64,000 nucleotides of DNA. Source: Candidatus Pelagisphaera sp. GTDB taxonomy: Bacteria; Verrucomicrobiota; Verrucomicrobiia; Opitutales; Opitutaceae. The stretch is from contig JBNMOQ010000002.1 in the NCBI GenBank assembly GCA_051275055.1, positions 2,056 to 66,055 on the forward strand. Reading direction: 5' to 3'. A model generated the notes under the pieces. The model did no database searches. It was not told the DNA's origin and saw only the letters and a list, made by a program, of their open reading frames with translations. Within the stretch, counting starts at the first letter, position 1. Every line of letters starts with the position of its first letter. Below are positions 1-64,000 of this stretch, piece after piece. The translations under genes and the position numbers were made by a program.

Positions 1-1
1 C

Positions 2-2185
2 GCCGCATTAGAAAGCGATTCCCAAGGAGCTTGCCTCGCATGGCTTGACCTCTCCACCGGCGAATTTCAAATCGCCAAAGGAAAGGACGTCGACGACCTC
101 ATGCCGGTTCTCACGTCTATAGATCCTGCGGAAATGCTCATCATCGAAGGCGAAGAAAACCGTTGGCGAGCTCAAGCTCACGATGGCAGCGTCCACGACG
201 AATTGGTCCATTTTCTCGCCACTCGATCCGTCACCGAAATGCCGGGCTTTCAGTTCGACGTCGATTCCGGAGCTCAAAGTGTCATGGAAACTCTTGGAGT
301 CATCAATCTCGAAGGATTTGGTATCGACAAGAAACACGCCGGGCTCGGCTGCGCTGGAGCCCTCCTCTACTACGTTACGGAAAACCTAAGAGCGAAACCG
401 GAAAATCTGTCTACAATTCGCGAATACAGTTGTGACAATGCTTTGCTCATTGACCCTGCGACGCTCCGTAATTTGGAGATCTTCAAATCGATGCGTGGCA
501 CTCGCGATGGTAGCTTACTTCAAGCTATCAACAAAACGAACACCGCCGCCGGAGCTCGTCAGCTCGAACAATGGCTCATCGCCCCAGAACGCGATCTCAC
601 CGAACTCAAACGTCGCCAAGACAGCATTGGCGAATTCGTAGGCGCCCCACTCGCGGTCAGCGAAACCCAAGATCTCTTAAAATCGGTCCGAGATATCAAA
701 CGCATTCTCGGGCGCATGCAAAATCGGCTGCGCAATCCTCGTGAACTTGGCGGAATCCGCGATTCACTCAACCAGCTTCCCGAAGTTCTAAATACGCTCA
801 AACCGTTTTCCGGAACTGCAATTGATGCTGTTGTCAACCAACTCCACGCCCTTCCCCATCTCGCGGAGTTGCTCAACAAAGCTCTCAAAGATGAGCTGCC
901 CAACAATTTAAACGATGGCGGCTACATGGCCCAGGGCTATGACGAATCGCTCGATGAGATGCTTTCGCTTACTACCGGGAACAAACTCTGGCTAGCCAAT
1001 CTCGAAACCGAAGAGCGTGCTCGAACGGGCATCAAAAATCTCAAAATTAAATACAACGGCGCCTTCGGCTATTTCATCGAAATATCAAAATCCAATCTCG
1101 GGAATGTACCCGAGGATTATGTCCGCAAGCAAACAATGGTGAACGGCGAGCGATTCGTCACCGATAGCTTAAAGCAAAAGGAAAAGGAAATCTTCCACGC
1201 TGAAGAAAACAGCAAGCGGCGCGAACAAGAACTCTTCGCCGGGCTCGTCACGGCCATTCTCGAGGAATCGCCAGCCCTCACTCAAACCGCTTCGGCTCTA
1301 GCGGAATTGGATGTTTTTTGCGGTTGGGCGGAGTTGGCTCGGCTTTGGAATTACTGCAAACCCCAACTAGACGATTCGGACGCAATCGAAATTCAGCAAG
1401 GGCGGCATCCAGTCGTCGAACAGGTGCTCAAGGAGGACTCGGCCGGTCTCGCGAGTAGCCACGCCTTCGTCCCTAACGATGTCGGCCTGAGTGCATCCGA
1501 AAGCCAAATACATTTACTCACCGGACCCAACATGGCGGGTAAGAGTACCTTCATTCGCCAAATAGCGCTCATCACTCTACTCGCCCAAGTCGGCTGCTGG
1601 ACTCCTGCAAGCTCCGCCAGAATCGGATTAGTCGATCGCATTTTCTCGCGCGTCGGAGCCAGCGACGATCTAGCCAGAGGTAATTCTACCTTCATGGTCG
1701 AGATGAACGAGACCGCCAACATCCTCAACAACGCGACCGAACACAGTCTCATCATTCTCGACGAGATTGGCCGCGGCACCAGCACCTACGATGGATTGAG
1801 CATCGCCTGGTCTGTCATCGAACATCTCCACCAAGACGATACAGCCGGCCCCAAAACATTGTTCGCCACTCACTATCAAGAACTCACTCAACTCGACAAA
1901 CACCTGAACCGTTTGGAGAATTTCTCGGTAGCCGTCAAAGAATGGAACGACGACATCGTGTTCGTTCGCCAAGTCGTACGCGGAGCTGCAGATAGGAGTT
2001 ATGGTATCCAAGTCGCCCGCCTAGCTGGTCTCCCTGCCACAGTTATCAAACGGGCCAAAGAGATTCTGCAAAAGCTAGAGTCAGATGACGCAACTGTCAC
2101 GGTAAGCTCGCCTGGCCCCAAAGCGAAACCGCGCAAGAAAATCCAAGTCGAAACCAACGACGATCAGCTCAATCTCTTCTCCTGA
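2..2185 (+). CDS. mutS: DNA mismatch repair protein MutS (5' truncated by window edge)
   Basis: Frame open from base 2 (AWLDLSTGEF connector motif); ATPase motifs GRHPVVE, TGPNMAGKSTF, STFMVEM, DEIGRGTS, FATHY, SYGIQVA; C-terminal QLNLF clamp-binding-like motif. Confidence 0.97.
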   Translation, partial: AALESDSQGACLAWLDLSTGEFQIAKGKDVDDLMPVLTSIDPAEMLIIEGEENRWRAQAHDGSVHDELVHFLATRSVTEMPGFQFDVDSGAQSVMETLGVINLEGFGIDKKHAGLGCAGALLYYVTENLRAKPENLSTIREYSCDNALLIDPATLRNLEIFKSMRGTRDGSLLQAINKTNTAAGARQLEQWLIAPERDLTELKRRQDSIGEFVGAPLAVSETQDLLKSVRDIKRILGRMQNRLRNPRELGGIRDSLNQLPEVLNTLKPFSGTAIDAVVNQLHALPHLAELLNKALKDELPNNLNDGGYMAQGYDESLDEMLSLTTGNKLWLANLETEERARTGIKNLKIKYNGAFGYFIEISKSNLGNVPEDYVRKQTMVNGERFVTDSLKQKEKEIFHAEENSKRREQELFAGLVTAILEESPALTQTASALAELDVFCGWAELARLWNYCKPQLDDSDAIEIQQGRHPVVEQVLKEDSAGLASSHAFVPNDVGLSASESQIHLLTGPNMAGKSTFIRQIALITLLAQVGCWTPASSARIGLVDRIFSRVGASDDLARGNSTFMVEMNETANILNNATEHSLIILDEIGRGTSTYDGLSIAWSVIEHLHQDDTAGPKTLFATHYQELTQLDKHLNRLENFSVAVKEWNDDIVFVRQVVRGAADRSYGIQVARLAGLPATVIKRAKEILQKLESDDATVTVSSPGPKAKPRKKIQVETNDDQLNLFS

Positions 2186-2205
2186 GTAATTTCCTCAAGC
2201 CGGAC

Positions 2206-2227
2206 TTTGTAAATAAAAAGTTACAAA
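2206..2227. promoter_or_regulatory. Palindromic candidate operator TTTGTAA-N8-TTACAAA
   Basis: Perfect 7-bp inverted repeat in AT-rich intergenic DNA upstream of an orphan ORF. Confidence 0.35.
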
Positions 2228-2368
2228 CTTTTAATTAACAGGTAGTTACGAAAAAACAGACTCTACTACCTAAGGCCTCATCCGAGGTTTCCTTCATAGC
2301 TCCCTGATACCTTTAGAGCTTTCAACCTAAAGATGCATAGCCTAGATTACGGTTGAATCTAATAGCTA

Positions 2369-2679
2369 TGAACACACATCAAGCACTCCAACAAATTCAA
2401 ATCCAACGGGAACGAGAAATGCAAAATCCGCATTCTCAGACAACTCGAAAATGGGCGAGCCCAGTAGCGGACAAATCAACCAAACGCCGTCAGCTCACCC
2501 TAAACGCCAAGACTCCTTGTAAAGGTCTACGCGGCAGAGGCCCTCTGACAATTGGTACGATCGATCATAAAGGCGGATACGAATCCATCGTGAAACGCTC
2601 GATTTCCATTCAAGTCGATCAAATGGAAAAAATGCTCGAATCGCGTATTGAAGAATTCAAGCAGGAGCTTTCTAGCTAA
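2369..2679 (+). CDS. Hypothetical protein (about 103 aa)
   Basis: ORF (track start TTG 2353; ATG at 2369) fills the mutS-glgB gap and is followed by a strong terminator; no motif recognised. Confidence 0.6.
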
Positions 2680-2700
2680 TCAAACGCCGACCCACTTACG

Positions 2701-2728
2701 GGAGCCCTTTTTCGGGCTCCTTTTTTTA
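2701..2728 (+). terminator. Intrinsic terminator
   Basis: GGAGCCC-ttttttc-GGGCTCC followed by T7. Confidence 0.85.
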
Positions 2729-2739
2729 TGCCCAAAACC

Positions 2740-4956
2740 TTACCCCCGTTCTTCCCACTTGAAGATCATCGTCGAGCACGGTGGCAACACGAATTCTGCC
2801 GAGTGTTCGCAATCGTCGAAAGGTATAGCTTCGGAAGCAACCCCTGAACCATTTCCAGCATCGTCGCCTCCATAGAAGCTGGAATTCGTATTCAAAATCT
2901 CACGCCAATATCCAGCACAAGGCACGCCGATCCGATAATTGCGACGTTCGACAGGCGTAAAATGCGCAACAATCATCACTCGATTGTGTCCATCCGAAGC
3001 CGTCCGGGAATAGCTAATAGCGCCCGCTTCGGAATCCCAGTTAGCGATCCAACGGAAACTCTCCTCATCGAAATCCGTTTCCGCCAAGGCCGGCTCGCTA
3101 CGATACAAACGGTTGAGATCCTTGATCAGCATGGAAATGCCCGAATGATCTTTATATTCATTCAAGTGCCACTGAAGCTGCCCCGCATACGCCCATTCTT
3201 CCGACTGACCAAATTCACATCCCATGAAAAGAAGCTTCTTCCCTGGATAAGCCCACATATGCCCATAAAGCGCCCGCAATGTTTGGGCCTTTTCCGGGAT
3301 CGATCCCGCAGCCATTTTCATAAGCATGGACTGTTTTCCATGCGTCACTTCATCATGCGAAAAGACCGTCACGAAATTCTCCGCGTATTGGTAGAGCATA
3401 CCGAAGGTAAGGTCGCCTTGGTGATGCTTACGATGAATCGGATCTTTTTCGAAATAGCTCAGGTTGTCGTGCATCCAACCCATGTTCCATTTCAAATCGA
3501 ACCCAAGACCTCCTTCTTCAGGAGATTTCGTAACTCCGGGAAACGAGGTCGATTCTTCCGCGATCATTAGCGTTCCCGGATAATATTCATGAACACGATT
3601 ATTAACCTCCTTCAAGAACTCAATCGCCTCCAAATTCTCATTACCGCCGTATTTATTTGGAATCCATTCTCCTTCTTCTCGGGAGTAATCCAAGTACAGC
3701 ATAGATGCTACCGCATCAACCCGCAGGCCATCGATGTGAAAGTAATCCAACCAAGCTAGCGCATTCGCGACGAGAAAACATTTAACTTCATGCCGCCCAA
3801 AATTAAAAATCAACGTTCCCCAATCTTGATGCGCTCCAAGTCTCGGATCTTCGTGCTCGTATAAGTGAGTCCCGTCGAATGTTGCTAGCGCAAAAGCATC
3901 TCGCGGAAAATGTGCCGGTACCCAATCGACAATCACGCCAATTCCATTGCGGTGCAAATGATCGACGAATGCCTTAAAATCATCCGGCGACCCAAATCGC
4001 TGAGTCGGAGCAAAGTAACCAGTTACTTGATACCCCCAGGAACCATCGAACGGGTGCTCCGCAACTGGCATCAATTCGATATGCGTAAAACCGTGCTCCA
4101 GCACGTATTCCGTCAATTCTACCGCCAACTCCGCATAGGTTAACGGTCGATTGTCCTCTTGCCAGCGACGCTTCCAGGACCCTAGGTGCACCTCGTAAAC
4201 CGACATCGGTTTATCGATAGCCTGGAGCTCTGCACGTTTATCCATCCACGTTCTATCGCTCCATACATATCCAGAATGATCGTAAACAATGGACGCATTA
4301 TTTGGCGGCGCTTCAAAGTAGCTAGCATACGGATCGGTCTTTAAGAATATCGCGTCATTCTCACCCTTGAGCTCGAACTTGTACATTTCTCCCACCTGCA
4401 TGCCTGGAATGAAAAGTTCCCAAACCCCGCTTGCTCCGAGCGAACGCATCGGGTTGTAGCGTCCATCCCATTCATTAAAACTGCCAACGACCGAAACGCG
4501 CTGAGCATTGGGAGCCCACACGGCGAAACTCACTCCCGGGATTCCATCTACGGTTCTCGGTCGAGAACCTAGTTTTTCGTAAATCCGATGCTCGTTTCCC
4601 TCGTTAAACAAATACAAATCCGTCTCGCTAATCGTAGGCAGGAATGAATAGGAATCGTAAAACTGACGAATTTCCAAGTTCTCCGTCTCCGTCCGCAAAC
4701 GATATTTGAATACATCTTTGCGCCCCTCGATGAACCCTTCAAAAAAACCGTCATCAGTCAGCTTTTTCATTGGATATCGCGGAGAATTCTCCTGTTCAAT
4801 ATCAACAATTTCGCAACTAACCGCATTGCTCAGAAACGCTCGAACCACTACTCCGGATTTACCCTTTTTCTTCACCGAGTGCATTCCCAGTACGCCATGA
4901 GGCTGACTCACCTTCGAATTTGTAAAACGTTCCAGTTCTTTTTTTGTGATTAGCAT
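2740..4956 (-). CDS. glgB: 1,4-alpha-glucan branching enzyme GlgB (GH13)
   Basis: FAVWAPNA, YEVHLGSW, WGYQ, DWVPAHF, GLRVDAVASM, AEEST, SHDEV motifs. Confidence 0.97.
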   Translation of the reverse strand: MLITKKELERFTNSKVSQPHGVLGMHSVKKKGKSGVVVRAFLSNAVSCEIVDIEQENSPRYPMKKLTDDGFFEGFIEGRKDVFKYRLRTETENLEIRQFYDSYSFLPTISETDLYLFNEGNEHRIYEKLGSRPRTVDGIPGVSFAVWAPNAQRVSVVGSFNEWDGRYNPMRSLGASGVWELFIPGMQVGEMYKFELKGENDAIFLKTDPYASYFEAPPNNASIVYDHSGYVWSDRTWMDKRAELQAIDKPMSVYEVHLGSWKRRWQEDNRPLTYAELAVELTEYVLEHGFTHIELMPVAEHPFDGSWGYQVTGYFAPTQRFGSPDDFKAFVDHLHRNGIGVIVDWVPAHFPRDAFALATFDGTHLYEHEDPRLGAHQDWGTLIFNFGRHEVKCFLVANALAWLDYFHIDGLRVDAVASMLYLDYSREEGEWIPNKYGGNENLEAIEFLKEVNNRVHEYYPGTLMIAEESTSFPGVTKSPEEGGLGFDLKWNMGWMHDNLSYFEKDPIHRKHHQGDLTFGMLYQYAENFVTVFSHDEVTHGKQSMLMKMAAGSIPEKAQTLRALYGHMWAYPGKKLLFMGCEFGQSEEWAYAGQLQWHLNEYKDHSGISMLIKDLNRLYRSEPALAETDFDEESFRWIANWDSEAGAISYSRTASDGHNRVMIVAHFTPVERRNYRIGVPCAGYWREILNTNSSFYGGDDAGNGSGVASEAIPFDDCEHSAEFVLPPCSTMIFKWEERG

Positions 4957-5175
4957 AGGGACATTAAATCTAGAAATTTGCCCAAGCCCAACAGTTCACG
5001 CCGATCAATGCAACCTCTTGCTCTACTTATAGTCTCACTCTCGAAACGCTCCTTTTTACCATAACCTTAGCCGCAACTTCCTCAGCTCCTTCGCTCACCG
5101 CAATTCAATCTCATTCAACCAGCTAATGAACAGCCTTGCCTCGCCCATAAGCGCCCTCTAGAGCTTGCCGAAACT

Positions 5176-7374
5176 ATGGCTAGAATCTCTCTCCAGACAA
5201 TTGGCAGCGCACTCGCTGCAAGCCTCTTTCTTTGCGGACTCCTTCCCAACGCCTTTTCGCAACAAAGTAGCGTCGACGCCTCGCTCAGCACTCCCGCTTC
5301 ATTCGATATGAAAACCGGCGAGCTAGTCGCTACCGTCAATGCCCAGCTAACTTATGGCAACTGGTTACTCACGGCTGACGAGATTCGACTAAATCAGAAA
5401 ATCGGCCGCGCGATAGCGAAGGGTAATGTCGTTTTTACACGCGGCGACATCCGACTCGTAGCCGATTCGCTCGACTATCAGATTGAAGAAAACACCGCAC
5501 TCATCGAAAATTTCCGCGTCGGCAACGGCAAATACTACGTTTCAGGCAGCTCCCTGAAAGGCAATCCAGACGACTTCCGTTTCCGGGACATCAACTTCCA
5601 TCCAGGCGAACCCGGCACCTACCTCTTCAAAGCCAAGGCCAACGAAATCGCGATCGTTAACCAAAACGAAATCAAAGGCAAACGCCTCTCCTTCAAGTTA
5701 GGAGTGATCCCCTTTTTCATCATTCCCAATATATCCCAGCCTATCGACGGCGAGCGTAATCTCTTCAAGGCCGACCTCGATTACTCCGGCAATATCGGAG
5801 CAGGAATCGGCAATGAAATCCGCGTCCCCATCAACTCCAATTTTAGAGCAGGTGCCAACATCACTCTCGCGACAAAACGCGGCGTCATGGCTGGGCCCGC
5901 ATTCGAATACGATTTCAGTGAGGGCGAAAATACGAGCTCCGGCGGCTTCACTTCGGGTTTCATCGATGACAATGCCAAAGAAATCCAACCGGACCTGATC
6001 ACCGGAAACCCCATCGACGACGAACGATTTTTCGCAGAATGGCAGCACCAACAACATTGGGGCGACCGAGGAGCAATCAATGCCTATGGTCGCTGGTGGT
6101 CCGATATAAACGTCACTCGCGAATTCCACGAAGATTCATTCGATACGATGCAGGATCCAGATACCTTCATCGAAGCGAATTACAGCGGCGACAATTGGCA
6201 AGCCACTCTATTTTCTCGCATCAGTCCAAACAGTTTCCAAACCTTTACTGAACGCCTCCCCGAGCTTCGCTTCGATCTCTTTCCGACTCAAATTGCGCCA
6301 GGCCTGCTTCATCAAGGCAGCGTTTCTTTCGCGAAGCTCCGGACAAACTTTTCCGATCCAATCACCGCAAACAACGAAACCGAACGAGCCGACGCCTACT
6401 ACGGAGTCCGTCACACTAAACCCTTGGCTAACGGAGTCACTCTCACCACCAAAGCAGGCATTAAAGCGGTTCACTACTTCGATAACATCATCGAAACCGA
6501 CGCAGGCGATCAACCCTGGATCAATTCATTCCCCCTCGCTCCGCTTTCCATCATCGACGACTTCTACCACACACGTCCACGTCCTTCTATCAAAGAAGGA
6601 ACGCGAGCCTATGGCGACCTGGGGTTTGATCTAAAATTCACCGCGTACCGCCAATCCGAATACCAAAATAAAACCTGGAACATCGATGGTCTTCGCCACA
6701 TTTTCGAACCGACCATCTCCTATCGCTACACACCCGACCTCGACAGCAATTCGACTCACGCCCTCCAAGACATCCCTGCATTCGCCAACTATCTAACGCC
6801 GATCGACATCGAAGACCGCCGCGATATCGACACAATTGGAGAGCACCACATCACTCGACTAGCGCTTCGCAATCGTATTCAAACCAAAGACGAAAAATAC
6901 GGTTCGCGAGATCTCATTCGCTTTGATTTTGCGATGGACCACCTCATCGACGACTACGATCAAGGAACCGACTTTTCAGACATCTATTCCGACATCGAAA
7001 TCAAACCAGCCAACTGGTTGGAAATCGACGTCTTCTCTCGCTACAACCTGGAAAACAGCGAAACTAGAGAACTGAATACAAGCCTAGCCATCACCGATCC
7101 TGGATACTGGAAATTCGGTATTGGAAACCACTTTCTCAAACGCCACCTCGAACAGTATTTTCTATTCGGCGAGTATAACCTCAACGAAAATTTCAAAGTC
7201 TACGCGGTCGCGAAATTCGACGAAGTCTCCGACACGTTCTACGAACAGCGCATCGGTTTGATGCAACGCGCCCTGGAAAGATACGGCATCAAATACGAAC
7301 TGCGTATTTTCGAAGGCAACCGCCTCGAAAGCGATTTCGGCCTTCGTATCGGCGTCGATTTGTTCGACGAGTAG
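5176..7374 (+). CDS. lptD: LPS-assembly outer membrane protein LptD-like
   Basis: Signal peptide, N-terminal OstA-like region (ADEI, A.GNV.F, ADSLDY), long amphipathic beta-barrel region, 732 aa. Confidence 0.8.
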   Translation: MARISLQTIGSALAASLFLCGLLPNAFSQQSSVDASLSTPASFDMKTGELVATVNAQLTYGNWLLTADEIRLNQKIGRAIAKGNVVFTRGDIRLVADSLDYQIEENTALIENFRVGNGKYYVSGSSLKGNPDDFRFRDINFHPGEPGTYLFKAKANEIAIVNQNEIKGKRLSFKLGVIPFFIIPNISQPIDGERNLFKADLDYSGNIGAGIGNEIRVPINSNFRAGANITLATKRGVMAGPAFEYDFSEGENTSSGGFTSGFIDDNAKEIQPDLITGNPIDDERFFAEWQHQQHWGDRGAINAYGRWWSDINVTREFHEDSFDTMQDPDTFIEANYSGDNWQATLFSRISPNSFQTFTERLPELRFDLFPTQIAPGLLHQGSVSFAKLRTNFSDPITANNETERADAYYGVRHTKPLANGVTLTTKAGIKAVHYFDNIIETDAGDQPWINSFPLAPLSIIDDFYHTRPRPSIKEGTRAYGDLGFDLKFTAYRQSEYQNKTWNIDGLRHIFEPTISYRYTPDLDSNSTHALQDIPAFANYLTPIDIEDRRDIDTIGEHHITRLALRNRIQTKDEKYGSRDLIRFDFAMDHLIDDYDQGTDFSDIYSDIEIKPANWLEIDVFSRYNLENSETRELNTSLAITDPGYWKFGIGNHFLKRHLEQYFLFGEYNLNENFKVYAVAKFDEVSDTFYEQRIGLMQRALERYGIKYELRIFEGNRLESDFGLRIGVDLFDE

Positions 7375-7388
7375 CCATCGGTCAAACC

Positions 7389-8639
7389 ATGAGCGGCATC
7401 TTAAACAAGGAAATCAAGATTCACCGCCTCATGAATCAACGGCGAGTCGCGTACTCGCTGCTGCGGCGCTTGCAAACCTTGCTAGAGCCTGGGACCAATT
7501 TTATCCGCGAGCTCAATCACCTTTTCAAAAGCCAAGGCAAGTTCGGTTCCCGCGACCGGCGCCTCTATCGCGAGCTCATCTACACTTACCTACGTTACCA
7601 ACCTTGGCTGGAGTCGATACGCTCCGACGAGACTGCATTTCTCGACGCCCTCATAACTCTCGCCAGCCCAACTCCAGAAGCCTCCGCACTTTACCCAACT
7701 CTCAGCTCCCCGCCAAGCGACCTCCAAGCTGCGCAAAACCGTCACCACCTCATCGGCAAAAGCGACAGCGACCTCCTAGACCTTCTCCCTTCCTGGTTTC
7801 AATCCCACCTCACCGAAACACTCGATTTCAAAAACGCCAAAACGCTTTTCTCCCGCCCTCCCCTCTGGCTAAGAATCCAACGAGGCGACCCCGATTTGAT
7901 AATCGACCAACTCCGCCAAGCCTCCCCTACTCAAACAACCGTTCCTCAAGCAATATGGGGCGTGCCCGATGCTCTACAGTGCCCACCTGACTTGCCTCTA
8001 GCGAAAGTCCCCGCTTACGAAAACGGCGAGATCGAAGTCCAAGACATCAGTTCCCAACTGCTCCTCCAACTCGTTCACCCGCAACCTGAAGGCTCCTGGC
8101 TCGACGCCTGCGCCGGAGCCGGCGGCAAAACCCTTCAGCTAGCAAAAATGCTCGGTTCAAACGGCCGCGTCACTGCCTACGATCCACGAAGCAAAGCCCT
8201 CGACGAACTCGAAAAACGCAGCCATCGCGCCGGACTGAAGAACATTTCTCTCCGGCGAACTAAACCCGACAGTGGCAGCTACACCGGCGTCCTCGTCGAC
8301 GCCCCCTGCTCCGGCTCAGGCACCTGGCGACGTCACCCATTTCTCATGCGACAAACCCGCGAGAAAGACATTTTTCAGCGCAGCGAAGCCCAATCCCATA
8401 TTCTCCACTTTTATTCAGAGCGCGTCGCACCCGGCGGCACCCTCGTTTACTGCACCTGCTCGCTCAGTCGCTACGAAAACGAAATCGTCGCCGAAAAGTT
8501 CCTCGAAACGCACCCGACCTTCGAACCCGCACCCCTCGCCAAAAACTTCGACCTAGAAGAAAAGCATCGCGGCATCACTATCCTCCCCGCCCACCTCAAC
8601 GGCGACGGCCTCTATATCGCGACCTTTCGACGGAACTAA
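7389..8639 (+). CDS. RsmB/NOP2-family RNA m5C methyltransferase
   Basis: EVQDISSQ, LDACAGAGGKT, DAPCSGSG and YCTCS motifs. Confidence 0.92.
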   Translation: MSGILNKEIKIHRLMNQRRVAYSLLRRLQTLLEPGTNFIRELNHLFKSQGKFGSRDRRLYRELIYTYLRYQPWLESIRSDETAFLDALITLASPTPEASALYPTLSSPPSDLQAAQNRHHLIGKSDSDLLDLLPSWFQSHLTETLDFKNAKTLFSRPPLWLRIQRGDPDLIIDQLRQASPTQTTVPQAIWGVPDALQCPPDLPLAKVPAYENGEIEVQDISSQLLLQLVHPQPEGSWLDACAGAGGKTLQLAKMLGSNGRVTAYDPRSKALDELEKRSHRAGLKNISLRRTKPDSGSYTGVLVDAPCSGSGTWRRHPFLMRQTREKDIFQRSEAQSHILHFYSERVAPGGTLVYCTCSLSRYENEIVAEKFLETHPTFEPAPLAKNFDLEEKHRGITILPAHLNGDGLYIATFRRN

Positions 8640-8717
8640 TCTCGTTCGACCTCCAACTTATTCACAATCCGGTTTTTGTCGTTGCCTGTTCCCGAGGATC
8701 GCAAGTGAACTCTTTTC

Positions 8718-9521
8718 GTGGTCGCAGAAATTGATCCCAGAATAAAACTATCCGTCTTCGAAGGTCCCCTCGACCTCCTGCTTTTCCTCATACGCAAGCA
8801 CGAGATCGACATCTACGATATTCCAATCGAACTCGTGCTCGACCAATACCTCGAGGTCATCAACAGCATGCAGGAAGTAAAGCTGGAGATCGCAGGCGAT
8901 TTCTTCGTCATGGCAGCTTCGTTGATGGAAATCAAAAGCCGCCTCCTCCTGCCAAAGCAGCAACGGAGTCACTCGGATGACGAGACTGACGACGACGATC
9001 TCGATCCACGCTGGGAGCTCGTTCACCAACTTCTCGAGTACAAGAAATTCAAAGAGGCCGCCGACGCTCTCGACGAACTCTCCGACCACGCCGCACTCAG
9101 CCTGACCCGCGATTACCATTCCGTTAACAAAGCTGAAGGCCCCATTCGCCCGCTCAAACCCGAAGACAAACTCACCGTTTGGAATTCCTTCAACATCGTC
9201 CTCCGCCGACTCTCCGAAAAGCTCGTTCTCGGCGAAATTCAAGACGATGCGACCACAGTGGTCGACCAAATGGAAATGCTCATCGCGAAAATTCAGACCG
9301 AACCGCAATTCGATTTCTCCGAACTTTTCCCCGGCAAATGCAGCCTCAAGCTACTCGTAATCACGTTTATAGCCATTCTCGAACTCACTCGCCTCAAACG
9401 ACTTATGATCCGGCAAAATGAAGCCTTCTCAGATTTCGTCGTTACACGAGTCGACGAAGATCCGTCAGAAGAAGATCCGGAATCGCCTGATGAAAAGGAG
9501 CTTGAACCCAGCTTCATTTAA
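8718..9521 (+). CDS. scpA: Segregation/condensation protein ScpA (kleisin)
   Basis: FEGPLDLLLFLI, IDIYDIPI, ELVHQLLEYKKFK, TFIAILEL. Confidence 0.93.
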   Translation: MVAEIDPRIKLSVFEGPLDLLLFLIRKHEIDIYDIPIELVLDQYLEVINSMQEVKLEIAGDFFVMAASLMEIKSRLLLPKQQRSHSDDETDDDDLDPRWELVHQLLEYKKFKEAADALDELSDHAALSLTRDYHSVNKAEGPIRPLKPEDKLTVWNSFNIVLRRLSEKLVLGEIQDDATTVVDQMEMLIAKIQTEPQFDFSELFPGKCSLKLLVITFIAILELTRLKRLMIRQNEAFSDFVVTRVDEDPSEEDPESPDEKELEPSFI

Positions 9522-9536
9522 ATCAGTTTCAGAGCC

Positions 9537-9779
9537 GTGCAAGAACCAGAGTCAAAGCGAGCTCATCTCCTAGGAATCGGATTAGACAACGAAGACGGAC
9601 ACAAACGAATCACCCGGGCAGAACAATTCTCTATTGTGGGCGGTTCAGAGGAAACCCACGGTCGAATGACCGAAACCGTGGTCAAAACTTTCGAAGACAT
9701 TAAACGCGAAGGAAAATCCCTCGCCACAGTCGAGCCTAAGCAACTCTCCGACTTGCTAGACAAGAACCGGCCTGCTTAA
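9537..9779 (+). CDS. Small hypothetical protein
   Basis: Co-oriented 80-aa ORF, GTG start, 15 bp after scpA; sequence GIGLDNEDGHKRIT...GGSEETH. Confidence 0.75.
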   Translation: MQEPESKRAHLLGIGLDNEDGHKRITRAEQFSIVGGSEETHGRMTETVVKTFEDIKREGKSLATVEPKQLSDLLDKNRPA

Positions 9780-9807
9780 GACCATTGGTCCAACCCTGTA
9801 CGAACTC

Positions 9808-10083
9808 ATGTCCACTACGCCTTCACCGTTCGATTCCGATTCGGAGCGCTCTCCATTAAAACTGGATCGCCCAGCAGAAGGCAACGAACTGGTAATCGAA
9901 ACAGGCGACTCCGAAGACGAAGAAGAAATTATCCTTGCAAGCAATGCGGACGGCGGTTCGTTGACATTACTCGAAGAATATTCCATCAAAGAAAAAAACA
10001 ATGGCAAATGGGCCACGATCATAACATTCGGATGCGCCGCAACTTCGCTCGTATTCGCATACATGATCTTTTCAACGCTATAA
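9808..10083 (+). CDS. Small hypothetical protein, acidic N-terminus and C-terminal TM helix
   Basis: Operon-like spacing to trxA; hydrophobic [21 protein letters not shown]. Confidence 0.7.
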
Positions 10084-10087
10084 TATC

Positions 10088-10411
10088 ATGGCAGACATCA
10101 TCACACTAAACGAACAAACCTTCAAAGATACGATCAGCGGATCAGACGTACCCGTACTCGTCGACTTCTGGGCTCCCTGGTGCGGACCCTGTAAAGCGAT
10201 TGCTCCGATCCTCGAAGAGCTCTCAACCGAGCTCGACGGCAAGGTGCAAATATCGAAGGTCAATGTCGACGAAAACGGCTCAATCGCCGCCGAGTACAAC
10301 ATTCGCGCAATTCCAACGCTCCTCCTTTTCAAAGGCGGACAACTAGCTGATCAATACGTTGGCATGGTTGGAAAAGACGATCTCAAAGCGAAGCTCGAAG
10401 CCCACGCGTAA
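10088..10411 (+). CDS. trxA: Thioredoxin
   Basis: [11 protein letters not shown] active site, IPTL. Confidence 0.98.
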
Positions 10412-10437
10412 GACCAGTCTCGAACAAAAAACTTTCC

Positions 10438-10468
10438 AAGCCTTCCGCATTCGCGGAAGGCTTTTTTT
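10438..10468 (+). terminator. Intrinsic terminator between convergent trxA and menA
   Basis: AAGCCTTCCGC-attc-GCGGAAGGCTT followed by a T run. Confidence 0.9.
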
Positions 10469-10489
10469 GCGTCTAATAGGCAGCGGCCA

Positions 10490-11380
10490 TCACCCCGACA
10501 AAACAATACCTATCGCAAGCAAAGCGCTAAACACCAGCAAAAGCTTTGCTGAACGGGCCAGTAAATCATTCAAAGCAACTCCTTCAGTTTCACGTAGTTC
10601 CACGATCAGTTTCGTCCCGATCGGAATGGTCGCAAACGCCAGACAGGCCCAAAACGACTGCGTTATCCCCACATAAACGCTCAGGCTAAAATAAGCGCCG
10701 ATCAACTGCCACGTATACTGGGAGCGTGCAAAGCCTCTCCCGAGCCGCACCACCAAAGTCCGTTTTCCCGCAGCTTCATCCGTTTCCTTATCTCGATAAT
10801 TATTTACGACGAGAATATTATTGGCCAGCAAACCCAGCGGCAATCCGAGCAAGTACGTATTCCACGACAGTTCGCCTACAATCACATAGTAGGTTCCCAT
10901 CGTAGCGACCAAACCGAAGAACCCAATTACGAATACGTCTCCAAGACCGTGATACGCCAATGGATACGGCCCTCCCGTGTATGCATATCCAAATACAATC
11001 GCCAACACTCCGACGATCAACATCTCACTTCCACGGTAGGCGACCATGCTCAGACCGACACAAAAAGCCAAAAGAAACAAACCGATCGCCACTTTCAACA
11101 TCATTTCCGGAGCTATCTTTCCGCTCGCAACTAAACGTTCCGGACCGAGCCGATCCTTTGTGTCCGCCCCTCGTTTAAAATCGAAATGGTCGTTAGCCAG
11201 ATTTGTCGCAATTTGCACGAGCAAAGCGAAAGCCATACAAATGAACACTGGCCACGCTTCGAGAAGTCCCGTTCGCGAAGCCTCCGCCGTCCCAACCAAA
11301 ATAGGAGCAATCGCGGCCGGAAGAGTTTTCGGTCTCGCTGCAGCGATCCAGTTGGTCAGCGATCCGGTATCAAAACTCAT
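10490..11380 (-). CDS. menA: 1,4-dihydroxy-2-naphthoate polyprenyltransferase
   Basis: ARPKTL, NLANDHFDFKRGAD, YTGGPYPLAYHGLGD, NNYRD...GKRTL. Confidence 0.95.
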   Translation of the reverse strand: MSFDTGSLTNWIAAARPKTLPAAIAPILVGTAEASRTGLLEAWPVFICMAFALLVQIATNLANDHFDFKRGADTKDRLGPERLVASGKIAPEMMLKVAIGLFLLAFCVGLSMVAYRGSEMLIVGVLAIVFGYAYTGGPYPLAYHGLGDVFVIGFFGLVATMGTYYVIVGELSWNTYLLGLPLGLLANNILVVNNYRDKETDEAAGKRTLVVRLGRGFARSQYTWQLIGAYFSLSVYVGITQSFWACLAFATIPIGTKLIVELRETEGVALNDLLARSAKLLLVFSALLAIGIVLSG

Positions 11381-11477
11381 ACTTCAGTTCGAATCGAAGG
11401 AACTTCCCTCGGTCGATATCCGAGCAAAGCTAAAGCCAACGAAAACCGGAAGCTTAAAACGCGTTCAAAAAACAAAA

Positions 11478-11530
11478 GCACCACAGGCCTCCAGCCTGTT
11501 TTTCTCACCCAGACAAGATGCCTGCGCTAC
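11478..11530 (-). repeat. Degenerate REP-like doublet; its GTAG supplies the stop codon of the DUF1015 gene
   Basis: Minus strand GTAG-CG-CAGGC-atctt-GTCTG ... ACAGGC-tggag-GCCTGT; two short hairpins in inverted arrangement. Confidence 0.55.
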
Positions 11531-12867
11531 TGAATGCGGCGAGCTTCGAGATAAAAGCGTTTCTCTTCAGCTTCTCCCATCGAAAAAGTTTTCCTCGGCA
11601 ACGCTCCATCGAGCACCACGGTCTTGAACAACGCGCTCTTGCCTATCACAGGCAAAAAGAACCCGATATTTCCTGGTTTCGAACCGAGATCGACGACTAC
11701 GTCCTCGCCATGAATGTAATCCACGATCGAGTCCTTACCTTCTAGATAAGAATTGATGAACGCCTGCAGATTCCCGACCTCCAAATTGCGACTCGGATTA
11801 CTCAATCGAATGATCCCGTGCTCAGCTCCACTCACGAATGCTAACAAATGCTCTCCAGCCACATCTCCCAAAGATGCCAAGCGTTTTTTTGCCAATCCCA
11901 AGCTCTCGAAACGCTCAATAGCAACTGACGAACCCTCAGCTTCGAAGAACTGGCTGAGCTTCTCTTTCAAGTCCTCAGCATCGATATCGAAAACCACGCG
12001 GTGAATCGGTTCGAACTCCAAACCTTCATCGTGTACATTCATCAATTCGACCAATGCGTAACGCGCTGGATGATCCATCACCGAAGCAGGATCGCCTGAC
12101 TTGGATTTCAAATCTTCCCAAATGTTCTTAGCCGTCGCGAGCGAGTGATTCCCATCGCCCATCGCGAAAAGCAAAACGCCCTTTTCCGAAACGCCATACT
12201 TAGCATCGAAGACCTCTTGCTTGCTCAAAGCACTCAACGAATCGAATACGCCCTCGATATCCTCATCAGAATCAACACGCCAGCCTTTCACATGACCGCC
12301 TTCGGCCATCAACTCGAAATCATACAAAGGATCTAGTTTCTTTTCGAAAAGCGGTTCGATCACGGTTCGTTCCGGATCGTCGATTAGCACCATGATGTGA
12401 GGCAGCTCGATCTTCGCGTTCTCGCGGATCTTTACGCGCGGCGGGAGGCGATCTTCAATAGTCCCCTCGGTCGCGCGAATGAGGCTTTGAGAACCGACCT
12501 TATAGTCATACTTCTCCAAATCCAAAGCGACGACGATGCCTTTTCTGGATTCTGCGTGACTCGTTTTACGATCCAGCAAGATGAACCCAGGTCCCTGCTC
12601 TTCCAGAACTCCTCCCTCGAGGTATTCCTCCATCGCGGCATTAATTCGCCCAATGCGTTCGTCCCCGTCTGTCTCTTCGAGGTAAACCTCAGGAAACACT
12701 GCGTTCAGAGTAGAAGGACATCCTTTTACCAAGGATTCCACATCCGCCCAATACTCCGGCTGCGATGTATACTGATCGCAAGCCACGACAGCCCACTTGC
12801 TCAAATCCACTCCCTTACGAGGAAGCAAAATGTTGGGTACGCTCAGACCGATGTCTTCTCTATCCAT
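11527..12867 (-). CDS. DUF1015 family protein
   Basis: WAVVACDQYTSQ, IRATEGT...RLPPR, AMGDGNHSLATA, RKTFSMGEA. Confidence 0.88.
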   Translation of the reverse strand: MDREDIGLSVPNILLPRKGVDLSKWAVVACDQYTSQPEYWADVESLVKGCPSTLNAVFPEVYLEETDGDERIGRINAAMEEYLEGGVLEEQGPGFILLDRKTSHAESRKGIVVALDLEKYDYKVGSQSLIRATEGTIEDRLPPRVKIRENAKIELPHIMVLIDDPERTVIEPLFEKKLDPLYDFELMAEGGHVKGWRVDSDEDIEGVFDSLSALSKQEVFDAKYGVSEKGVLLFAMGDGNHSLATAKNIWEDLKSKSGDPASVMDHPARYALVELMNVHDEGLEFEPIHRVVFDIDAEDLKEKLSQFFEAEGSSVAIERFESLGLAKKRLASLGDVAGEHLLAFVSGAEHGIIRLSNPSRNLEVGNLQAFINSYLEGKDSIVDYIHGEDVVVDLGSKPGNIGFFLPVIGKSALFKTVVLDGALPRKTFSMGEAEEKRFYLEARRIQ

Positions 12868-12898
12868 GTTCTAGCCCTATTCTAAAAATTGCTGGTCG

Positions 12899-12937
12899 AA
12901 AAAAAAAGGCAATCTGAGTCAAAAAACTCATATTGCC
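12899..12937 (-). terminator. Intrinsic terminator of rpmJ-rpmE
   Basis: Minus strand GGCAAT-a-TGAGT loop ACTCA-g-ATTGCC followed by T9. Confidence 0.75.
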
Positions 12938-13016
12938 CTTATTAAATTGTATCTGCCGAATATCCGAAAATATCCAGCGGCCATCTGTCCTCGCAGCGTT
13001 CTCGAAACGAGAAAGC

Positions 13017-13265
13017 TTAGGCGCGGCGACGACGAAACTTGTTTTGGAATTTCTCGACGCGGCCAGCCGTATCGACGAAACGCTTTTCGCCCGTGTAAAC
13101 CGGGTGAGAGTCCATCGTGATGTCGCGGAATACTTTTACGTAATCAACGCCATCAACGGTGTCCGTCTGTCCTGTCTTAATCGTCGAGCGAGTCAGGAAC
13201 TTTCTTCCGGTCGAAACGTCGATAAACGCTGCCGGGTGATATTCTGGATGAATGCCTTGTTTCAC
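13017..13265 (-). CDS. rpmE2: 50S ribosomal protein L31, type B (zinc-free)
   Basis: MKQGIHPEY, SHPVYTG, GRVEKF; no CxxC; 82 aa. Confidence 0.95.
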   Translation of the reverse strand: MKQGIHPEYHPAAFIDVSTGRKFLTRSTIKTGQTDTVDGVDYVKVFRDITMDSHPVYTGEKRFVDTAGRVEKFQNKFRRRRA

Positions 13266-13284
13266 AGTCTAGAAAAGTAGATTA

Positions 13285-13410
13285 TTAGCCCTGGCGCGCT
13301 TTGAAGCGTGGGTTCGTTTTGCAGATCACGTAAATACGTCCTTTGCGACGTACAACTTGGCAGTCGGGATGACGCGTCTTTGCGGACTTGAGCGATGAGA
13401 CAACTTTCAT
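13285..13410 (-). CDS. rpmJ2: 50S ribosomal protein L36, type B (absent from ORF track)
   Basis: Translated by hand: [41 protein letters not shown]. Confidence 0.95.
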
Positions 13411-13422
13411 AAGGGGCGATAA

Positions 13423-13449
13423 AAGATACGGCGCTCCACCCCCTGTCAA
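13423..13449 (-). promoter_or_regulatory. Candidate sigma70 promoter for rpmJ-rpmE
   Basis: TTGACA-N15-TATCTT just upstream of the rpmJ ATG; spacing is suboptimal. Confidence 0.35.
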
Positions 13450-13521
13450 TAACGCTTTTCCCGATTATTAAGTTTTTGGGCGATCAAACGCCGTCCCTGA
13501 CTGGCTTATCCAGTCAAAAAG

Positions 13522-14085
13522 CTAATTCCACTCAGGCAAATCCGGCGCCATCGACATCAACCCTAACTCCAAATTAATGTTCATTATCACATGACGCCAT
13601 AGCTCGTCCCCTTCCAAATGGGTCAAAGCATACCCATCCATATCCGAGACAACCCAGGCATTATCCGATAATTCGCCGGTTAACTGGTTTTTGTCCCAAC
13701 CGGAATACCCACGAAACGCCCGAAACCGCAAATCAGGATCCTCTAGTCGCTTTTCTTGAGCCTTGTTCGGATCCAAACCGAAATACAGACGAAACTCGTT
13801 AATGATCGGGTCTACCTTCCAGGCCGCCAGAATAACCCGATCCGCCGCAACGGGCCCTCCTATATATAGAGGCACGTCTTCCAATCCGAAATCAGCAAAC
13901 GAATCGTCCACTTCTCCAAGGTTCATTCCCGCGCTCCGATTAACTACCACGCCCACGGAGCCCTCATCTTCATGGGCCGTCATTAACACTACGCTACGCG
14001 CAAAATTGGGATCCTTTAAATGCGGGTGGGCCAGCATCAAGGATCCTGGGATTTCAAATTCGTCGTTATCGCCTTCCTGAAACAT
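13522..14085 (-). CDS. YqgE/AlgH family protein
   Basis: LAHPHLKDPNFARSVV, GVVVNR, GGPV, GYSGW..QL..EL..NAW. Confidence 0.92.
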   Translation of the reverse strand: MFQEGDNDEFEIPGSLMLAHPHLKDPNFARSVVLMTAHEDEGSVGVVVNRSAGMNLGEVDDSFADFGLEDVPLYIGGPVAADRVILAAWKVDPIINEFRLYFGLDPNKAQEKRLEDPDLRFRAFRGYSGWDKNQLTGELSDNAWVVSDMDGYALTHLEGDELWRHVIMNINLELGLMSMAPDLPEWN

Positions 14086-14215
14086 TTTTGAAAATCAATT
14101 CGTTAACCTCCACAAGAAACTTAGCGGCCCTACGCCGCAACCCAAGAAATGAAAAGCCGCCTTCGCAACCGGATAAAAGATCGACTCCAAGCGCTTCGCC
14201 AAATTGATTTCTACC

Positions 14216-14971
14216 ATGGCACACCTCGAAGATATCGTTTCATTCTGCGACCAACGCGCTCGGACTCATGAAGTAGTCGACTTCCGCGAAGCCCTTAACG
14301 GCCTTCAATTCGCAAACAACGGCCAAATCTCAAAAATTGGAGCCGCAGTCGACGCTGGCCTCATTCCTTTTCAAAAAGCAATCGATGCGGGAATCGAGCT
14401 GCTCATCGTACACCACGGAATGTTCTGGAACGGCTCCAAACGAATTATTGGCAGTGAATACGAAAAAACCAAAACCCTCATCGACGGAAATCTCGCCGTC
14501 TACTCCTGCCACCTACCCCTTGACGCCCACACGGAAATCGGTAACGCCGCCTGCCTCGCCCGTGCGATCGATGCTCCCCAAAACGGAACCTTCCTTCCCT
14601 ACGAAGGCACAGACCTCGGATTGATCTGCGATTGGTCCCAAGATCGAGCCAAGCTCAACGCCGTGCTCCAATCGACTTTCGGTTCGAAAATAGCCTGCAT
14701 GGAATTCGGCTCCGCAGATCCAAGCAAAATCTGCATCGTTACCGGTAGCGGCAACAGCGTAGTCGACCACATCAAAGCCACCGGAGCTGACACCCTAATC
14801 ACCGGCGAGCTTAAGCAACACTTCTACACGGTAGCCCAAGAAGAAGGTCTAAATCTCTACGCCTGCGGCCACTACGCCACCGAAACCTTCGGAGTCGACG
14901 CGCTCGCCAAAGAAGCCGCAGCCAAATTCGGTATCCCCTACGAATTCATCAAAACCGATTGCCCTTTATAA
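14216..14971 (+). CDS. Nif3-like dinuclear metal centre protein
   Basis: NGLQ, HHGMFW, HLPLDAH..IGN, TGE, GHYATE; ATG chosen at 14216. Confidence 0.95.
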   Translation: MAHLEDIVSFCDQRARTHEVVDFREALNGLQFANNGQISKIGAAVDAGLIPFQKAIDAGIELLIVHHGMFWNGSKRIIGSEYEKTKTLIDGNLAVYSCHLPLDAHTEIGNAACLARAIDAPQNGTFLPYEGTDLGLICDWSQDRAKLNAVLQSTFGSKIACMEFGSADPSKICIVTGSGNSVVDHIKATGADTLITGELKQHFYTVAQEEGLNLYACGHYATETFGVDALAKEAAAKFGIPYEFIKTDCPL

Positions 14972-15012
14972 AAGGGCCTCTCGGGCGCACCCATTTCCTC
15001 AACGGTAACATG

Positions 15013-15037
15013 GTAGGGTTGCTCGTCCCGAGCAACC
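15013..15037 (+). repeat. REP-like palindrome
   Basis: GTAG followed by a perfect 9-bp stem GGTTGCTCG-tcc-CGAGCAACC. Confidence 0.65.
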
Positions 15038-15217
15038 GCGGCAGTAAACGCAACTTCCACGGCTGCTCGGTCCCAACGATCCGCTAGGTTCCTATCCGAT
15101 TGAATACGGCGAGTTGAACACAAGCAGCCTCAAAACTGATACCTTAAAACGCCCACTCTTTAGTTTCCTCAATCTTCGCTATTGCTTCCAACCGAAGCGC
15201 TTAGTAGAAAATCACGC

Positions 15218-15640
15218 ATGAAACGTATCGCAGTATTGAACGGCCCAAATTTGAATCGCCTCGGTAAACGCGAGCCAGAAATATACGGGACTCGAACGCT
15301 CGAAGACTTGGCCAACGATTTGCGTGAAGAATTTCCGAACATCGACTTCGATTTCTACCAATCCAATCACGAAGGAGCGCTCATAGATCGAATATCGCAA
15401 ATAGCCGAATCGGATTGCCACGGCATCATTTTCAATCCCGGAGCCTTTGCGCACACGAGCGTCGCATTACGCGATGCAATCAGCGGCTGCGAGATCACCA
15501 CGATAGAAGTGCACATCAGCAACATTCACGCCCGCGAACGCTTTCGTCACCACTCCCACACAGCTGCGGTATCCAAAGGCGTCATCACCGGCCTAGGCCT
15601 GCAAGGCTACTCCCTAGCTACGCAAGCGCTTCTCGCGTAA
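15218..15640 (+). CDS. aroQ: Type II 3-dehydroquinate dehydratase
   Basis: LNGPNLNRLGKREPEIYG, QSNHEG, NPGAFAHTS, EVHISNIHARE.FRH. Confidence 0.97.
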   Translation: MKRIAVLNGPNLNRLGKREPEIYGTRTLEDLANDLREEFPNIDFDFYQSNHEGALIDRISQIAESDCHGIIFNPGAFAHTSVALRDAISGCEITTIEVHISNIHARERFRHHSHTAAVSKGVITGLGLQGYSLATQALLA

Positions 15641-15693
15641 CATGGGCCAGGTCTCCTTAATTCAAATTAGTTGAATCAGCCTTAGGCCTATTA

Positions 15694-15770
15694 GGTAGCG
15701 CAACGACGTCCCGACGTGCCGCAATGCAATGATCTTCTTATGCGGTACGCCGGAACGTCATTGCCCTACC
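15694..15770. repeat. REP doublet (REPIN-like), 30-bp inverted arms
   Basis: GGTAGCGCAACGACGTCCCGACGTGCCGCA versus reverse complement of right arm GGTAGGGCAATGACGTTCCGGCGTACCGCA (25/30). Confidence 0.75.
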
Positions 15771-15853
15771 ATTTGACTAAGCAGAGTTAGAGGCTGTTAA
15801 ACTAGATTATTCCACAGCAATGGGTCATTGTGCAAAAAGCCCCAGCAAGTAAT

Positions 15854-15943
15854 TGTAGGAGCGGGTTTACCCCGCGATTAACCCTAACCGACGAAAATCA
15901 AGTAGACCATCGCGAGATAAACCCGCTCCTACAGTTTCGAGAT
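15854..15943. repeat. REP doublet, TGTAGGAGCGGGTTTA family, copy 1
   Basis: TGTAGGAGCGGGTTTA ... TAAACCCGCTCCTACA; near-identical to 20202-20283 including the GTTTCGAGA tail. Confidence 0.9.
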
Positions 15944-16051
15944 AATACAAATCCGGAACCAGAGCCTTCTTCTTACTCTAAAAACCCGCTGTATCGGAAA
16001 AACTAAGACAGGCCAATTTCGCAAAGCCTACCAACCAATTCCACCAAAGAT

Positions 16052-16075
16052 AAGGGCGGCTGTTTTGCCGCCCTT
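16052..16075. repeat. Perfect 9-bp stem-loop
   Basis: AAGGGCGGC-tgtttt-GCCGCCCTT. Confidence 0.5.
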
Positions 16076-16303
16076 TGACGCTATCAACCCCTGGATAATC
16101 TTTCGAGAAGCGCCAGGCACCGCGTCTTTAAATCTAATACATTTACGGTACTAAAAATCGCCGTTTGGTCAATCCTCAACGAACAAAAAACACGCGATTA
16201 TCGACGATTAAATCTCCCCTATTAGAGCCTCTGATAAAGCGGTTCTCAAGTCTTCACGGAACCTAATAAAAAGACGGCAATACAACTCGGCATCCCCGTA
16301 AAC

Positions 16304-16333
16304 GTTAGGGCGGACATCACCGATGTCCGCAGC
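16304..16333 (+). repeat. Variant of the RAYT-associated REP
   Basis: GTTAGGGCGGACATCACCGATGTCCGCAGC aligns with GTAGGGCGGCATCGCCGAGGCCGCAGC, and the stem is preserved. Confidence 0.6.
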
Positions 16334-16693
16334 CCAACAAATCCCAACAACCAATCCTAAAACGAGAAAGACCCGGCGGTCCCACATCCGCCGGGCCAAG
16401 CAACGACTCAGTTTTTGGAATTTAATCCAAATTAAAGCTAATTCGCTAAACCAAATTTTTCTCTTCCCGTTGAGATCTTGCGATCTCGACTGTGCCAATA
16501 GTTTATCAAATCCATTCGATTAAAACAATCCGTGATGCATACCGAATTTCACGCGGATTTCCGCAGAACCAATGAGCAATCCCCCCATTTCGCTTGTTCC
16601 AGATCAATATTTGGCGGTTTCGGAGATTTCTACGCTGTTTTTCCAGAAATTGAATGGACAGAACCCCGTTAAGGTCTAAAAACCGTTTTCGTT

Positions 16694-16951
16694 ATGTCTA
16701 AAGCATCTAGTGGTTATAAAGTGACGGCAAAATCTGCAGTGATCGATGTCGTGATCACAGCAATCGTTTGGGTACTCTTCACCCTGGTTTTCCGATCGCA
16801 CGTGATGAGCTACAATCCGACCACGGTATTGTTCTGGGCCGGATTTACTGCGATTCCCGCAGCTACTACTTTCTGGCTTTGCTTGCAGATGTTCAAAGTG
16901 ACCTTCAAGCACCAGCAATTGGTGAAACAAGAAAAAGCCGACAAGAAATAG
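16694..16951 (+). CDS. Small two-TM membrane protein
   Basis: 85-aa ORF with two hydrophobic helices and a basic tail. Confidence 0.75.
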   Translation: MSKASSGYKVTAKSAVIDVVITAIVWVLFTLVFRSHVMSYNPTTVLFWAGFTAIPAATTFWLCLQMFKVTFKHQQLVKQEKADKK

Positions 16952-17009
16952 AGCAGCGCTCTTTTCTCTGCTTTTCAAATCGCTCAGGCCCTACGCCTGC
17001 AATCAACGA

Positions 17010-17765
17010 TCAAAAACCGAATTCGACCTGTGGGTCCTCGGATTTCGCCTCGAGAATCTTTCTCAGGAAAAGGCTGCGGTGAACCGGAGTCGGTCCCACC
17101 TCTATAATAGCCTCCCGATGCGTTGCTGTAGCATACCCCTTGCTCGATCCAAAATCATACCTCGGATACTCACAGTCCAACGCTAGCATAGTCCGATCGC
17201 GAGCAACCTTGGCGATAATCGACCCCATCGCGATACACAGCGAACGCGAATCGCCTTTAACGAAAGCCTTATGAGGATAGCCCAATTGCTTCATTGGTTT
17301 CCCATCCACGAAGATCTTCCAATGCGAAAGATTATCCTGAGTGTCAGATTCGTCCTCTTCATCCGCGAATAAAGGATCAGGTTCGTGCGGCGAAATTCCT
17401 GCTCCTTCGAAAATCTGCTCAACTGCTCGACGCATCGCCACCTGAGTAGCTCCGAGAATATTCAGATCCTCAATCTCAGCTACGGATCCCCAACCCACTC
17501 CTATAAAAACGCGACCCTTGCGCTCTAACCAGCGAAGCTTTTCGTAGAGATCCTCGCGCTCATCTTTGCTCAACAATTTCGAATCATTGATCCGCGACGC
17601 GTTACGCCTGCACCATTCGCTATCATAGAATTCCTTCGGCGCCGCCACTGCAGCCGCCACGACCGGCCCTGCCAGAGCTCCTCGCCCCGCTTCGTCCACG
17701 CCGATCAAACCCTTCAGCCCTTTCATTCGGCCGCGATCAAAAGCTCTAAGACGCTTGGACTTCAT
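17010..17765 (-). CDS. rnhB: Ribonuclease HII
   Basis: GVDEAGRGALAGPV, DSK, KGD, SIIAKVARD, GY.T..H...I...GP..VHR. Confidence 0.96.
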   Translation of the reverse strand: MKSKRLRAFDRGRMKGLKGLIGVDEAGRGALAGPVVAAAVAAPKEFYDSEWCRRNASRINDSKLLSKDEREDLYEKLRWLERKGRVFIGVGWGSVAEIEDLNILGATQVAMRRAVEQIFEGAGISPHEPDPLFADEEDESDTQDNLSHWKIFVDGKPMKQLGYPHKAFVKGDSRSLCIAMGSIIAKVARDRTMLALDCEYPRYDFGSSKGYATATHREAIIEVGPTPVHRSLFLRKILEAKSEDPQVEFGF

Positions 17766-17790
17766 TCAGTAAGTACGATTAAGAACCCGA

Positions 17791-18798
17791 CTACTTCCGC
17801 TTCCATTCCTTCTTCGCAGCCGGCGGCTTCAAAGGCAGACGATCCAACATTCCCGCGTCCGACACCACCTCGTAAGCGGTTCGAAAATGCAGCTTTGCGA
17901 AATCGCGAAACGCACCCGGTCCAAATTTCTCGAGAATCTCCGTGGCTTGCTCCTTTACCATGGAGCTCGCTCCTTTCTTAAGCGTATCGCCAAATCGCTT
18001 CGACAATGAGTCCATATAACGCACGTACGCAGCTCGAGCCACTACTGAAGCCGCAGCCACCACAGGATCCGCTTCCGCCTTGGTCTCCATGCGCAGGTCG
18101 AAGTCAGAGTCCTTGAAATACCGCCCGACCAAATCCTGCTTGCTAAATTGGTCCAACATTCCCCAAGGCGCTCGCTTTTTCTTTAAAGCAGCCTTCAAGC
18201 TATTCGCGTGCTGCCACGCCAAGAGCAAATTCAAGTTCGCCCGTGGTTTGCCCATGAGCTCGTTATACTTGCTCATCCCGCAAAAACAGGTTTCGACAGC
18301 GACGCCCCTCGTAGCCCGGATGATCTGATCCAACTTAAGGATACGTCCATCCGTGATTTTCTTAGAGTCACGTATTCCTTCCTTCACCCACCCGTCGATC
18401 TGCGGTTTATCCGCAATAACGCAGGCCGTTACGATCGGGCCAAAAAGATCACCCTTGCCGCTTTCGTCCATTCCTGCGTGAAGCTCGAACCACTCCGGGT
18501 GATAAATCTCATCGTATCCAAACCGCGCCTCGCCCAGCACCTCAGGCTCAAGAGTGTTGATTACGAACTCCTCCATCTCCCTGCCCTGAACGACCAGCTT
18601 GCCACTCTTATAGCCGACAACATTCACCTTATTCCCCTTGTACGCGAAACGGGCATATTCCACATCATAAGGTTCCCAGCTCTTCATTTCGCAGATGTTT
18701 CCCAATTTCTCCATCTGCTCCTCCGAGAGCTTATTCGTATACAACGTTTTCTTCTTCGGCTCCTCAGGAAGCTCGGTCTGCTTTTTGCGTTTGGCCAT
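17791..18798 (-). CDS. rnhC: Ribonuclease HIII
   Basis: N-terminal TBP-like region (YKSGKLVVQG), GMDESGKGDLFGP, DSKK, DQF, VAAASVVAR. Confidence 0.93.
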   Translation of the reverse strand: MAKRKKQTELPEEPKKKTLYTNKLSEEQMEKLGNICEMKSWEPYDVEYARFAYKGNKVNVVGYKSGKLVVQGREMEEFVINTLEPEVLGEARFGYDEIYHPEWFELHAGMDESGKGDLFGPIVTACVIADKPQIDGWVKEGIRDSKKITDGRILKLDQIIRATRGVAVETCFCGMSKYNELMGKPRANLNLLLAWQHANSLKAALKKKRAPWGMLDQFSKQDLVGRYFKDSDFDLRMETKAEADPVVAAASVVARAAYVRYMDSLSKRFGDTLKKGASSMVKEQATEILEKFGPGAFRDFAKLHFRTAYEVVSDAGMLDRLPLKPPAAKKEWKRK

Positions 18799-19137
18799 TT
18801 ATGCGAATTTGAAGCGAACGTTACAAAGCGCCCCCAGGAAAGGAAACCTAAAAAATGATGGATATCCACCCCCATCCCCCAAGGGGCCAACCACTCCCAC
18901 ACCTCCTCTCATTTCGCTGCCAAAAAAAATGGTAAGGCTAGTTTTTTTGGCAGATACGGATTCGCTTGGACTGCTTTCTCGTAGAGAGCTCCAATTCCAG
19001 GTATTCGAGAAAATTGTTTGCGACAGAAAGAAACCCTCCTTCCTCCATTCCATGCCTCGATCAAGGACTCCGTCAAATCGCCCAATTTTAACATGGCTCC
19101 TCCTATCCAAAACGGTTCCAATTCGACCACTTTTCAA

Positions 19138-20172
19138 ATGGACGCCACTAAACTTTCCGATTCTGCCGCCCCGTTTCGATCCCAACTCATCGACTGGTAC
19201 GAGGCCAATGCTCGCGACCTACCCTGGCGAAGCCAACCGAGCCTCTACAAAACAGTCGTTTCGGAGTTCATGCTCCAACAGACCCAGGTAAAAACCGCAC
19301 TGCCCTATTTCGATGCCTGGTTGAAAGCCTATCCAGATTTCAAAAAGCTCGCCAAAGCCACCGAAGCCCAAGTCCTCAAAAGCTGGGAAGGGCTCGGCTA
19401 CTACTCCCGAGCTCGCAATCTCCACAAACTTGCCCAAACCATTTCAACACTCCCAGAACTGCCAACCGACTCTAAAAGCTGGCAAGCCTTCCCAGGAATC
19501 GGCCCCTACGCAGCCGCAGCCGTTTGCAGCATCTCCTTTTCCGATCCAAGCGCCGTCGTCGACGGTAATGTCGTACGGATCCTCTCGCGATTGATCGCCG
19601 ACACGACTCAGTACAAAACCAGCGTCGAGGCGGCCAAAGCCTACCAATCGCTCGCCGAATCCCTACTCAATACTGACCGACCCGGTGACCACAACCAGGC
19701 CATGATGGAACTCGGCGCGACCGTTTGCCGTAAAGCAAATCCACAGTGTTTGCTTTGCCCAGTGGCAGATTTGTGCCAAGCCCGCGTCGCTGGCATCGAA
19801 GGCTCCCTTCCTAGATTCGATAAAACCAAGTACGAAAAGAAAACCGTCAACCGGGCCTGGATCGTCGGCCCACGTGGGATCCTTCTCCACAAAATACCCG
19901 AGTCGGCCAAACGCATGAAAGGCCTCCACGAAATCCCAAGTCTCGAACAACTCGGACTTCCCGAAGCGACAGGCAAACCTCTCCTCGAACGCAAACGTTC
20001 AATCACGAAATACCGGATCACCGAACGCTTTTTCCCAACAGACCCCAAATCTCTCCCTAAAAAACTTCCAGCCGACACCCTTTGGGCAAAGGCCAACGCG
20101 ATCGGCGATCTCCCCTTCTCCGGACCCCATCGCAAATGGATCCAAGAGCTGCTCGCCCAACCCTCAAGCTAG
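19138..20172 (+). CDS. mutY: A/G-specific adenine glycosylase MutY
   Basis: RDLPWR, SEFMLQQTQV, WEGLGYYSRARN, PGIGPY, DGNV.R, NQAMMELGA, FeS motif CX6CX2CX5C; start moved to ATG 19138. Confidence 0.95.
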   Translation: MDATKLSDSAAPFRSQLIDWYEANARDLPWRSQPSLYKTVVSEFMLQQTQVKTALPYFDAWLKAYPDFKKLAKATEAQVLKSWEGLGYYSRARNLHKLAQTISTLPELPTDSKSWQAFPGIGPYAAAAVCSISFSDPSAVVDGNVVRILSRLIADTTQYKTSVEAAKAYQSLAESLLNTDRPGDHNQAMMELGATVCRKANPQCLLCPVADLCQARVAGIEGSLPRFDKTKYEKKTVNRAWIVGPRGILLHKIPESAKRMKGLHEIPSLEQLGLPEATGKPLLERKRSITKYRITERFFPTDPKSLPKKLPADTLWAKANAIGDLPFSGPHRKWIQELLAQPSS

Positions 20173-20201
20173 CGTCAACAATTCAGAAATCGCCCCACCT
20201 G

Positions 20202-20283
20202 GAAACTGTAGGAGCGGGTTTATCCGGCGATATTCCATTCAGCTAGACTATCGCGAGATAAACCCGCTCCTACAGTTTCGAGA
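20202..20283. repeat. REP doublet, TGTAGGAGCGGGTTTA family, copy 2
   Basis: 31-bp inverted arms GAAACTGTAGGAGCGGGTTTATC(CG/TC)GCGATA with 2 mismatches. Confidence 0.9.
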
Positions 20284-20303
20284 CAAGCCAGAGACCCAGG
20301 CAC

Positions 20304-20334
20304 AAAAAAACTCCCTCAATATCAGAGGAAGTTT
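20304..20334 (-). terminator. Intrinsic terminator of rpsU
   Basis: Minus strand AACTTCCTC-tgatatt-GAGGGAGTT followed by a T run. Confidence 0.8.
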
Positions 20335-20391
20335 CGAAATTCGGGAAACGGCCTTTCAGCCTTATTCCTTCAACCTTAAGCCTTAATCAGC

Positions 20392-20589
20392 CTAGTTGTC
20401 CCACTTGTGGCGGAGCATGTCATTGAAAGCCGCTACCTTGCCCTGGCGACGCTTAGTGGCCGAAGGTTTTTCGAAATAGCGGTTACCACGCACGTCCTTG
20501 ATAACGCCTTCGCGGTCTAGTTTCTTCTTAAGACGACGGAGCGCACGTTCGACGGGCTCGTTTTTGCGGATTTTTACTTCAATTGCCAT
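20392..20589 (-). CDS. rpsU: 30S ribosomal protein S21
   Basis: IRKNEPVERALRRLKKK, YFEKPS. Confidence 0.96.
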   Translation of the reverse strand: MAIEVKIRKNEPVERALRRLKKKLDREGVIKDVRGNRYFEKPSATKRRQGKVAAFNDMLRHKWDN

Positions 20590-20819
20590 GGTTATTCAGA
20601 GAAAGATGAGCAAAAAGACGGGATTACCTGTCTTCGTCAACCCTTTTCGAGAGACACTTTGCAATTGGTTAGATCAGAACGCAATAATCAATAATCCCCG
20701 TGGACATACGACTCATCGCCTCATTGTGAATAAGCTCCAAATAACTGCCCGAAAACGTATGAACAACTTGGCGCTTCTTTTCTTTGAAACAATCGCTCAG
20801 GCTCATTGACTGTCTATCT

Positions 20820-23800
20820 ATGTCCGAGTCCGGTCCTTTCGTCCATCTTCACAATCACACCCACTACTCTCTGCTCGACGGTTGCGCCAAGCCGGCCCGA
20901 GCCGCAGCACGAGCCAAAGAGCTCGGCATGCCCGCTTTGGCGATGACCGACCACGGCAATCTTTTCGGGGCGATCGACTTCTACCGCTCCTGCCGCAAAG
21001 CGGAAATCAAACCCCTCATTGGCTGCGAACTCTACTACGTCAACGACCACAAGCAAAACGAGCGACCCAAGCGTGAACGCAAGCGGACCGACGACATCGG
21101 CGACATCCCGGAAGACTACGTCCCCTCTCCCGAGGATTTCCCAAAAAACCAGATTCACCACAAAGGCGTCATCGCCAAGGACTACGAAGGATACAAAAAC
21201 CTTTGCAAACTGGTTTCCGACGCTCACGTCAACGGCGTCTATTACAAGCCGCGCACCGACATCGAAAAGCTCGCCCAATACTCCAAAGGGCTCATCGGAC
21301 TTAGCGGATGCATCAACGGCGTCGCCGCTCAGTATCTAATTTATGGCGACGAAGCCAACGCTCGCCGCGTCACCTCTGACTTTGTCGATATTTTCGGTAG
21401 GGAAAATTATTTCATCGAACTCCAAGATCACGGCATGCCCGTGCAACGGCGGATAATCCCTGGCCTCATAAAACTCGCCAAGGAATTCGATCTCAAAATC
21501 ATCGCCGCCAACGATTCGCACTACGTCTACAAAGAAGACGCCGATCCACACGACGCATTGCTTTGTATCCAAACGGGCAAGATCATAGCCGATCCGAATC
21601 GAATGAAATACCCTTCGCAAGAGTTCTACCTAAAGAGCCGCGAAGAAATGCTCGAGATTTTCAAGGAGGTCCCCGAGTCGATCGACAACACGGTTCATGT
21701 CGCCGAAATGTGCGACCTCGAAATTCCTTTCGACGAAAATCACTATCCCGTTTTCGAGGCGCCGCCCGAGCTGAAAACCTTCAAAGAGGACGTCGATAAA
21801 TTCGACCAAATCCTCGACATCTACGAAGCCGAAAAAACCAAGGTCAACAAGCAGGACGGCAAAGACGAAATCTGCAAACTCACCAAAGAAGAACGCGATC
21901 TTCACAAATCCAACGGCACCCTACTACTCGAGCTTTGCAAACGCGGCCTGCTCGATCGCTACGGCGTCGACTACGACGACCGCGCTGCCTACAAGCCAAT
22001 CGAAGGCCAACGCGAAGACTTTGCCCAGTTTCTCTGCGAGCAACTCGACTACCAAATCGCCATCATCGCCGGTACGGGATTCATCGATTACTTTCTCATC
22101 GTTTGGGATTTTATCAATTTCGCCCGCGGCAAAGGCATTCCCGTAGGCCCAGGTCGTGGTTCCGGAGCGGGCTGTATCGTCGCCTACGTTCTATTGATCA
22201 CGGACATCGATCCGCTGCGATTCGGTCTACTCTTCGAGCGCATGCTCAATCTCGAACGTGTATCGCCTCCCGATTTCGATATCGATTTCTGCATGCGACG
22301 GCGCGAGGAGGTGGTCACCTTCGTCCGTGAAAAATACGGCGCCGACAGCGTAGCCAACATCATCACTTACGGTACGTTCGGAGCAAAGATGGTCATTCGC
22401 GATATGGCTCGAGTGAATGACATGCCATTCGCCGAAGCTGACAAGCTCGCCAAGATGATCCCCGACGAGCTCAACATCTCGCTAGAAGCGTCCATCGAAA
22501 AGTCGAAGGAACTGCGGGAAGAAATCGCACGGAATCCAGTAGCCAGAAAAATCGTCGAACAAGGTAAAGTCATCGAAGGCATGGTCCGCAACACAGGCAA
22601 ACATGCCTGCGGAATCATCATCGGCGACCAACCCATCCACAACCTCGTTCCCGTCACCCTCCAGGAAGGCGACCTCACCACGCAGTACGCCAAGGGACCG
22701 GCCGAAGATCTCGGTCTCCTTAAGATGGATTTCCTCGGCCTCAAAACGCTGACCGTCATTTCCGATGCGGAAACCAGCGTAAAGCGTCTCGAAGGAATGC
22801 AGGATTTCGACATCGAGAAAATCACTCTCGAAAATTCGAAAACGTACGAACTTCTCAACCAAGGTAAAACCGTCGGTGTATTCCAGCTTGAGTCCGGCGG
22901 CATGCAGTCGCTTTGCAAGCAAATCGGCCTTTCCGTATTCGAAGAGATTATCGCGCTTGTAGCGCTCTATCGCCCCGGTCCGATGCAATTCATTCCGCAG
23001 TTCATTCGCGGCAAAAAAGACGCTAAGACTATCGAAGTCCCTCACCCACTCCTCAGGGAACTGGTAAGCGAAACCTACGGCGTCATGGTCTACCAAGAGC
23101 AGGTCATGGAAGCAGCTCGTATCATCGCTGGCTATACCCTCGGCGGTGCGGATATTCTTCGACGCGCGATGGGCAAGAAAATCGCTTCGGTCATGGAAGC
23201 GCAAAAAGAAGTCTTCGTCGCAGGTGCGAACAAAACACACGGCATGAGCCGCAAGATGGCTCTGGGCATCTTTGCCATCTTGGACAAGTTCGCCGCATAC
23301 GGCTTCAACAAATCTCACTCCGCAGCCTACGCGATGCTGTCCTATCGCACTGCGTATTTAAAAGCCAACTACCCTGTAGAGTTCATGGCAGCCTTGCTAT
23401 CTAGCGAGCAAGGCAATGCCGACAAGGTAGCTCACTTCATCGACGAAGCAACCGCGATGGATATTCAGGTGCTGTCGCCAGATATCAACACCTCTCGTCA
23501 GTCGTTTACCCCAGTGGTAGACGACCCGGAAGACGAAGCGGCCGGACGTCCCGGATCGATTCGTTTCGGACTTGGAGCAATTAAAGGCGTGGGCGATGCT
23601 GCGGCGATTAAGATCATCGAAGAACGCGAAGCCAACGGTCCCTTTACCGATCTCGACGAATTTCTCGAACGGATGGATTCAAAAGCCGTCAATCGGCGCG
23701 TATTGGAATGTCTCGTCAAAACCGGCGCCTTCGATTTCTCCCTCGAACCACGCGGAGCCATTTTCGAACGACTCGAAGAATCCATTAACTACGCAGCCGC

Positions 23801-24611
23801 TCGGCAACGGGACAAAGAAGCCGGCCAGAACTGCTTTTTCGACATGCTAGCCGACGCCCCCGATGCGAATGGAGATTCAAATGGAGGCCCCAACGGTAAT
23901 CGTGTCTACGACATGAGCAAACAATTCCCTAAAAACGAAATGCTCGCCTACGAAAAAGAACTTCTAGGATTCTACGTCTCCGGACACCCGCTTGACGACT
24001 ACAATGGCCTAACCGAAGCCCTCACCAATTTCGATCTCGATAAAATGGACGAGCTAGGCGATCGCATCGAATTCCAAATTTGCGGCATCGCTTCCGGAGT
24101 CACTACCAAACTTTCGCGACGCGACAATCGACCTTGGGCATTCTTTAATCTTGGGACTCTAAAAGGCAGCGTCCAGATGAACTGCTATGCAGATTCGTAT
24201 GGAGAGTATGGGCACAATCTCGAAAACGAAAAGCTGGTCCTTATAAAAGGCAGTGTATTCCGAAACGAAGAAGGTGTTCGACTAAGCGTATCTGAAATTT
24301 ATCCGCTCGAATCAAGCATGCCCGACCAAATCAAACACATCACTTGGATCCTCGATCCCAAAGGCGACACCGAAGCATTTTTCTACGATCTCCGCGAAGC
24401 GCTCGATTCCACCCGAGGTTCCACCACAAGCGACCTGGCTTTCAAACTCGACGATGATACAATCGTAACCGCTCCCACCGCATCATCACTACGCTGGAAA
24501 GTGAATACAAACGAATGGGCCAAACTTCGCAGTCAACCCGCCGTCGTCGGATGTATATTGCAAACCGCCCCAGTCGAGCTCAAGAAGCGAGAACGACGCT
24601 GGAAGAAATAA
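20820..24611 (+). CDS. dnaE: DNA polymerase III alpha subunit
   Basis: PHP motif HLHNH...[41 protein letters not shown] fold; ATG 20820. Confidence 0.98.
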
Positions 24612-24668
24612 AGTAATAATATGATCAAATGAATGCACTGTTCACGAACGACGAATGAGCTCTCCCTC

Positions 24669-25200
24669 ATGGACCTAACCAAATGGGCGAAAGCAATAGC
24701 GCTAACGCTAGTCGCTGGAATAGTAGGCTATCAAATCGGGTTTAGAAACGGCCCAGAAACCACGTCTATCGGATCTGGCCTGAAAACGATTATCAGTGTA
24801 ACGGAACGCGGCGAAAATTTCGCCGAACTATAATCCATCCTCTTAGAAGAAAGCGATCCTTCCAAAATCGCCAACAACTTAGACGTGCTCTATCAATCTT
24901 GGGGCAAGCACGAGTTCGAGGACCCACTCTCCGCTATCAAAGCGCTTCAAAACCCAGAGCAATCAAACAGCGCAATGTCGAGTTTTCTAAAAGGTTGGGC
25001 GGAAACAGACAGAAAAGCAGCCTTCCCATACGCAATTGAAAATCAAAGCGACAACAAAACCTTCAAAGTATTATAAGTCAGTGGGCTTACCAGGATATTT
25101 CTGAAGCTGAACTCTATATAAATTCAATTGAAAGCGAGTCCGAACGAGCGAACGCCACAATCAGTACACTTATCCTGTCATCGCAACGTGCTAATTCAAC
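24669..25200 (+). pseudogene. Decayed membrane-anchored helical-repeat protein
   Basis: TM helix, in-frame TAA at 24831, frame resumes (KGWAETDRKAAF), frameshift near 25074 into SQWAYQDISEAELYINSI; truncated at the convergent gene. Confidence 0.65.
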
Positions 25201-25959
25201 TTACTCCTTCTCGCCGTCGACTGCGTCCTTCAATCCTTTAAACAGTCCGCCGAGGCCTTTTTTGGTCGCTTCACCTGCATTTTTAAGTTGATCGCCGACC
25301 ACTTTGCCCGACTTACCGACCGATGAAACAATTCCCTGGTTGATCGCTTGGAATACGATTTTTATCGATTCTCCAAATGACACGCCATCATCTTCAGCTC
25401 CGATATCCGTCAATTCGATATCTGGAAGAGGAACCATTAGCGACTGTCCCCCGAGAAGTTTATTGGAGATCTTGACCTTGCCTCCGGTGATTCGAAGCAA
25501 GTCAATCTGCACGCTCTTCGATGACCCCGACTCCTCCTCTTCCTCATCGCTGGTTCCGGTGAATGCTTGAATATTCTCTAGAATAACGCCGATATTACTT
25601 TTCTGAAGCCCAAGTCCGGTTTCCATGATGAATTCCGGTCCATCGATTATAATTTCGTTGATCACAATTTTATCCGAAAGCACAGACATCGGTTCAATCT
25701 TCATCCTAAAGCCATCCAATTTGATCGAATGTGGCGTCTTAAATCCTTCTGGATTTCCCACGATCAATCCCGATATCGAACCGCTTCCGGAAAATGCCGA
25801 TAGTTGAACGTCATCCAGCGTAATCGACGTCTGAGTGACTTCAGGACCATAGGTCTCAACGCCAGCTTTAACCGCGGAACCAATCGCCTTCGAAAAGACA
25901 AAAAGGAATACCACCCCAACCCCAACCAACACACCCAATATCGCTAATACTTTTTTCAT
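25201..25959 (-). CDS. AsmA/DUF748-like periplasmic protein
   Basis: N-terminal TM anchor, GSGSISGLIVGNPEGF, I.INEIIIDGP, LPDIELTDIG. Confidence 0.75.
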   Translation of the reverse strand: MKKVLAILGVLVGVGVVFLFVFSKAIGSAVKAGVETYGPEVTQTSITLDDVQLSAFSGSGSISGLIVGNPEGFKTPHSIKLDGFRMKIEPMSVLSDKIVINEIIIDGPEFIMETGLGLQKSNIGVILENIQAFTGTSDEEEEESGSSKSVQIDLLRITGGKVKISNKLLGGQSLMVPLPDIELTDIGAEDDGVSFGESIKIVFQAINQGIVSSVGKSGKVVGDQLKNAGEATKKGLGGLFKGLKDAVDGEKE

Positions 25960-26138
25960 AATTCGATTTCTCTCTACTGTACACGCTACGACATTCTAAT
26001 CGATACTATTTTTAGTGCGTTTCAGGAGCCAACCAACAAGCCCAACCAAGCTGCCAATCATAGATTGCCCCTTGCCTATTAAGCTCTTCTGCGAATACAG
26101 TCACCATGTAATTGGCGTTTGTGCCAATGGCTCGGCTC

Positions 26139-26999
26139 ATGGAAAAAACAATCGTACTCATAACCGGATGCAGTTCTGGCATCGGAAGAGCCTTACTTTC
26201 CCATTTCAACCGGGACCCCTATCAAATAGTCGCCACGACCTTGCCGAATTCGGCAAACGCTTTCGACGGGGACCCGATCGCTCAAAACCCTCGATTTTGG
26301 ATACGATCTCTTGATATTGGAGATCACGAAAAAGCCTCACAAATCGTAAGAGATACCGCCGAACGCTGGAGCCCCATCGACATCCTGATCAACAACGCAG
26401 GCATTTCCTATCGCTCGGTCGTCGAAGACATGACCATTGAAGACGAACAACGCCAAATGCTCGTTAACTACCTCGGCCCGATGCACCTCATCAGAGAATG
26501 CCTCCCTGCGATGCGCGAACGAAAATCCGGACGCATCATCAACGTTTCCTCAGTTGGAGGCATGATGGCTATGCCGACAATGGCTTCCTACTCTGCCTCG
26601 AAATTTGCTCTGGAAGGAGCCAGCGAAGCCCTCTGGTACGAGCTCAAACCTTGGCACATCCATACAACTCTCGTCAGGCCCGGATTCATCAATTCATTGG
26701 CATTTCGGAAAGTGCTTTATTCGAAAAAACGTAAAGCCCAATCCCAGCCTTCGCCCTACGATTCTCACTACGAGAACATGACGCGTTTCGTCGAAAAGCT
26801 AATGGCTATGTCGCCGTGCACATCCGAAAGCGTCGCCCGGTCGATATTCAAAGTAGCCCGTATGAAAAAGCCTCCTCTCCGAGTTCAAGGCACAACGGAC
26901 GCGCGCATCTTTTATTTTATTCGACGCCTATTGCCACGCGCGCTCTACCACAAACTACTCTACGTCACGCTTCCAGGAATTCGCCATTGGGGAAAATGA
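26139..26999 (+). CDS. Short-chain dehydrogenase/reductase
   Basis: ITGCSSGIG, INNAG, NVSS, YSASK catalytic motif. Confidence 0.95.
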   Translation: MEKTIVLITGCSSGIGRALLSHFNRDPYQIVATTLPNSANAFDGDPIAQNPRFWIRSLDIGDHEKASQIVRDTAERWSPIDILINNAGISYRSVVEDMTIEDEQRQMLVNYLGPMHLIRECLPAMRERKSGRIINVSSVGGMMAMPTMASYSASKFALEGASEALWYELKPWHIHTTLVRPGFINSLAFRKVLYSKKRKAQSQPSPYDSHYENMTRFVEKLMAMSPCTSESVARSIFKVARMKKPPLRVQGTTDARIFYFIRRLLPRALYHKLLYVTLPGIRHWGK

Positions 27000-27442
27000 A
27001 ACTCATCGATCGAAATTTCACGGATCTACTATTCCGCATCCTTTTCTGCCTAATCTTTCTAGGACTTGGCGGCGAGCATCTCGTAAAAGACGATCTCATC
27101 CAGAAATTAATGCCAGACTGGATGCCTATTCCTCACGCAATGTCTTTTCTCTGCGGTTGCATCCTATTGATCGGCGGCGGGCTTATCGCTGTCGGCTACA
27201 AGCTGCGTTTCGCTGCAATTCTACTTGGTTCTTTTCTCGTAGTCGTCACTGCGATCGTGCATGGTCCAGGAATCTCTACGACACCCGAATTCATCGCACC
27301 CGAAAGCGAATGGCTCTGGCAAGTGTTACAGCGAAGCAACTACGTTAAAAACCTCTGCCTACTTGGAGTTTGTCTTCTGCTTATCCATTACAACCCAGGC
27401 AAGTGGAGCTTGGAAGCTTGGCTAGAGCGGAGAAAAGGCTAA
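26996..27442 (+). CDS. DoxX family membrane protein
   Basis: ATGA overlap with the SDR; four TM helices, H in TAIVH, KNLCLLG. Confidence 0.85.
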   Translation: MKLIDRNFTDLLFRILFCLIFLGLGGEHLVKDDLIQKLMPDWMPIPHAMSFLCGCILLIGGGLIAVGYKLRFAAILLGSFLVVVTAIVHGPGISTTPEFIAPESEWLWQVLQRSNYVKNLCLLGVCLLLIHYNPGKWSLEAWLERRKG

Positions 27443-27670
27443 AATATTCTGATTCGTATCCATAATACGGATCGTAAAATTGTATTAAATCGATGGGCAC
27501 ATTTGATGGAGTACTGAAAGTTTTCTCCAAATCGATTTTTTTGCTTTAAACCGAACTTTTAATAGTCAGGTTGCCGCCTTGTTTCAAAAATGGCGGAACG
27601 TTTCGCCACTCTACGAAACTAAATATCAGTCCTCTCTAACAGGACTTAACTAATCAAACTACAAACTATT

Positions 27671-28095
27671 ATGAATAAGAAAACCCTAGCGGTAATCGCT
27701 ACGGGTCTAGCCCTCGGCTTGTCTCAAGCCAAGGCCCAGGACCTAACTGTTGAAACCAACTTCGCTTACCAATCCGAGTACGTCTTCCGTGGCGTTCAAC
27801 TCGCGACCGAAAGCTTCCAACCCAGCATTGAATTCGGTTACGACGCGTTCTATCTAGGACTCTGGACAAACCAACCGATCGAAGATGACACTGGCGATGA
27901 AGTCGACTACTTCGCAGGCTATAAGTACCAAGCGAGTATTACTACTACGGAACCTCGGCTCAATGGGTGCACTCGCTTTCCGATACCGCTAAACTAGCAA
28001 TCGGAATCCGCAGCGGCGGAAACGACGAGCGTATCGGACCTAACGGACGCAACAGCAACCTTTGGGGAACATTCAGTTTCTCCGCTGGGTTCTAA
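27671..28095 (+). pseudogene. TorF/TIGR02001-type putative porin with internal deletion and frameshift
   Basis: Signal peptide, YQSEYVFRG, EVDYFAGY; shifts frame near 27933 into YYYYGTSAQWVHSL...WGTFSFSAGF-stop, a typical beta-barrel C-terminal Phe. Confidence 0.75.
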
Positions 28096-28134
28096 ACGCA
28101 GCTTCGCTAGAAACCATTAAATATGTTCAAGGGT

Positions 28135-28163
28135 CTGCTGCCTAACGCTGCAGGCTTTTTTTT
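28135..28163 (+). terminator. Intrinsic terminator after torF
   Basis: GTCTGCTGC-ctaac-GCTGCAGGC imperfect stem followed by T7. Confidence 0.6.
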
Positions 28164-28227
28164 GATTACCTCCAAGAAAGCAAAGATGCCGAAACCCTAC
28201 ACCTTCCTCCCAGTCCTTCAGGCGATA

Positions 28228-28869
28228 TCAGCTAATCAAAGCTGATTCGCAAACAGTCGCTTGCCGACGCTTCCACCAAAGCTTGGCTTTCGAATCGTCA
28301 TCAAATAAGACCGCTTCGATCCCCAAACGACTAGCCGCTTCGACATGCTGCTTTAGATCATCGAAATACACCACCTCGGAAGGATCACATTTATGCTGCT
28401 CGAGGATGAATTTGAAAACACGAGGTTCAGGTTTCCGCATTCCAATCTCATTCGACAAATAGCGATGATCGAAAGCACTGCTCAACCCCTTATAGTTTTC
28501 CTGTAAATACTCGGTATGCGTAGCGTTCGTATTGGACATAGCAACCACCGTCACTCCGGCTTCCTGCATCGAACGTACAGTGTTCATTGTCGACTCGATC
28601 ACTTCGCCAAACATTGAATTCCAACCCTCTTTCCACTGTTCGAAATCGAGAACAAAACCACTTACCATACAAAAATACTCCGCGTAAGCACGCCCTGACA
28701 CTGTCCCGCGTTCATACTCCTCGTATTGATCATCGATCGGAAAGTCTCTAGAAAGCGAACCGGGTCTAATCCCAGCCATTTCCTCCCAATCGATGTAACA
28801 ACGTTCCAAATGCGTCCGAATGCATACTTGTCCCAAGTCGAATATAGCTAGTTTCAGTTCGTTGTTCAT
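28228..28869 (-). CDS. HAD family phosphatase (YihX-like)
   Basis: FDLGQV, SNTN..H, RKPEP..F, FDD...HVEAA. Confidence 0.92.
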   Translation of the reverse strand: MNNELKLAIFDLGQVCIRTHLERCYIDWEEMAGIRPGSLSRDFPIDDQYEEYERGTVSGRAYAEYFCMVSGFVLDFEQWKEGWNSMFGEVIESTMNTVRSMQEAGVTVVAMSNTNATHTEYLQENYKGLSSAFDHRYLSNEIGMRKPEPRVFKFILEQHKCDPSEVVYFDDLKQHVEAASRLGIEAVLFDDDSKAKLWWKRRQATVCESALIS

Positions 28870-28971
28870 AGTTATTTGCGGATATGGGTTTTAATGAATC
28901 CAACTACAATCGACTCGATTATTATGATTTTTATACGCCGAAAACAAAACCAGTAATATTACCGAATATCA

Positions 28972-29589
28972 TTACGCATCAGCAACAATACCGGCCTCAA
29001 TGAACCACCCTAGAAAACCACGCATCGCATTGCCTCTGTGGCTGATAGCCGCCTTTTCCTCCGGCTTCATCTCCGCAGTCGTGCACACTTCGCCCAAGGG
29101 CAAAAAAACAGGATCATAACCAAATCCACCCTCGCCTCGTCGCTCCCTCAGAATCGTTCCGAGAATCTCGCCAACAAAGATTCGTTCTTCGCCATGCGGG
29201 GCCACGACCGCCAAATGACATTCGAAACTCCCGCCTCGCTCGTCATCCGGCACATTTTCCATTTCTCGAATCAACTTCTCAAGATTCTCCTCGTCGGTCG
29301 CACCTTCACCCGCATAGCGAGCCGAATACACTCCCGGAGCGCCATCGAACGCCTCGATGCAAATTCCGCTATCATCGGCCAACGCAAGCCCATCCTCAGG
29401 CAACAGAGCCGCCAAGGCCCGAGCCTTCTTCAACGCATTCCCCGAAAACGTATCCTGATCCTCAACCACCTCAGGCATTCCGCCAACAGCTTCAGCCGTG
29501 TGAACTTCAATATCGATCCCTGCCGCCGACAACATCGCCGCCAACTCCTCGATCTTATGGAGATTACTCGTTGCTAAATACAGTTTCAT
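28972..29589 (-). CDS. rdgB: Non-canonical purine NTP pyrophosphatase (RdgB/HAM1)
   Basis: ATSNLHK, ADDSG, PGVYSARY, GFGYDP, SHRG. Confidence 0.96.
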   Translation of the reverse strand: MKLYLATSNLHKIEELAAMLSAAGIDIEVHTAEAVGGMPEVVEDQDTFSGNALKKARALAALLPEDGLALADDSGICIEAFDGAPGVYSARYAGEGATDEENLEKLIREMENVPDDERGGSFECHLAVVAPHGEERIFVGEILGTILRERRGEGGFGYDPVFLPLGEVCTTAEMKPEEKAAISHRGNAMRGFLGWFIEAGIVADA

Positions 29590-30730
29590 CTACGTCCAAG
29601 CGTGATGGATACGATACAAACCCCCGCATCAACTGGTCATCCCCATACACCTCATTGCGAACCCGCTCTAGACGAATCGCCTGGGACAATTTCTCAATTC
29701 GCATACCTCGATACACCGGTTTTGCCTTATCATCTCCCAATAATACAGGAGCCCGGTAGTTGAAATGATAATCCAACTCTCGCATATGCAAAAGCTCGCT
29801 AGTCAGCTTGCTACCTCCTTCGAAATAGATCCCGTTAATGCCGACATCGTAGCATTTCTTCTTAAACTCCGAAAACGGTACTTTCATGTTTTCCGCCGGC
29901 AAGACCCACACATTCACTCCCTCAGTTTCCAAACGACGAATGTACCCGGTGCCAGCCGCATCTGTAGTGACCACGATCGTATTGTCGCGATAATCGTCCG
30001 TGTAAACCGAAGGCAAGTAACGCTCCATCGCCGTGCGCAATAACCCGTCCATAACGAACCTTACGCCACACCATTCTTCTTCACCGTCGATACGGCTCGT
30101 TAAACGTGGGCCATCCTTGATCACCGTTCCGGCTCCGACTCCAATCGCCGGAAATAAACGACGCCAATGCATCACGTTCTGCCGAGCCTCTTCGCCCGTA
30201 ATCCATTTCGACTCTCCCGTACGACAGGCGATTTTTCCGTCTAACGTGGTCGCGGATTTCGCCGCCAACATCGGAGAACGCTTGTTGACCCAGTGATTGA
30301 AAATCAGATTCAAATCCTCGCAGTCATCGGTCAAAATCCGGCGTTCCACCTGAATTCCCGATTCCTTCAACGCCTCTGCGCCTTTGTTCTCATGATCCGC
30401 TACAGGATCGCAGGCCCCAATCAATACATGTCGCACACCCGATTCGACGATCGCTTTAACACCGGAATCCAAACGATTTGAAGATGACCCGGGCTCGAGT
30501 GTCAAAAACAGACTCGCCTCGCCTACCGGCTTGCGTCCCAGCGACTCAAACAGACGCGTCTCCGGCCCTCTCGAACCCGATTGGGAGACATGTTCGCGAG
30601 CAACTATTTCCCCCTTTTCGACCAAAACTGCGCCGATCATTGGCTGCGGATGCGTCCGGCCCCACCCCTTACGCGCCTCGTCTAGAGCCGCTTTCATGAA
30701 GATTTCCTTTTCAGATTGTGTCATGGCCAT
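29564..30730 (-). CDS. ribD: RibD-like protein; reductase intact, deaminase Zn site degenerate
   Basis: Reductase motifs KSATTLDGK, SKWITG..AR, EGG..L; deaminase HAE replaced by GPE, EPC by EPG, PPC by DSG (checked in the DNA). Confidence 0.9.
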   Translation of the reverse strand: MAMTQSEKEIFMKAALDEARKGWGRTHPQPMIGAVLVEKGEIVAREHVSQSGSRGPETRLFESLGRKPVGEASLFLTLEPGSSSNRLDSGVKAIVESGVRHVLIGACDPVADHENKGAEALKESGIQVERRILTDDCEDLNLIFNHWVNKRSPMLAAKSATTLDGKIACRTGESKWITGEEARQNVMHWRRLFPAIGVGAGTVIKDGPRLTSRIDGEEEWCGVRFVMDGLLRTAMERYLPSVYTDDYRDNTIVVTTDAAGTGYIRRLETEGVNVWVLPAENMKVPFSEFKKKCYDVGINGIYFEGGSKLTSELLHMRELDYHFNYRAPVLLGDDKAKPVYRGMRIEKLSQAIRLERVRNEVYGDDQLMRGFVSYPSRLDVDETVFSNE

Positions 30731-30882
30731 ACGTAACGCGCTCGATTAGAACAGTTTTAATCGATCATACAATCCTCATCTTCAGTCACGCACGACGTTC
30801 AGCCTCTGCTGTCAAAATCGTAATTCCAATCTAAACTTCCGAGGCATTAACGTCCAAAACGAAACGCTAAGAAAACCACCCC

Positions 30883-31524
30883 CTATTGACCAGGAACAAC
30901 CGGATTCGTTTCGAACTCTTGCCCCACGGTCGTCTGAGGACCATGACCCGGGTAAACGATCGTTTCGGGATCCAAAGTATAGATCTGTTCCCTAATCGAC
31001 CGCTCCAAAGTCGGAAAATCTCCCCCTTTCAAATCCCACCTTCCAACACTACCAGCAAACAAGGCATCTCCAACGAAAGCCGCCTTGTGGGCAGCAAAAT
31101 GAAAAAGGACATTCCCAGGACAATGACCCGGCACATGCCGTATCTCAATCCTCTCGCCTAGCAACTCGATCACATCGCCCTGCTCAACCCAATGATCGAT
31201 CGTAACTGGCTCCAAGGTCATATCCGGTGGATACACATACGCTCTCATCACTTCTGGCGTTTCGTAGAATAACTGATCGTCCTTATGTCCATAAATCGGG
31301 CAACCCAGTTTCTGAATACGACTCGCCCCGCCCATGTGATCGTAATGCCCATGGGTCAACAGCAGAGCCTTCAATTCGCAACCTAGTTCTTTCAAAACGG
31401 GCTCCACTTCATCCCAAACAAAATGCGGAGCATCTATCAAAATCGATTCCTTTCGCTCCAAATTAGACAGCAAAAAAGCATTCGTTTGGATATAGCCCGC
31501 AGGAAAAACACGTAAGTCGATCAT
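30883..31524 (-). CDS. MBL-fold metallo-hydrolase (YcbL/glyoxalase II-like)
   Basis: THGHYDHMG, PGHCPG, GDALF, PGHG. Confidence 0.93.
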   Translation of the reverse strand: MIDLRVFPAGYIQTNAFLLSNLERKESILIDAPHFVWDEVEPVLKELGCELKALLLTHGHYDHMGGASRIQKLGCPIYGHKDDQLFYETPEVMRAYVYPPDMTLEPVTIDHWVEQGDVIELLGERIEIRHVPGHCPGNVLFHFAAHKAAFVGDALFAGSVGRWDLKGGDFPTLERSIREQIYTLDPETIVYPGHGPQTTVGQEFETNPVVPGQ

Positions 31525-31825
31525 TGTTCACCCATGACCCCCCGATTATTCTGAATCAAATAAAAAACCCCAATAGCCAGATTCGACCGCAAACACCCAA
31601 TTCCTAAGCGTTTCCAGAAATCCTATACCGTCCTTGGTATGAGAGGCATCCTTAGCCTCGACTTTCTAAAATCGTAAAGTAACTACGCAGGCCCTCTTAA
31701 TCCGTTCAGGTGGTCCAATACTCCAACTCATTCAACGCGAAAGTGGCCAGAATTCCATCTTCTCGACCCTCCAACTGCAGTTTGCGCTTTAAATGACGGC
31801 AGTTTTCCCCTCAATAGCCCCCCTC

Positions 31826-32923
31826 ATGCAAACGCTTAAATTCGCAGTTCTCCCCGGTGACTACATCGGACCAGAAGTAATGACCGTCGCACTCGACGTC
31901 CTCAAAGCCGCCACCGAGCCCGCAGGCATTACGCTCGACTACACCGAGGCCAACATCGGCGGCGCCGGAATCGACAACGAAGGCAAAGCCCTTCCCGACT
32001 CCACTATCAAGATCTGCGAAGATGCCGACGCCATCCTCTTCGGCTCCATCGGCGGTCCAAAATGGGAGACCCTTCCTCCAGCTGAGCAGCCCGAACGTGC
32101 CGCCTTGCTCCCCATCCGCAAACACTTCTCCCTTTTTGCCAACCTCCGTCCCGGACTCCTCTATCAAGAGCTCACCGATGCCTCCCCGCTCAAAACCGAG
32201 CGCATCCCCGAAGGCATCGACATTGTATGCGTACGCGAGCTCACCGGCGGCATCTACTTCGGGCCAAAGCGCACCGAGACGCTCCCCGACGGCGACATCC
32301 AAGCGACAGACGAGATGGTCTACAAAAAAAGCGAAATCGAACGCATCCTCGAAGTCGCCATCGCCTCCGCCAGATCCCGCTCCGGCAAAATCTGCTCCGT
32401 CGACAAAGCGAACGTCCTCACCACCTCTGTCCTCTGGCGCCAGACCGCCATTGAATACATCGGCAAGCACGCGCCCGAGATTGAACTCACCCACATGTAC
32501 GTCGACAACGCCGCCATGCAAATGGCCCGCGACCCCAATCAATTCGACGTCATCGTAACCGAGAACATGTTCGGCGACATCATTTCCGACGAAATGGGCA
32601 TCGTCTGCGGCAGCCTCGGTATGCTCTCCAGCGCGAGTCTCGGCACCGGCAAAAACCAATACGACCTCCCCTTCGGACTCTACGAGCCAAGTGGCGGCAC
32701 CGCTCCCGACATCGCAGGCAAAGGCATCGCCAACCCCTGTGCCCAAATTCTCAGCGCAGCTCTCATGCTCCGTTACAGCTTCGGCCTAAACGACATCGCC
32801 GAAAAGATCGAAGCCGCAGTCAAGCAAGCCGTCATGGACGGCAACCGCACCGGCGACATATCCTTCGGCCAAAAATCCATCGGCACCAAAGAAATGGCCG
32901 CCGCCGTCATCGAAAGACTGTAG
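31826..32923 (+). CDS. leuB: 3-isopropylmalate dehydrogenase
   Basis: PGDYIGPEV, RELTGGIYFG, DKANVL, NMFGDIISD, YEP..GTAPDIAGKGIANP. Confidence 0.97.
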   Translation: MQTLKFAVLPGDYIGPEVMTVALDVLKAATEPAGITLDYTEANIGGAGIDNEGKALPDSTIKICEDADAILFGSIGGPKWETLPPAEQPERAALLPIRKHFSLFANLRPGLLYQELTDASPLKTERIPEGIDIVCVRELTGGIYFGPKRTETLPDGDIQATDEMVYKKSEIERILEVAIASARSRSGKICSVDKANVLTTSVLWRQTAIEYIGKHAPEIELTHMYVDNAAMQMARDPNQFDVIVTENMFGDIISDEMGIVCGSLGMLSSASLGTGKNQYDLPFGLYEPSGGTAPDIAGKGIANPCAQILSAALMLRYSFGLNDIAEKIEAAVKQAVMDGNRTGDISFGQKSIGTKEMAAAVIERL

Positions 32924-32924
32924 A

Positions 32925-32958
32925 TTTTTCGCCCACGAAGAACACAAAGTTCACAAAG
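32925..32958 (+). repeat. Left arm: TTTTTCGCC plus three CACRAAG units at 9-nt period
   Basis: TTTTTC GCC CACGAAG AA CACAAAG TT CACAAAG. Confidence 0.85.
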
Positions 32959-32965
32959 TAATTCG

Positions 32966-33341
32966 ATGGAGATTCTATTCAAAGACGAGTGCTACAAACT
33001 CATCGGAACCGCCATTGAAGTCCAACGTGAACTAGGCAACGGACTCCTCGAGCCTATCTACCAAGAAGCGCTCGAACGAGAACTCGCCTTTCAGAAAATT
33101 CCTTTTGAAGCCCAGCCACTTCTGAAAGTTTTCTACAAAGGAGTCCCTCTCGACAAAAAATACTACGCGGATATTATCGCCTACAAAGAAATCATCATAG
33201 AGCTCAAAGCTCCTCCCACGGCTTACTAGCAAAGAAGAGTCACAACTCCTCAACTACCTTAAAGCCTCAAAACTAAGACTAGGTCTCCTAATAAATTTCG
33301 GGTCACCCGCTCCACTCGAATGGAAGCGTATCATAAACTGA
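32966..33341 (+). pseudogene. GxxExxY protein (PD-(D/E)xK nuclease family) with a one-base frameshift
   Basis: GLLEPIY, ADII...IELKA; one extra base near 33209-33221, after which the other frame reads LTSKEESQLLNYLKASKLRLGLLINFG...KRIIN-stop. Confidence 0.88.
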
Positions 33342-33356
33342 AAACATCTTCCCATC

Positions 33357-33390
33357 CTTCGTGATCTTCGTGCCCTTCGTGGGCAAAAAA
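33357..33390 (-). repeat. Right arm: inverted copy with three CACGAAG units
   Basis: Reverse complement TTTTTT GCC CACGAAG GG CACGAAG AT CACGAAG. Confidence 0.85.
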
Positions 33391-33409
33391 GCACAAGCCC
33401 ATCCTCTCC

Positions 33410-36058
33410 ATGACTTCCGACCAAATTCGCCAATCCTTCCTAGACTTCTTCAAGTCTAAACAGCACTCCATCGTCCCATCCGCATCCCTAATGCCGGATG
33501 CCCCCAACCTGCTGTTCACAAACGCGGGTATGAATCAGTTCGTCCCCTACTTCCTCGGAGACCGCGAAGCTCCCTACCCACGCGCAGCAGACACCCAAAA
33601 GTGCATTCGCGCTGGCGGCAAACACAACGACCTCGAAGACGTTGGCCTCGACACTTATCACCACACCTTCTTCGAGATGCTCGGCAACTGGTCCTTCGGC
33701 GACTATTTCAAAAAAGAAGCCATCGAGTGGGCCTGGGAACTCATCACCGAAGTCTGGAAATTCCCGATCGAACGCCTCTACGCCTCCGTCTACAAACCCG
33801 GCGAAGGCGACCCCGCCGACTTCGACCAAGAAGCCTACGATTTCTGGAAAGCCATCTTCGAAAAAGCCGGCCTCGATCCCGACGTCCACATTGTCTACGG
33901 CAACAAAGCCGACAATTTCTGGATGATGGGCGACACAGGTCCTTGCGGACCCTGCTCCGAGCTCCACGTCGACCTCACTCCCAACGGCGACACCCAAGGC
34001 AAGCTCGTCAACGCCGACTCGCCCTACTGCATCGAAATCTGGAATCTCGTATTCATCCAATACAACGCGACACCAGGCGGAGATCTAGTCCCCCTCAAAG
34101 CCAAACACGTCGACACCGGCATGGGCTTCGAACGCGTCGCCGGCATCATGGCGACCTTCAAAAACTTCACCGACTTCTCGACTCCACCAAGTAACTACAA
34201 CTCGGATCTCTTCACTAGTATCTTTGCAGAGCTCGAAAAGCTCTCCGGACACAAGTACCAAAGAACCCTCCCCGAAGACCTCGACAACATCAGCGAAGTC
34301 GAGATGAAAGACGTTATCTTCCGCGTTCTCGCCGATCACGCTCGCTGCCTAGCCTGTTCCATCGCCGACGGCATTCTTCCCGGCAACGAAAGCCGCAACT
34401 ACGTCCTCCGCCGCATCCTCCGCCGCGCCGTCATGTACGGCCGCAAACTCGGCCTCAAGAACGGGTTTTTCGCTGACCTAGTCCCCAACGTAGTCGATCA
34501 ACTAGGACACGTATTTCCCGAGCTCGAGAAGCAAAAAAACATCATCCAAAAAATCATCAAAAGCGAAGAAGATTCCTTTGGAAGAACTCTTGATAGAGGC
34601 ATCCAGCTTTTCGAAAAAATCGTCGCAGATGAAAGTTCAATTTCAGGAATCAACGCATTCACTCTATACGACACCTACGGTTTCCCGCTCGATCTCACTG
34701 AGCTAATGGCCAAGCAACGCGGCATCACAGTCGATACTGCAGGCTTTAAGGTCGAAATGGAAAAGCAACGCGCCAAAGCCCGCGCATCCCAAAAGAAAAC
34801 AGACATCCTTGTATCCGATGGCGAATCTGGTGACGCCACAACATTCGTAGGGTTCGACGAACTCGAAGGCGAAGCCGAAGTTCTCGATGTCCTCAAAGGC
34901 AAAAACGGCGAGAGCTACCTCATCGCCAACCAAAGCCCCTTCTACGCCGAAATGGGCGGCCAAGTCGGCGACACAGGCTCTGCTCTCATTGACGGACAAG
35001 ACTACCGTATTCTGGATACAACCAAAGACGCGGCCGGTCGTTTCCTCCATAAGATCGAAGGCGAGCTCGGCAACATCAAAGGCAAGACCGCTTTTCTCTC
35101 CGTCGACGAAGAACGTCGTAAAGCTATCGAACGTCACCACTCCGCGACACACATACTCCACTACGCTCTCCGCGAAGTACTCGGAACCCACGTACGCCAA
35201 GCAGGATCCTACGTCGATCCCTCACGACTGCGCTTCGATTTTTCCCACTTCGAAGGCATCAAGCCCGAACAGCTCGCAGAAATTGAAAAAATCTGCAACG
35301 AACGCCTCCTAGAAAACGGCGAATGCAAATGGTTCGAAACGCCTTTCGATAACAAACCAGAAGAAGTCATCGCCTTCTTCGGCGACAAATACGGCGACGT
35401 CGTACGGGTAGTCGACATAGGCGGCTTCTCCAAGGAACTCTGCGGAGGCACTCACGTTCGAGCAACCGGCGAAATCGGCATAATCAAGATCGCATCCGAA
35501 TCAGGCATCGCAGCCGGCACCCGCCGCGTCGAAGCTATCGTCGGTCAATCTGCGTATCAGCATGTCAACGATATCGAAGCGACCATCGCTCAACTATCGA
35601 AAGACCTTTCAGTTCCAGCCGGCAAAATTGCCAAGAAGATCGATACAGTCTTAGCCCGCAACGCCGAACTCGAAAAGCAACTGAAAAGCTTCCAGCAAAA
35701 AGCTTCCGGCAATCTAGCTGAAGATCTTCTCAAGACCGCTCAAGAGACCAACGGTATCCAACTCATAAAAGCAGTTATCGATGCCGAGAACCCTAACGCT
35801 CTCCGCGGCCTAGGATCTCAAATATTCGGCAAGCTCGGTGAAGGCCTCGTAGTCCTAGGAGCCAACATCGGCGGCAAAGTAAGCGTAGTAGCGTTCTCCT
35901 CTCCAAGCTCGATCGCCGCAGGCCACAAAGCCGGCGACATAATACGAGACCTAACAGCGAAACTCGACGGCCGCGGCGGCGGCAAACCCGACTTCGCCAT
36001 GGGCGGTGGCTCCAACGCCGAAAAGCTAAAAGAAGTGATAGCCAGTTTTACCGTGTAG
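33410..36058 (+). CDS. alaS: Alanine--tRNA ligase
   Basis: LLFTNAGMNQF, HHTFFEMLGNWSFGDYFK, DTGMGFER, HSATHILH, ELCGGTHV, GGGKP. Confidence 0.99.
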   Translation: MTSDQIRQSFLDFFKSKQHSIVPSASLMPDAPNLLFTNAGMNQFVPYFLGDREAPYPRAADTQKCIRAGGKHNDLEDVGLDTYHHTFFEMLGNWSFGDYFKKEAIEWAWELITEVWKFPIERLYASVYKPGEGDPADFDQEAYDFWKAIFEKAGLDPDVHIVYGNKADNFWMMGDTGPCGPCSELHVDLTPNGDTQGKLVNADSPYCIEIWNLVFIQYNATPGGDLVPLKAKHVDTGMGFERVAGIMATFKNFTDFSTPPSNYNSDLFTSIFAELEKLSGHKYQRTLPEDLDNISEVEMKDVIFRVLADHARCLACSIADGILPGNESRNYVLRRILRRAVMYGRKLGLKNGFFADLVPNVVDQLGHVFPELEKQKNIIQKIIKSEEDSFGRTLDRGIQLFEKIVADESSISGINAFTLYDTYGFPLDLTELMAKQRGITVDTAGFKVEMEKQRAKARASQKKTDILVSDGESGDATTFVGFDELEGEAEVLDVLKGKNGESYLIANQSPFYAEMGGQVGDTGSALIDGQDYRILDTTKDAAGRFLHKIEGELGNIKGKTAFLSVDEERRKAIERHHSATHILHYALREVLGTHVRQAGSYVDPSRLRFDFSHFEGIKPEQLAEIEKICNERLLENGECKWFETPFDNKPEEVIAFFGDKYGDVVRVVDIGGFSKELCGGTHVRATGEIGIIKIASESGIAAGTRRVEAIVGQSAYQHVNDIEATIAQLSKDLSVPAGKIAKKIDTVLARNAELEKQLKSFQQKASGNLAEDLLKTAQETNGIQLIKAVIDAENPNALRGLGSQIFGKLGEGLVVLGANIGGKVSVVAFSSPSSIAAGHKAGDIIRDLTAKLDGRGGGKPDFAMGGGSNAEKLKEVIASFTV

Positions 36059-36068
36059 AAAAGCCATA

Positions 36069-36215
36069 GGTAGGGCGGCATCGCCGAGGCCGCAGCCTTG
36101 CCCACCCTCACTCACCTCACCAAATCACTCTCACGTTTTCTCCAACTTTAATACAAAAATTCGAAATCAACTCTTACTAAATCTAGTGCTGCGGCCTCGG
36201 CGATGCCGCCCTACC
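36069..36215. repeat. Two inverted 28-bp REPs (36069-36096 and 36188-36215) upstream of RAYT
   Basis: GGTAGGGCGGCATCGCCGAGGCCGCAGC and its exact reverse complement. Confidence 0.95.
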
Positions 36216-36232
36216 TGAATCGTTCCTGAACC

Positions 36233-36670
36233 ATGTTACCCAATCGCAAACGATTTCATCACACGCCACCTTCATGGATTCCCGACGCCTCCCTCTTCTT
36301 CATTACAATCTGCTGTAGCCAACGAGGCCACAACACCCTCGCCAAGCCCGAAATAGCCGAACCGCTTTTCGAAAGCGTCGCCTACCGCGAGCAACTTCAG
36401 CAATGGAACGTATCGCTCATCCTCCTCATGCCCGACCATCTCCACGCCTTCATCGCGTTTTCTCCCAACAAACCAATGGAGCAAACGATTGCAGCCTGGA
36501 AACGCTTCACCGCCAAAACACTACCCATAAATTGGCAAGACGGCTTCTTCGATCACCGCCTTCGCAGCCAAACCGAAACCAACGAAAAGTGATCCTACAT
36601 CCTCAATAACCCTGTACGCGCCAACCTCTGCCAATCCCCCGAATCCTGGCCCTACAAAAGCCCCAGGTAG
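36233..36670 (+). pseudogene. REP-associated tyrosine transposase (RAYT/TnpA-REP) with a premature TGA
   Basis: FFITIC, MPDHLH (HUH), WQDGFFDHRLR; TGA at 36590, then in-frame SYILNNPVRANL...WPY to TAG 36668. Confidence 0.92.
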
Positions 36671-36693
36671 GGCGGCATCGCCGAGGCCGCAGC
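36666..36693 (+). repeat. Third identical 28-bp REP, overlapping the RAYT natural stop
   Basis: GGTAGGGCGGCATCGCCGAGGCCGCAGC. Confidence 0.95.
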
Positions 36694-36721
36694 AACCATA
36701 ATTCGGCTCATATAGCTAACC

Positions 36722-37411
36722 CTAGACACTCTCAACCTCCTCCTTCGTCAACGCGCGATACTCCCCCACTGCCAACGCTGGATCCAACACGATCTCGCCC
36801 ATGCTCTCTCTATGCAGGGCCGTCACCTGGTTCCTAAATCGCCAGAACATTCGCTTCACCTGACGATATCGTCCCTCGTAAATCGTAAGACGCGCCTGTC
36901 TTTCTCCCAATATCTCCAACTGCGCCGATTGCGTCGTAATATCCTCATACTCCAGATACACGCCACTTTCGAACAGCTCCCCATACTCAAACGTGATAGG
37001 ATCCGCTGTATTCACCAAATACACCTTGGGCTTCTTCAATCTCGGTTCAGTAATTCGACGGGACCAATTTCCATCGTTCGTCAACAACAACAAACCAGTC
37101 GTATCCAAATCTAAGCGACCGCCAATGTGCAGTTTCTCTTCCCCTTGCGACTCGATCAACTCCATCACTGTTGGCAAATTCGAATCGCTCGTCGCACTCA
37201 AGTAGCCAGCCGGTTTATGAAGCATAAAATACAAAGCCTTCCGATCTTGCAGCGTAACGTCGTCCAGTTCCACGCGACAAAATTCCGTCACTTCCAATAG
37301 TCCATCCGTCACGATTTCCCCATGCACCTTCACACGCCCCTTCACCAACAAAAGACGAACCGCCTTTTTGCTCTGCTGGGTGTGATGCCCTATAAATCGA
37401 TCCAATCGCAT
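36722..37411 (-). CDS. RsuA-family pseudouridine synthase
   Basis: MRLDRF S4 start, KPAGY, GRLDLDTTGLLLLTNDG, EGRY.QVKRMF; start moved to 37411. Confidence 0.92.
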   Translation of the reverse strand: MRLDRFIGHHTQQSKKAVRLLLVKGRVKVHGEIVTDGLLEVTEFCRVELDDVTLQDRKALYFMLHKPAGYLSATSDSNLPTVMELIESQGEEKLHIGGRLDLDTTGLLLLTNDGNWSRRITEPRLKKPKVYLVNTADPITFEYGELFESGVYLEYEDITTQSAQLEILGERQARLTIYEGRYRQVKRMFWRFRNQVTALHRESMGEIVLDPALAVGEYRALTKEEVESV

Positions 37412-37535
37412 GAGATAAGGCTCGTAGAGCCTATGGGGCTCGAAAAAAGCTGACTCCATCGCCAGTAGCAAACCGATTGAGCAACTAGCCGCATTTTACC
37501 TTGAACTCAGCTTCTCCGTTCTCATCACTCAGCAA

Positions 37536-38399
37536 ATGGCGCTCACAATTAATGGATTCTCTATCAGCGACGAAGCGATTCAACGAGAAGTAGAGCGAAT
37601 CGCTCCCGAAGTTCAAAAGCAATTCCCCTGGTTCGATCAAACGGCTCTAAAACTACAAGCCGAAGACATGGCGAAGGATCGTTTCATCGAACACCGACTC
37701 CTATTCGAAGCTGCTCAAAAGCAAGTCCAAGATCTCCCAAGCGAAACGATCGACGCCGAATACAACAAAATCGCCAAAAAGCACGGCGGCGAAAACAAGT
37801 TTCTCAAAACCTTCAACATTGCCCTCGAGAACATAGTCCATGTGAAGCAAGAAATCGCCGACGATCTGCGATTCCAGAGCTTCCTAGACAATCTACGCCA
37901 ACAAGTAGCCGCGCCGACTGACGAAGAGCTCAAAGCCCGCTACAAAAAGGAAGAGGCCCAATTTAAGCACCCCGACCAGTACAAGGCTGCCCATATCGTA
38001 TTTCACACGAACGAAGGCCAAGACCCCGAGGAGGCAAAGCGCAAAATCGAAGACGCCAAACGGCGGCTCGACGAAGGTGGATCCTTCGAAGCAATTGCCG
38101 ATGAAGATTCCGACTGCCCTGGCAAGGGCGGCGATCTAGGTTGGTTTCCAGAAGGTCACATGGTCGAAGAATTCGAAAAAATCGTTTTCGAGCTAGAAAT
38201 TGGAGTGCTTAGCGACGTTTTCGAAACGCCATTCGGGTTTCATATCGCCCGTTTAGACGAAAAAAAGATCGGCGTCATCGAACCATTCGAAAAAGTCTCT
38301 CAATCAATCAAAGAGGTCATCGCCAACGAAAAGCGCGACACTCTCTTTAAGGAGCAACTCGACGCTTTAAAAGCCGACGCTACCATCGTCAGAGGATAA
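37536..38399 (+). CDS. Parvulin/PpiC-type peptidyl-prolyl isomerase with SurA-like N-domain
   Basis: AAHIV, FEAIA...SDCP.KGGDLGWF..G.MV.EF, ETPFGFHI. Confidence 0.92.
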   Translation: MALTINGFSISDEAIQREVERIAPEVQKQFPWFDQTALKLQAEDMAKDRFIEHRLLFEAAQKQVQDLPSETIDAEYNKIAKKHGGENKFLKTFNIALENIVHVKQEIADDLRFQSFLDNLRQQVAAPTDEELKARYKKEEAQFKHPDQYKAAHIVFHTNEGQDPEEAKRKIEDAKRRLDEGGSFEAIADEDSDCPGKGGDLGWFPEGHMVEEFEKIVFELEIGVLSDVFETPFGFHIARLDEKKIGVIEPFEKVSQSIKEVIANEKRDTLFKEQLDALKADATIVRG

Positions 38400-38533
38400 G
38401 ATTTTGCCCCTTCTTCAGGGGGTGTTCGATCGATTTAGCGAATAAATCGATTTGCGAGTGAATAAGTTACTTTGGCAGTACGTCCAAAGCGGCGAACTCC
38501 AAAACGTATTTCTAACAAGAAAGGACACAGACC

Positions 38534-38986
38534 ATGAAAAATCTATTCGTATTCGCGCTAATCGCATTAATCCTAGGATCCGCCACAGCCTCGACCGCCA
38601 AGGCCGACCGCGAAGGTAGAGCCCTAATCGGGGGAATCATCGGAGGACTGATAATCGGTTCGATTATCGATGATGACGACCACCGCCACCATCGCAGTCG
38701 CAGTCACGTATCAGTCAACCACAGCAGTAGCCACTACGGCAGCCATTGCGGATGCAGTGGTCATCACGATACGATTTCAGTCAAAACTTGGGTTAACGGA
38801 AATTGGTCGGTCCACTACGACAGCTACGGACATCGCCATCGCGATTGGCACCCAGGACACTATATTTACAGAAATGAGCGCGTGTGGGTAGCTCATAATC
38901 GCGGGTGCAGTTTCTACAGCAGCCCGAGTCGCGGAAACTATGGCCATCACGACGACTATCGGGGAAATAGTCGCCATCGCAGATAG
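38534..38986 (+). CDS. Secreted His/Gly-rich hypothetical protein
   Basis: RBS AAGGA, signal peptide, glycine-zipper segment LIGGIIGGLIIG, W..G.W-like repeats, many His. Confidence 0.8.
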   Translation: MKNLFVFALIALILGSATASTAKADREGRALIGGIIGGLIIGSIIDDDDHRHHRSRSHVSVNHSSSHYGSHCGCSGHHDTISVKTWVNGNWSVHYDSYGHRHRDWHPGHYIYRNERVWVAHNRGCSFYSSPSRGNYGHHDDYRGNSRHRR

Positions 38987-39003
38987 TCCATAGGAGGGAA
39001 GAA

Positions 39004-39033
39004 CAAGCCTCTTGCTCCTGAGCAAGAGGCTTG
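39004..39033. terminator. Strong stem-loop, probable terminator
   Basis: CAAGCCTCTTGCT-cctg-AGCAAGAGGCTTG, 13 bp perfect; U-tract weak. Confidence 0.6.
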
Positions 39034-39081
39034 CGTCTCTCTATCGACTAGTGAACCTTAAGATTTTCTCAATCGCATCGA

Positions 39082-39600
39082 ATGCCTTCACATTCTACAG
39101 ATTTGTCGCCTAGCGAAGCTCAGCTTTTCATGAGCCGGTTGCTCGATGGCGAACTCTCGCCAGACGATGCAAATCGCCTCCATGCGTTTTTGGGCGAAAA
39201 CCCAGATGCTATGGATTGGATGGAATCGAATCAGCTGATTCACGATTCCGAAAGCACCACGCCTTTTGTCGATGTTGATTCCCTTTGGAACGACCTCGAA
39301 CCTGCTCTCGAAGACCGAGGCCAAGCACCCAAGAAAAACGGCAAGTTCCTACACTTTCCTGTACTGTTCAAAACTCTAGGCTACGCGGCAGCGCTCACTC
39401 TTTTCGCATCTATTCTGTGGACTTCGTTCGTAAGCTCGACCGACGTTAGCACTGAACGTTATGCCGCAAGCGAATCCGTCGTGGAATTCGTCGACACGGA
39501 AATCCCGGATGCTAGCCCAGTCGTCTACACGGACGAAGCCTCTGGATGGACCGTCGTTTGGGTTTCTGAAATGGATCCAATGCCAGAAGAAACGAGTTAG
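39082..39600 (+). CDS. Anti-sigma-factor-like single-TM protein
   Basis: MSRLLDGELS...LHAFL N-terminus, central TM helix, short extracytoplasmic domain. Confidence 0.7.
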   Translation: MPSHSTDLSPSEAQLFMSRLLDGELSPDDANRLHAFLGENPDAMDWMESNQLIHDSESTTPFVDVDSLWNDLEPALEDRGQAPKKNGKFLHFPVLFKTLGYAAALTLFASILWTSFVSSTDVSTERYAASESVVEFVDTEIPDASPVVYTDEASGWTVVWVSEMDPMPEETS

Positions 39601-39701
39601 GTTGCAATTGCGGCCTATCCCATTTCCCTGACTTTAGTACTCTGATCAAATTTGGCAATTCGACGGAGCGATCGAATAGGAACCAGGAACCCCAACACTC
39701 T

Positions 39702-40121
39702 ATGAAAAAAGCTCTTCTGATCCTTATCCAGATCTTCGTCTTTATCTTTGCCGCAAACGGCAATGAAGAACCCGGAGAAGACAGTGCCCTCTCCTTCGAC
39801 AAGCCAATCGCCCAAACCATGGAGTTTCGCTTCGACATCGAAGAAGACCTCTACCCCGATCAAAGCACTTTCAAAATTGTAGATTTCGCTTTTCTCAGCA
39901 ACGAGAAAGGCGAACGAGCAGCCTTGGTCAATCTAACGAATACAGCCGTAGCACCGCGTACTCTCGCACCCAATCAAATCTACGGATTTTTCGCCGACGG
40001 CACCTATCGCCGGCCCACCAATTCCTCCGATCGAATTGACGGTGGCAAGACCAACTCGGTCCTACTCTCATTCGGCGTTTCGAAAACGCCTTTGGTAAAA
40101 TTGATCGTCAGGAATTTTTAG
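39702..40121 (+). CDS. Secreted hypothetical protein
   Basis: Signal peptide MKKALLILIQIFVFIFAA; 139 aa; stop overlaps the convergent gene. Confidence 0.75.
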   Translation: MKKALLILIQIFVFIFAANGNEEPGEDSALSFDKPIAQTMEFRFDIEEDLYPDQSTFKIVDFAFLSNEKGERAALVNLTNTAVAPRTLAPNQIYGFFADGTYRRPTNSSDRIDGGKTNSVLLSFGVSKTPLVKLIVRNF

Positions 40122-41077
40122 GTCTGTTGACCAGGTCGACGACGCGGACCCACTAGTTCGCCTCCCAATATAACTTTCCCCTCGCCCAATGATTTCTCGA
40201 GGCGTTTAGCGCCGCTCGCGGTTACCTGACTACCCCAGAGGTAGACTCGTTCGAGACTCTTCAACTTCACAAGTTTCTCGAGGCCCGCATCGGTTACGTT
40301 CGTATCGCGCAAATTCAGAACCTTCAAATTTTCGAGCTTGGAGACATATTCTAACCCACCATCACCAATGCTCGTTCTTCCAAGATCCAAATGCTCGATA
40401 TTCGAGTAATCTACGATTCCCTCCAAGTCCCCATCCGTTACATCTGTTCGAGCAAGCGTAAGTTTCACTAGCGTATCGCCTAGTTCCGCTAGCGTATCGA
40501 AAGCAAATGCACCTTCCGCGCGTTCAGCGTAAGTATAGTTGATTTCGAACCGACTCGCATCGTGATTCACTGTATCCACCTGCAAACCAGCCTCACGTAA
40601 TCGGGCTACGATTTCTACAGCGTCTCCCATTATGTTATATCTGCGCTCGTTCGCCGGATCTGCCTCTTCGAATTTCGACCTAATTTCCGGCGCAGGCACG
40701 TGAACGAACGATTCGCCAAAAGGTGCCCCATCCTCTATCCACTGTTTCAATAACTTCTGCTCTCGAACAGTCAGCCCTTTACCCTTTTGAGGCATATAGT
40801 CCGCATCGTCTTTGGGATACGTCGTTAAAACGTACAACGAACTTTCGTTCGGGTCTCCCGGTATCAATATCTCACCATACTCACCTCCAGCGAGAATCGC
40901 TTCTGGAGAATCCAAACGCAATTCGCCCTTCACCTTCTCGTCGCCATGGCAGCGGTAGCATTTCTCTTCTAGAATCGGAAGGATTTGCTTATCGAAATCT
41001 ACAGCGTAGGACGGCGATAAAGCCATTACTCCAAGACCAATCCATCCGCACGCACGGAATCTAAATAACACATTCAT
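40118..41077 (-). CDS. Planctomycete-type cytochrome c domain plus leucine-rich repeat protein
   Basis: DFDKQILPIL, CYRCHG heme motif, GELRLD, MPQKG; C-terminal LxxLxL.RT.VTD.GL repeats. Confidence 0.88.
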   Translation of the reverse strand: MNVLFRFRACGWIGLGVMALSPSYAVDFDKQILPILEEKCYRCHGDEKVKGELRLDSPEAILAGGEYGEILIPGDPNESSLYVLTTYPKDDADYMPQKGKGLTVREQKLLKQWIEDGAPFGESFVHVPAPEIRSKFEEADPANERRYNIMGDAVEIVARLREAGLQVDTVNHDASRFEINYTYAERAEGAFAFDTLAELGDTLVKLTLARTDVTDGDLEGIVDYSNIEHLDLGRTSIGDGGLEYVSKLENLKVLNLRDTNVTDAGLEKLVKLKSLERVYLWGSQVTASGAKRLEKSLGEGKVILGGELVGPRRRPGQQT

Positions 41078-41102
41078 AGCAACCTAATCAATGAAAGTAC
41101 AA

Positions 41103-42395
41103 TCAACCGAAGAGCTCCATAATCGGAGTACCCTTATCCGCTACGCGGAACGGGCGACCACTTGGCGAATAAACAGTTTTCTCCAAAGGCATTCCTAGAG
41201 CATAGCCAATCGTCGCATTGAAATCAGGCACTTCGACCTTTCGATCCGCTACCTTCTTTCCAATTGCATCTGTCTCGCCATACACTTGGCCTCCACGAAT
41301 ACCGCCTCCAGCTAACGCGCAAGAGAATGCTGTCGGCGAGTGATCCCGTCCATCGTTGCCATTGATCTGAGGAGTCCGTCCAAATTCAGTCGCAAGAACG
41401 ACCATCGTTTCCTCCAGCATTCCGCGTCGTTCCAAATCAGCCACCAATGTACCCATTGCTTGGTCCAGGATTTCCGCATTCTCTCCAACGCGTTCAAAAT
41501 TATTCGTGTGCGTATCCCAACCACCCAAAGTCACTTCTACGAAGCGAACATCATGCTCGACCAATCGACGAGCCAACAAGCAACCCTGTCCGAAAGCGTT
41601 CGTCCCATATGCCTCGCGGGTCGCCTTGCTCTCGCTATCCAACTCGAAAGCTGCCAAATCGCGACTCTTCATCAGTTTAATCGCATCATCATACATATCC
41701 GTATACGCACGCGTTTTCTTCTGATTGTAGCGATTGTGGAACTCCGCATCAAAGGCGTTGGTTAGCAAAATCGAATCATGAAATTCCTTTTCGGATACAC
41801 CCTTCCGCATCTTGCTATTCTGCAATCCAGCTTCCGGATTACCAATAACGAGCGGAGCGAAACGCTGTTCAAAGTAGCCATTTCCGCCTCCAGGATTCGC
41901 GCTCCCGATATGCACAACTCCAGGTAGGTTCGGATTGCGAACTCCATCCATTTTCATCAGCCAAGAGCCGATCCCCGGGTGAACAATCGTTCCTCGCTTC
42001 GTGTAGCTGGAATGCATAAAGTAGCGTCCTTCCTCGTGCGCGCCTTGGGTCGAACTCAACGAACGGACCACCGCCATTTTATCCATCTGTTGAGAGATTC
42101 GCGGCAAATATTCGCTAAGCTGAATCCCCGGTACATTCGTAGAAATGGGGTTGACCGGACCACGCACATCTCGATCCGCCTTGGGATCAAAAGTATCCAA
42201 GTGACTCATACCGCCAGACATATAGAGGTAGATCACGTTTTTTGCAGTGGGTAGTCTACCTGGGACTCCCGTTGCTGCAAACGCTTCCGAACGAATCCCC
42301 ATTGGCATAAGCCCTACTCCAAGAAATGCCTTAGCGGAGTAAGAGAGGAATTCGCGGCGATCAAGATTCGGAATTTTTTTGAGTATATTTTTCAT
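41103..42395 (-). CDS. DUF1501 family protein with twin-arginine-like leader
   Basis: DRREFL, GGMSHLDTFDPK, GCLLARRLVE..VRFV, GGWDTH, TEFGRTP, GRDH. Confidence 0.92.
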   Translation of the reverse strand: MKNILKKIPNLDRREFLSYSAKAFLGVGLMPMGIRSEAFAATGVPGRLPTAKNVIYLYMSGGMSHLDTFDPKADRDVRGPVNPISTNVPGIQLSEYLPRISQQMDKMAVVRSLSSTQGAHEEGRYFMHSSYTKRGTIVHPGIGSWLMKMDGVRNPNLPGVVHIGSANPGGGNGYFEQRFAPLVIGNPEAGLQNSKMRKGVSEKEFHDSILLTNAFDAEFHNRYNQKKTRAYTDMYDDAIKLMKSRDLAAFELDSESKATREAYGTNAFGQGCLLARRLVEHDVRFVEVTLGGWDTHTNNFERVGENAEILDQAMGTLVADLERRGMLEETMVVLATEFGRTPQINGNDGRDHSPTAFSCALAGGGIRGGQVYGETDAIGKKVADRKVEVPDFNATIGYALGMPLEKTVYSPSGRPFRVADKGTPIMELFG

Positions 42396-42422
42396 AGTCT
42401 CGAATTTACGATCGGTATATAA

Positions 42423-44606
42423 TTATTGGATAAAACGAAATTCCTGCGTATTCATCAAGGATGCTAGCAATTGACGGTAACCTCGACCTTTGTCGCCTTT
42501 GGTGTTTTGCTGAAGCTGGGCTCCCATCAATTCTTGCTCTCGAGGCGTCGGCAATCGAGAGAAAAACGATTGAAAAACTGTATCCATCCGGCGACGAGGA
42601 TTGCTCGTCTTTTGCACTGCGATATTCAAAGCCGAATTTTGACGAGTCAACCAGTACAAGGTCTCCCCGTTGAGCAATCGGAGAGCTTGAGTAATCGAAG
42701 CGTCATCATTGGAATTTTCAATAATTTCGCGATCGGACTGACCGAACTGGCGCAAGAAGTGCCCTGCTGGCGCGGGCGAAACAATTTCCGATGCTCGAAC
42801 CATTCCAGCAGACATACCACGCCAACGTGGATCGCGCTTCATTTCCTTAGCCTTTTCGCTCAAAGTTCCTGAAGGATTCCCATAACCAGCTCCCATGCTC
42901 ATGCTATTAGCCATGCCTTTCGATTCAGGGTCTTTCATTGCTAGCTCCATCGCACTCGTATCCTCCCCATTCATCTTGGCGAGAAACAGCTCCATCGCTT
43001 TATTCTTCTGTGATCGAGCTTTCTGGTACTGCTTCCTTAACTCTTTGCGCTCTTTCTCGGAAGTCGCCTTCTGAAGCAACTGGCGGTACTGTTTTTCATA
43101 GTCGATGAAGCGCGTTTCGAGATCAGTCAAACGAACTACCATACCGTACGCTTGAGCTGTATCGAGATTCTCGACACGCTCGACTTGCTTCGCCATGCTA
43201 GCCTCGCCTTGGCGCGCTTTCAACATTCCCGGTTCGACTCCGACACGCTCATCTAAATCCACAACCGCCAATGTTAGCATCGAGTCCCACAACTGTTCCG
43301 CAGTCATTCGTCGCAAAATTGGTCCTTGAAAATGATAGGTTTCATCCGGCTCAGGCGATTCCGCCGAAACGGCGCTTTGGTAGGTACGCGTGTTCAGCAA
43401 GGTTCGCAGATATTGCTTTTGATCGAAATCGTAAGCGACCATTAGCTCCTTCAAATATTCCATTAACTCCGGATTCGAAGCTACTGTATCGTCCGTAAAA
43501 TTATCGACTGGTTCGATCAGCCCAATGCCCATCGTCTTCTTCCATAGCCGATTTGCGATAACCTTTGAAAAGCGCGGATTCTCAGTCGAGGTCAGCCAAT
43601 CAGCATACACAGAACGTGGATCGTCTTTCTTTCCGACTATCGCTTCTTCGCCAAATGGAGTCTTAGGCGACATCTTTTGCTTGGGACGGGCGTTCTTGTA
43701 TTGGTAATCGTCCGGAAGCTTCAAATCTCGTTTCACTTCGGCCGCTTGAGCAGTCATCGGCATTACGAGATCTCTAACAACTCGACGTTGCGATGGAGGT
43801 GGCTGAGTCAGTTTGCGAGCTTCCTTCGGGTCCATCCCTTCACTTATTTTCTTCTTAGTCAGGCCTCTTTGGATTGCTTGAAAATCCTTGGAAAGTGGAA
43901 TTTTCCCGTAAGGCAGCTGAGCCTGTAACCCGAAGGTATACGCCGCCATATGGTAATACTCTTTCTGAGTCCATTTATCGAATGGGTGATCGTGACACTG
44001 AGCGCACTGCATGCGCGTTCCCAAAAAGACCTGTGCCGTATTCGACATATTATCGAGAGGCATGCCCGCATCGCGCAAATAATACCCCACTGCCGGATCG
44101 TCCCAAACATAACCTTCAGAAGTTATCATTTCGCGGACGAATTCATCGTATGGTTGATTCTCTCTGAGCGATTCCTTAATCCAATCTTGATACGATGCCA
44201 TAATCGTACGGCGACCACGCGATTTAACCCGCAATACGTCCGCCCAGTAATTATAGTGATGGCTTACGTACCCCTCCGAATTCAGCAGAGAATCGATCAA
44301 TTTCGAACGCCGATCTTCGGATTTCGATTTCATAAACTCAGTGAGTTCATCGTAAGTGGGAATCCGCCCGATCACATCCAAATACACGCGACGAACGAAA
44401 AACTCATCAGAAACCGCTTCATTGCGTTCCAATCCCTCGGTTTTCAACCCCTTTTCAATGTAGAGGTCGATCTGCTGCGCCGCATCGAGAATATTAGCGA
44501 AGTCGGGGCCGTTCTGCTTTTCAGCGCTCGCGAAGCAACACGTAATTAGGCCCAAAACGATAAGAAAATGCTTCAATAGGTAGTTGGTCATCCTTGAATC
44601 CCTCAT
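42423..44606 (-). CDS. DUF1549/DUF1553 (PSD1/PSD2) domain protein
   Basis: FVRRVYLDVIGRIPT, CAQCHDHPFD, NRLWKKTMG.GL, SITQAL.LLN, NTQEF.F. Confidence 0.92.
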   Translation of the reverse strand: MRDSRMTNYLLKHFLIVLGLITCCFASAEKQNGPDFANILDAAQQIDLYIEKGLKTEGLERNEAVSDEFFVRRVYLDVIGRIPTYDELTEFMKSKSEDRRSKLIDSLLNSEGYVSHHYNYWADVLRVKSRGRRTIMASYQDWIKESLRENQPYDEFVREMITSEGYVWDDPAVGYYLRDAGMPLDNMSNTAQVFLGTRMQCAQCHDHPFDKWTQKEYYHMAAYTFGLQAQLPYGKIPLSKDFQAIQRGLTKKKISEGMDPKEARKLTQPPPSQRRVVRDLVMPMTAQAAEVKRDLKLPDDYQYKNARPKQKMSPKTPFGEEAIVGKKDDPRSVYADWLTSTENPRFSKVIANRLWKKTMGIGLIEPVDNFTDDTVASNPELMEYLKELMVAYDFDQKQYLRTLLNTRTYQSAVSAESPEPDETYHFQGPILRRMTAEQLWDSMLTLAVVDLDERVGVEPGMLKARQGEASMAKQVERVENLDTAQAYGMVVRLTDLETRFIDYEKQYRQLLQKATSEKERKELRKQYQKARSQKNKAMELFLAKMNGEDTSAMELAMKDPESKGMANSMSMGAGYGNPSGTLSEKAKEMKRDPRWRGMSAGMVRASEIVSPAPAGHFLRQFGQSDREIIENSNDDASITQALRLLNGETLYWLTRQNSALNIAVQKTSNPRRRMDTVFQSFFSRLPTPREQELMGAQLQQNTKGDKGRGYRQLLASLMNTQEFRFIQ

Positions 44607-44839
44607 AAGCTCATTAACAGTTAAGAAATGAAAGGCCTCAGCATAAAAGCTGAAAACGCTCTTTTGCTACCTAATAACGGCTCAAAGACTCAGCAAGTTT
44701 CGAAAAACTCCGTTTATATTCCACCAAAAATCACACAAACCCGAAATAGTCCGTCCCAAATTCCCTAGGATGGGATGTGACAAGACAGAACAGAATACCA
44801 ACTCAGGCGAAACGTTTCTCCGCCAAAGCCTAGAAATGC

Positions 44840-45706
<867 letters not shown>

Positions 45707-45859
45707 TCACACGTGCAAAGTAAAAAATTGCCGCTCAGCCAGTGAACTCCAATGCACGCTCTAGCTTCCATTTTTGTTGCGATTACCATCCAATTCAAAC
45801 TGGGTAATCGGTGTAGGCTAGAGGAGCGATTTGGCACTCAGCCTAAACGCTTTTAGTTT

Positions 45860-46441
45860 ATGTCAAAACGAAGATTCTGCTGGATAGACCTTGAAATGAC
45901 CGGACTGGATCCGAATACGGACCGGATCCTCGAAGCCGGAATAATCGTTACGGATAAATTTCTCAAACCGGTTTTCGAATGGGAAACCGCAGTCACCCAA
46001 CCGCCTGAAGTTCTCGAAAACATGAACGACTGGTGCAAGCATCACCACGCGAAAAGCGGTCTACTCGACCGCATTCCGGGCGGTGTTTCCGAGAGCCAGC
46101 TCGATGAACGTCTCGCCGAAATTGTCCTAGAGCATTTCAAGAAGAAGAACCCTGTCGTCATCTGTGGAAACTCCATTTCCCAAGATCGCAAATTCATCGA
46201 TCAATATCTCCCGAAGTTTTCCGAGCGACTTCACTATCGAATGTTAGACGTATCCAGTTTTAAGATCGTCTATCGAGAAATGCTCGGCCGAGAGTTCAAA
46301 AAGGGAAACACTCACCGAGCGCTAGACGACATCAAAGAATCCATCGCCGAGCTAAAGTACTACATGACTGCGATAGATCCATCCGGTCTGTCCTTGATCG
46401 ATAATTCCCACAACCTTCCGAAGACGGACAACGAAGGCTAG
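45860..46441 (+). CDS. orn: Oligoribonuclease
   Basis: WIDLEMTGLD, GNSI..DR.FI, LHYR.LDVSS, HRALDDIKESI.EL.YY. Confidence 0.95.
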   Translation: MSKRRFCWIDLEMTGLDPNTDRILEAGIIVTDKFLKPVFEWETAVTQPPEVLENMNDWCKHHHAKSGLLDRIPGGVSESQLDERLAEIVLEHFKKKNPVVICGNSISQDRKFIDQYLPKFSERLHYRMLDVSSFKIVYREMLGREFKKGNTHRALDDIKESIAELKYYMTAIDPSGLSLIDNSHNLPKTDNEG

Positions 46442-46443
46442 CA

Positions 46444-47688
46444 ATGAAGACGATTCGAAATCTTGGTGCGTTCGGACTGCTTTTACTAATTCTCGCGGGC
46501 CAAAGCTTCGCCGATTCGAATCGCATAGATCCCAAAACCAAAGAACGAATACTCGCTCGCGTATCCCATCTAATTCAGACCAAAGCTTTCGCCTTCGACA
46601 CCGACTTCGATCGCTGGCCGGAAATTTTGCAATCCCACCGCAAAGCGATCGATTCTGCATCGACGGTGAACGAATTCGAAGAAGCCCTGGACCTTTCTTT
46701 CGACGCATTCGAAATTTCACACCTCTACATCACTCCTCCGAAAATAGAGGCATCCGACTCCGATCGCCCCATCCGTCGATTAGGCATTAACGGCCCTAAT
46801 ACGAAGACTGGCATTGCTGTCACCCATGTCGCCAAAGAAAGCCCCGCAGCCGAAGCCGGAATCCGCAAACTCGATACAATAACCTCGATTAACGGAGCTT
46901 GGCCCGCGAGGCTCAACTACCTAAAGGGCATACGAGGCGAACGCATTGCAATCGAATGGACCCGACAAGGCGAATCAATGTCCGGCGAGATCACCTGTCG
47001 CCCATTCACATCGACCGACCTTCCTTGGATCGAATGGCCAAGCCCGAACGTTGCCGTCATTCACATCCAAGGTTTCACGAACGAAGGTTACAAGATGCTA
47101 ACCATTTCAAAACTCTTTCGCCAAGCCAATGACGCTCAAGCAATCATTATCGATCTTAGAAACAACTATGGCGGCTATCTCCACAATGCCTTGCACCTCG
47201 CAGGAAAAGTCCTCGAACGAAACCAAATATTCGCTCTTCATGTATCAAGAAAACACTACTCGAGTTTCGAATACGAAGTGGACCTAGAAAAGCATATCAC
47301 TTCTAGCGAAGCCATTCGCCATAGCCGTAAACTAAAACCGACTTTCAGCCTCAAGCGTTACAAAGGAAAGCTCGCCGTACTCGTCGACGGCTATAGCGCC
47401 AGCGCGGCCGACATATTTCCCGCCGCCATTCAAGAACACCAACGCGGTTTAGTTATTGGAACGCAATCAAGCGGAGCTCTCATCGGCTCACGAGTCACCC
47501 GTCTTCCGGACGGATATCGATTAACCTATCCCTTCGTTGAAGTGCTAACCAGCCAAGGTAATCGGCTAGAAAGCAATGGAGTTGTTCCCGACATAGAGCT
47601 CAGTTGGCAGGAAACTGCCAACGATTCCATAATCTACGAACGAACGATCCAAACCCTACTCCCGAAAAACGCATTGCTTAGGAAATAA
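46444..47688 (+). CDS. S41 family peptidase with PDZ domain
   Basis: Signal peptide, PDZ-like RLGING...ESPAAEAGI, IIDLRNNYGG, SASAAD, GVVPD. Confidence 0.85.
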   Translation: MKTIRNLGAFGLLLLILAGQSFADSNRIDPKTKERILARVSHLIQTKAFAFDTDFDRWPEILQSHRKAIDSASTVNEFEEALDLSFDAFEISHLYITPPKIEASDSDRPIRRLGINGPNTKTGIAVTHVAKESPAAEAGIRKLDTITSINGAWPARLNYLKGIRGERIAIEWTRQGESMSGEITCRPFTSTDLPWIEWPSPNVAVIHIQGFTNEGYKMLTISKLFRQANDAQAIIIDLRNNYGGYLHNALHLAGKVLERNQIFALHVSRKHYSSFEYEVDLEKHITSSEAIRHSRKLKPTFSLKRYKGKLAVLVDGYSASAADIFPAAIQEHQRGLVIGTQSSGALIGSRVTRLPDGYRLTYPFVEVLTSQGNRLESNGVVPDIELSWQETANDSIIYERTIQTLLPKNALLRK

Positions 47689-47721
47689 AAGACATCCCTA
47701 TTCACGCTCTGGACAATGCGC

Positions 47722-49122
47722 CTAATTTTTAGGGCCATAAAAAGCGTCGATCTTAAGAGCAACATCCTTGTATCCAATATCATTGGAATAAATGGCTTTA
47801 TATTGTTCAATCGCCTCTGCATTTCGCTCTAAACGCTCAAAGCACTGTGCCAGTAAATAGAGCACTTCCTTTTTGAAATCGTCCATAACACTCAGGCCTT
47901 CAGCCGCTCGTTGCAATTGCTCCAAAGCTAAGTCGAAGAGCTCCTTTGCCATGAAACAGCGAGCCAACAACACCAACGATTTCAGTCGAAGACTCGGGCT
48001 ACGTTGAGATATCTGAAACTGCTGAACCGCGCCGTCGATAATCCCGCTTTCAAGCAGATATTCTCCATATTTAAATCGACGAATATAATCATTGGGGAAT
48101 TGCTCAACCAACTTGCGGCTCTCTTCCAGTTTCAATTGGAGAAACTCCTTTTCGAGTTCAATTAATCGTTCGCTCGATTCACTTCCAGTCGAAGAATCTC
48201 GTTTCAAATCAAACAATTCCCGCTCGACCCGACTCACCTTCAATTCGCTTCGCAAATGCAAAAGCGGAACATCGCCCTCCGCATGCGGCAGCGCAAAAGC
48301 CTTTTCAAGCCAACCCAACGACTCGTCGTATTTCTCCTGTTGCATCAGCGCTCGAATAATCAGCTTATAATTATCTATCTGCTGAGGATCTTGATGAATA
48401 GCTGAAGTTATATCCTGGATACGATTTTCTCCCGTACTATCGTCAAACACTACTCGATTCGCCCGCTCCAGCGAATCCGATTCGGATTTATCTTTCAGCT
48501 TCGACCGAAAATCTTCCTCCTTCTCCGCCCATTTTCCCTTATTGATCGAATGAGCAACCGAAGCGGATTTCACCAACTCCTGAACATGTCCGACACCTGG
48601 TTTCAAACGCGTGAGGCGCTCAGCGATGCCCAATGCCTTCTCGGTCGAGCCCACCTTGATCAGCGCCTGACACAAACGTTCCAATTTTACGAAATCATCG
48701 GGACTCCGATCGCAAATCGATTCCAAGCAAAAAGCTTCGGTTTGATTAAAACTCAATTTGCCTGCCCCCCTCGCTACCAAAGACAAAGCACGCATATTGT
48801 ACGCATCCTTATTCAGAACGCTTTCTCCGATAGACATCGATTTAACAGGACTGCGAGAAAGTGCAAGATAGCCAAATGGAAGTACTAAATAATTAGCCAA
48901 TCGAATCAGTTTCGGTCCAATCCCCTTGCCGCTAGAAGCCAATACCTGTCGCTGTGCCTTCCGCAAAAGTTGCCGAATACCCAAGCAGCCTGGATGCTCG
49001 TTCAATAGTTCAAAACAGATATCAACCGTGTATTCGGAATTCCCGCGCGTCATAGCTAAACGCGCATTGTCGATTTTTTTGCGATCTCTTTCGCCAAGTT
49101 CTTGTTCCGAGATTTCCGACAT
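47722..49122 (-). CDS. Tetratricopeptide repeat protein
   Basis: Several TPR-like helical pairs; C-terminal Y..IY..DIGYKDV motif. Confidence 0.8.
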   Translation of the reverse strand: MSEISEQELGERDRKKIDNARLAMTRGNSEYTVDICFELLNEHPGCLGIRQLLRKAQRQVLASSGKGIGPKLIRLANYLVLPFGYLALSRSPVKSMSIGESVLNKDAYNMRALSLVARGAGKLSFNQTEAFCLESICDRSPDDFVKLERLCQALIKVGSTEKALGIAERLTRLKPGVGHVQELVKSASVAHSINKGKWAEKEEDFRSKLKDKSESDSLERANRVVFDDSTGENRIQDITSAIHQDPQQIDNYKLIIRALMQQEKYDESLGWLEKAFALPHAEGDVPLLHLRSELKVSRVERELFDLKRDSSTGSESSERLIELEKEFLQLKLEESRKLVEQFPNDYIRRFKYGEYLLESGIIDGAVQQFQISQRSPSLRLKSLVLLARCFMAKELFDLALEQLQRAAEGLSVMDDFKKEVLYLLAQCFERLERNAEAIEQYKAIYSNDIGYKDVALKIDAFYGPKN

Positions 49123-49140
49123 CCTACACCAGCGAACCCA

Positions 49141-50487
49141 TTAATTTATATCGGTCGCGACAGCTGCCTCCAGGCGTTGAATTGCATCGGACGTCAAAGC
49201 GTCCGTCTTTGCTTCCACCAGCAATCGAAGTTTCGGCTCAGTTCCAGAATAGCGAACTAACAAGCGCCCTTCGTCGCCAAACTCATTTTCCAATTCCTCA
49301 ATAACTGCACTCACATTGACACAAGTATCCAATGCCGGCTTCGAAGCGACCCGAATCGCTCGCGTCTGTTGCGGATACGCTTGATAGAATGACGCGAGTT
49401 CGCCCAGAGATTGTTCGGATTCCACAACTGCCTGAGCCACCTTCAAAGCGGAAAACAACCCATCGCCCGTCATGGAAAAGTCGCCGACCACAACATGACC
49501 CGATTCTTCTCCTCCCAACGAAAATCCATCAGAGATCATTAAACGCGACACGAACTTGTCTCCGATATCCACCCGTCTAACCGAAATTCCCACTTTCCCG
49601 AGAGCAGCGTCCAAACCAAGATTGCTTTGAGCCGTCGTAACAAGAACGTCCCCTTTCAGTACGCCCTGTGTTTTCGCTCGGATCGCCAGTAGCCCCAAGG
49701 TCGCCTCTCCCGAAATATTGCTCCCGCTCTCATCGAACGCTATCATGCGATCGCCATCCCCATCGAACGCAAATCCCATATTGAAAGCGCCCAACTCGAA
49801 AACCGCCGCGAGCGACTGTGGGTACTCGCTACCGACGCCATCATTGATATTCGACCCATTCGGAGAGTTTCCTACTATAGTCACGTCAGCGCCAAACGCC
49901 TCGAACATGTCCAAAGCGAAAGCGCTCAATGCCCCATTCGAACAATCCAAAGCCACTCGCTTGCCATTCAACATGCCCTGCGGAAAAGCCTGCCGAATGG
50001 AATCTAAATACATCTCGCACTTCTGAACCGCTGCATCCTCCTTTGGCGGCCAATTCGTTCCTTCAAGCGAATTCGCAGCTCCAACAGCGTCATCCAATTC
50101 CTTCTCGAGAACCTCCGAAGGTTTCGTCCCATCCGCCTGGAAAAACTTAATCCCGTTGTCCGTGTGCGGATTATGGGAGGCAGTAATCGCACAGCCCATT
50201 GACGCTTCACTCAGAGCCACGACCTTCGCGATGGCAGGCGTGGGAGCTACACCTATCGACTCGACTCGGCCACCCTCGGATTCAAACCCCGCAGCCAAAG
50301 CCGCCAAAAGCGTGCTCCCCGATGCACGGGTATCCCTTCCCACAACAATGAGAGGCGACTCCGTATCATATTGGCGCTTCGCAACTCGAGCTGCAGCAAC
50401 GCCCGCTCGATAGGCGGTATTATCATTTAGAGTAGGTCCGCCGTATAAACCACGGATTCCATCAGTTCCAAAAAATCGAAGTGCCAT
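49141..50487 (-). CDS. glmM: Phosphoglucosamine mutase
   Basis: FGTDGIRG, ITASHNP..DNGIKF, FDGDGDR, GGEESGH, RYSGTEP. Confidence 0.93.
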   Translation of the reverse strand: MALRFFGTDGIRGLYGGPTLNDNTAYRAGVAAARVAKRQYDTESPLIVVGRDTRASGSTLLAALAAGFESEGGRVESIGVAPTPAIAKVVALSEASMGCAITASHNPHTDNGIKFFQADGTKPSEVLEKELDDAVGAANSLEGTNWPPKEDAAVQKCEMYLDSIRQAFPQGMLNGKRVALDCSNGALSAFALDMFEAFGADVTIVGNSPNGSNINDGVGSEYPQSLAAVFELGAFNMGFAFDGDGDRMIAFDESGSNISGEATLGLLAIRAKTQGVLKGDVLVTTAQSNLGLDAALGKVGISVRRVDIGDKFVSRLMISDGFSLGGEESGHVVVGDFSMTGDGLFSALKVAQAVVESEQSLGELASFYQAYPQQTRAIRVASKPALDTCVNVSAVIEELENEFGDEGRLLVRYSGTEPKLRLLVEAKTDALTSDAIQRLEAAVATDIN

Positions 50488-51530
50488 TATTGATTATAAA
50501 ATTCTCGAGCTTGATCGATTTTCGCACGGGTGCGACCGCCCAAAAGTAAATCCCTAGCTTCGGCGACGCCTTCTTGAACGCTCGCATGCCGTCCCGCCAC
50601 GAAAAATGCAGCTGCCGCATTCGCAACGACCGAATCCTCCAACGCAGGCGTTGCTTTGCCATCCAGCAGCTTATTCAAAATAGAAACATTAACATCAACA
50701 TCGCCTCCCTGAAGATCATCCAAACTTCCAGAGCGGATACCCATTTCCTCAGGCGACCAACGCTCATCGACATCGCGAAGCGTCCCGAACCCTCGGGCAA
50801 TATTCGAACCGGCCGCGCTAAACTCGTCCATTCCGCCGCGTTCTCCCAGATCGCAATGCGCGATCAGCCCCGCTTTCAACCCAAGCGCATGCTGAGCCGC
50901 TGCCATCAATTCTACTACCGAATCGCTGAAAACGCCTAATAACTGATAGGAAGGTTTGGCCGGGTTAATCAAAGGCCCAAGAATATTGAAAACTGTTCGC
51001 TGGCCTTTTTTGGCCAAGGCCTGGCGTACGGGAACGATTTCCTTGAATGCCGGATGAAATGCTGGAGCGAACATGAAACAGAAACCCAACTCTTTCATCG
51101 ATTCTTTCAGCAAAGCATCGTCACCCATAATAGTCACCCCCAAGGCCTCCAACAAATTCGAGCTGCCGCACTTCGACGTAATCGAACGATTGCCATGCTT
51201 GAAAACCGGGATGCCAGCCGCCGCGACCACAAAAGTCACCGTCGTACTTATATTGAAAGTATGCTGCTTGTCGCCTCCAGTGCCGCAGACATCGATCGCC
51301 CGGTCTTGCCATTCCTCCAAACCTGGGTCCCTAGCAAGCTCACGATAGCGTTTAGCCAAACCCGCCACCTCCTGGGGAGATTCTCCTTTTTGGGCCAGCT
51401 GGGTCAGAAAATCCGCCTTCGAATCCGCATTAACCTCGCCGGAAGCCAGTATATCAGCAACAGCATACGCTTGATCCTGGGACAAATCCTCTCCTGCAGC
51501 AACGATCGAAAGACATTCCTCTAATTCCAT
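50487..51530 (-). CDS. trpD: Anthranilate phosphoribosyltransferase
   Basis: CGTGGD...FNIST, KHGNRS..SKCGS, RTVFNILGPL.NP; TAATG overlap with glmM. Confidence 0.97.
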   Translation of the reverse strand: MELEECLSIVAAGEDLSQDQAYAVADILASGEVNADSKADFLTQLAQKGESPQEVAGLAKRYRELARDPGLEEWQDRAIDVCGTGGDKQHTFNISTTVTFVVAAAGIPVFKHGNRSITSKCGSSNLLEALGVTIMGDDALLKESMKELGFCFMFAPAFHPAFKEIVPVRQALAKKGQRTVFNILGPLINPAKPSYQLLGVFSDSVVELMAAAQHALGLKAGLIAHCDLGERGGMDEFSAAGSNIARGFGTLRDVDERWSPEEMGIRSGSLDDLQGGDVDVNVSILNKLLDGKATPALEDSVVANAAAAFFVAGRHASVQEGVAEARDLLLGGRTRAKIDQAREFYNQ

Positions 51531-51725
51531 AAAGCAAAAGGATTAAGGTCCCTATTGCCAAAAACAATTCAAAACTCCAAGATGCCGCTTCGCAATTAGG
51601 GTCCAAGGCTCTCCCACCTATTCTCAGCTAAATTCAAACATTAACTTGACGGGCCACATACCGACAGTTAACAAACGCTCCTTTTACAGAACCACGCGTG
51701 AACCCGAGCATAGAACTTTACTAAA

Positions 51726-51905
51726 ATGGCTAATCCAAAACGTAAGCAGTCCAAACGTCGCAGTCGTCTCCGCAGAGGAGCCAATCGCTTCGAAGAGCCA
51801 CAGCTCTCTAAAGATCCCGTGGACGGCAGTGCGTTCCGCCCACACCGCGTCAACCCGAACAACGGGATGTACCGCGGACGTCAAGTGATCGACGCTTCTG
51901 TATAA
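51726..51905 (+). CDS. rpmF: 50S ribosomal protein L32 (absent from ORF track)
   Basis: Translated by hand: MANPKRKQSKRRSRLRR...RPHRVNPNNGMYRGRQV; canonical position upstream of plsX. Confidence 0.95.
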   Translation: MANPKRKQSKRRSRLRRGANRFEEPQLSKDPVDGSAFRPHRVNPNNGMYRGRQVIDASV

Positions 51906-51961
51906 TATAGAAGCACGTTTCGATCGCGCATCAATTCACTCTCTAGGATTTCGATAGAATT

Positions 51962-53014
51962 ATGTCCGACCAGGGTAATGCCTGCATCGCCGTTGATGCT
52001 ATGGGCTCCGACAAAGGGCCGACAGAAATGGTCGCCGCTGTAAAGCTGGCGCTTGATAACGTAACCGATATAGCTCCCGTCATTCTAGTCGGACAGGAGC
52101 CTATACTCGCCCCTCTCGTCGCAGAGGCAGGTCTAGCAGACCATCCGAAGCTCAAAATCCTACACGCTACGCAAGTAGTCGAAATGGGCGACAAACCGCT
52201 CCAGGCAATGAAGCAAAAACGCGACTCGAGCATGGCTCGGGCGATCGAGCTCGTCAAAGATGGCGAAGCTGCGGTGGTCGTTAGTTGCGGAAACACCGGA
52301 ACGCTTATGGCAAGCGGCACGATTCGCCTCCGCACAATGGAAGGAATCGAGCGCCCTGCTCTAGCGACCGTCATGCCACGCCAGAACGGGCATTTCGTTT
52401 TAATCGACGCTGGAGCCAATCCACTCGCGAAAGCCGAACACCTCGTCCACAACGCCGTACTCGGCAGCGATTATTGCAAGCACGTCCTCGGCACCGCGAA
52501 TCCGCGAGTCGGATTAATGACGATCGGAACCGAAGAAGGCAAAGGCAACGAGATCACCAACGCAGCCAACCACCTTCTCAAAAAGCTGCCTGATCTAATA
52601 AATTACCACGGCCCAATCGAAGGTTTCCAACTCTTCGAAGACGTCGTCGATGTCGTTGTTTGCGACGGATTCACCGGCAATGTGGTTCTCAAAACCTGCG
52701 AATCTCTTTTCAAATGCCTTTTCAAGGATTTCCTCGGAGGCGAACTCAAGCAGAACCCACTACGAAAATTTGGCTATCTCTGCTCAAAAGGAGCCTACGA
52801 TACAATTAAAACGCAGCTCAACCCAGACCGCTACGGAGGGGCCCCGCTACTGGGACTAAAAGGAAACATCCTCAAAGCCCACGGGTCCAGCAACCGGGAA
52901 GCAGTGATGAACGCCATTCGAATCGCCAACGAAATCATCAGTGCAGATCTTAATACTCAGATCACCACCGACATCCAAAAGGCTAACCAAATCATCTTTC
53001 CACTGGCAAAGTAA
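51962..53014 (+). CDS. plsX: Phosphate acyltransferase PlsX
   Basis: IAVDAMGSD, SCGNTG, RPAL, DAGAN, DVVVCDGFTGN, GGAPLLGL. Confidence 0.97.
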   Translation: MSDQGNACIAVDAMGSDKGPTEMVAAVKLALDNVTDIAPVILVGQEPILAPLVAEAGLADHPKLKILHATQVVEMGDKPLQAMKQKRDSSMARAIELVKDGEAAVVVSCGNTGTLMASGTIRLRTMEGIERPALATVMPRQNGHFVLIDAGANPLAKAEHLVHNAVLGSDYCKHVLGTANPRVGLMTIGTEEGKGNEITNAANHLLKKLPDLINYHGPIEGFQLFEDVVDVVVCDGFTGNVVLKTCESLFKCLFKDFLGGELKQNPLRKFGYLCSKGAYDTIKTQLNPDRYGGAPLLGLKGNILKAHGSSNREAVMNAIRIANEIISADLNTQITTDIQKANQIIFPLAK

Positions 53015-53072
53015 GCCACCCTTGAATTTGCGGGTTGCCACAAAGCCCTGTCTCAGCATTCAGTCTCAGCTC

Positions 53073-54068
53073 ATGAGTTTAGCGCCACGTTCGGTAGTTA
53101 TAAAAGGTACAGGTTCCTACACGCCTGCAAACATCAAAACCAACGACGACCTCGCTAATCTCGTAGACACTTCCAACGAGTGGATCTTTACCCGCACCGG
53201 CATTAAAGAGCGCCGGATTGCCGACGAAAACGAAAACGCTTCCGATATGGGAGCCAAAGCCGCGACGAGAGCACTCGAAAACGCAGGCTTGGACGTCTCG
53301 GATATCGACATCGTCATCGTAGCGACGATCACTCCCGACATGCCGTTTCCTTCCACGGCCTGCCTCGTCCAAACGAAACTCGGCATCACCAACGCCATGT
53401 GCATGGACATCGAAGCAGCTTGCTCCGGTTTTCTCTACATCATGGAAGTCGCCTCGGCCTTGCTCAAAAGCGGCCGTTACCGCAACGCCCTGATCATTGG
53501 GGCGGAAAAGCTCTCCAGCATTCTCGACTGGCAAGACCGCACGACTTGCGTCCTCTTCGGCGACGGAGCCGGAGCTGCGATTCTCAGCACTTCCAATGAA
53601 GCAGACGTGGGCATCCTAGACTTTCAACTCGGAGCCGACGGAGCCAATGGCGACGTTCTTTACATGCCGGGCGGCGGCTGTGCCCAACCGGCAACAGGAG
53701 CCTCCATAGACAACCGTCTGCATTACCTAAAAATGCGTGGCCGCGAAGTCTTCAAGCTCGCCGTCAAGGTAATGGAACAGGCTGCTAAAGAAATTCTTGA
53801 ACATAATGGTCTCAAATCGGACCAACTGGCATGCGTGATCCCTCACCAAGCCAATATGAGGATCATTGAACTCCTCGCGTCACGCCTCGAAATTCCTATG
53901 GATCGCTTTTATCTCAATCTCGACAAATACGGCAACACCTCAGCTGCATCGATTCCAATCGCCTTGGACGAAGCTCGCAGAGAAGGCCGGATTCGCTCGG
54001 GAGACTTGACTCTTATGGTCGCGTTCGGAGCTGGACTCACTTGGGGAGCCGCCCTCGTCCGCTGCTAG
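53073..54068 (+). CDS. fabH: 3-oxoacyl-ACP synthase III
   Basis: EWIFTRTGIKERR, AACSGF, FGDGAGA, PHQAN, GNTSAAS; ATG 53073. Confidence 0.97.
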   Translation: MSLAPRSVVIKGTGSYTPANIKTNDDLANLVDTSNEWIFTRTGIKERRIADENENASDMGAKAATRALENAGLDVSDIDIVIVATITPDMPFPSTACLVQTKLGITNAMCMDIEAACSGFLYIMEVASALLKSGRYRNALIIGAEKLSSILDWQDRTTCVLFGDGAGAAILSTSNEADVGILDFQLGADGANGDVLYMPGGGCAQPATGASIDNRLHYLKMRGREVFKLAVKVMEQAAKEILEHNGLKSDQLACVIPHQANMRIIELLASRLEIPMDRFYLNLDKYGNTSAASIPIALDEARREGRIRSGDLTLMVAFGAGLTWGAALVRC

Positions 54069-54127
54069 TCTCCAGATCGAAACTAAAGCTTGATACCACT
54101 AACGATAGCCATTTGCCTCCTAAATCC

Positions 54128-55207
54128 ATGTTTCGTCACTTCATTCCCACGCTAGCGCTTTTCCTGCTCACTCTTGGAGCCAACGCAGCAAACCTCTCCT
54201 GGGATCCTGCTAACGGCTACCAGTCCGACGAAGTTGAACTTTCCGGTCTCCTTCCGCAGGAAATCCAAAGAGTACTCGATTGGATGAACTCCGGCCGCAA
54301 AGCCGAAGAAAAGAAAGGCTTCCGGAAGGCCCTGCGCAAATACAAGCGAGTCCACAAGAAGTACCCAAAAAGCCAGTACGCGCCTGAAGCGCTCTACAGA
54401 ACCAGTCAAATCCGCCTCAAGCAAAACAAGATCGACAAAGCCTTCGACGCCTTCGAACTCATCGCCTACGTCTATCCAAGCTTCGGAAGCTTCAACGATA
54501 CAATTGGCGAGATGTACAAGATCGCCGTCCGACGCCAAGAAAACTACCGCGTCAAGATATTCGGAGTCTTTCCCGGCTTCCTCAATTACGACAGAGCTGT
54601 ATCCTACTTCGAGCGTATCGTTGTAATCGCTCCCTACAGCGACTACGCGCCACTTGCATTGATGAATGTAGGTCAGATCTGGGCTAAGCGAAAGAACGAA
54701 ACAATGGCGATCTATTCGCTCGACCGACTCATCACCAACTATCCAAGAAGCTTTCTCACACCCGATGCCTACATCCAGTTGGCAAGTACTCACGCCAGCC
54801 TGGTTCGCGGTCCCTTTTACGACCAGAGAAACACCGAGGATGCCATGACTTTCTTCGACGATTTTCTCATCCAATTCCCCGCCAATAATCGTGTCGGCGA
54901 AGCCGAAGGCGGACTTTACAGTGCGGAAAACGTAATGGCTCTGAGTAAAGTGAAAATCGGCGATTTCTATTTTCACAAACGTGCCAACTTCCACGCAGCC
55001 AAAGTGCTCTACAACGAAGCGATCACCATTGCTCCCAAATCAAGCAGCGCGGATATAGCTCGGGAAAAAATCGCCATGATCGAAGCGAAGGAAAAAAAGC
55101 TCGGCGGCGAACAAGAAGCCGAAGCCGAACGCGAAGCTCCTACAGTTGAAGAATTGGAAAAGAAGGCAGAACAACGAGCGAAACGTAAGGTCTTGGGCAT
55201 TTTCTAG
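54128..55207 (+). CDS. bamD: Outer membrane assembly factor BamD-like TPR protein
   Basis: Signal peptide, TPRs, YDQRNTEDA...F..F...FP motif; ATG 54128. Confidence 0.82.
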   Translation: MFRHFIPTLALFLLTLGANAANLSWDPANGYQSDEVELSGLLPQEIQRVLDWMNSGRKAEEKKGFRKALRKYKRVHKKYPKSQYAPEALYRTSQIRLKQNKIDKAFDAFELIAYVYPSFGSFNDTIGEMYKIAVRRQENYRVKIFGVFPGFLNYDRAVSYFERIVVIAPYSDYAPLALMNVGQIWAKRKNETMAIYSLDRLITNYPRSFLTPDAYIQLASTHASLVRGPFYDQRNTEDAMTFFDDFLIQFPANNRVGEAEGGLYSAENVMALSKVKIGDFYFHKRANFHAAKVLYNEAITIAPKSSSADIAREKIAMIEAKEKKLGGEQEAEAEREAPTVEELEKKAEQRAKRKVLGIF

Positions 55208-55242
55208 ATCTAAGTCGTCTCCGGATCCGTATCAGACTATAC

Positions 55243-55761
55243 ATGCGCCGTTTATTTCCAAGGTACCTTCTACTTGCTTCGCTGGTTTGCCTCTCTGGTT
55301 GCGCCTCGTACCAACTCGGCCAACCTGGAAGTGCTGACGCCTACAAAAGCGTTTTCGTAACGCCGATTCGAAACGAATCAACCTTTCCGATGCTCAAGTC
55401 CTCCTTGACCGCATCGATCCGGAAATCGATCTCAGACACAGGATTCCTTTCAATCGAATCGAAAGAGAATGCTGATACCATTCTTGAAACTCGAGTGGTT
55501 TCGGTAAACCGAGACATCGCCGCCGTTTCCTCAATAGACGTCGGACGCGGGCGCAAATACGAACTCGAATTCGTAACGCTTTGTACGCTCTATCGTAAAA
55601 ATGGTTCTGATTTAGAACCTGTCTTCACCGATCGACGCATCCTCACAAAACAGGATATTTTCGCCGACAGCGGACAAGTAAACGCCGAGCATCAAGCCGG
55701 TCCGGAAATCGCCAGAGCCATTAGTCGACGAATCGCCGAAACGCTCGTCGATACTTGGTAG
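55243..55761 (+). CDS. lptE: LPS assembly lipoprotein LptE
   Basis: Lipobox LSGC followed by YQLG; ADTIL; typical size. Confidence 0.82.
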   Translation: MRRLFPRYLLLASLVCLSGCASYQLGQPGSADAYKSVFVTPIRNESTFPMLKSSLTASIRKSISDTGFLSIESKENADTILETRVVSVNRDIAAVSSIDVGRGRKYELEFVTLCTLYRKNGSDLEPVFTDRRILTKQDIFADSGQVNAEHQAGPEIARAISRRIAETLVDTW

Positions 55762-55825
55762 ACAAACTAAGCTCCGCCGATTTTGAGATCGCAAATCTAT
55801 TCGCTGCAATTCTAATAGGCAGCCA

Positions 55826-56482
55826 ATGGAGCCTTCGATCTTAGCCCCTTCAATGCTAGCAGCCGATCACACGCGGCTAGCTGACGACATCGACGCAGTC
55901 GAAAAACTCGGAGCCCAATGGCTTCATATCGACATCATGGACGGACACTTCGTGCCCAACCTGACCTTTGGCCCGCAAACAGTCGCCGACCTTCGCCCCA
56001 AATCGAAACTTTTTTTCGACGTCCACCTTATGCTGGACAACCCGCAAGACTACATCGAAGCCTTCATTTCCGCAGGAGCCGAACAAGTAACAATTCACGT
56101 CGAGCCTGACTATGATATAACCGCCACCCTCCGACGCATTCGCGAACTCGGAGCCAAACCAGGCATCGTTTTCAATCCGAAAACCGAATGCCAAGCAATC
56201 GAGCCCTACCTAGAAGAAATCGACATAGCGCTCGCCATGACCGTTCAGCCTGGATTCGGCGGACAAGTTTTCGACCAAAGCGTCCTAACCAAGACCGCCC
56301 TGCTCGACCAATGGCGAAATGAACGTGGATTGAATTTTCGAATACAAGTCGATGGCGGCATTAACATCGACACTGCCCGTCAATGCCGCGCCGCCGGAGT
56401 TGATACCTTCGTTGCCGGATCAGCCTTTTTCAAAGCCGAAGACAGAAATGCTTTTCTAAGCGAGATCCAAGCTTTGGACTAA
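55826..56482 (+). CDS. rpe: Ribulose-phosphate 3-epimerase
   Basis: APSMLAAD, HIDIMDGHFVPNLTFG, DVHLM, MTVQPGFGGQ, VDGGI. Confidence 0.97.
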   Translation: MEPSILAPSMLAADHTRLADDIDAVEKLGAQWLHIDIMDGHFVPNLTFGPQTVADLRPKSKLFFDVHLMLDNPQDYIEAFISAGAEQVTIHVEPDYDITATLRRIRELGAKPGIVFNPKTECQAIEPYLEEIDIALAMTVQPGFGGQVFDQSVLTKTALLDQWRNERGLNFRIQVDGGINIDTARQCRAAGVDTFVAGSAFFKAEDRNAFLSEIQALD

Positions 56483-56483
56483 G

Positions 56484-57056
56484 ATGGAAACGCTCCAGCC
56501 CAAACCCAGTTTCAGCGAATCCGATCTCGAAACGATCCTCGTATCCAAAGAACGAATCGATGAGAGGGTCGATTCACTAGCAATCGAAATCTCCAACAGT
56601 TACGCCGGAAAGGACCTCACAGTCGTTTGCGTACTCAGTGGCGCACTTGTTTTTACAGCCGACTTGATACGCAAACTCGACGTCCCGACTCGCCTTGATT
56701 GCATTCGAGCCGACAGCTACGGCAACACTACCGAATCAAACAAACCGCCACGCATCGCCAGCGCCTTGAAAACTGATATCGCCGGAAAACACGTACTCGT
56801 CGTAGACGACATATTGGATACCGGAAAAACGCTCACCGCGATCATCAGCCATCTCGAAGAATTCGAACCCTCTTCGCTCAAAACATGTGTTCTACTCGAT
56901 AAAAAAGAACGCCGCCAAGCCGATATCGAAGCCGACTTCTCAGGATTCGACATTCCCAACGCCTTCGTGGTCGGGTACGGATTGGACTTCGCCGAACACT
57001 ATCGTCACCTACCCTGTATCGGAGCCCTAAAGGTAGAATTCCAATCTCTCCCCTAA
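56484..57056 (+). CDS. hpt: Hypoxanthine phosphoribosyltransferase
   Basis: VLVVDDILDTGKTL, FVVGYGLD....YR.LP. Confidence 0.96.
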   Translation: METLQPKPSFSESDLETILVSKERIDERVDSLAIEISNSYAGKDLTVVCVLSGALVFTADLIRKLDVPTRLDCIRADSYGNTTESNKPPRIASALKTDIAGKHVLVVDDILDTGKTLTAIISHLEEFEPSSLKTCVLLDKKERRQADIEADFSGFDIPNAFVVGYGLDFAEHYRHLPCIGALKVEFQSLP

Positions 57057-57106
57057 AAAGGGAAAACCGCAATTTCGTCAGCTCGCAAAACCAAAGCGCC
57101 CAGTGC

Positions 57107-57146
57107 CCGACCTTATAAATTACAACGTTGTAATCTATAAAGTCGG
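57107..57146. other. 40-bp near-perfect AT-rich palindrome
   Basis: CCGAC-c-TTATA-a-ATTACAACGTTGTAAT-c-TATAA-a-GTCGG; two mismatched pairs. Confidence 0.7.
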
Positions 57147-57228
57147 CGAGCCGAGACCTCTCTCTTCTTAGCTCTCGACGATTTCCAGCGCTTGATCAAC
57201 TCCGTCAAACGCGCTTCCCTGATCGCCA

Positions 57229-58086
57229 ATGATACTGGCGGACAAATGGAAAGACTACGAGATTCTTGAATGCGGCGATGGCATGAAGAAAGAACGTTGG
57301 GGCAACTTTATACTCGTCCGACCCGATCCGCAGGTCATTTGGCCACTCAATTCCTCAGACTGGGGAAAGTATGACGCCTTCTATCACCGGAGCGGCCAAG
57401 GAGGCGGAAAATGGGAATTTCAAACTCAGCTCCCGGAATCATGGAAAATCAACTACCGCAATTCTGTCCTTAAAATTAAGCCTACCGACTTCAAACACAC
57501 CGGCCTTTTCCCCGAGCAAGCAGCCAATTGGGATTGGTTTAGCAATCTAATCAGTAAAGCGAAATCTCCCCCAAAGGTACTCAATCTCTTCGGCTACACT
57601 GGCGGAGCAACCATCGCTGCTGCAGCTGCGGGGGCAAGCGTTTGCCACGTTGACGCAGCTAAAGGAATGGTTGCCTGGTGCCGAGAAAACGCAGCGCTCA
57701 GCAATTTGAGCGATGCGCCAATTCGCTACATCGTCGACGACTGCATGAAATTCGTGGAACGCGAAATTCGCCGCGGCACTCAGTATGATGGAATAATCAT
57801 GGATCCCCCATCGTACGGACGCGGCAAAAAAGGTGAAGTCTGGCAGTTCGATCGCGATCTTTGGAAATTCCTCCAGAAATGCCGTCAGTTGCTAACTCCC
57901 AAGCCGCTCTTTTTTCTGGTCAATGCATACACGACCGGAGTGTCCCCAATTGTCGTTGGCAATCTCGTCAGAGAAACCCTCGGCAATCTAGACGGTACCG
58001 TCACTTCAGGCGAAATAGGAATTCCAATTTCCAAGAGTCTCAATGCGCTTCCCTGTGGCCTTTTCGCCCGTTGGCAACGACGTTAG
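57229..58086 (+). CDS. Class I SAM-dependent methyltransferase (RlmI/RlmK-like)
   Basis: KHTGLFPEQ, LNLFGYTGG, HVDAAK, MDPPSYGRG. Confidence 0.9.
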   Translation: MILADKWKDYEILECGDGMKKERWGNFILVRPDPQVIWPLNSSDWGKYDAFYHRSGQGGGKWEFQTQLPESWKINYRNSVLKIKPTDFKHTGLFPEQAANWDWFSNLISKAKSPPKVLNLFGYTGGATIAAAAAGASVCHVDAAKGMVAWCRENAALSNLSDAPIRYIVDDCMKFVEREIRRGTQYDGIIMDPPSYGRGKKGEVWQFDRDLWKFLQKCRQLLTPKPLFFLVNAYTTGVSPIVVGNLVRETLGNLDGTVTSGEIGIPISKSLNALPCGLFARWQRR

Positions 58087-58237
58087 ATCCGTGGAGCGAG
58101 CAGCGGCGAGTCGTGTCTTGCAAAGACGATTTAATCAAAGGGATTGAGTCTCTAGATGAGAAAAGTAGTATCTTAATCGACAGCAGGAGTTTCTCGAACC
58201 TCCCAATCACTTTCCCTGCCCCGGCAGTCCAGTTTCT

Positions 58238-59101
58238 ATGGCCATGAACAATACCGATTTCGTAGACAGCCGATTTTTCGATTTCTACAACAACATCAGC
58301 TACTCGACTTACCTAGAAGAAAAGCGACGCCTTCAAGTCGAACTCATCAATCTGCAGCACTGGGTCATCAACAACCGCAAACGCGTAGCCCTCGTATTCG
58401 AAGGCCGCGACGCTGCGGGGAAAGGATCGTCAATCAAACGATTCACCGAATACATGATGCCCAAGCATTTCAAGATTGTTGAATTGGGAATTCCCACTCC
58501 CAAAGAATCCAAGAATTGGTTTCGTCGCTACCAAAAACACTTTCCCAAAGAAGGCGAAATCACCTTCTTCGACCGCTCTTGGTACAACCGCGCGCTAATC
58601 GAACCCACAATGGGCTACTGTAGCAAAGCCCAATACAAGTACTTCATGAGCAAAGTTCTGGATTGGGAGGAGAAGCAGATTCAAGATGGATTGATCATAA
58701 TAAAGGTCTACCTCTCCGTATCGAAACATACCCAGTCCTACCGATTCAAAGAACGCCAAGTTCACCCGCTCAAATACTGGAAGTACTCCGCAAACGATCA
58801 GGTTGCCCGAGAACACTGGGACACATTCACGAAATACAAAGAGCAAATGTTTCGAGAGACTTCTTCGCCCCAAAGTCCATGGGCAATTATTAACTCGAAC
58901 AACAAACTAGAGACGCGATTGAAATCTATGCTCTACGTGCTCTCTCAAATTCCTTACAAAGAAAAATTCGATTTCCGTCCGCTCCAAAAGGAAGAGAAAC
59001 GCCAACGCTATTCGATCACCGTCGACGGCGTAGCTTTCAATAATTTGAACTATCGCCAGTTCATGCTGCTTGAGACAATGGCAACGCTCTACAATTCCTA
59101 G
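58238..59101 (+). CDS. ppk2: Polyphosphate kinase 2
   Basis: FEGRDAAGKG (Walker A), FDRSWYNR, SVSK..Q..RF..R...PLK.WK.S. Confidence 0.95.
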   Translation: MAMNNTDFVDSRFFDFYNNISYSTYLEEKRRLQVELINLQHWVINNRKRVALVFEGRDAAGKGSSIKRFTEYMMPKHFKIVELGIPTPKESKNWFRRYQKHFPKEGEITFFDRSWYNRALIEPTMGYCSKAQYKYFMSKVLDWEEKQIQDGLIIIKVYLSVSKHTQSYRFKERQVHPLKYWKYSANDQVAREHWDTFTKYKEQMFRETSSPQSPWAIINSNNKLETRLKSMLYVLSQIPYKEKFDFRPLQKEEKRQRYSITVDGVAFNNLNYRQFMLLETMATLYNS

Positions 59102-59130
59102 CGTAGCTCGCTTTTCTGAGAAAAGCTGAA

Positions 59131-59207
59131 TGGTACACTGTGAGGGAATCGAACCCCCAACCTCCTGATTCGTAGTCAGGTGCTCTATCCAATTGAGCTA
59201 ACAGTGC
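59131..59207 (-). tRNA. tRNA-Arg(ACG)
   Basis: GCACTGTTAGCTCAATTGGATAGAGCACCTGACTACGAATCAGGAGGTTGGGGGTTCGATTCCCTCACAGTGTACCA; 77 nt, anticodon ACG, encoded CCA. Confidence 0.98.
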
Positions 59208-59386
59208 AAACATTCCAGACCGCCAAGGGCGATCAAGGCTCAGGAGAAAAGGATCAATACTGGCCCACTTCAAGGCATTTTTTCGAAAAAACGAAAAAGC
59301 TGCTCCATCCAAAGATAAAGCAGCCCTAAATGACTTCTATTCCTGTCTCCAATCAATGGATCCAGGCTCCTATTCAGGAGAGGTTC

Positions 59387-59761
59387 TTACACTTTCGGCA
59401 AACTTGCCGGGATATCTATTTCATGGGTATCCTTACGTTTCACAATTCTCAAACGCGAGCGACGGCGAAGCATTCGGTCGAGTTTATCCACGAGCAGATC
59501 GATTGCCTTGTGACAATCCGGATCGCTTACTGAAACATTCATACTCGGTCCATTAATTTCGATGTGTCCTTTAGCGATAAATCCGTGCTCCTTACCGTTC
59601 TTCGGACGATCGGCCTCCAATTCAACCTTCACTCTAATTATCCGCTCCTCATGCCTAAAAAGTTTTTCTACCTTTTCAGTGACGCCCTGCTTCAGGGACT
59701 CCGTCAGGTCCATGTGAATACCAGTAATGATCAGATCGTGGTTGTTGGCTTGCATATGCAT
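59387..59761 (-). CDS. hpf: Ribosome hibernation factor HPF/RaiA
   Basis: ITGIHMDLTESLK..V.EK..KL, AIDLLVDKL.R.LRR; RBS AGGAG. Confidence 0.92.
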   Translation of the reverse strand: MHMQANNHDLIITGIHMDLTESLKQGVTEKVEKLFRHEERIIRVKVELEADRPKNGKEHGFIAKGHIEINGPSMNVSVSDPDCHKAIDLLVDKLDRMLRRRSRLRIVKRKDTHEIDIPASLPKV

Positions 59762-59788
59762 AGTTCTCCTTTGTTTTGGTGTTTTTTT

Positions 59789-59922
59789 GATGAAACCACT
59801 ACGCTTCGGTAGCCAGGACCCCGCACTAAGAAAGCGAGACCACTCCAGGCTCTACGCCCAGCTCTATAGCTGGGATCGCGCAGCGCGTTTCGGAAAGTCC
59901 TTTTAATCCCTCGCGATTCATC
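59789..59922 (-). ncRNA. Candidate structured RNA or leader upstream of hpf
   Basis: Manual fold: closing GATGAA/TTCATC, AGGACTTT/GGGGTCCT, and hairpins CGCG, CCCAGCT/AGCTGGG and GCTAC/GTAGT; then an A-rich linker to the RBS. Confidence 0.35.
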
Positions 59923-60231
59923 CGCTGAGAGATCTTCAAATAATCCAATGAATCCAAATCCGAGAGCAGATAAACCAGTCTCCAGATACAAACTTACCCT
60001 ATGTGCGGGAGGTCTGAGAAGGATGGGAAATTCAATCATTGAACGAATAGAGAAGCTACACTCCGGTCCTACTGTTTGCAATCTTTCTAGGACCAAAATC
60101 GCTTCTTTTTTAATCGACCCGAAAAGGCTTCTCCTTGAATGCGAATTACCAAATTCAAGCGCTCCAAAGCCTATCGATACCCACGCTCTCGAAGCTTGCT
60201 TCAACTCCATTCAATCTAACCAATTTAAGCC

Positions 60232-61020
60232 ATGCCTATAACCGATTGGGGGTGGAAAATCACTCCAGACGAACTCCATTCATGGATACTTCAAGACGAC
60301 AACGATGTGGTTCTCCTCAACAAACCTGCTCTCGTAGTATGCCACCCTTCCAAAAAAGGTCCCTGGTCTTCCCTCGTCGGAGCTTGCCGAGAAGAGCTGG
60401 AACACAAGCGAACTCACCTGATTGCCCGTCTGGATCGCGAAACTAGCGGTATCATCCTCCTAGCAAAACATCGTCTCGCAGCGCGACACTTTCAAATGAC
60501 CCTTGAACGACGTGACGTCAGCAAAAGCTACCTTGCCATCCTAGAAGGCTCTTTAAAAGAAAGCACGATGGTCGACGCAGCTATAGGCAAGGACAAGAAC
60601 AGCATCGTCCACTGTAAATCAGGCGTACGCACCGACGGACGACGCCAAGAAGCTCAAACCCGATTTACCCCGCTCCACACGACCGACAAATACACCCTCG
60701 TCCTCGTCGAACCCATTACCGGTCGAAAACACCAAATTCGCGTCCACGCCCAACACATCGGCCATTCCGTAGTCGGCGATAAGCTCTACGGCCCCGACGA
60801 GACCCTTTTCCTCGACTTCATCGAAACCGGCTGGACCGACGCCCTCGCCGAACAACTCCCCCTAAATCGTCAGGCTCTGCACGCCTACCGTATGACTTTC
60901 GAGCTGGAAACTGGCCCCAGGACCTTTGTAGCCCCACCTACTCAAGACCTCATAACCTTCTGCGAACAGCACCTAAATCTGCCCGAATCCGAGTTCCTTG
61001 AGCTAATCTCCCCATTGTGA
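60232..61020 (+). CDS. RluA-family pseudouridine synthase
   Basis: NKPA..V.HP, RLDRETSG, TGRKHQIRVH...GH.VVGD.LYG, QALHA. Confidence 0.94.
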   Translation: MPITDWGWKITPDELHSWILQDDNDVVLLNKPALVVCHPSKKGPWSSLVGACREELEHKRTHLIARLDRETSGIILLAKHRLAARHFQMTLERRDVSKSYLAILEGSLKESTMVDAAIGKDKNSIVHCKSGVRTDGRRQEAQTRFTPLHTTDKYTLVLVEPITGRKHQIRVHAQHIGHSVVGDKLYGPDETLFLDFIETGWTDALAEQLPLNRQALHAYRMTFELETGPRTFVAPPTQDLITFCEQHLNLPESEFLELISPL

Positions 61021-61110
61021 CTCCCCCAGGGGTCTAGTCTTTTCCCCTATATGTAAACGAAATATTAATTAACGCTTTCTTTACAAGATTGCGTGAGCTA
61101 TATTTCGTTC

Positions 61111-61227
61111 ATGAGATTCAATGCACCAAGTATCGTATCAATGATGGTTTTTTCGATTTTCGTTTGGGTTTACGTGATCAACACAGCTTGGTCAGTCGGT
61201 AAAGACCTCGTCGCAGTGATCTTCTAG
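61111..61227 (+). CDS. Candidate 38-aa small membrane protein (absent from ORF track)
   Basis: MRFNAPSIVSMMVFSIFVWVYVINTAWSVGKDLVAVIF; ATG start, fills an intergenic gap. Confidence 0.5.
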   Translation: MRFNAPSIVSMMVFSIFVWVYVINTAWSVGKDLVAVIF

Positions 61228-61272
61228 ACGCCCTCCCGGGCTTTTCGCTTTGCCCTAAAGCGAGTTCTCTTC

Positions 61273-62673
61273 TTGGCTTTCCCCTACGTGGCCAATTCCT
61301 CCCCTGACTCTGCGCTCAAGCAGCCCAACATCCGGCGCTTCATTGCGTTCCGCATTCTTTTCAATGCGCGATTCTACTACCCGGTCTTTACGATCCTGTT
61401 TCTGGATTTCGGCCTAACGCTAGAACAATTCGCGATCCTCAACGCCGCCTGGGCAGCAAGCATCGTTTTACTCGAAGTCCCTTCAGGAGCTTTAGCGGAC
61501 ACGATCGGGCGCCGCAATCTAGTGATCGCCGCCGCAGTGATCATGATCATAGAAATGGCTCTACTCTGCTTCGCCCCGATTGGGAATATGCAGGTCGTTT
61601 TCTACCTCTTCCTTGTCAACCGAATCCTAAGTGGAGCCGCTGAAGCCTCGGCAAGCGGAGCCGACGAGGCCCTTGCATACGACACGCTAAAAGACCTCGG
61701 AATGGAAAAGAGCTGGGGCCGTGTATTGGAAACTCAAATGCGCTTCCAGTCCATCGCCTTCATCGTCGCCATGTCTCTCGGCGCATTGCTCTACGATGCA
61801 GATCGACTCAATCAATTCCTCGCGTTCGCCTCCATCGACATCGTTGTCGCCAAGGAAACCGCAATGCGATTGCCGCTCATCTTAACGCTTCTACTTGGAA
61901 TCGGAGCCTTCTTTGTGGCAATCGGCCTTAAAGAGCCCGAGTCAGAACAAGCGTCCCGAAAAAAGCTTCGCTACTCAGAAGCCCGCCAAAGCACAAAGGA
62001 AGCATTCGCGAAAACGCTCGCAACCGGAAAATGGATACTAACCACACCCACCGCTCTGATGATAATTCTAGCAGGGTTCCTCATCGACCACATGGCGCGA
62101 ATGATTCTCACCCTAAACAGCGAATACTACCGACGCATCGAATTACCTGAAGCTTCCTTCGGACTCATCAGCGCGGGATTCGGACTCATGGGCGTCTTCA
62201 TGCCGAAACTCGGACGCTGGCTCTGCGAAAACCGCACCAAATCATTTAACTACTACGCGCTTAGTATCGCTACATTTATCGGACTCGTCGGAATGTCATG
62301 GTTTATTCCATACTGGGGCGTCGCGCCAATGTTACTAATCTACGGATCCATCTCTCTAACAGGATTCCTAGTCAGCTCCTACCTCAACGAAATCACTTCT
62401 TCCGAAAACCGCGCCACTGCCCTTAGCTTTAAAGGACTTTCCTACAACCTCGCCTACGGCGGAATCGGGATCCTCTATTCCCTGCTTGTCTACAATTTAA
62501 GAAACGCCCAAGAAAGTCAGGGCGTCCCAACCGAGACCATTGAAGCCAGCCTTTTCCAAGAAGCACTCGGTTATTTCCCAGGCTACTTTGCAGCCGCGTT
62601 TGTCATTGTCCTACTTTATGGCATCCTAAACCGCCGCTCTCTCGATCTCAGCCCATCGCATCCTTCCTCTTGA
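61273..62673 (+). CDS. MFS transporter
   Basis: LEVPSGALADTIGRR motif A, SGADEAL.YD, RATALS, about 12 TM helices. Confidence 0.92.
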   Translation: MAFPYVANSSPDSALKQPNIRRFIAFRILFNARFYYPVFTILFLDFGLTLEQFAILNAAWAASIVLLEVPSGALADTIGRRNLVIAAAVIMIIEMALLCFAPIGNMQVVFYLFLVNRILSGAAEASASGADEALAYDTLKDLGMEKSWGRVLETQMRFQSIAFIVAMSLGALLYDADRLNQFLAFASIDIVVAKETAMRLPLILTLLLGIGAFFVAIGLKEPESEQASRKKLRYSEARQSTKEAFAKTLATGKWILTTPTALMIILAGFLIDHMARMILTLNSEYYRRIELPEASFGLISAGFGLMGVFMPKLGRWLCENRTKSFNYYALSIATFIGLVGMSWFIPYWGVAPMLLIYGSISLTGFLVSSYLNEITSSENRATALSFKGLSYNLAYGGIGILYSLLVYNLRNAQESQGVPTETIEASLFQEALGYFPGYFAAAFVIVLLYGILNRRSLDLSPSHPSS

Positions 62674-62712
62674 TCCCAGCTTGAACGAGATAGAGCCACC
62701 CAGCGCTGCAAC

Positions 62713-62737
62713 GTAGCTACGCGAGGGACTCGTGTGG
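62713..62737 (+). repeat. REP-like palindrome
   Basis: GTAG then CTACGCGAG-gga-CTCGTGTGG, fully paired with G-T wobbles. Confidence 0.45.
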
Positions 62738-62800
62738 GATCTGCAATGACGGTTGACCAGATAGACCTAAGCTGACGCGTATGCACCAAGTGCGATCAGT

Positions 62801-62826
62801 GGCCGCCCAGATGATCGGCCTCTACC
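62801..62826 (-). repeat. REP-like palindrome
   Basis: Minus strand GGTAG-A-GGCCG-atcatctggg-CGGCC. Confidence 0.4.
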
Positions 62827-62846
62827 AAAACCAGCGCATAAGACAC

Positions 62847-62880
62847 AAAAAAGCCGGTCCCCTTTTCAGAAGACCGACTT
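62847..62880 (-). terminator. Intrinsic terminator of amtB-glnK
   Basis: Minus strand AGTCGGTCTT loop GGGACCGGCT followed by a T run. Confidence 0.8.
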
Positions 62881-62914
62881 GAAATTATTTGCTAGAGAAT
62901 ACTCTTAGGACGAC

Positions 62915-63295
<381 letters not shown>

Positions 63296-63339
63296 TTACG
63301 TAAATGCAAGTAAATGTGTTACTTAGCTTTTCGAGCGAG

Positions 63340-63999
63340 TTAACGGGTTGAAACGCTAAAGTCTGGATACGCTTCCTGACCATGTTCGCTGATATCCAAA
63401 CCTTCGAATTCTTCTTCTTCCGATACGCGAATTCCAAAAATCGCTTTAACGATCGAGAATACAACCAAGGAGAATACGAATGCGAAGATGGAAACCGATG
63501 CCGCGCCAAGCAACTGTACGCCGAAGGTAATGCCTGCGGCTTCAGTGACTGAGTCCAATCCGAAGATCGCTACGCACAAAGTACCCCAAACTCCACATAC
63601 GCCGTGAACCGAGATCGCTCCAACTGGATCGTCGACCTTGACCTTGTCGAAAAAGATAATCGAGAAGACGACAATGACTCCTGAAGTGAGGCCTACTAGG
63701 ACCGCACCCCAAGCTCCCATAACATCCGCTCCGGCAGTAATGCCAACCAAACCAGCCAAGATACCGTTAAGAGCCATGGAAAGGTCAGGTTTCTTGAGAA
63801 CAACCCAAGAGATGAAGATCGAAGCAAGTCCACCGCCACAGGCCGCGAGAGCTGTCGTTACGAAAACTTGCGATACTGCTGCAGGATCGCCGCTAAGAAC
63901 CGATCCGCCATTGAACCCGAACCAACCGAGGAAAAGGAGAAATACTCCAATCGTAGCCAAAGGCATGCTATGACCCAAAATAGGCTTAATTTTGCCGTC
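63340..63999 (-). CDS. amtB: Ammonium transporter (5' truncated by window edge)
   Basis: GHS, LGWFGFNGGS, NGILAGLV.ITAG, DDPVGAISVHGVCG, E..GLDISEHG. Confidence 0.96.
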   Translation of the reverse strand, partial: DGKIKPILGHSMPLATIGVFLLFLGWFGFNGGSVLSGDPAAVSQVFVTTALAACGGGLASIFISWVVLKKPDLSMALNGILAGLVGITAGADVMGAWGAVLVGLTSGVIVVFSIIFFDKVKVDDPVGAISVHGVCGVWGTLCVAIFGLDSVTEAAGITFGVQLLGAASVSIFAFVFSLVVFSIVKAIFGIRVSEEEEFEGLDISEHGQEAYPDFSVSTR

Positions 64000-64000
64000 C

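Follow-up and report, generated by a model that had tools for sequence, protein, structure and literature searches.

A RibD homologue with a degenerate deaminase domain and a putative stand-alone deaminase partner in Pelagicoccus and its relatives

The RibD homologue encoded in a 64,000-nucleotide stretch of DNA from Candidatus Pelagisphaera sp. (the window) has lost all three zinc ligands of its deaminase domain, and most sampled genomes of its genus (Pelagicoccus and relatives) encode, in addition, a small RibD-type deaminase with an intact zinc site. We consider it likely that these two proteins share what is usually the task of one, i.e. that a RibD with a dead domain works alongside a separate deaminase of about 150 aa and that the domain was kept after it had become redundant. 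The 388-aa RibD homologue would then act as reductase only, its N-terminal half being a folded but catalytically dead relic (a pseudoenzyme domain), and the prior deamination of 2,5-diamino-6-ribosylamino-pyrimidinone 5'-phosphate would be carried out by the separate RibD-type deaminase. The gene of the latter would be a paralogue that goes back to ribD of the order itself and, once present, would have rendered the deaminase site of the full-length RibD redundant, so that the zinc ligands could be lost in the ancestor of the genus; the dead domain would have been kept, most likely since the reductase depends on it to fold, to remain stable or to assemble.

Results

The deaminase domain lacks its zinc site

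A preliminary description of this DNA had placed a RibD homologue with a degenerate deaminase domain at 29564-30730, which is borne out by the list of open reading frames and by profile matches; the ORF lies on the minus strand. The features of the gene are, in window coordinates:

29564..30730, minus strand: 388-aa ribD homologue with a pseudo-deaminase domain and an intact pyrimidine reductase domain (ORF list, TIGR00326, match to PDB 2b3z, AlphaFold)
30290..30730, minus strand: N-terminal pseudo-deaminase domain of the CDA fold, residues 1-147, without zinc ligands (PF00383 below cut-off; Gly55/Gly81/Gly90; pLDDT 90-97)
30566..30568, minus strand: codon GGG, Gly55, replaces the zinc-ligand His of the HxE motif (alignment)
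30560..30562, minus strand: codon GAG, Glu57, the former catalytic Glu, kept in 45 of 45 clade members (alignment)
30488..30490, minus strand: codon GGG, Gly81, replaces the first zinc-ligand Cys, TLEPC to TLEPG (alignment)
30461..30463, minus strand: codon GGT, Gly90, replaces the second zinc-ligand Cys (alignment)
29567..30289, minus strand: C-terminal RibD_C reductase domain, residues 148-388 (PF01872, 91.6 bits; Lys158, LDGK, WIT, Asp206 and EGG intact)

In the alignment to B. subtilis RibG (PDB 2b3z) and in multiple alignments His49, Cys74 and Cys83 of RibG correspond to Gly55, Gly81 and Gly90 of the 388-aa protein, and Glu57 is kept, i.e. the protein reads GPE where canonical RibD has HAE. 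The alignment to RibG thus confirms the loss of all zinc ligands that had been read from the letters (HAE to GPE, TLEPC to TLEPG and the third ligand, a Cys, to Gly). Comparison with the substrate-contact residues of RibG (PMC8256712) reveals further exchanges, as the ribose-binding Asn103 is replaced by Val110 and the position of His76 is occupied by a Ser; besides, Gln29 takes the place of Asn in the NP motif. Asp101 of RibG corresponds to Asp108, and the position of the phosphate-binding Lys79 to Arg86.

The Pfam profile dCMP_cyt_deam_1 (PF00383) scores 19.8 bits on the 388-aa protein, below its cut-off of 25, but its match covers residues 7-104 and profile positions 3-100, i.e. the whole profile, so that the N-domain is full length, as had been claimed, and degenerate. 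The reductase columns Lys158, Asp164, Trp176-Ile177-Thr178, Asp206 and Glu304 (EGG at 304-306) are invariant in dead and intact relatives alike, in agreement with the earlier reading of KSATTLDGK, WITG and EGG as intact motifs, and Lys158, Asp206 and Glu304 correspond to Lys151, Asp199 and Glu290 of B. subtilis RibG. The profile for bifunctional RibD (TIGR00326) scores 209.2 bits against a cut-off of 156.35, and the best PDB sequence match is RibG itself (2b3z, E = 3e-47). The AlphaFold model (pLDDT 88.7; 90-97 in the N-domain blocks) has 2b3z/4g3m as best fold match and superposes on the RibG and RibD structures, the predicted fold being partly homology-derived, as the input alignment contained intact homologues.

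The loss is old and the domain is under purifying selection

The His/Cys/Cys ligands are missing from each of the 45 sequences with at least 72% identity to the 388-aa protein among its 120 best database homologues, and the 75 with at most 59% identity all carry HAE and both Cys residues. The dead clade takes in cultured organisms, namely Pelagicoccus mobilis, P. albus and strain DG1235 (RefSeq proteins). Sequencing error or chance is ruled out as source of the loss, since 45 independent database sequences have it. Recent decay, for which the preliminary description would have taken intact ligands in close relatives as the sign, is ruled out as well, since the dead form is found throughout the genus, i.e. 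in all 45 database sequences with at least 72% identity. Within the clade the His position is occupied by G, C, S, A, P, V or M, as expected for a site no longer under constraint, and Glu57 is constant.

The dead domain is under purifying selection. Its dN/dS values within the genus range from 0.04 to 0.17, those of the reductase domain from 0.01 to 0.07 (Nei-Gojobori method, pairs with unsaturated dS), and it is full length, without indels or frameshifts, in 45 sequences of 72-96% identity. The ratio of N-domain to reductase divergence is 2.2 in the dead clade vs 0.73 in intact relatives, i.e. the N-domain evolves about three times faster, and the constraint on it is relaxed but by no means lost. 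Compared with the active stand-alone deaminase described below, the dead domain is the better conserved of the two in 28 of 28 matched genome pairs (mean identity across the genus 76% vs 67%), suggesting that it is more than passive scaffolding. In trees a long stem of 1.2-1.6 substitutions per site leads to the N-domains of the genus, the internal branches of which are short, indicating one fast change and a steady course since; the stem of the reductase domain, which nests within its own family, measures 0.33 substitutions per site. The dead clade also carries new, clade-specific conserved motifs in the N-domain.

A stand-alone deaminase in the genus

A survey for a second deaminase covered 40 relatives. 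A second match, restricted to residues 5-145 (about 150 aa) and located in open frames of about 150-280 aa, is present in 14 of the 16 other genus genomes sampled, both closed genomes among them, and the genus genomes without a second match, or without a RibD homologue, are incomplete ones. The eight other genera of the family sampled in the same survey have one full-length RibD, which is intact, and lack the stand-alone copy. All eight short proteins that were read retain HAE, TLEPC and the second Cys, and the stand-alone deaminase is a single-domain protein of 150-157 aa. Its gene has a nitroreductase gene on one side and a yidD-like ORF followed by a sulfatase gene on the other and is not linked to the ribD homologue, i.e. 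the two are found on different contigs or, in the closed genomes, 0.56 Mb (G013) and about 3 Mb (G016) apart; strain DG1235 has both the dead RibD and the stand-alone deaminase on one 5.5-Mb contig. In annotations the small protein is often named just 'cytidine/deoxycytidylate deaminase domain protein', and RefSeq names the orthologues of the 388-aa protein from Pelagicoccus and DG1235 'bifunctional ... RibD' or 'riboflavin biosynthesis protein RibD', the label 'bifunctional' resulting from the TIGR00326 score above the cut-off. With a dead RibD called bifunctional and a deaminase named so vaguely, metabolic reconstructions would credit the wrong gene with the deaminase step.

A tblastn search for a stand-alone deaminase was negative in the assembly from which the window comes (447 contigs, 92% complete, smallest contig 3023 bp), the only other gene of the CDA fold in it being tadA. 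The flanks of the deaminase gene in the two closest genomes align with C113 of this assembly up to the final base and with C211 close to the contig end, and the genes between these flanks were found nowhere in the assembly, from which, given the smallest contig, a piece shorter than 3023 bp would have dropped out. This gap is bridged in metagenome contigs: the last 3 kb of C113 recur in four of them (L049-L052) with 99.4-99.5% identity, and the end of C211 in three (L049-L051) with 97.7%; the intervening 3.7 kb hold genes for a tRNA U5-methyltransferase, SufE, a nitroreductase and the deaminase as well as a small ORF and the beginning of a sulfatase gene. The metagenome contigs encode exactly the protein P0122, the stand-alone deaminase from the window's species (157 aa), which has all ligands and matches positions 1-134 of TIGR00326 with 137 bits and TadA with 42 bits. 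From these near-identical contigs we infer that the source organism probably carries the stand-alone deaminase in the gap between its contigs. A dispersed short repeat (100-300 bp, 70-90% identity) adjoins the deaminase locus in another genome (G006, L036:8217-8514), and about 40 partial copies of it are spread over the contigs of the window's assembly (G000); a copy at the end of C211 probably caused the assembly break that hides the gene. Thus, the genome search for a second intact deaminase suggested in the preliminary description drew a blank in the organism's own assembly and succeeded in the 14 other genus genomes and on the conspecific contigs, and the split pathway that had been proposed gains support from the intact RibD-type deaminase at both places.

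Origin and states across the order

In a survey of the order (250 genomes sampled, ten followed up) five states can be distinguished. Most genomes have a bifunctional RibD alone. An intact RibD together with a stand-alone deaminase is found in G121 and G244, and a dead RibD together with a stand-alone deaminase in the window's genus, in G043 and G075 from another family, and in G041, a metagenome-assembled genome (MAG) of the Puniceicoccaceae. G176 combines a reductase-only ORF without the N-domain with a stand-alone deaminase, i.e. the dead domain is not universally indispensable, and G177, from the window's own family, has a dead RibD and a second intact full-length RibD. In G177 (loci L081, G177:C22:121864-122931, and L071) the His of the dead-ligand RibD is replaced by Gly, the Glu by Thr and the two Cys residues by Gly and Ser. 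The second RibD of this genome is placed with the E. coli outgroup and belongs to an open frame of 578 aa; it may have been acquired horizontally and fused to something upstream.

All 16 stand-alone deaminases, coming from five families, have a single origin, as they form one clade (support 99/97) nested in the RibD N-domains of the order, and they share the signature PNPRVG where RibD has THPNPMVG. The nesting marks the stand-alone gene as an old paralogue of the order's own ribD, and as its clade spans five families the duplication predates the genus. A sister-group relation of dead and stand-alone domains, which would place the duplication in the genus ancestor, is not rejected by the AU test (p = 0.37). 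The dead domains have at least two independent origins, because that of G177 (G177a) sits apart. Those of the genus group with those of family f19 and the MAG G041 (support 86/88), which may be a long-branch attraction. Among 150 representatives of RibD clusters from all public data there are four further full-length proteins with degenerate ligands (4 of about 143, about 3%), so that the loss recurs beyond the Pelagicoccus genus. The 388-aa protein itself arose within the RibD lineage of the Opitutales, in which both of its domains nest.

Pathway and genomic context

The gene downstream of ribD is:

28972..29589, minus strand: rdgB/Ham1, non-canonical NTP pyrophosphatase (PF01725, 210 bits)

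The first 26 nt of rdgB/Ham1 overlap the end of ribD, stop codon included, and this hints at co-translation. It is followed on the same strand by the gene of a YihX-like HAD phosphatase (the two genes span 28228-29589 of the window, minus strand), a possible candidate for the 5-amino-6-ribitylaminouracil-phosphate phosphatase step, the match being generic. An Rfam search of the window (1-64000) at gathering thresholds found no FMN riboswitch and a tRNA as its single match (59134-59207, minus strand), i.e. ribD is without recognizable riboswitch control.

The other riboflavin genes of the window's genome encode a RibB fusion and RibH (contig C14), RibE (C209) and RibF (C87). In the RibB fusion (L091:2081-3226, minus strand) all three zinc cysteines of the GTP cyclohydrolase II-like C-domain are replaced (VHAENLFTDLFRKVGKQSHD), and TIGR00505 scores 63.5 bits against a cut-off of 205.9, so that this C-domain is a dead domain of the RibBX type. 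In the two closed and four other high-quality genus genomes the RibB fusion is the sole match to PF00925, leaving the first step of riboflavin synthesis without a recognizable enzyme in these six; the GTP cyclohydrolase II step is unaccounted for in most genus genomes, and the pathway reconstruction is incomplete in this respect.

An accessory cluster on contig C75 (L090:1134-8333) encodes a canonical RibA, a Rib7-like pyrimidine reductase, a Zn-ADH-like dehydrogenase and a PTPS-like protein, and beside it lie a GT4 glycosyltransferase, a weak methyltransferase match, a CDP-alcohol phosphatidyltransferase and an LPG-synthase-TM protein. The Rib7-like paralogue has a Cys where the specificity Lys stands. 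Since only 6 of 17 genus genomes have the cluster, neither of the two closed ones among them, its Rib7-like protein is ruled out as a core gene, i.e. as the true riboflavin reductase in a fungal-type order of steps.

Discussion

Retention of the dead domain

According to passages in PMC3668577 that cite Magalhaes 2008, mutation of the zinc ligands in E. coli RibD reportedly abolishes the deaminase but not the reductase activity, and separate monofunctional deaminase and reductase reportedly still give turnover. Transferred to the genus studied here, a RibD without zinc ligands would remain a reductase and could be served by a deaminase on another polypeptide. The plainest reading of why the dead domain is retained would be a structural role for the reductase. 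That the N-domain is a neutral remnant heading for deletion, with no selection in its favour, we regard as very unlikely: although its threefold faster evolution relative to the reductase, the free variation at the ligand positions and the deletion of the domain in G176 are what such a remnant would show, the low dN/dS values largely refute it, and the full length of the domain without indels or frameshifts in all 45 sequences and an identity across the genus exceeding that of an active deaminase speak against it as well. That the N-domain has remained catalytically active as a deaminase, by way of another metal site or mechanism, is extremely improbable. Glu57 is kept in all members and the fold is confidently predicted, but Gly, Ala, Pro or Ser at the three ligand positions, with a His position that differs between species, the exchange of the ribose-binding Asn103 for Val and of His76 for Ser, and the presence of an intact deaminase in every complete genome with the dead form argue against it.

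It is conceivable, though we find it rather doubtful, that the dead domain has a new, selected role, either as docking partner of the stand-alone deaminase, similar to the active/inactive CDA pair of the tRNA deaminase Tad2/Tad3, which would couple deaminase and reductase physically, or as regulatory module that would bind a ligand such as a pathway intermediate and act on the reductase. This would go along with its conservation beyond that of the active deaminase in all matched pairs, with the long stem followed by a slow-evolving crown, with the new clade-specific motifs and with the retention of Glu57, Asp108 and Arg86, the RibG equivalents of which contact pyrimidine, ribose and phosphate. 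There is also a precedent in the same pathway, RibBX of S. oneidensis, in which RibB is reportedly regulated by an X domain that is itself inactive (PMC10012899), and protein-protein interaction has been proposed for the dead domains of plant PyrR/PyrD (PMC9678776). However, the two genes are unlinked, G176 manages without the domain, and the conservation could also stem from tight packing against the reductase domain. If the domain did have such a role, the Opitutales would represent a natural series from bifunctional RibD via bifunctional RibD with a spare deaminase and dead domain with a spare deaminase to deletion of the domain.

Comparison with known systems

In plants, according to passages in PMC9678776 and PMC6793443 that cite Hasnain et al. 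2013, PyrR (Arabidopsis At3g47390/PHS1, maize DEK33) has a deaminase-like domain without catalytic residues and an active reductase, and PyrD deaminates. The protein described here resembles PyrR in being a full-length RibD homologue with a retained degenerate deaminase domain and an intact reductase, accompanied by a second gene for deamination. Of the PyrR-like split envisaged in the preliminary description the division as such stands, but not a partner of the PyrD kind and not kinship with PyrR. Plant PyrD is a full-length protein with a dead reductase half, whereas the partner in the genus is a stand-alone deaminase of about 150 aa; PyrR has a C-terminal COG3236 (N-glycosidase) domain, whereas the 388-aa protein ends after the reductase domain, with no third domain found in Pfam or NCBIfam; and both domains of the 388-aa protein nest in RibDs of the Opitutales, which speaks against common descent with PyrR. 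As judged from the trees, the likeness to PyrR is one of convergence and the protein an independently evolved bacterial counterpart.

Canonical RibD/RibG from E. coli and B. subtilis has the same architecture, length, fold and reductase active site, and the 388-aa protein passes TIGR00326; what it lacks is the zinc site (His/Cys/Cys) by which the deaminase half is defined. Deaminase and reductase are likewise located on separate polypeptides in bacteria with split ribD and in the systems of archaeal RED and fungal Rib7. Buchnera, for example, has separate ribD1 and ribD2 genes. Unlike archaeal RED and Rib7, the reductase polypeptide described here keeps a full dead deaminase domain and Lys158, which is present in all members of the dead clade, and TIGR01508 scores 64 bits on the 388-aa protein against a cut-off of 186, i.e. 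it does not belong to the Rib7/archaeal type, the members of which stand alone, with about 220-250 aa, and act before deamination. A Lys at the position equivalent to Lys158 was reportedly described by Chen et al. in 2009 as marking specificity for the deaminated substrate, in contrast to Rib7-type enzymes.

The same logic is encountered at another step of the same pathway. RibBX from Shewanella, Aeromonas and Bradyrhizobium consists of RibB and an inactive GTP cyclohydrolase II-like domain (PMC10012899), the zinc-binding residues of which were reportedly lost after a separate gene had supplied the activity, the dead domain being kept (PMC10012899, in a passage citing Brutinel 2013). In both cases the zinc residues of one domain are lost and the domain remains, but enzyme and fold are different, and the cyclohydrolase step is concerned there, the deaminase step here.

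Plants are the only group for which a survey of the deaminase fold mentions RibD-like members without activity (PMC3239186), and our search of the literature outside subscription journals found no description of a bacterial RibD with an inactive deaminase. A division of labour of this type is known from plants already. The bacterial case would be an independently evolved parallel to the plant PyrD/PyrR split in culturable organisms, i.e. Pelagicoccus mobilis, P. albus and strain DG1235, in which the role of a retained dead enzyme domain is accessible to genetic tests, and as several evolutionary states are found side by side in one order, the Opitutales provide a tidy system for studying subfunctionalization after partial gene duplication.

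Follow-up and report, generated by a model that had tools for sequence, protein, structure and literature searches.

The spacer between leuB and alaS in the window (the whole 64-kb stretch of DNA analysed here) holds a compact cassette, in which a gene of the GxxExxY family lies between two inverted arms built of short, regularly repeated units. Arms of this kind accompany GxxExxY genes nearly always, across at least 12 phyla, and their sequence co-varies with that of the protein. The combination of a GxxExxY gene and a periodic-arm cassette is apparently undescribed in the literature that we searched. Our preferred, though still tentative, reading is that the cassette is a widespread compact unit whose nuclease would read its own repeat arrays in the manner of a REP/RAYT partnership, and whose arms would form a stem that RNase III may cut.

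The cassette between leuB and alaS

The insertion site is bordered upstream by leuB (3-isopropylmalate dehydrogenase, with an Iso_dh match; 31793..32923, + strand) and downstream by alaS (alanyl-tRNA synthetase; 33410..36058, + strand). A single base follows the leuB stop codon (TAG, 32921-32923), and the left arm then begins (32925..32958, + strand), with a TTTTTCGCC prefix that places GCC directly before the first unit, followed by CACGAAG, CACAAAG and CACAAAG at 9-nt spacing, separated by aa and tt. Seven nucleotides lie between the end of this arm and the ATG of the GxxExxY gene (32966..33341, + strand), and another 15 between its stop codon and the right arm (33357..33390, + strand), where three CTTCGTG units at 9-nt spacing, separated by at and cc, are followed by GGGCAAAAAA (the full arm sequence ends in GGCAAAAAA, with GGC directly after the last unit). 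A 19-nt gap then leads to the alaS ATG at 33410. According to a repeat finder, the arms make up an inverted pair of 34 nt that is 82% (28/34) complementary; both have a period of 9 nt, and TRF independently gives the same period at 33356-33381. Within the 64 kb there are four occurrences of the double-unit pattern CACRAAGNNCACRAAG, all of them in the arms, as compared to a mean of 0.10 in shuffled sequence, where 0/100 shuffles reached four. The GxxExxY gene and such an arm pair are each single copy within the window. The boundaries, arms, units and GxxExxY motifs had all been described in a first-pass annotation of this DNA, and every detail holds on re-inspection.

Read through its frameshift, the encoded protein scores 126.1 bits against TIGR04256 (curated cut-off 35) and 122.8 bits against PF13366, PDDEXK_3 (curated cut-off 22). 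The ORF matches none of the transposase families and only PF13366; PADLOC and PHROG searches yielded zero matches, and a PDB sequence search returned nothing below E = 0.3. Motifs in the window copy are GLLEPIY, D69, E79-L-K81 and, past the frameshift, QLLNY. In alignments of 30 and 48 sequences E29, D69 and Q93 are invariant columns, E79 and K81 are invariant or near-invariant, and the motif tyrosine is also invariant (Y97 or Y98 by the numbering of each alignment), so that E, D, ExK and QxxxY constitute the RecB-family motif set. An AlphaFold2 model built from the 48-sequence alignment (pLDDT 95) has Cas4 SSO0001 as its best Foldseek match (E = 1e-4), with MGME1, lambda exonuclease and RecE also matched, and modest TM-scores (0.6) against RecB/Cas4-family structures. 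The model thus predicts a minimal RecB/Cas4-type nuclease, which shares fold and full motif set (E, D, ExK, QxxxY) with Cas4, RecB and lambda exonuclease but comprises only ~125 aa and comes without an Fe-S cluster domain and without a CRISPR or helicase partner. The family is very large, with 27,422 cluster representatives at E<=0.001 (~27,000 clusters counted at 50% identity), and rare in viral contigs, where one weak match was detected among 2.9 million. Its description in the first-pass annotation as PD-(D/E)xK-like and functionally uncharacterised agrees with the model, with the function of PF13366 being entered as 'Unknown' in a 2012 survey of PD-(D/E)XK proteins, and with the literature searched, where GxxExxY is named in three papers, receives passing mentions and has no recorded function.

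The window copy itself lacks the intact ORF of the family. Reading frame 2 (32966-33229, 87 aa) contains GLLEPIY, the D and ELK, and reading frame 3 carries on to a stop at 33339-33341 and contains QLLNY, so that D/ExK lies on one side of the frameshift and QxxxY on the other. The cause is a 1-nt insertion, an extra C in GCTCCTCCC (33210..33218, + strand, approximately), at which the intact orthologues L001-L003 show a gap. In three independent metagenome studies (ice, marine and marine plankton), contigs span the region with zero indels; the same frameshift in three independent assemblies makes it a population variant. The gene had been annotated as probably inactive or mis-sequenced, and given these assemblies the frameshift is real and a sequencing error is not the explanation. 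The window gene is thus a pseudogene, and a recently broken one: dN/dS between it and its closest orthologue is 0.067, which implies that GxxExxY was constrained for nearly all of that branch.

Arms, doublets and a second type of cassette at other loci

Generality was assessed on 80 GxxExxY loci from a scan in which each species was represented by one genome, with phyla that include Chloroflexota, Acidobacteriota, Bacteroidota, Planctomycetota, Verrucomicrobiota, Desulfobacterota, Firmicutes and Armatimonadota. At least one array is present in 72 of the 76 other loci with complete flanks, in at least 12 phyla. Array density reaches 6.1/kb in the flanks of the gene, as against 0.43/kb elsewhere in the same loci and 0.08/kb in a control of unrelated LeuB loci (474 kb), a 77-fold enrichment of the flanks over the control. 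A simple two-unit pattern places the arms directly before and after the gene, and in most loci the best flank-to-flank inverted repeat has z>5 relative to shuffles. The expectation that such arms would recur at other GxxExxY loci is thereby borne out. Their order among the 76 loci is forward-gene-reverse in 35 and reverse-gene-forward in nine. Parsing as forward arm, gene and reverse arm succeeds in 51/84 loci; three units per arm is the commonest number (36/51 loci on each side), and the consensus is an ATC, AAC or GCC prefix followed usually by three C-R-C-N-R-A-K units spaced 9-10 nt, the spacers within arms being 2 nt and then 3 nt. The neighbours of these cassettes are varied housekeeping genes, with a target gene that differs between loci; no linked or recurrent recombinase is found among the flanking genes examined, and in 26 of 34 loci the cassette and the gene downstream of it run in the same direction. 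Rfam gave zero arm matches at E<=10 in the window, and in ten array-rich loci every family fell below its gathering score. A literature search with the arm sequences produced no paper that contains them, and the association is absent from papers on four-helix-bundle proteins, STRR repeats and TAACTGA heptamers.

Arms also occur as pairs with nothing but a short loop between them. We identified 52 such gene-less doublets, whose loops measure at most 150 nt (in most cases 15-27 nt); they are spread over 29 of the 80 GxxExxY loci, and the control loci yielded zero. Some form tandem arrays, with a period of 110 bp in L014 and 86 bp in L058, while L057 contains tandem cassettes that include 5'-deleted GxxExxY copies, a visible route of decay. 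In metagenomes that bear the window, its right arm is also matched on other contigs, where hits in the two orientations lie 23-30 nt from each other, and the depth of these contigs (16.9 and 18.8 in run X1) is similar to that of the window contig (18.3), hence the window organism probably carries a few doublets elsewhere in its genome. Solo arms, anticipated by the first-pass annotation, therefore do exist free of the gene (in 29/80 loci and on other contigs), in the form of hairpin doublets.

The leuB-alaS spacer has also received a second type of cassette. In L109 (LeuB 71%) it holds a 141-aa four-helix-bundle ORF (TIGR02436/PF05635) enclosed by inverted arrays with a 7-nt period (xxCGAAC / GTTCGxx), and an orthologue of the four-helix-bundle gene occupies the same spacer in Coraliomargarita akajimensis. 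The cassette protein of L164 is likewise TIGR02436 ('23S rRNA intervening sequence protein'), and in L075 another four-helix-bundle gene is followed by five GTTCGAT repeats. [quoted passage not shown] Given L109-type cassettes and the Coxiella IVS, the design of a small ORF between periodic inverted arms is common to two unrelated protein families, and the rRNA version is the closest described relative. The first-pass annotation had overlooked these closest relatives, the 23S rRNA IVSs and the four-helix-bundle cassettes, one of them in the very same spacer in Coraliomargarita. Conserved rRNA motifs were searched for across all fetched loci and none is present. One possible reason for a ~20-nt spacer between leuB and alaS having been struck twice is that insertions at other points are selected against.

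It is important to note that the four-helix-bundle cassettes share this design without any nuclease, an observation that counts against a role of the GxxExxY protein in reading the arms. Nuclease-less cassettes fit a vehicle that is neutral to its cargo and moved in trans, or alternatively a pair of proteins, each binding the repeats of its own cassette. Under the former explanation, which we regard as unlikely, the arms bound a small non-autonomous element that relies on an unlinked recombinase or transposase for its movement, and GxxExxY and four-helix-bundle proteins are favoured cargo (for example with an addiction or defence function). Such a vehicle would account for the presence of two unrelated small proteins in same-design cassettes, once in an identical spacer, and for the commonness of gene-less doublets, and it accords with a RecB/Cas4-type nuclease not being by itself a known transposase. 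However, the two types of arms are not alike, those of GxxExxY being built of C-R-C-N-R-A-K units at 9-10 nt and those of the four-helix-bundle cassettes of 7-nt xxCGAAC or GACAGAT units; the unit of the GxxExxY cassette tracks the clade of its protein across phyla; and the housekeeping neighbours without a recurrent recombinase, along with the empty PADLOC and PHROG searches, also count against it.

Protein tracking, RNA folding and comparison with known systems

Units are far more alike within an element than between elements (mean Hamming distance 0.74 versus 1.96, permutation p=0). Unit type is correlated with protein identity (Spearman rho -0.30, Mantel p<0.0005), and the correlation persists among cross-phylum pairs, while host phylum is a poor predictor of unit type and several types occur within one phylum. 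The co-phylogeny of arm and protein raised in the first-pass annotation is therefore found as co-variation, also across phyla. The protein clades cut across phyla as well, which implies horizontal spread. Homogenised units that track a protein are suggestive of an element with several recognition sites that co-evolves with a trans-acting factor linked to it, though suggestive rather than proof, since physical linkage alone yields some correlation.

A different expectation follows if the arms matter solely as RNA. In this explanation, to which we also assign a low probability, the arms are a double-stranded RNA stem for RNase III, the insert is removed from the leuB-alaS transcript, and the units arose incidentally, by replication slippage for instance. 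In the minimum-free-energy fold of the cassette RNA the closing stem is formed by the arms (z = -5), and the co-orientation with the downstream gene (26/34) and the conservation of the arms in a vertically inherited copy point the same way, as do the tandem heptamers and RNase III excision of the Coxiella IVS (PMC4990558). Against it, covariation of the arms is not position-specific, left-arm units showing no partner-specific matching with their right-arm register partners (p=0.19; spacer identity is 0.56 between register partners versus 0.49 between different loci of the same class). Mismatches on the sense strand show no excess of the G.U type over the A.C type (26 versus 19), and a further 42 are transversions, so that about half of all mismatches break pairs. 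Nine loci have outward-pointing arms (reverse, gene, forward), and there are the 52 gene-less doublets; the three-unit architecture, the conserved prefix and the co-variation of unit and protein are left without account. An RNAalifold run on the four orthologues misaligned the left arm of L003, and no contig from three metatranscriptome runs covers the cassette. From the arm-closed fold and the 26/34 co-orientation it follows that RNase III-type processing may nevertheless take place alongside recognition, by analogy with the Coxiella IVS.

Among known systems, REP/RAYT units are alike in several respects: a small nuclease-type gene enclosed by its own short repeat in inverted orientation, gene-less hairpin doublets of that repeat, likewise inverted, nearby and elsewhere, and long vertical inheritance with purifying selection and repeat-protein co-variation. 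The analogy had been drawn in the first-pass annotation with the proviso of a different catalytic fold, and the architecture (arms, co-variation and doublets) fits it well. The enzyme, however, is a RecB/Cas4-type PD-(D/E)XK nuclease and not an HUH Y1 (IS200-like) tyrosine transposase, its arm comprises 7-nt units, about three of them, spaced 9-10 nt, where a REP is one imperfect palindrome, and GxxExxY clades cross phyla, hence horizontal transfer, unlike RAYTs. The S23p-type IVSs of Coxiella and Leptospira resemble the cassette in having an ORF of ~120-140 aa between inverted arms with tandem heptamers, in being inserted sporadically into an essential transcribed locus, and in arms able to form a stem, which RNase III cuts in the IVS (PMC4990558). 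They differ in their protein (the four-helix bundle of PF05635 / TIGR02436 rather than the PF13366 nuclease), in a period of 7 nt rather than 9-10 nt, and in location, inside a 23S rRNA helix rather than between protein-coding genes. In the way it works the cassette comes closest to a REP/RAYT partnership, and in appearance to an S23p-type intervening sequence, and it belongs to neither because the defining enzyme of the one and the defining location of the other fail.

Two other classes of element deserve mention. MITEs such as the Correia elements of Neisseria are short, intergenic and bounded by inverted repeats, and hairpins in their transcripts can be cut by RNase III. The GxxExxY cassette likewise has terminal inverted repeats (34-nt arms, 82% complementary) and is intergenic, but its ends are periodic multi-unit arrays tied to a specific gene and no parent IS was matched. 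Integron attC sites have core sites of the form RYYYAAC ... GTTRRRY. An identity with integron gene cassettes was rejected, as the arm termini are mostly ATC/GAT, with AAC in just 8-9 of 51 arms, and the GxxExxY hairpins are built of three heptamer units.

To return to the reading that we prefer, the arrays would be the cassette's cis-acting sites, each read by several subunits of its own nuclease, and recognition of this kind is proposed as the reason for the likeness of all six units within an element set against the differences between elements, for units that track the protein clade, and for the build-up of doublets near the genes. Nuclease and cognate hairpin repeats would then form a functional partnership comparable to REP/RAYT with a different enzyme fold, and whatever mobility the system has or once had would have come about through the interaction of nuclease and arms. 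At the RNA level, the arms would close a long stem in read-through transcripts, at which RNase III could excise the cassette by analogy with S23p-type rRNA intervening sequences; such excision may account for the insertion being tolerated between two essential co-directional genes. We know of no strand-transfer activity for a lone RecB/Cas4-type nuclease, which counts against reinsertion by the nuclease itself.

Insertion, selection and wider implications

Orthologues of the leuB-GxxExxY-alaS arrangement were found through exact-protein look-ups in three further lineages with the same arms: L001 (GxxExxY identity 92%, LeuB identity 93%), L002 (83% and 79%) and L003 (72% and 85%). A metagenome scan with LeuB that reached more distant relatives recovered junctions without the cassette. 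In L087 and L088 (LeuB 73% and 70%) leuB abuts alaS with a stop/start overlap, TATGA, and in L089 and L090 (LeuB 66%) the leuB-alaS spacers are ~20 nt with no cassette. The empty sites suggested for relatives by the first-pass annotation are thus present in all four. Occupied and empty junctions together indicate that cassette and arms are a discrete insertion in an ancestor of the window's clade; they are too diverged from one another to define any target-site duplication. A candidate excision allele, the single 'joint' in run X3, was rejected: its two sides lie 469 nt apart, and it represents a diverged orthologue rather than an empty site.

Among orthologues at this site dN/dS of the GxxExxY gene is 0.05-0.09, with dS at or past saturation, and that of leuB among the same lineages is 0.06-0.18. 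The right arm is identical at 24-28 of 28 positions (86-100%) among the four orthologous loci, where 4-fold degenerate sites of leuB retain 38-68% identity, and is therefore conserved far above neutral sites. These comparisons show that an ancestor of this Opitutae-like lineage acquired the cassette in its very short leuB-alaS spacer and that vertical inheritance followed, with protein and arms under strong purifying selection ever since. Persistence of this copy at one site across saturated synonymous divergence offers no sign of recent mobility in this lineage.

Constraint of this strength would also be expected of a domesticated function, in which nuclease and hairpin repeats serve the cell (in repair or recombination of hairpins, or in mRNA stabilisation or termination) and are no longer mobile. 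For this improbable alternative speak the low dN/dS at a fixed site with saturated dS, equal to or below that of leuB, the conservation of the arms in excess of the neutral expectation, and a pattern of vertical persistence that published abstracts describe for RAYT/REPIN systems as well. But the protein clades that cross phyla imply horizontal spread, close relatives do without the cassette and with no replacement evident, and the frameshift is tolerated in several populations of the window lineage. The idea that an ordinary small gene is flanked by an inverted repeat through chance, which has nothing in its favour beyond short inverted repeats being common in general, is refuted by the four occurrences against 0.1 in shuffles and by arms in 72 of 76 independent loci.

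A very large family without an assigned function gains an experimental handle from these observations: a gene that is nearly always found with an arm architecture co-varying with the protein predicts recognition of cognate heptamer arrays. The arms in addition provide a simple annotation signature for GxxExxY cassettes and their gene-less derivatives. If the preferred reading holds, repeat-plus-enzyme partnerships, known from REP/RAYT, would also exist with an enzyme of another, unrelated fold, and the link to four-helix-bundle cassettes bears on the purpose of the ORFs and heptamer repeats in rRNA intervening sequences. It is tempting to go further, into more doubtful territory, and to suppose that GxxExxY is the enzyme of a new, phylum-spanning class of repeat-nuclease elements, which would recognise three-heptamer arrays set in a 9-10 nt register and mobilise or maintain both cassette and doublets, with the four-helix-bundle (Avd/S23p-like) cassettes, 23S IVSs included, as a sister branch. 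Were this true, the ORFs of intervening sequences and a huge uncharacterised family would have a common, testable function.

The window also contains a genuine REP/RAYT unit 2.8 kb downstream of the cassette, with a RAYT-like gene at 36233-36592. It was considered and rejected as a mobiliser of the GxxExxY cassette; no such gene is called after alaS in the orthologous L001, and the RAYT has its own repeat, an unrelated GC-rich 31-mer.

Arm units and the start of the nuclease gene

In the intact orthologues of the window's gene that occupy the same leuB-alaS spacer (L001 and L002), the innermost left unit together with its spacer (within 3984-4003 in L001 and 3986-4003 in L002) provides the sequence AAGGAA or GAAGGAA, which resembles a Shine-Dalgarno motif and is followed 5 nt further downstream by the ATG. 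The window counterpart (within 32952-32968) has decayed to AAAGTAA, in agreement with inactivation of its GxxExxY gene.

Tandem arrays, tandem cassettes and two-domain proteins

At two comparison loci the GxxExxY gene is flanked by long tandem arrays of arm hairpins that enclose no gene: at least ten copies of a 110-bp unit in a Desulfobacterales locus (L014, 1960-3380) and five copies of an 86-bp unit in a Chloroflexota locus (L058, 2040-2420), with conservation in both extending to the loops and inter-hairpin spacers. Locus L057 (1968-2960) carries cassettes in tandem with gene copies that are 5'-truncated and fused directly to the left arm. L029 (1900-2935) has two genes in tandem with arms between them, all in the same orientation; each of these layouts suggests recombination between arms. 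Some family proteins are 250-390 aa long and contain two GxxExxY domains (for example P0247, P0283, P0297 and P0305, matched in a library of cluster representatives). Such proteins could be true fusions of tandem genes, or else they come from reading through cassettes that lie in tandem.

Other cassettes and neighbours

The leuB-alaS spacer of a sister lineage (L109, and the Coraliomargarita akajimensis orthologue L164) holds a second, independent cassette type at a site identical to that in the window: a four-helix-bundle gene (TIGR02436/PF05635) enclosed by inverted arrays of units with a 7-nt period (L109, 4632-5142; L164, 3468-3963). Another four-helix-bundle gene (L075, 4319-4720) lies 1.4 kb from a GxxExxY cassette; the gene is preceded by ACATCGA units and followed by five GTTCGAT units in tandem.

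Two Chloroflexota loci, L022 and L032, share one pair of neighbours around the GxxExxY cassette, an upstream protein of ~385 aa that by sequence looks like a FemAB-type protein and a downstream one of ~330 aa that looks like an ACC-deaminase/D-cysteine-desulfhydrase-like protein. If these identities are true, the pair would represent a second instance of vertical retention of the cassette at one site.

Immediately 3' of alaS, the window also contains a REP/RAYT unit of classical type (36068-36694). Its RAYT-like ORF (36233-36592) matches NF047646, the REP-associated tyrosine transposase model, at 47.5 bits, below the 80-bit cut-off, as well as Y1_Tnp, and lies between perfect 31-nt inverted repeats (36187-36217 and 36664-36694), with a third copy (36068-36096) making a doublet. 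Rich in GC, this repeat has no relation to the CACGAAG arms of the GxxExxY cassette.
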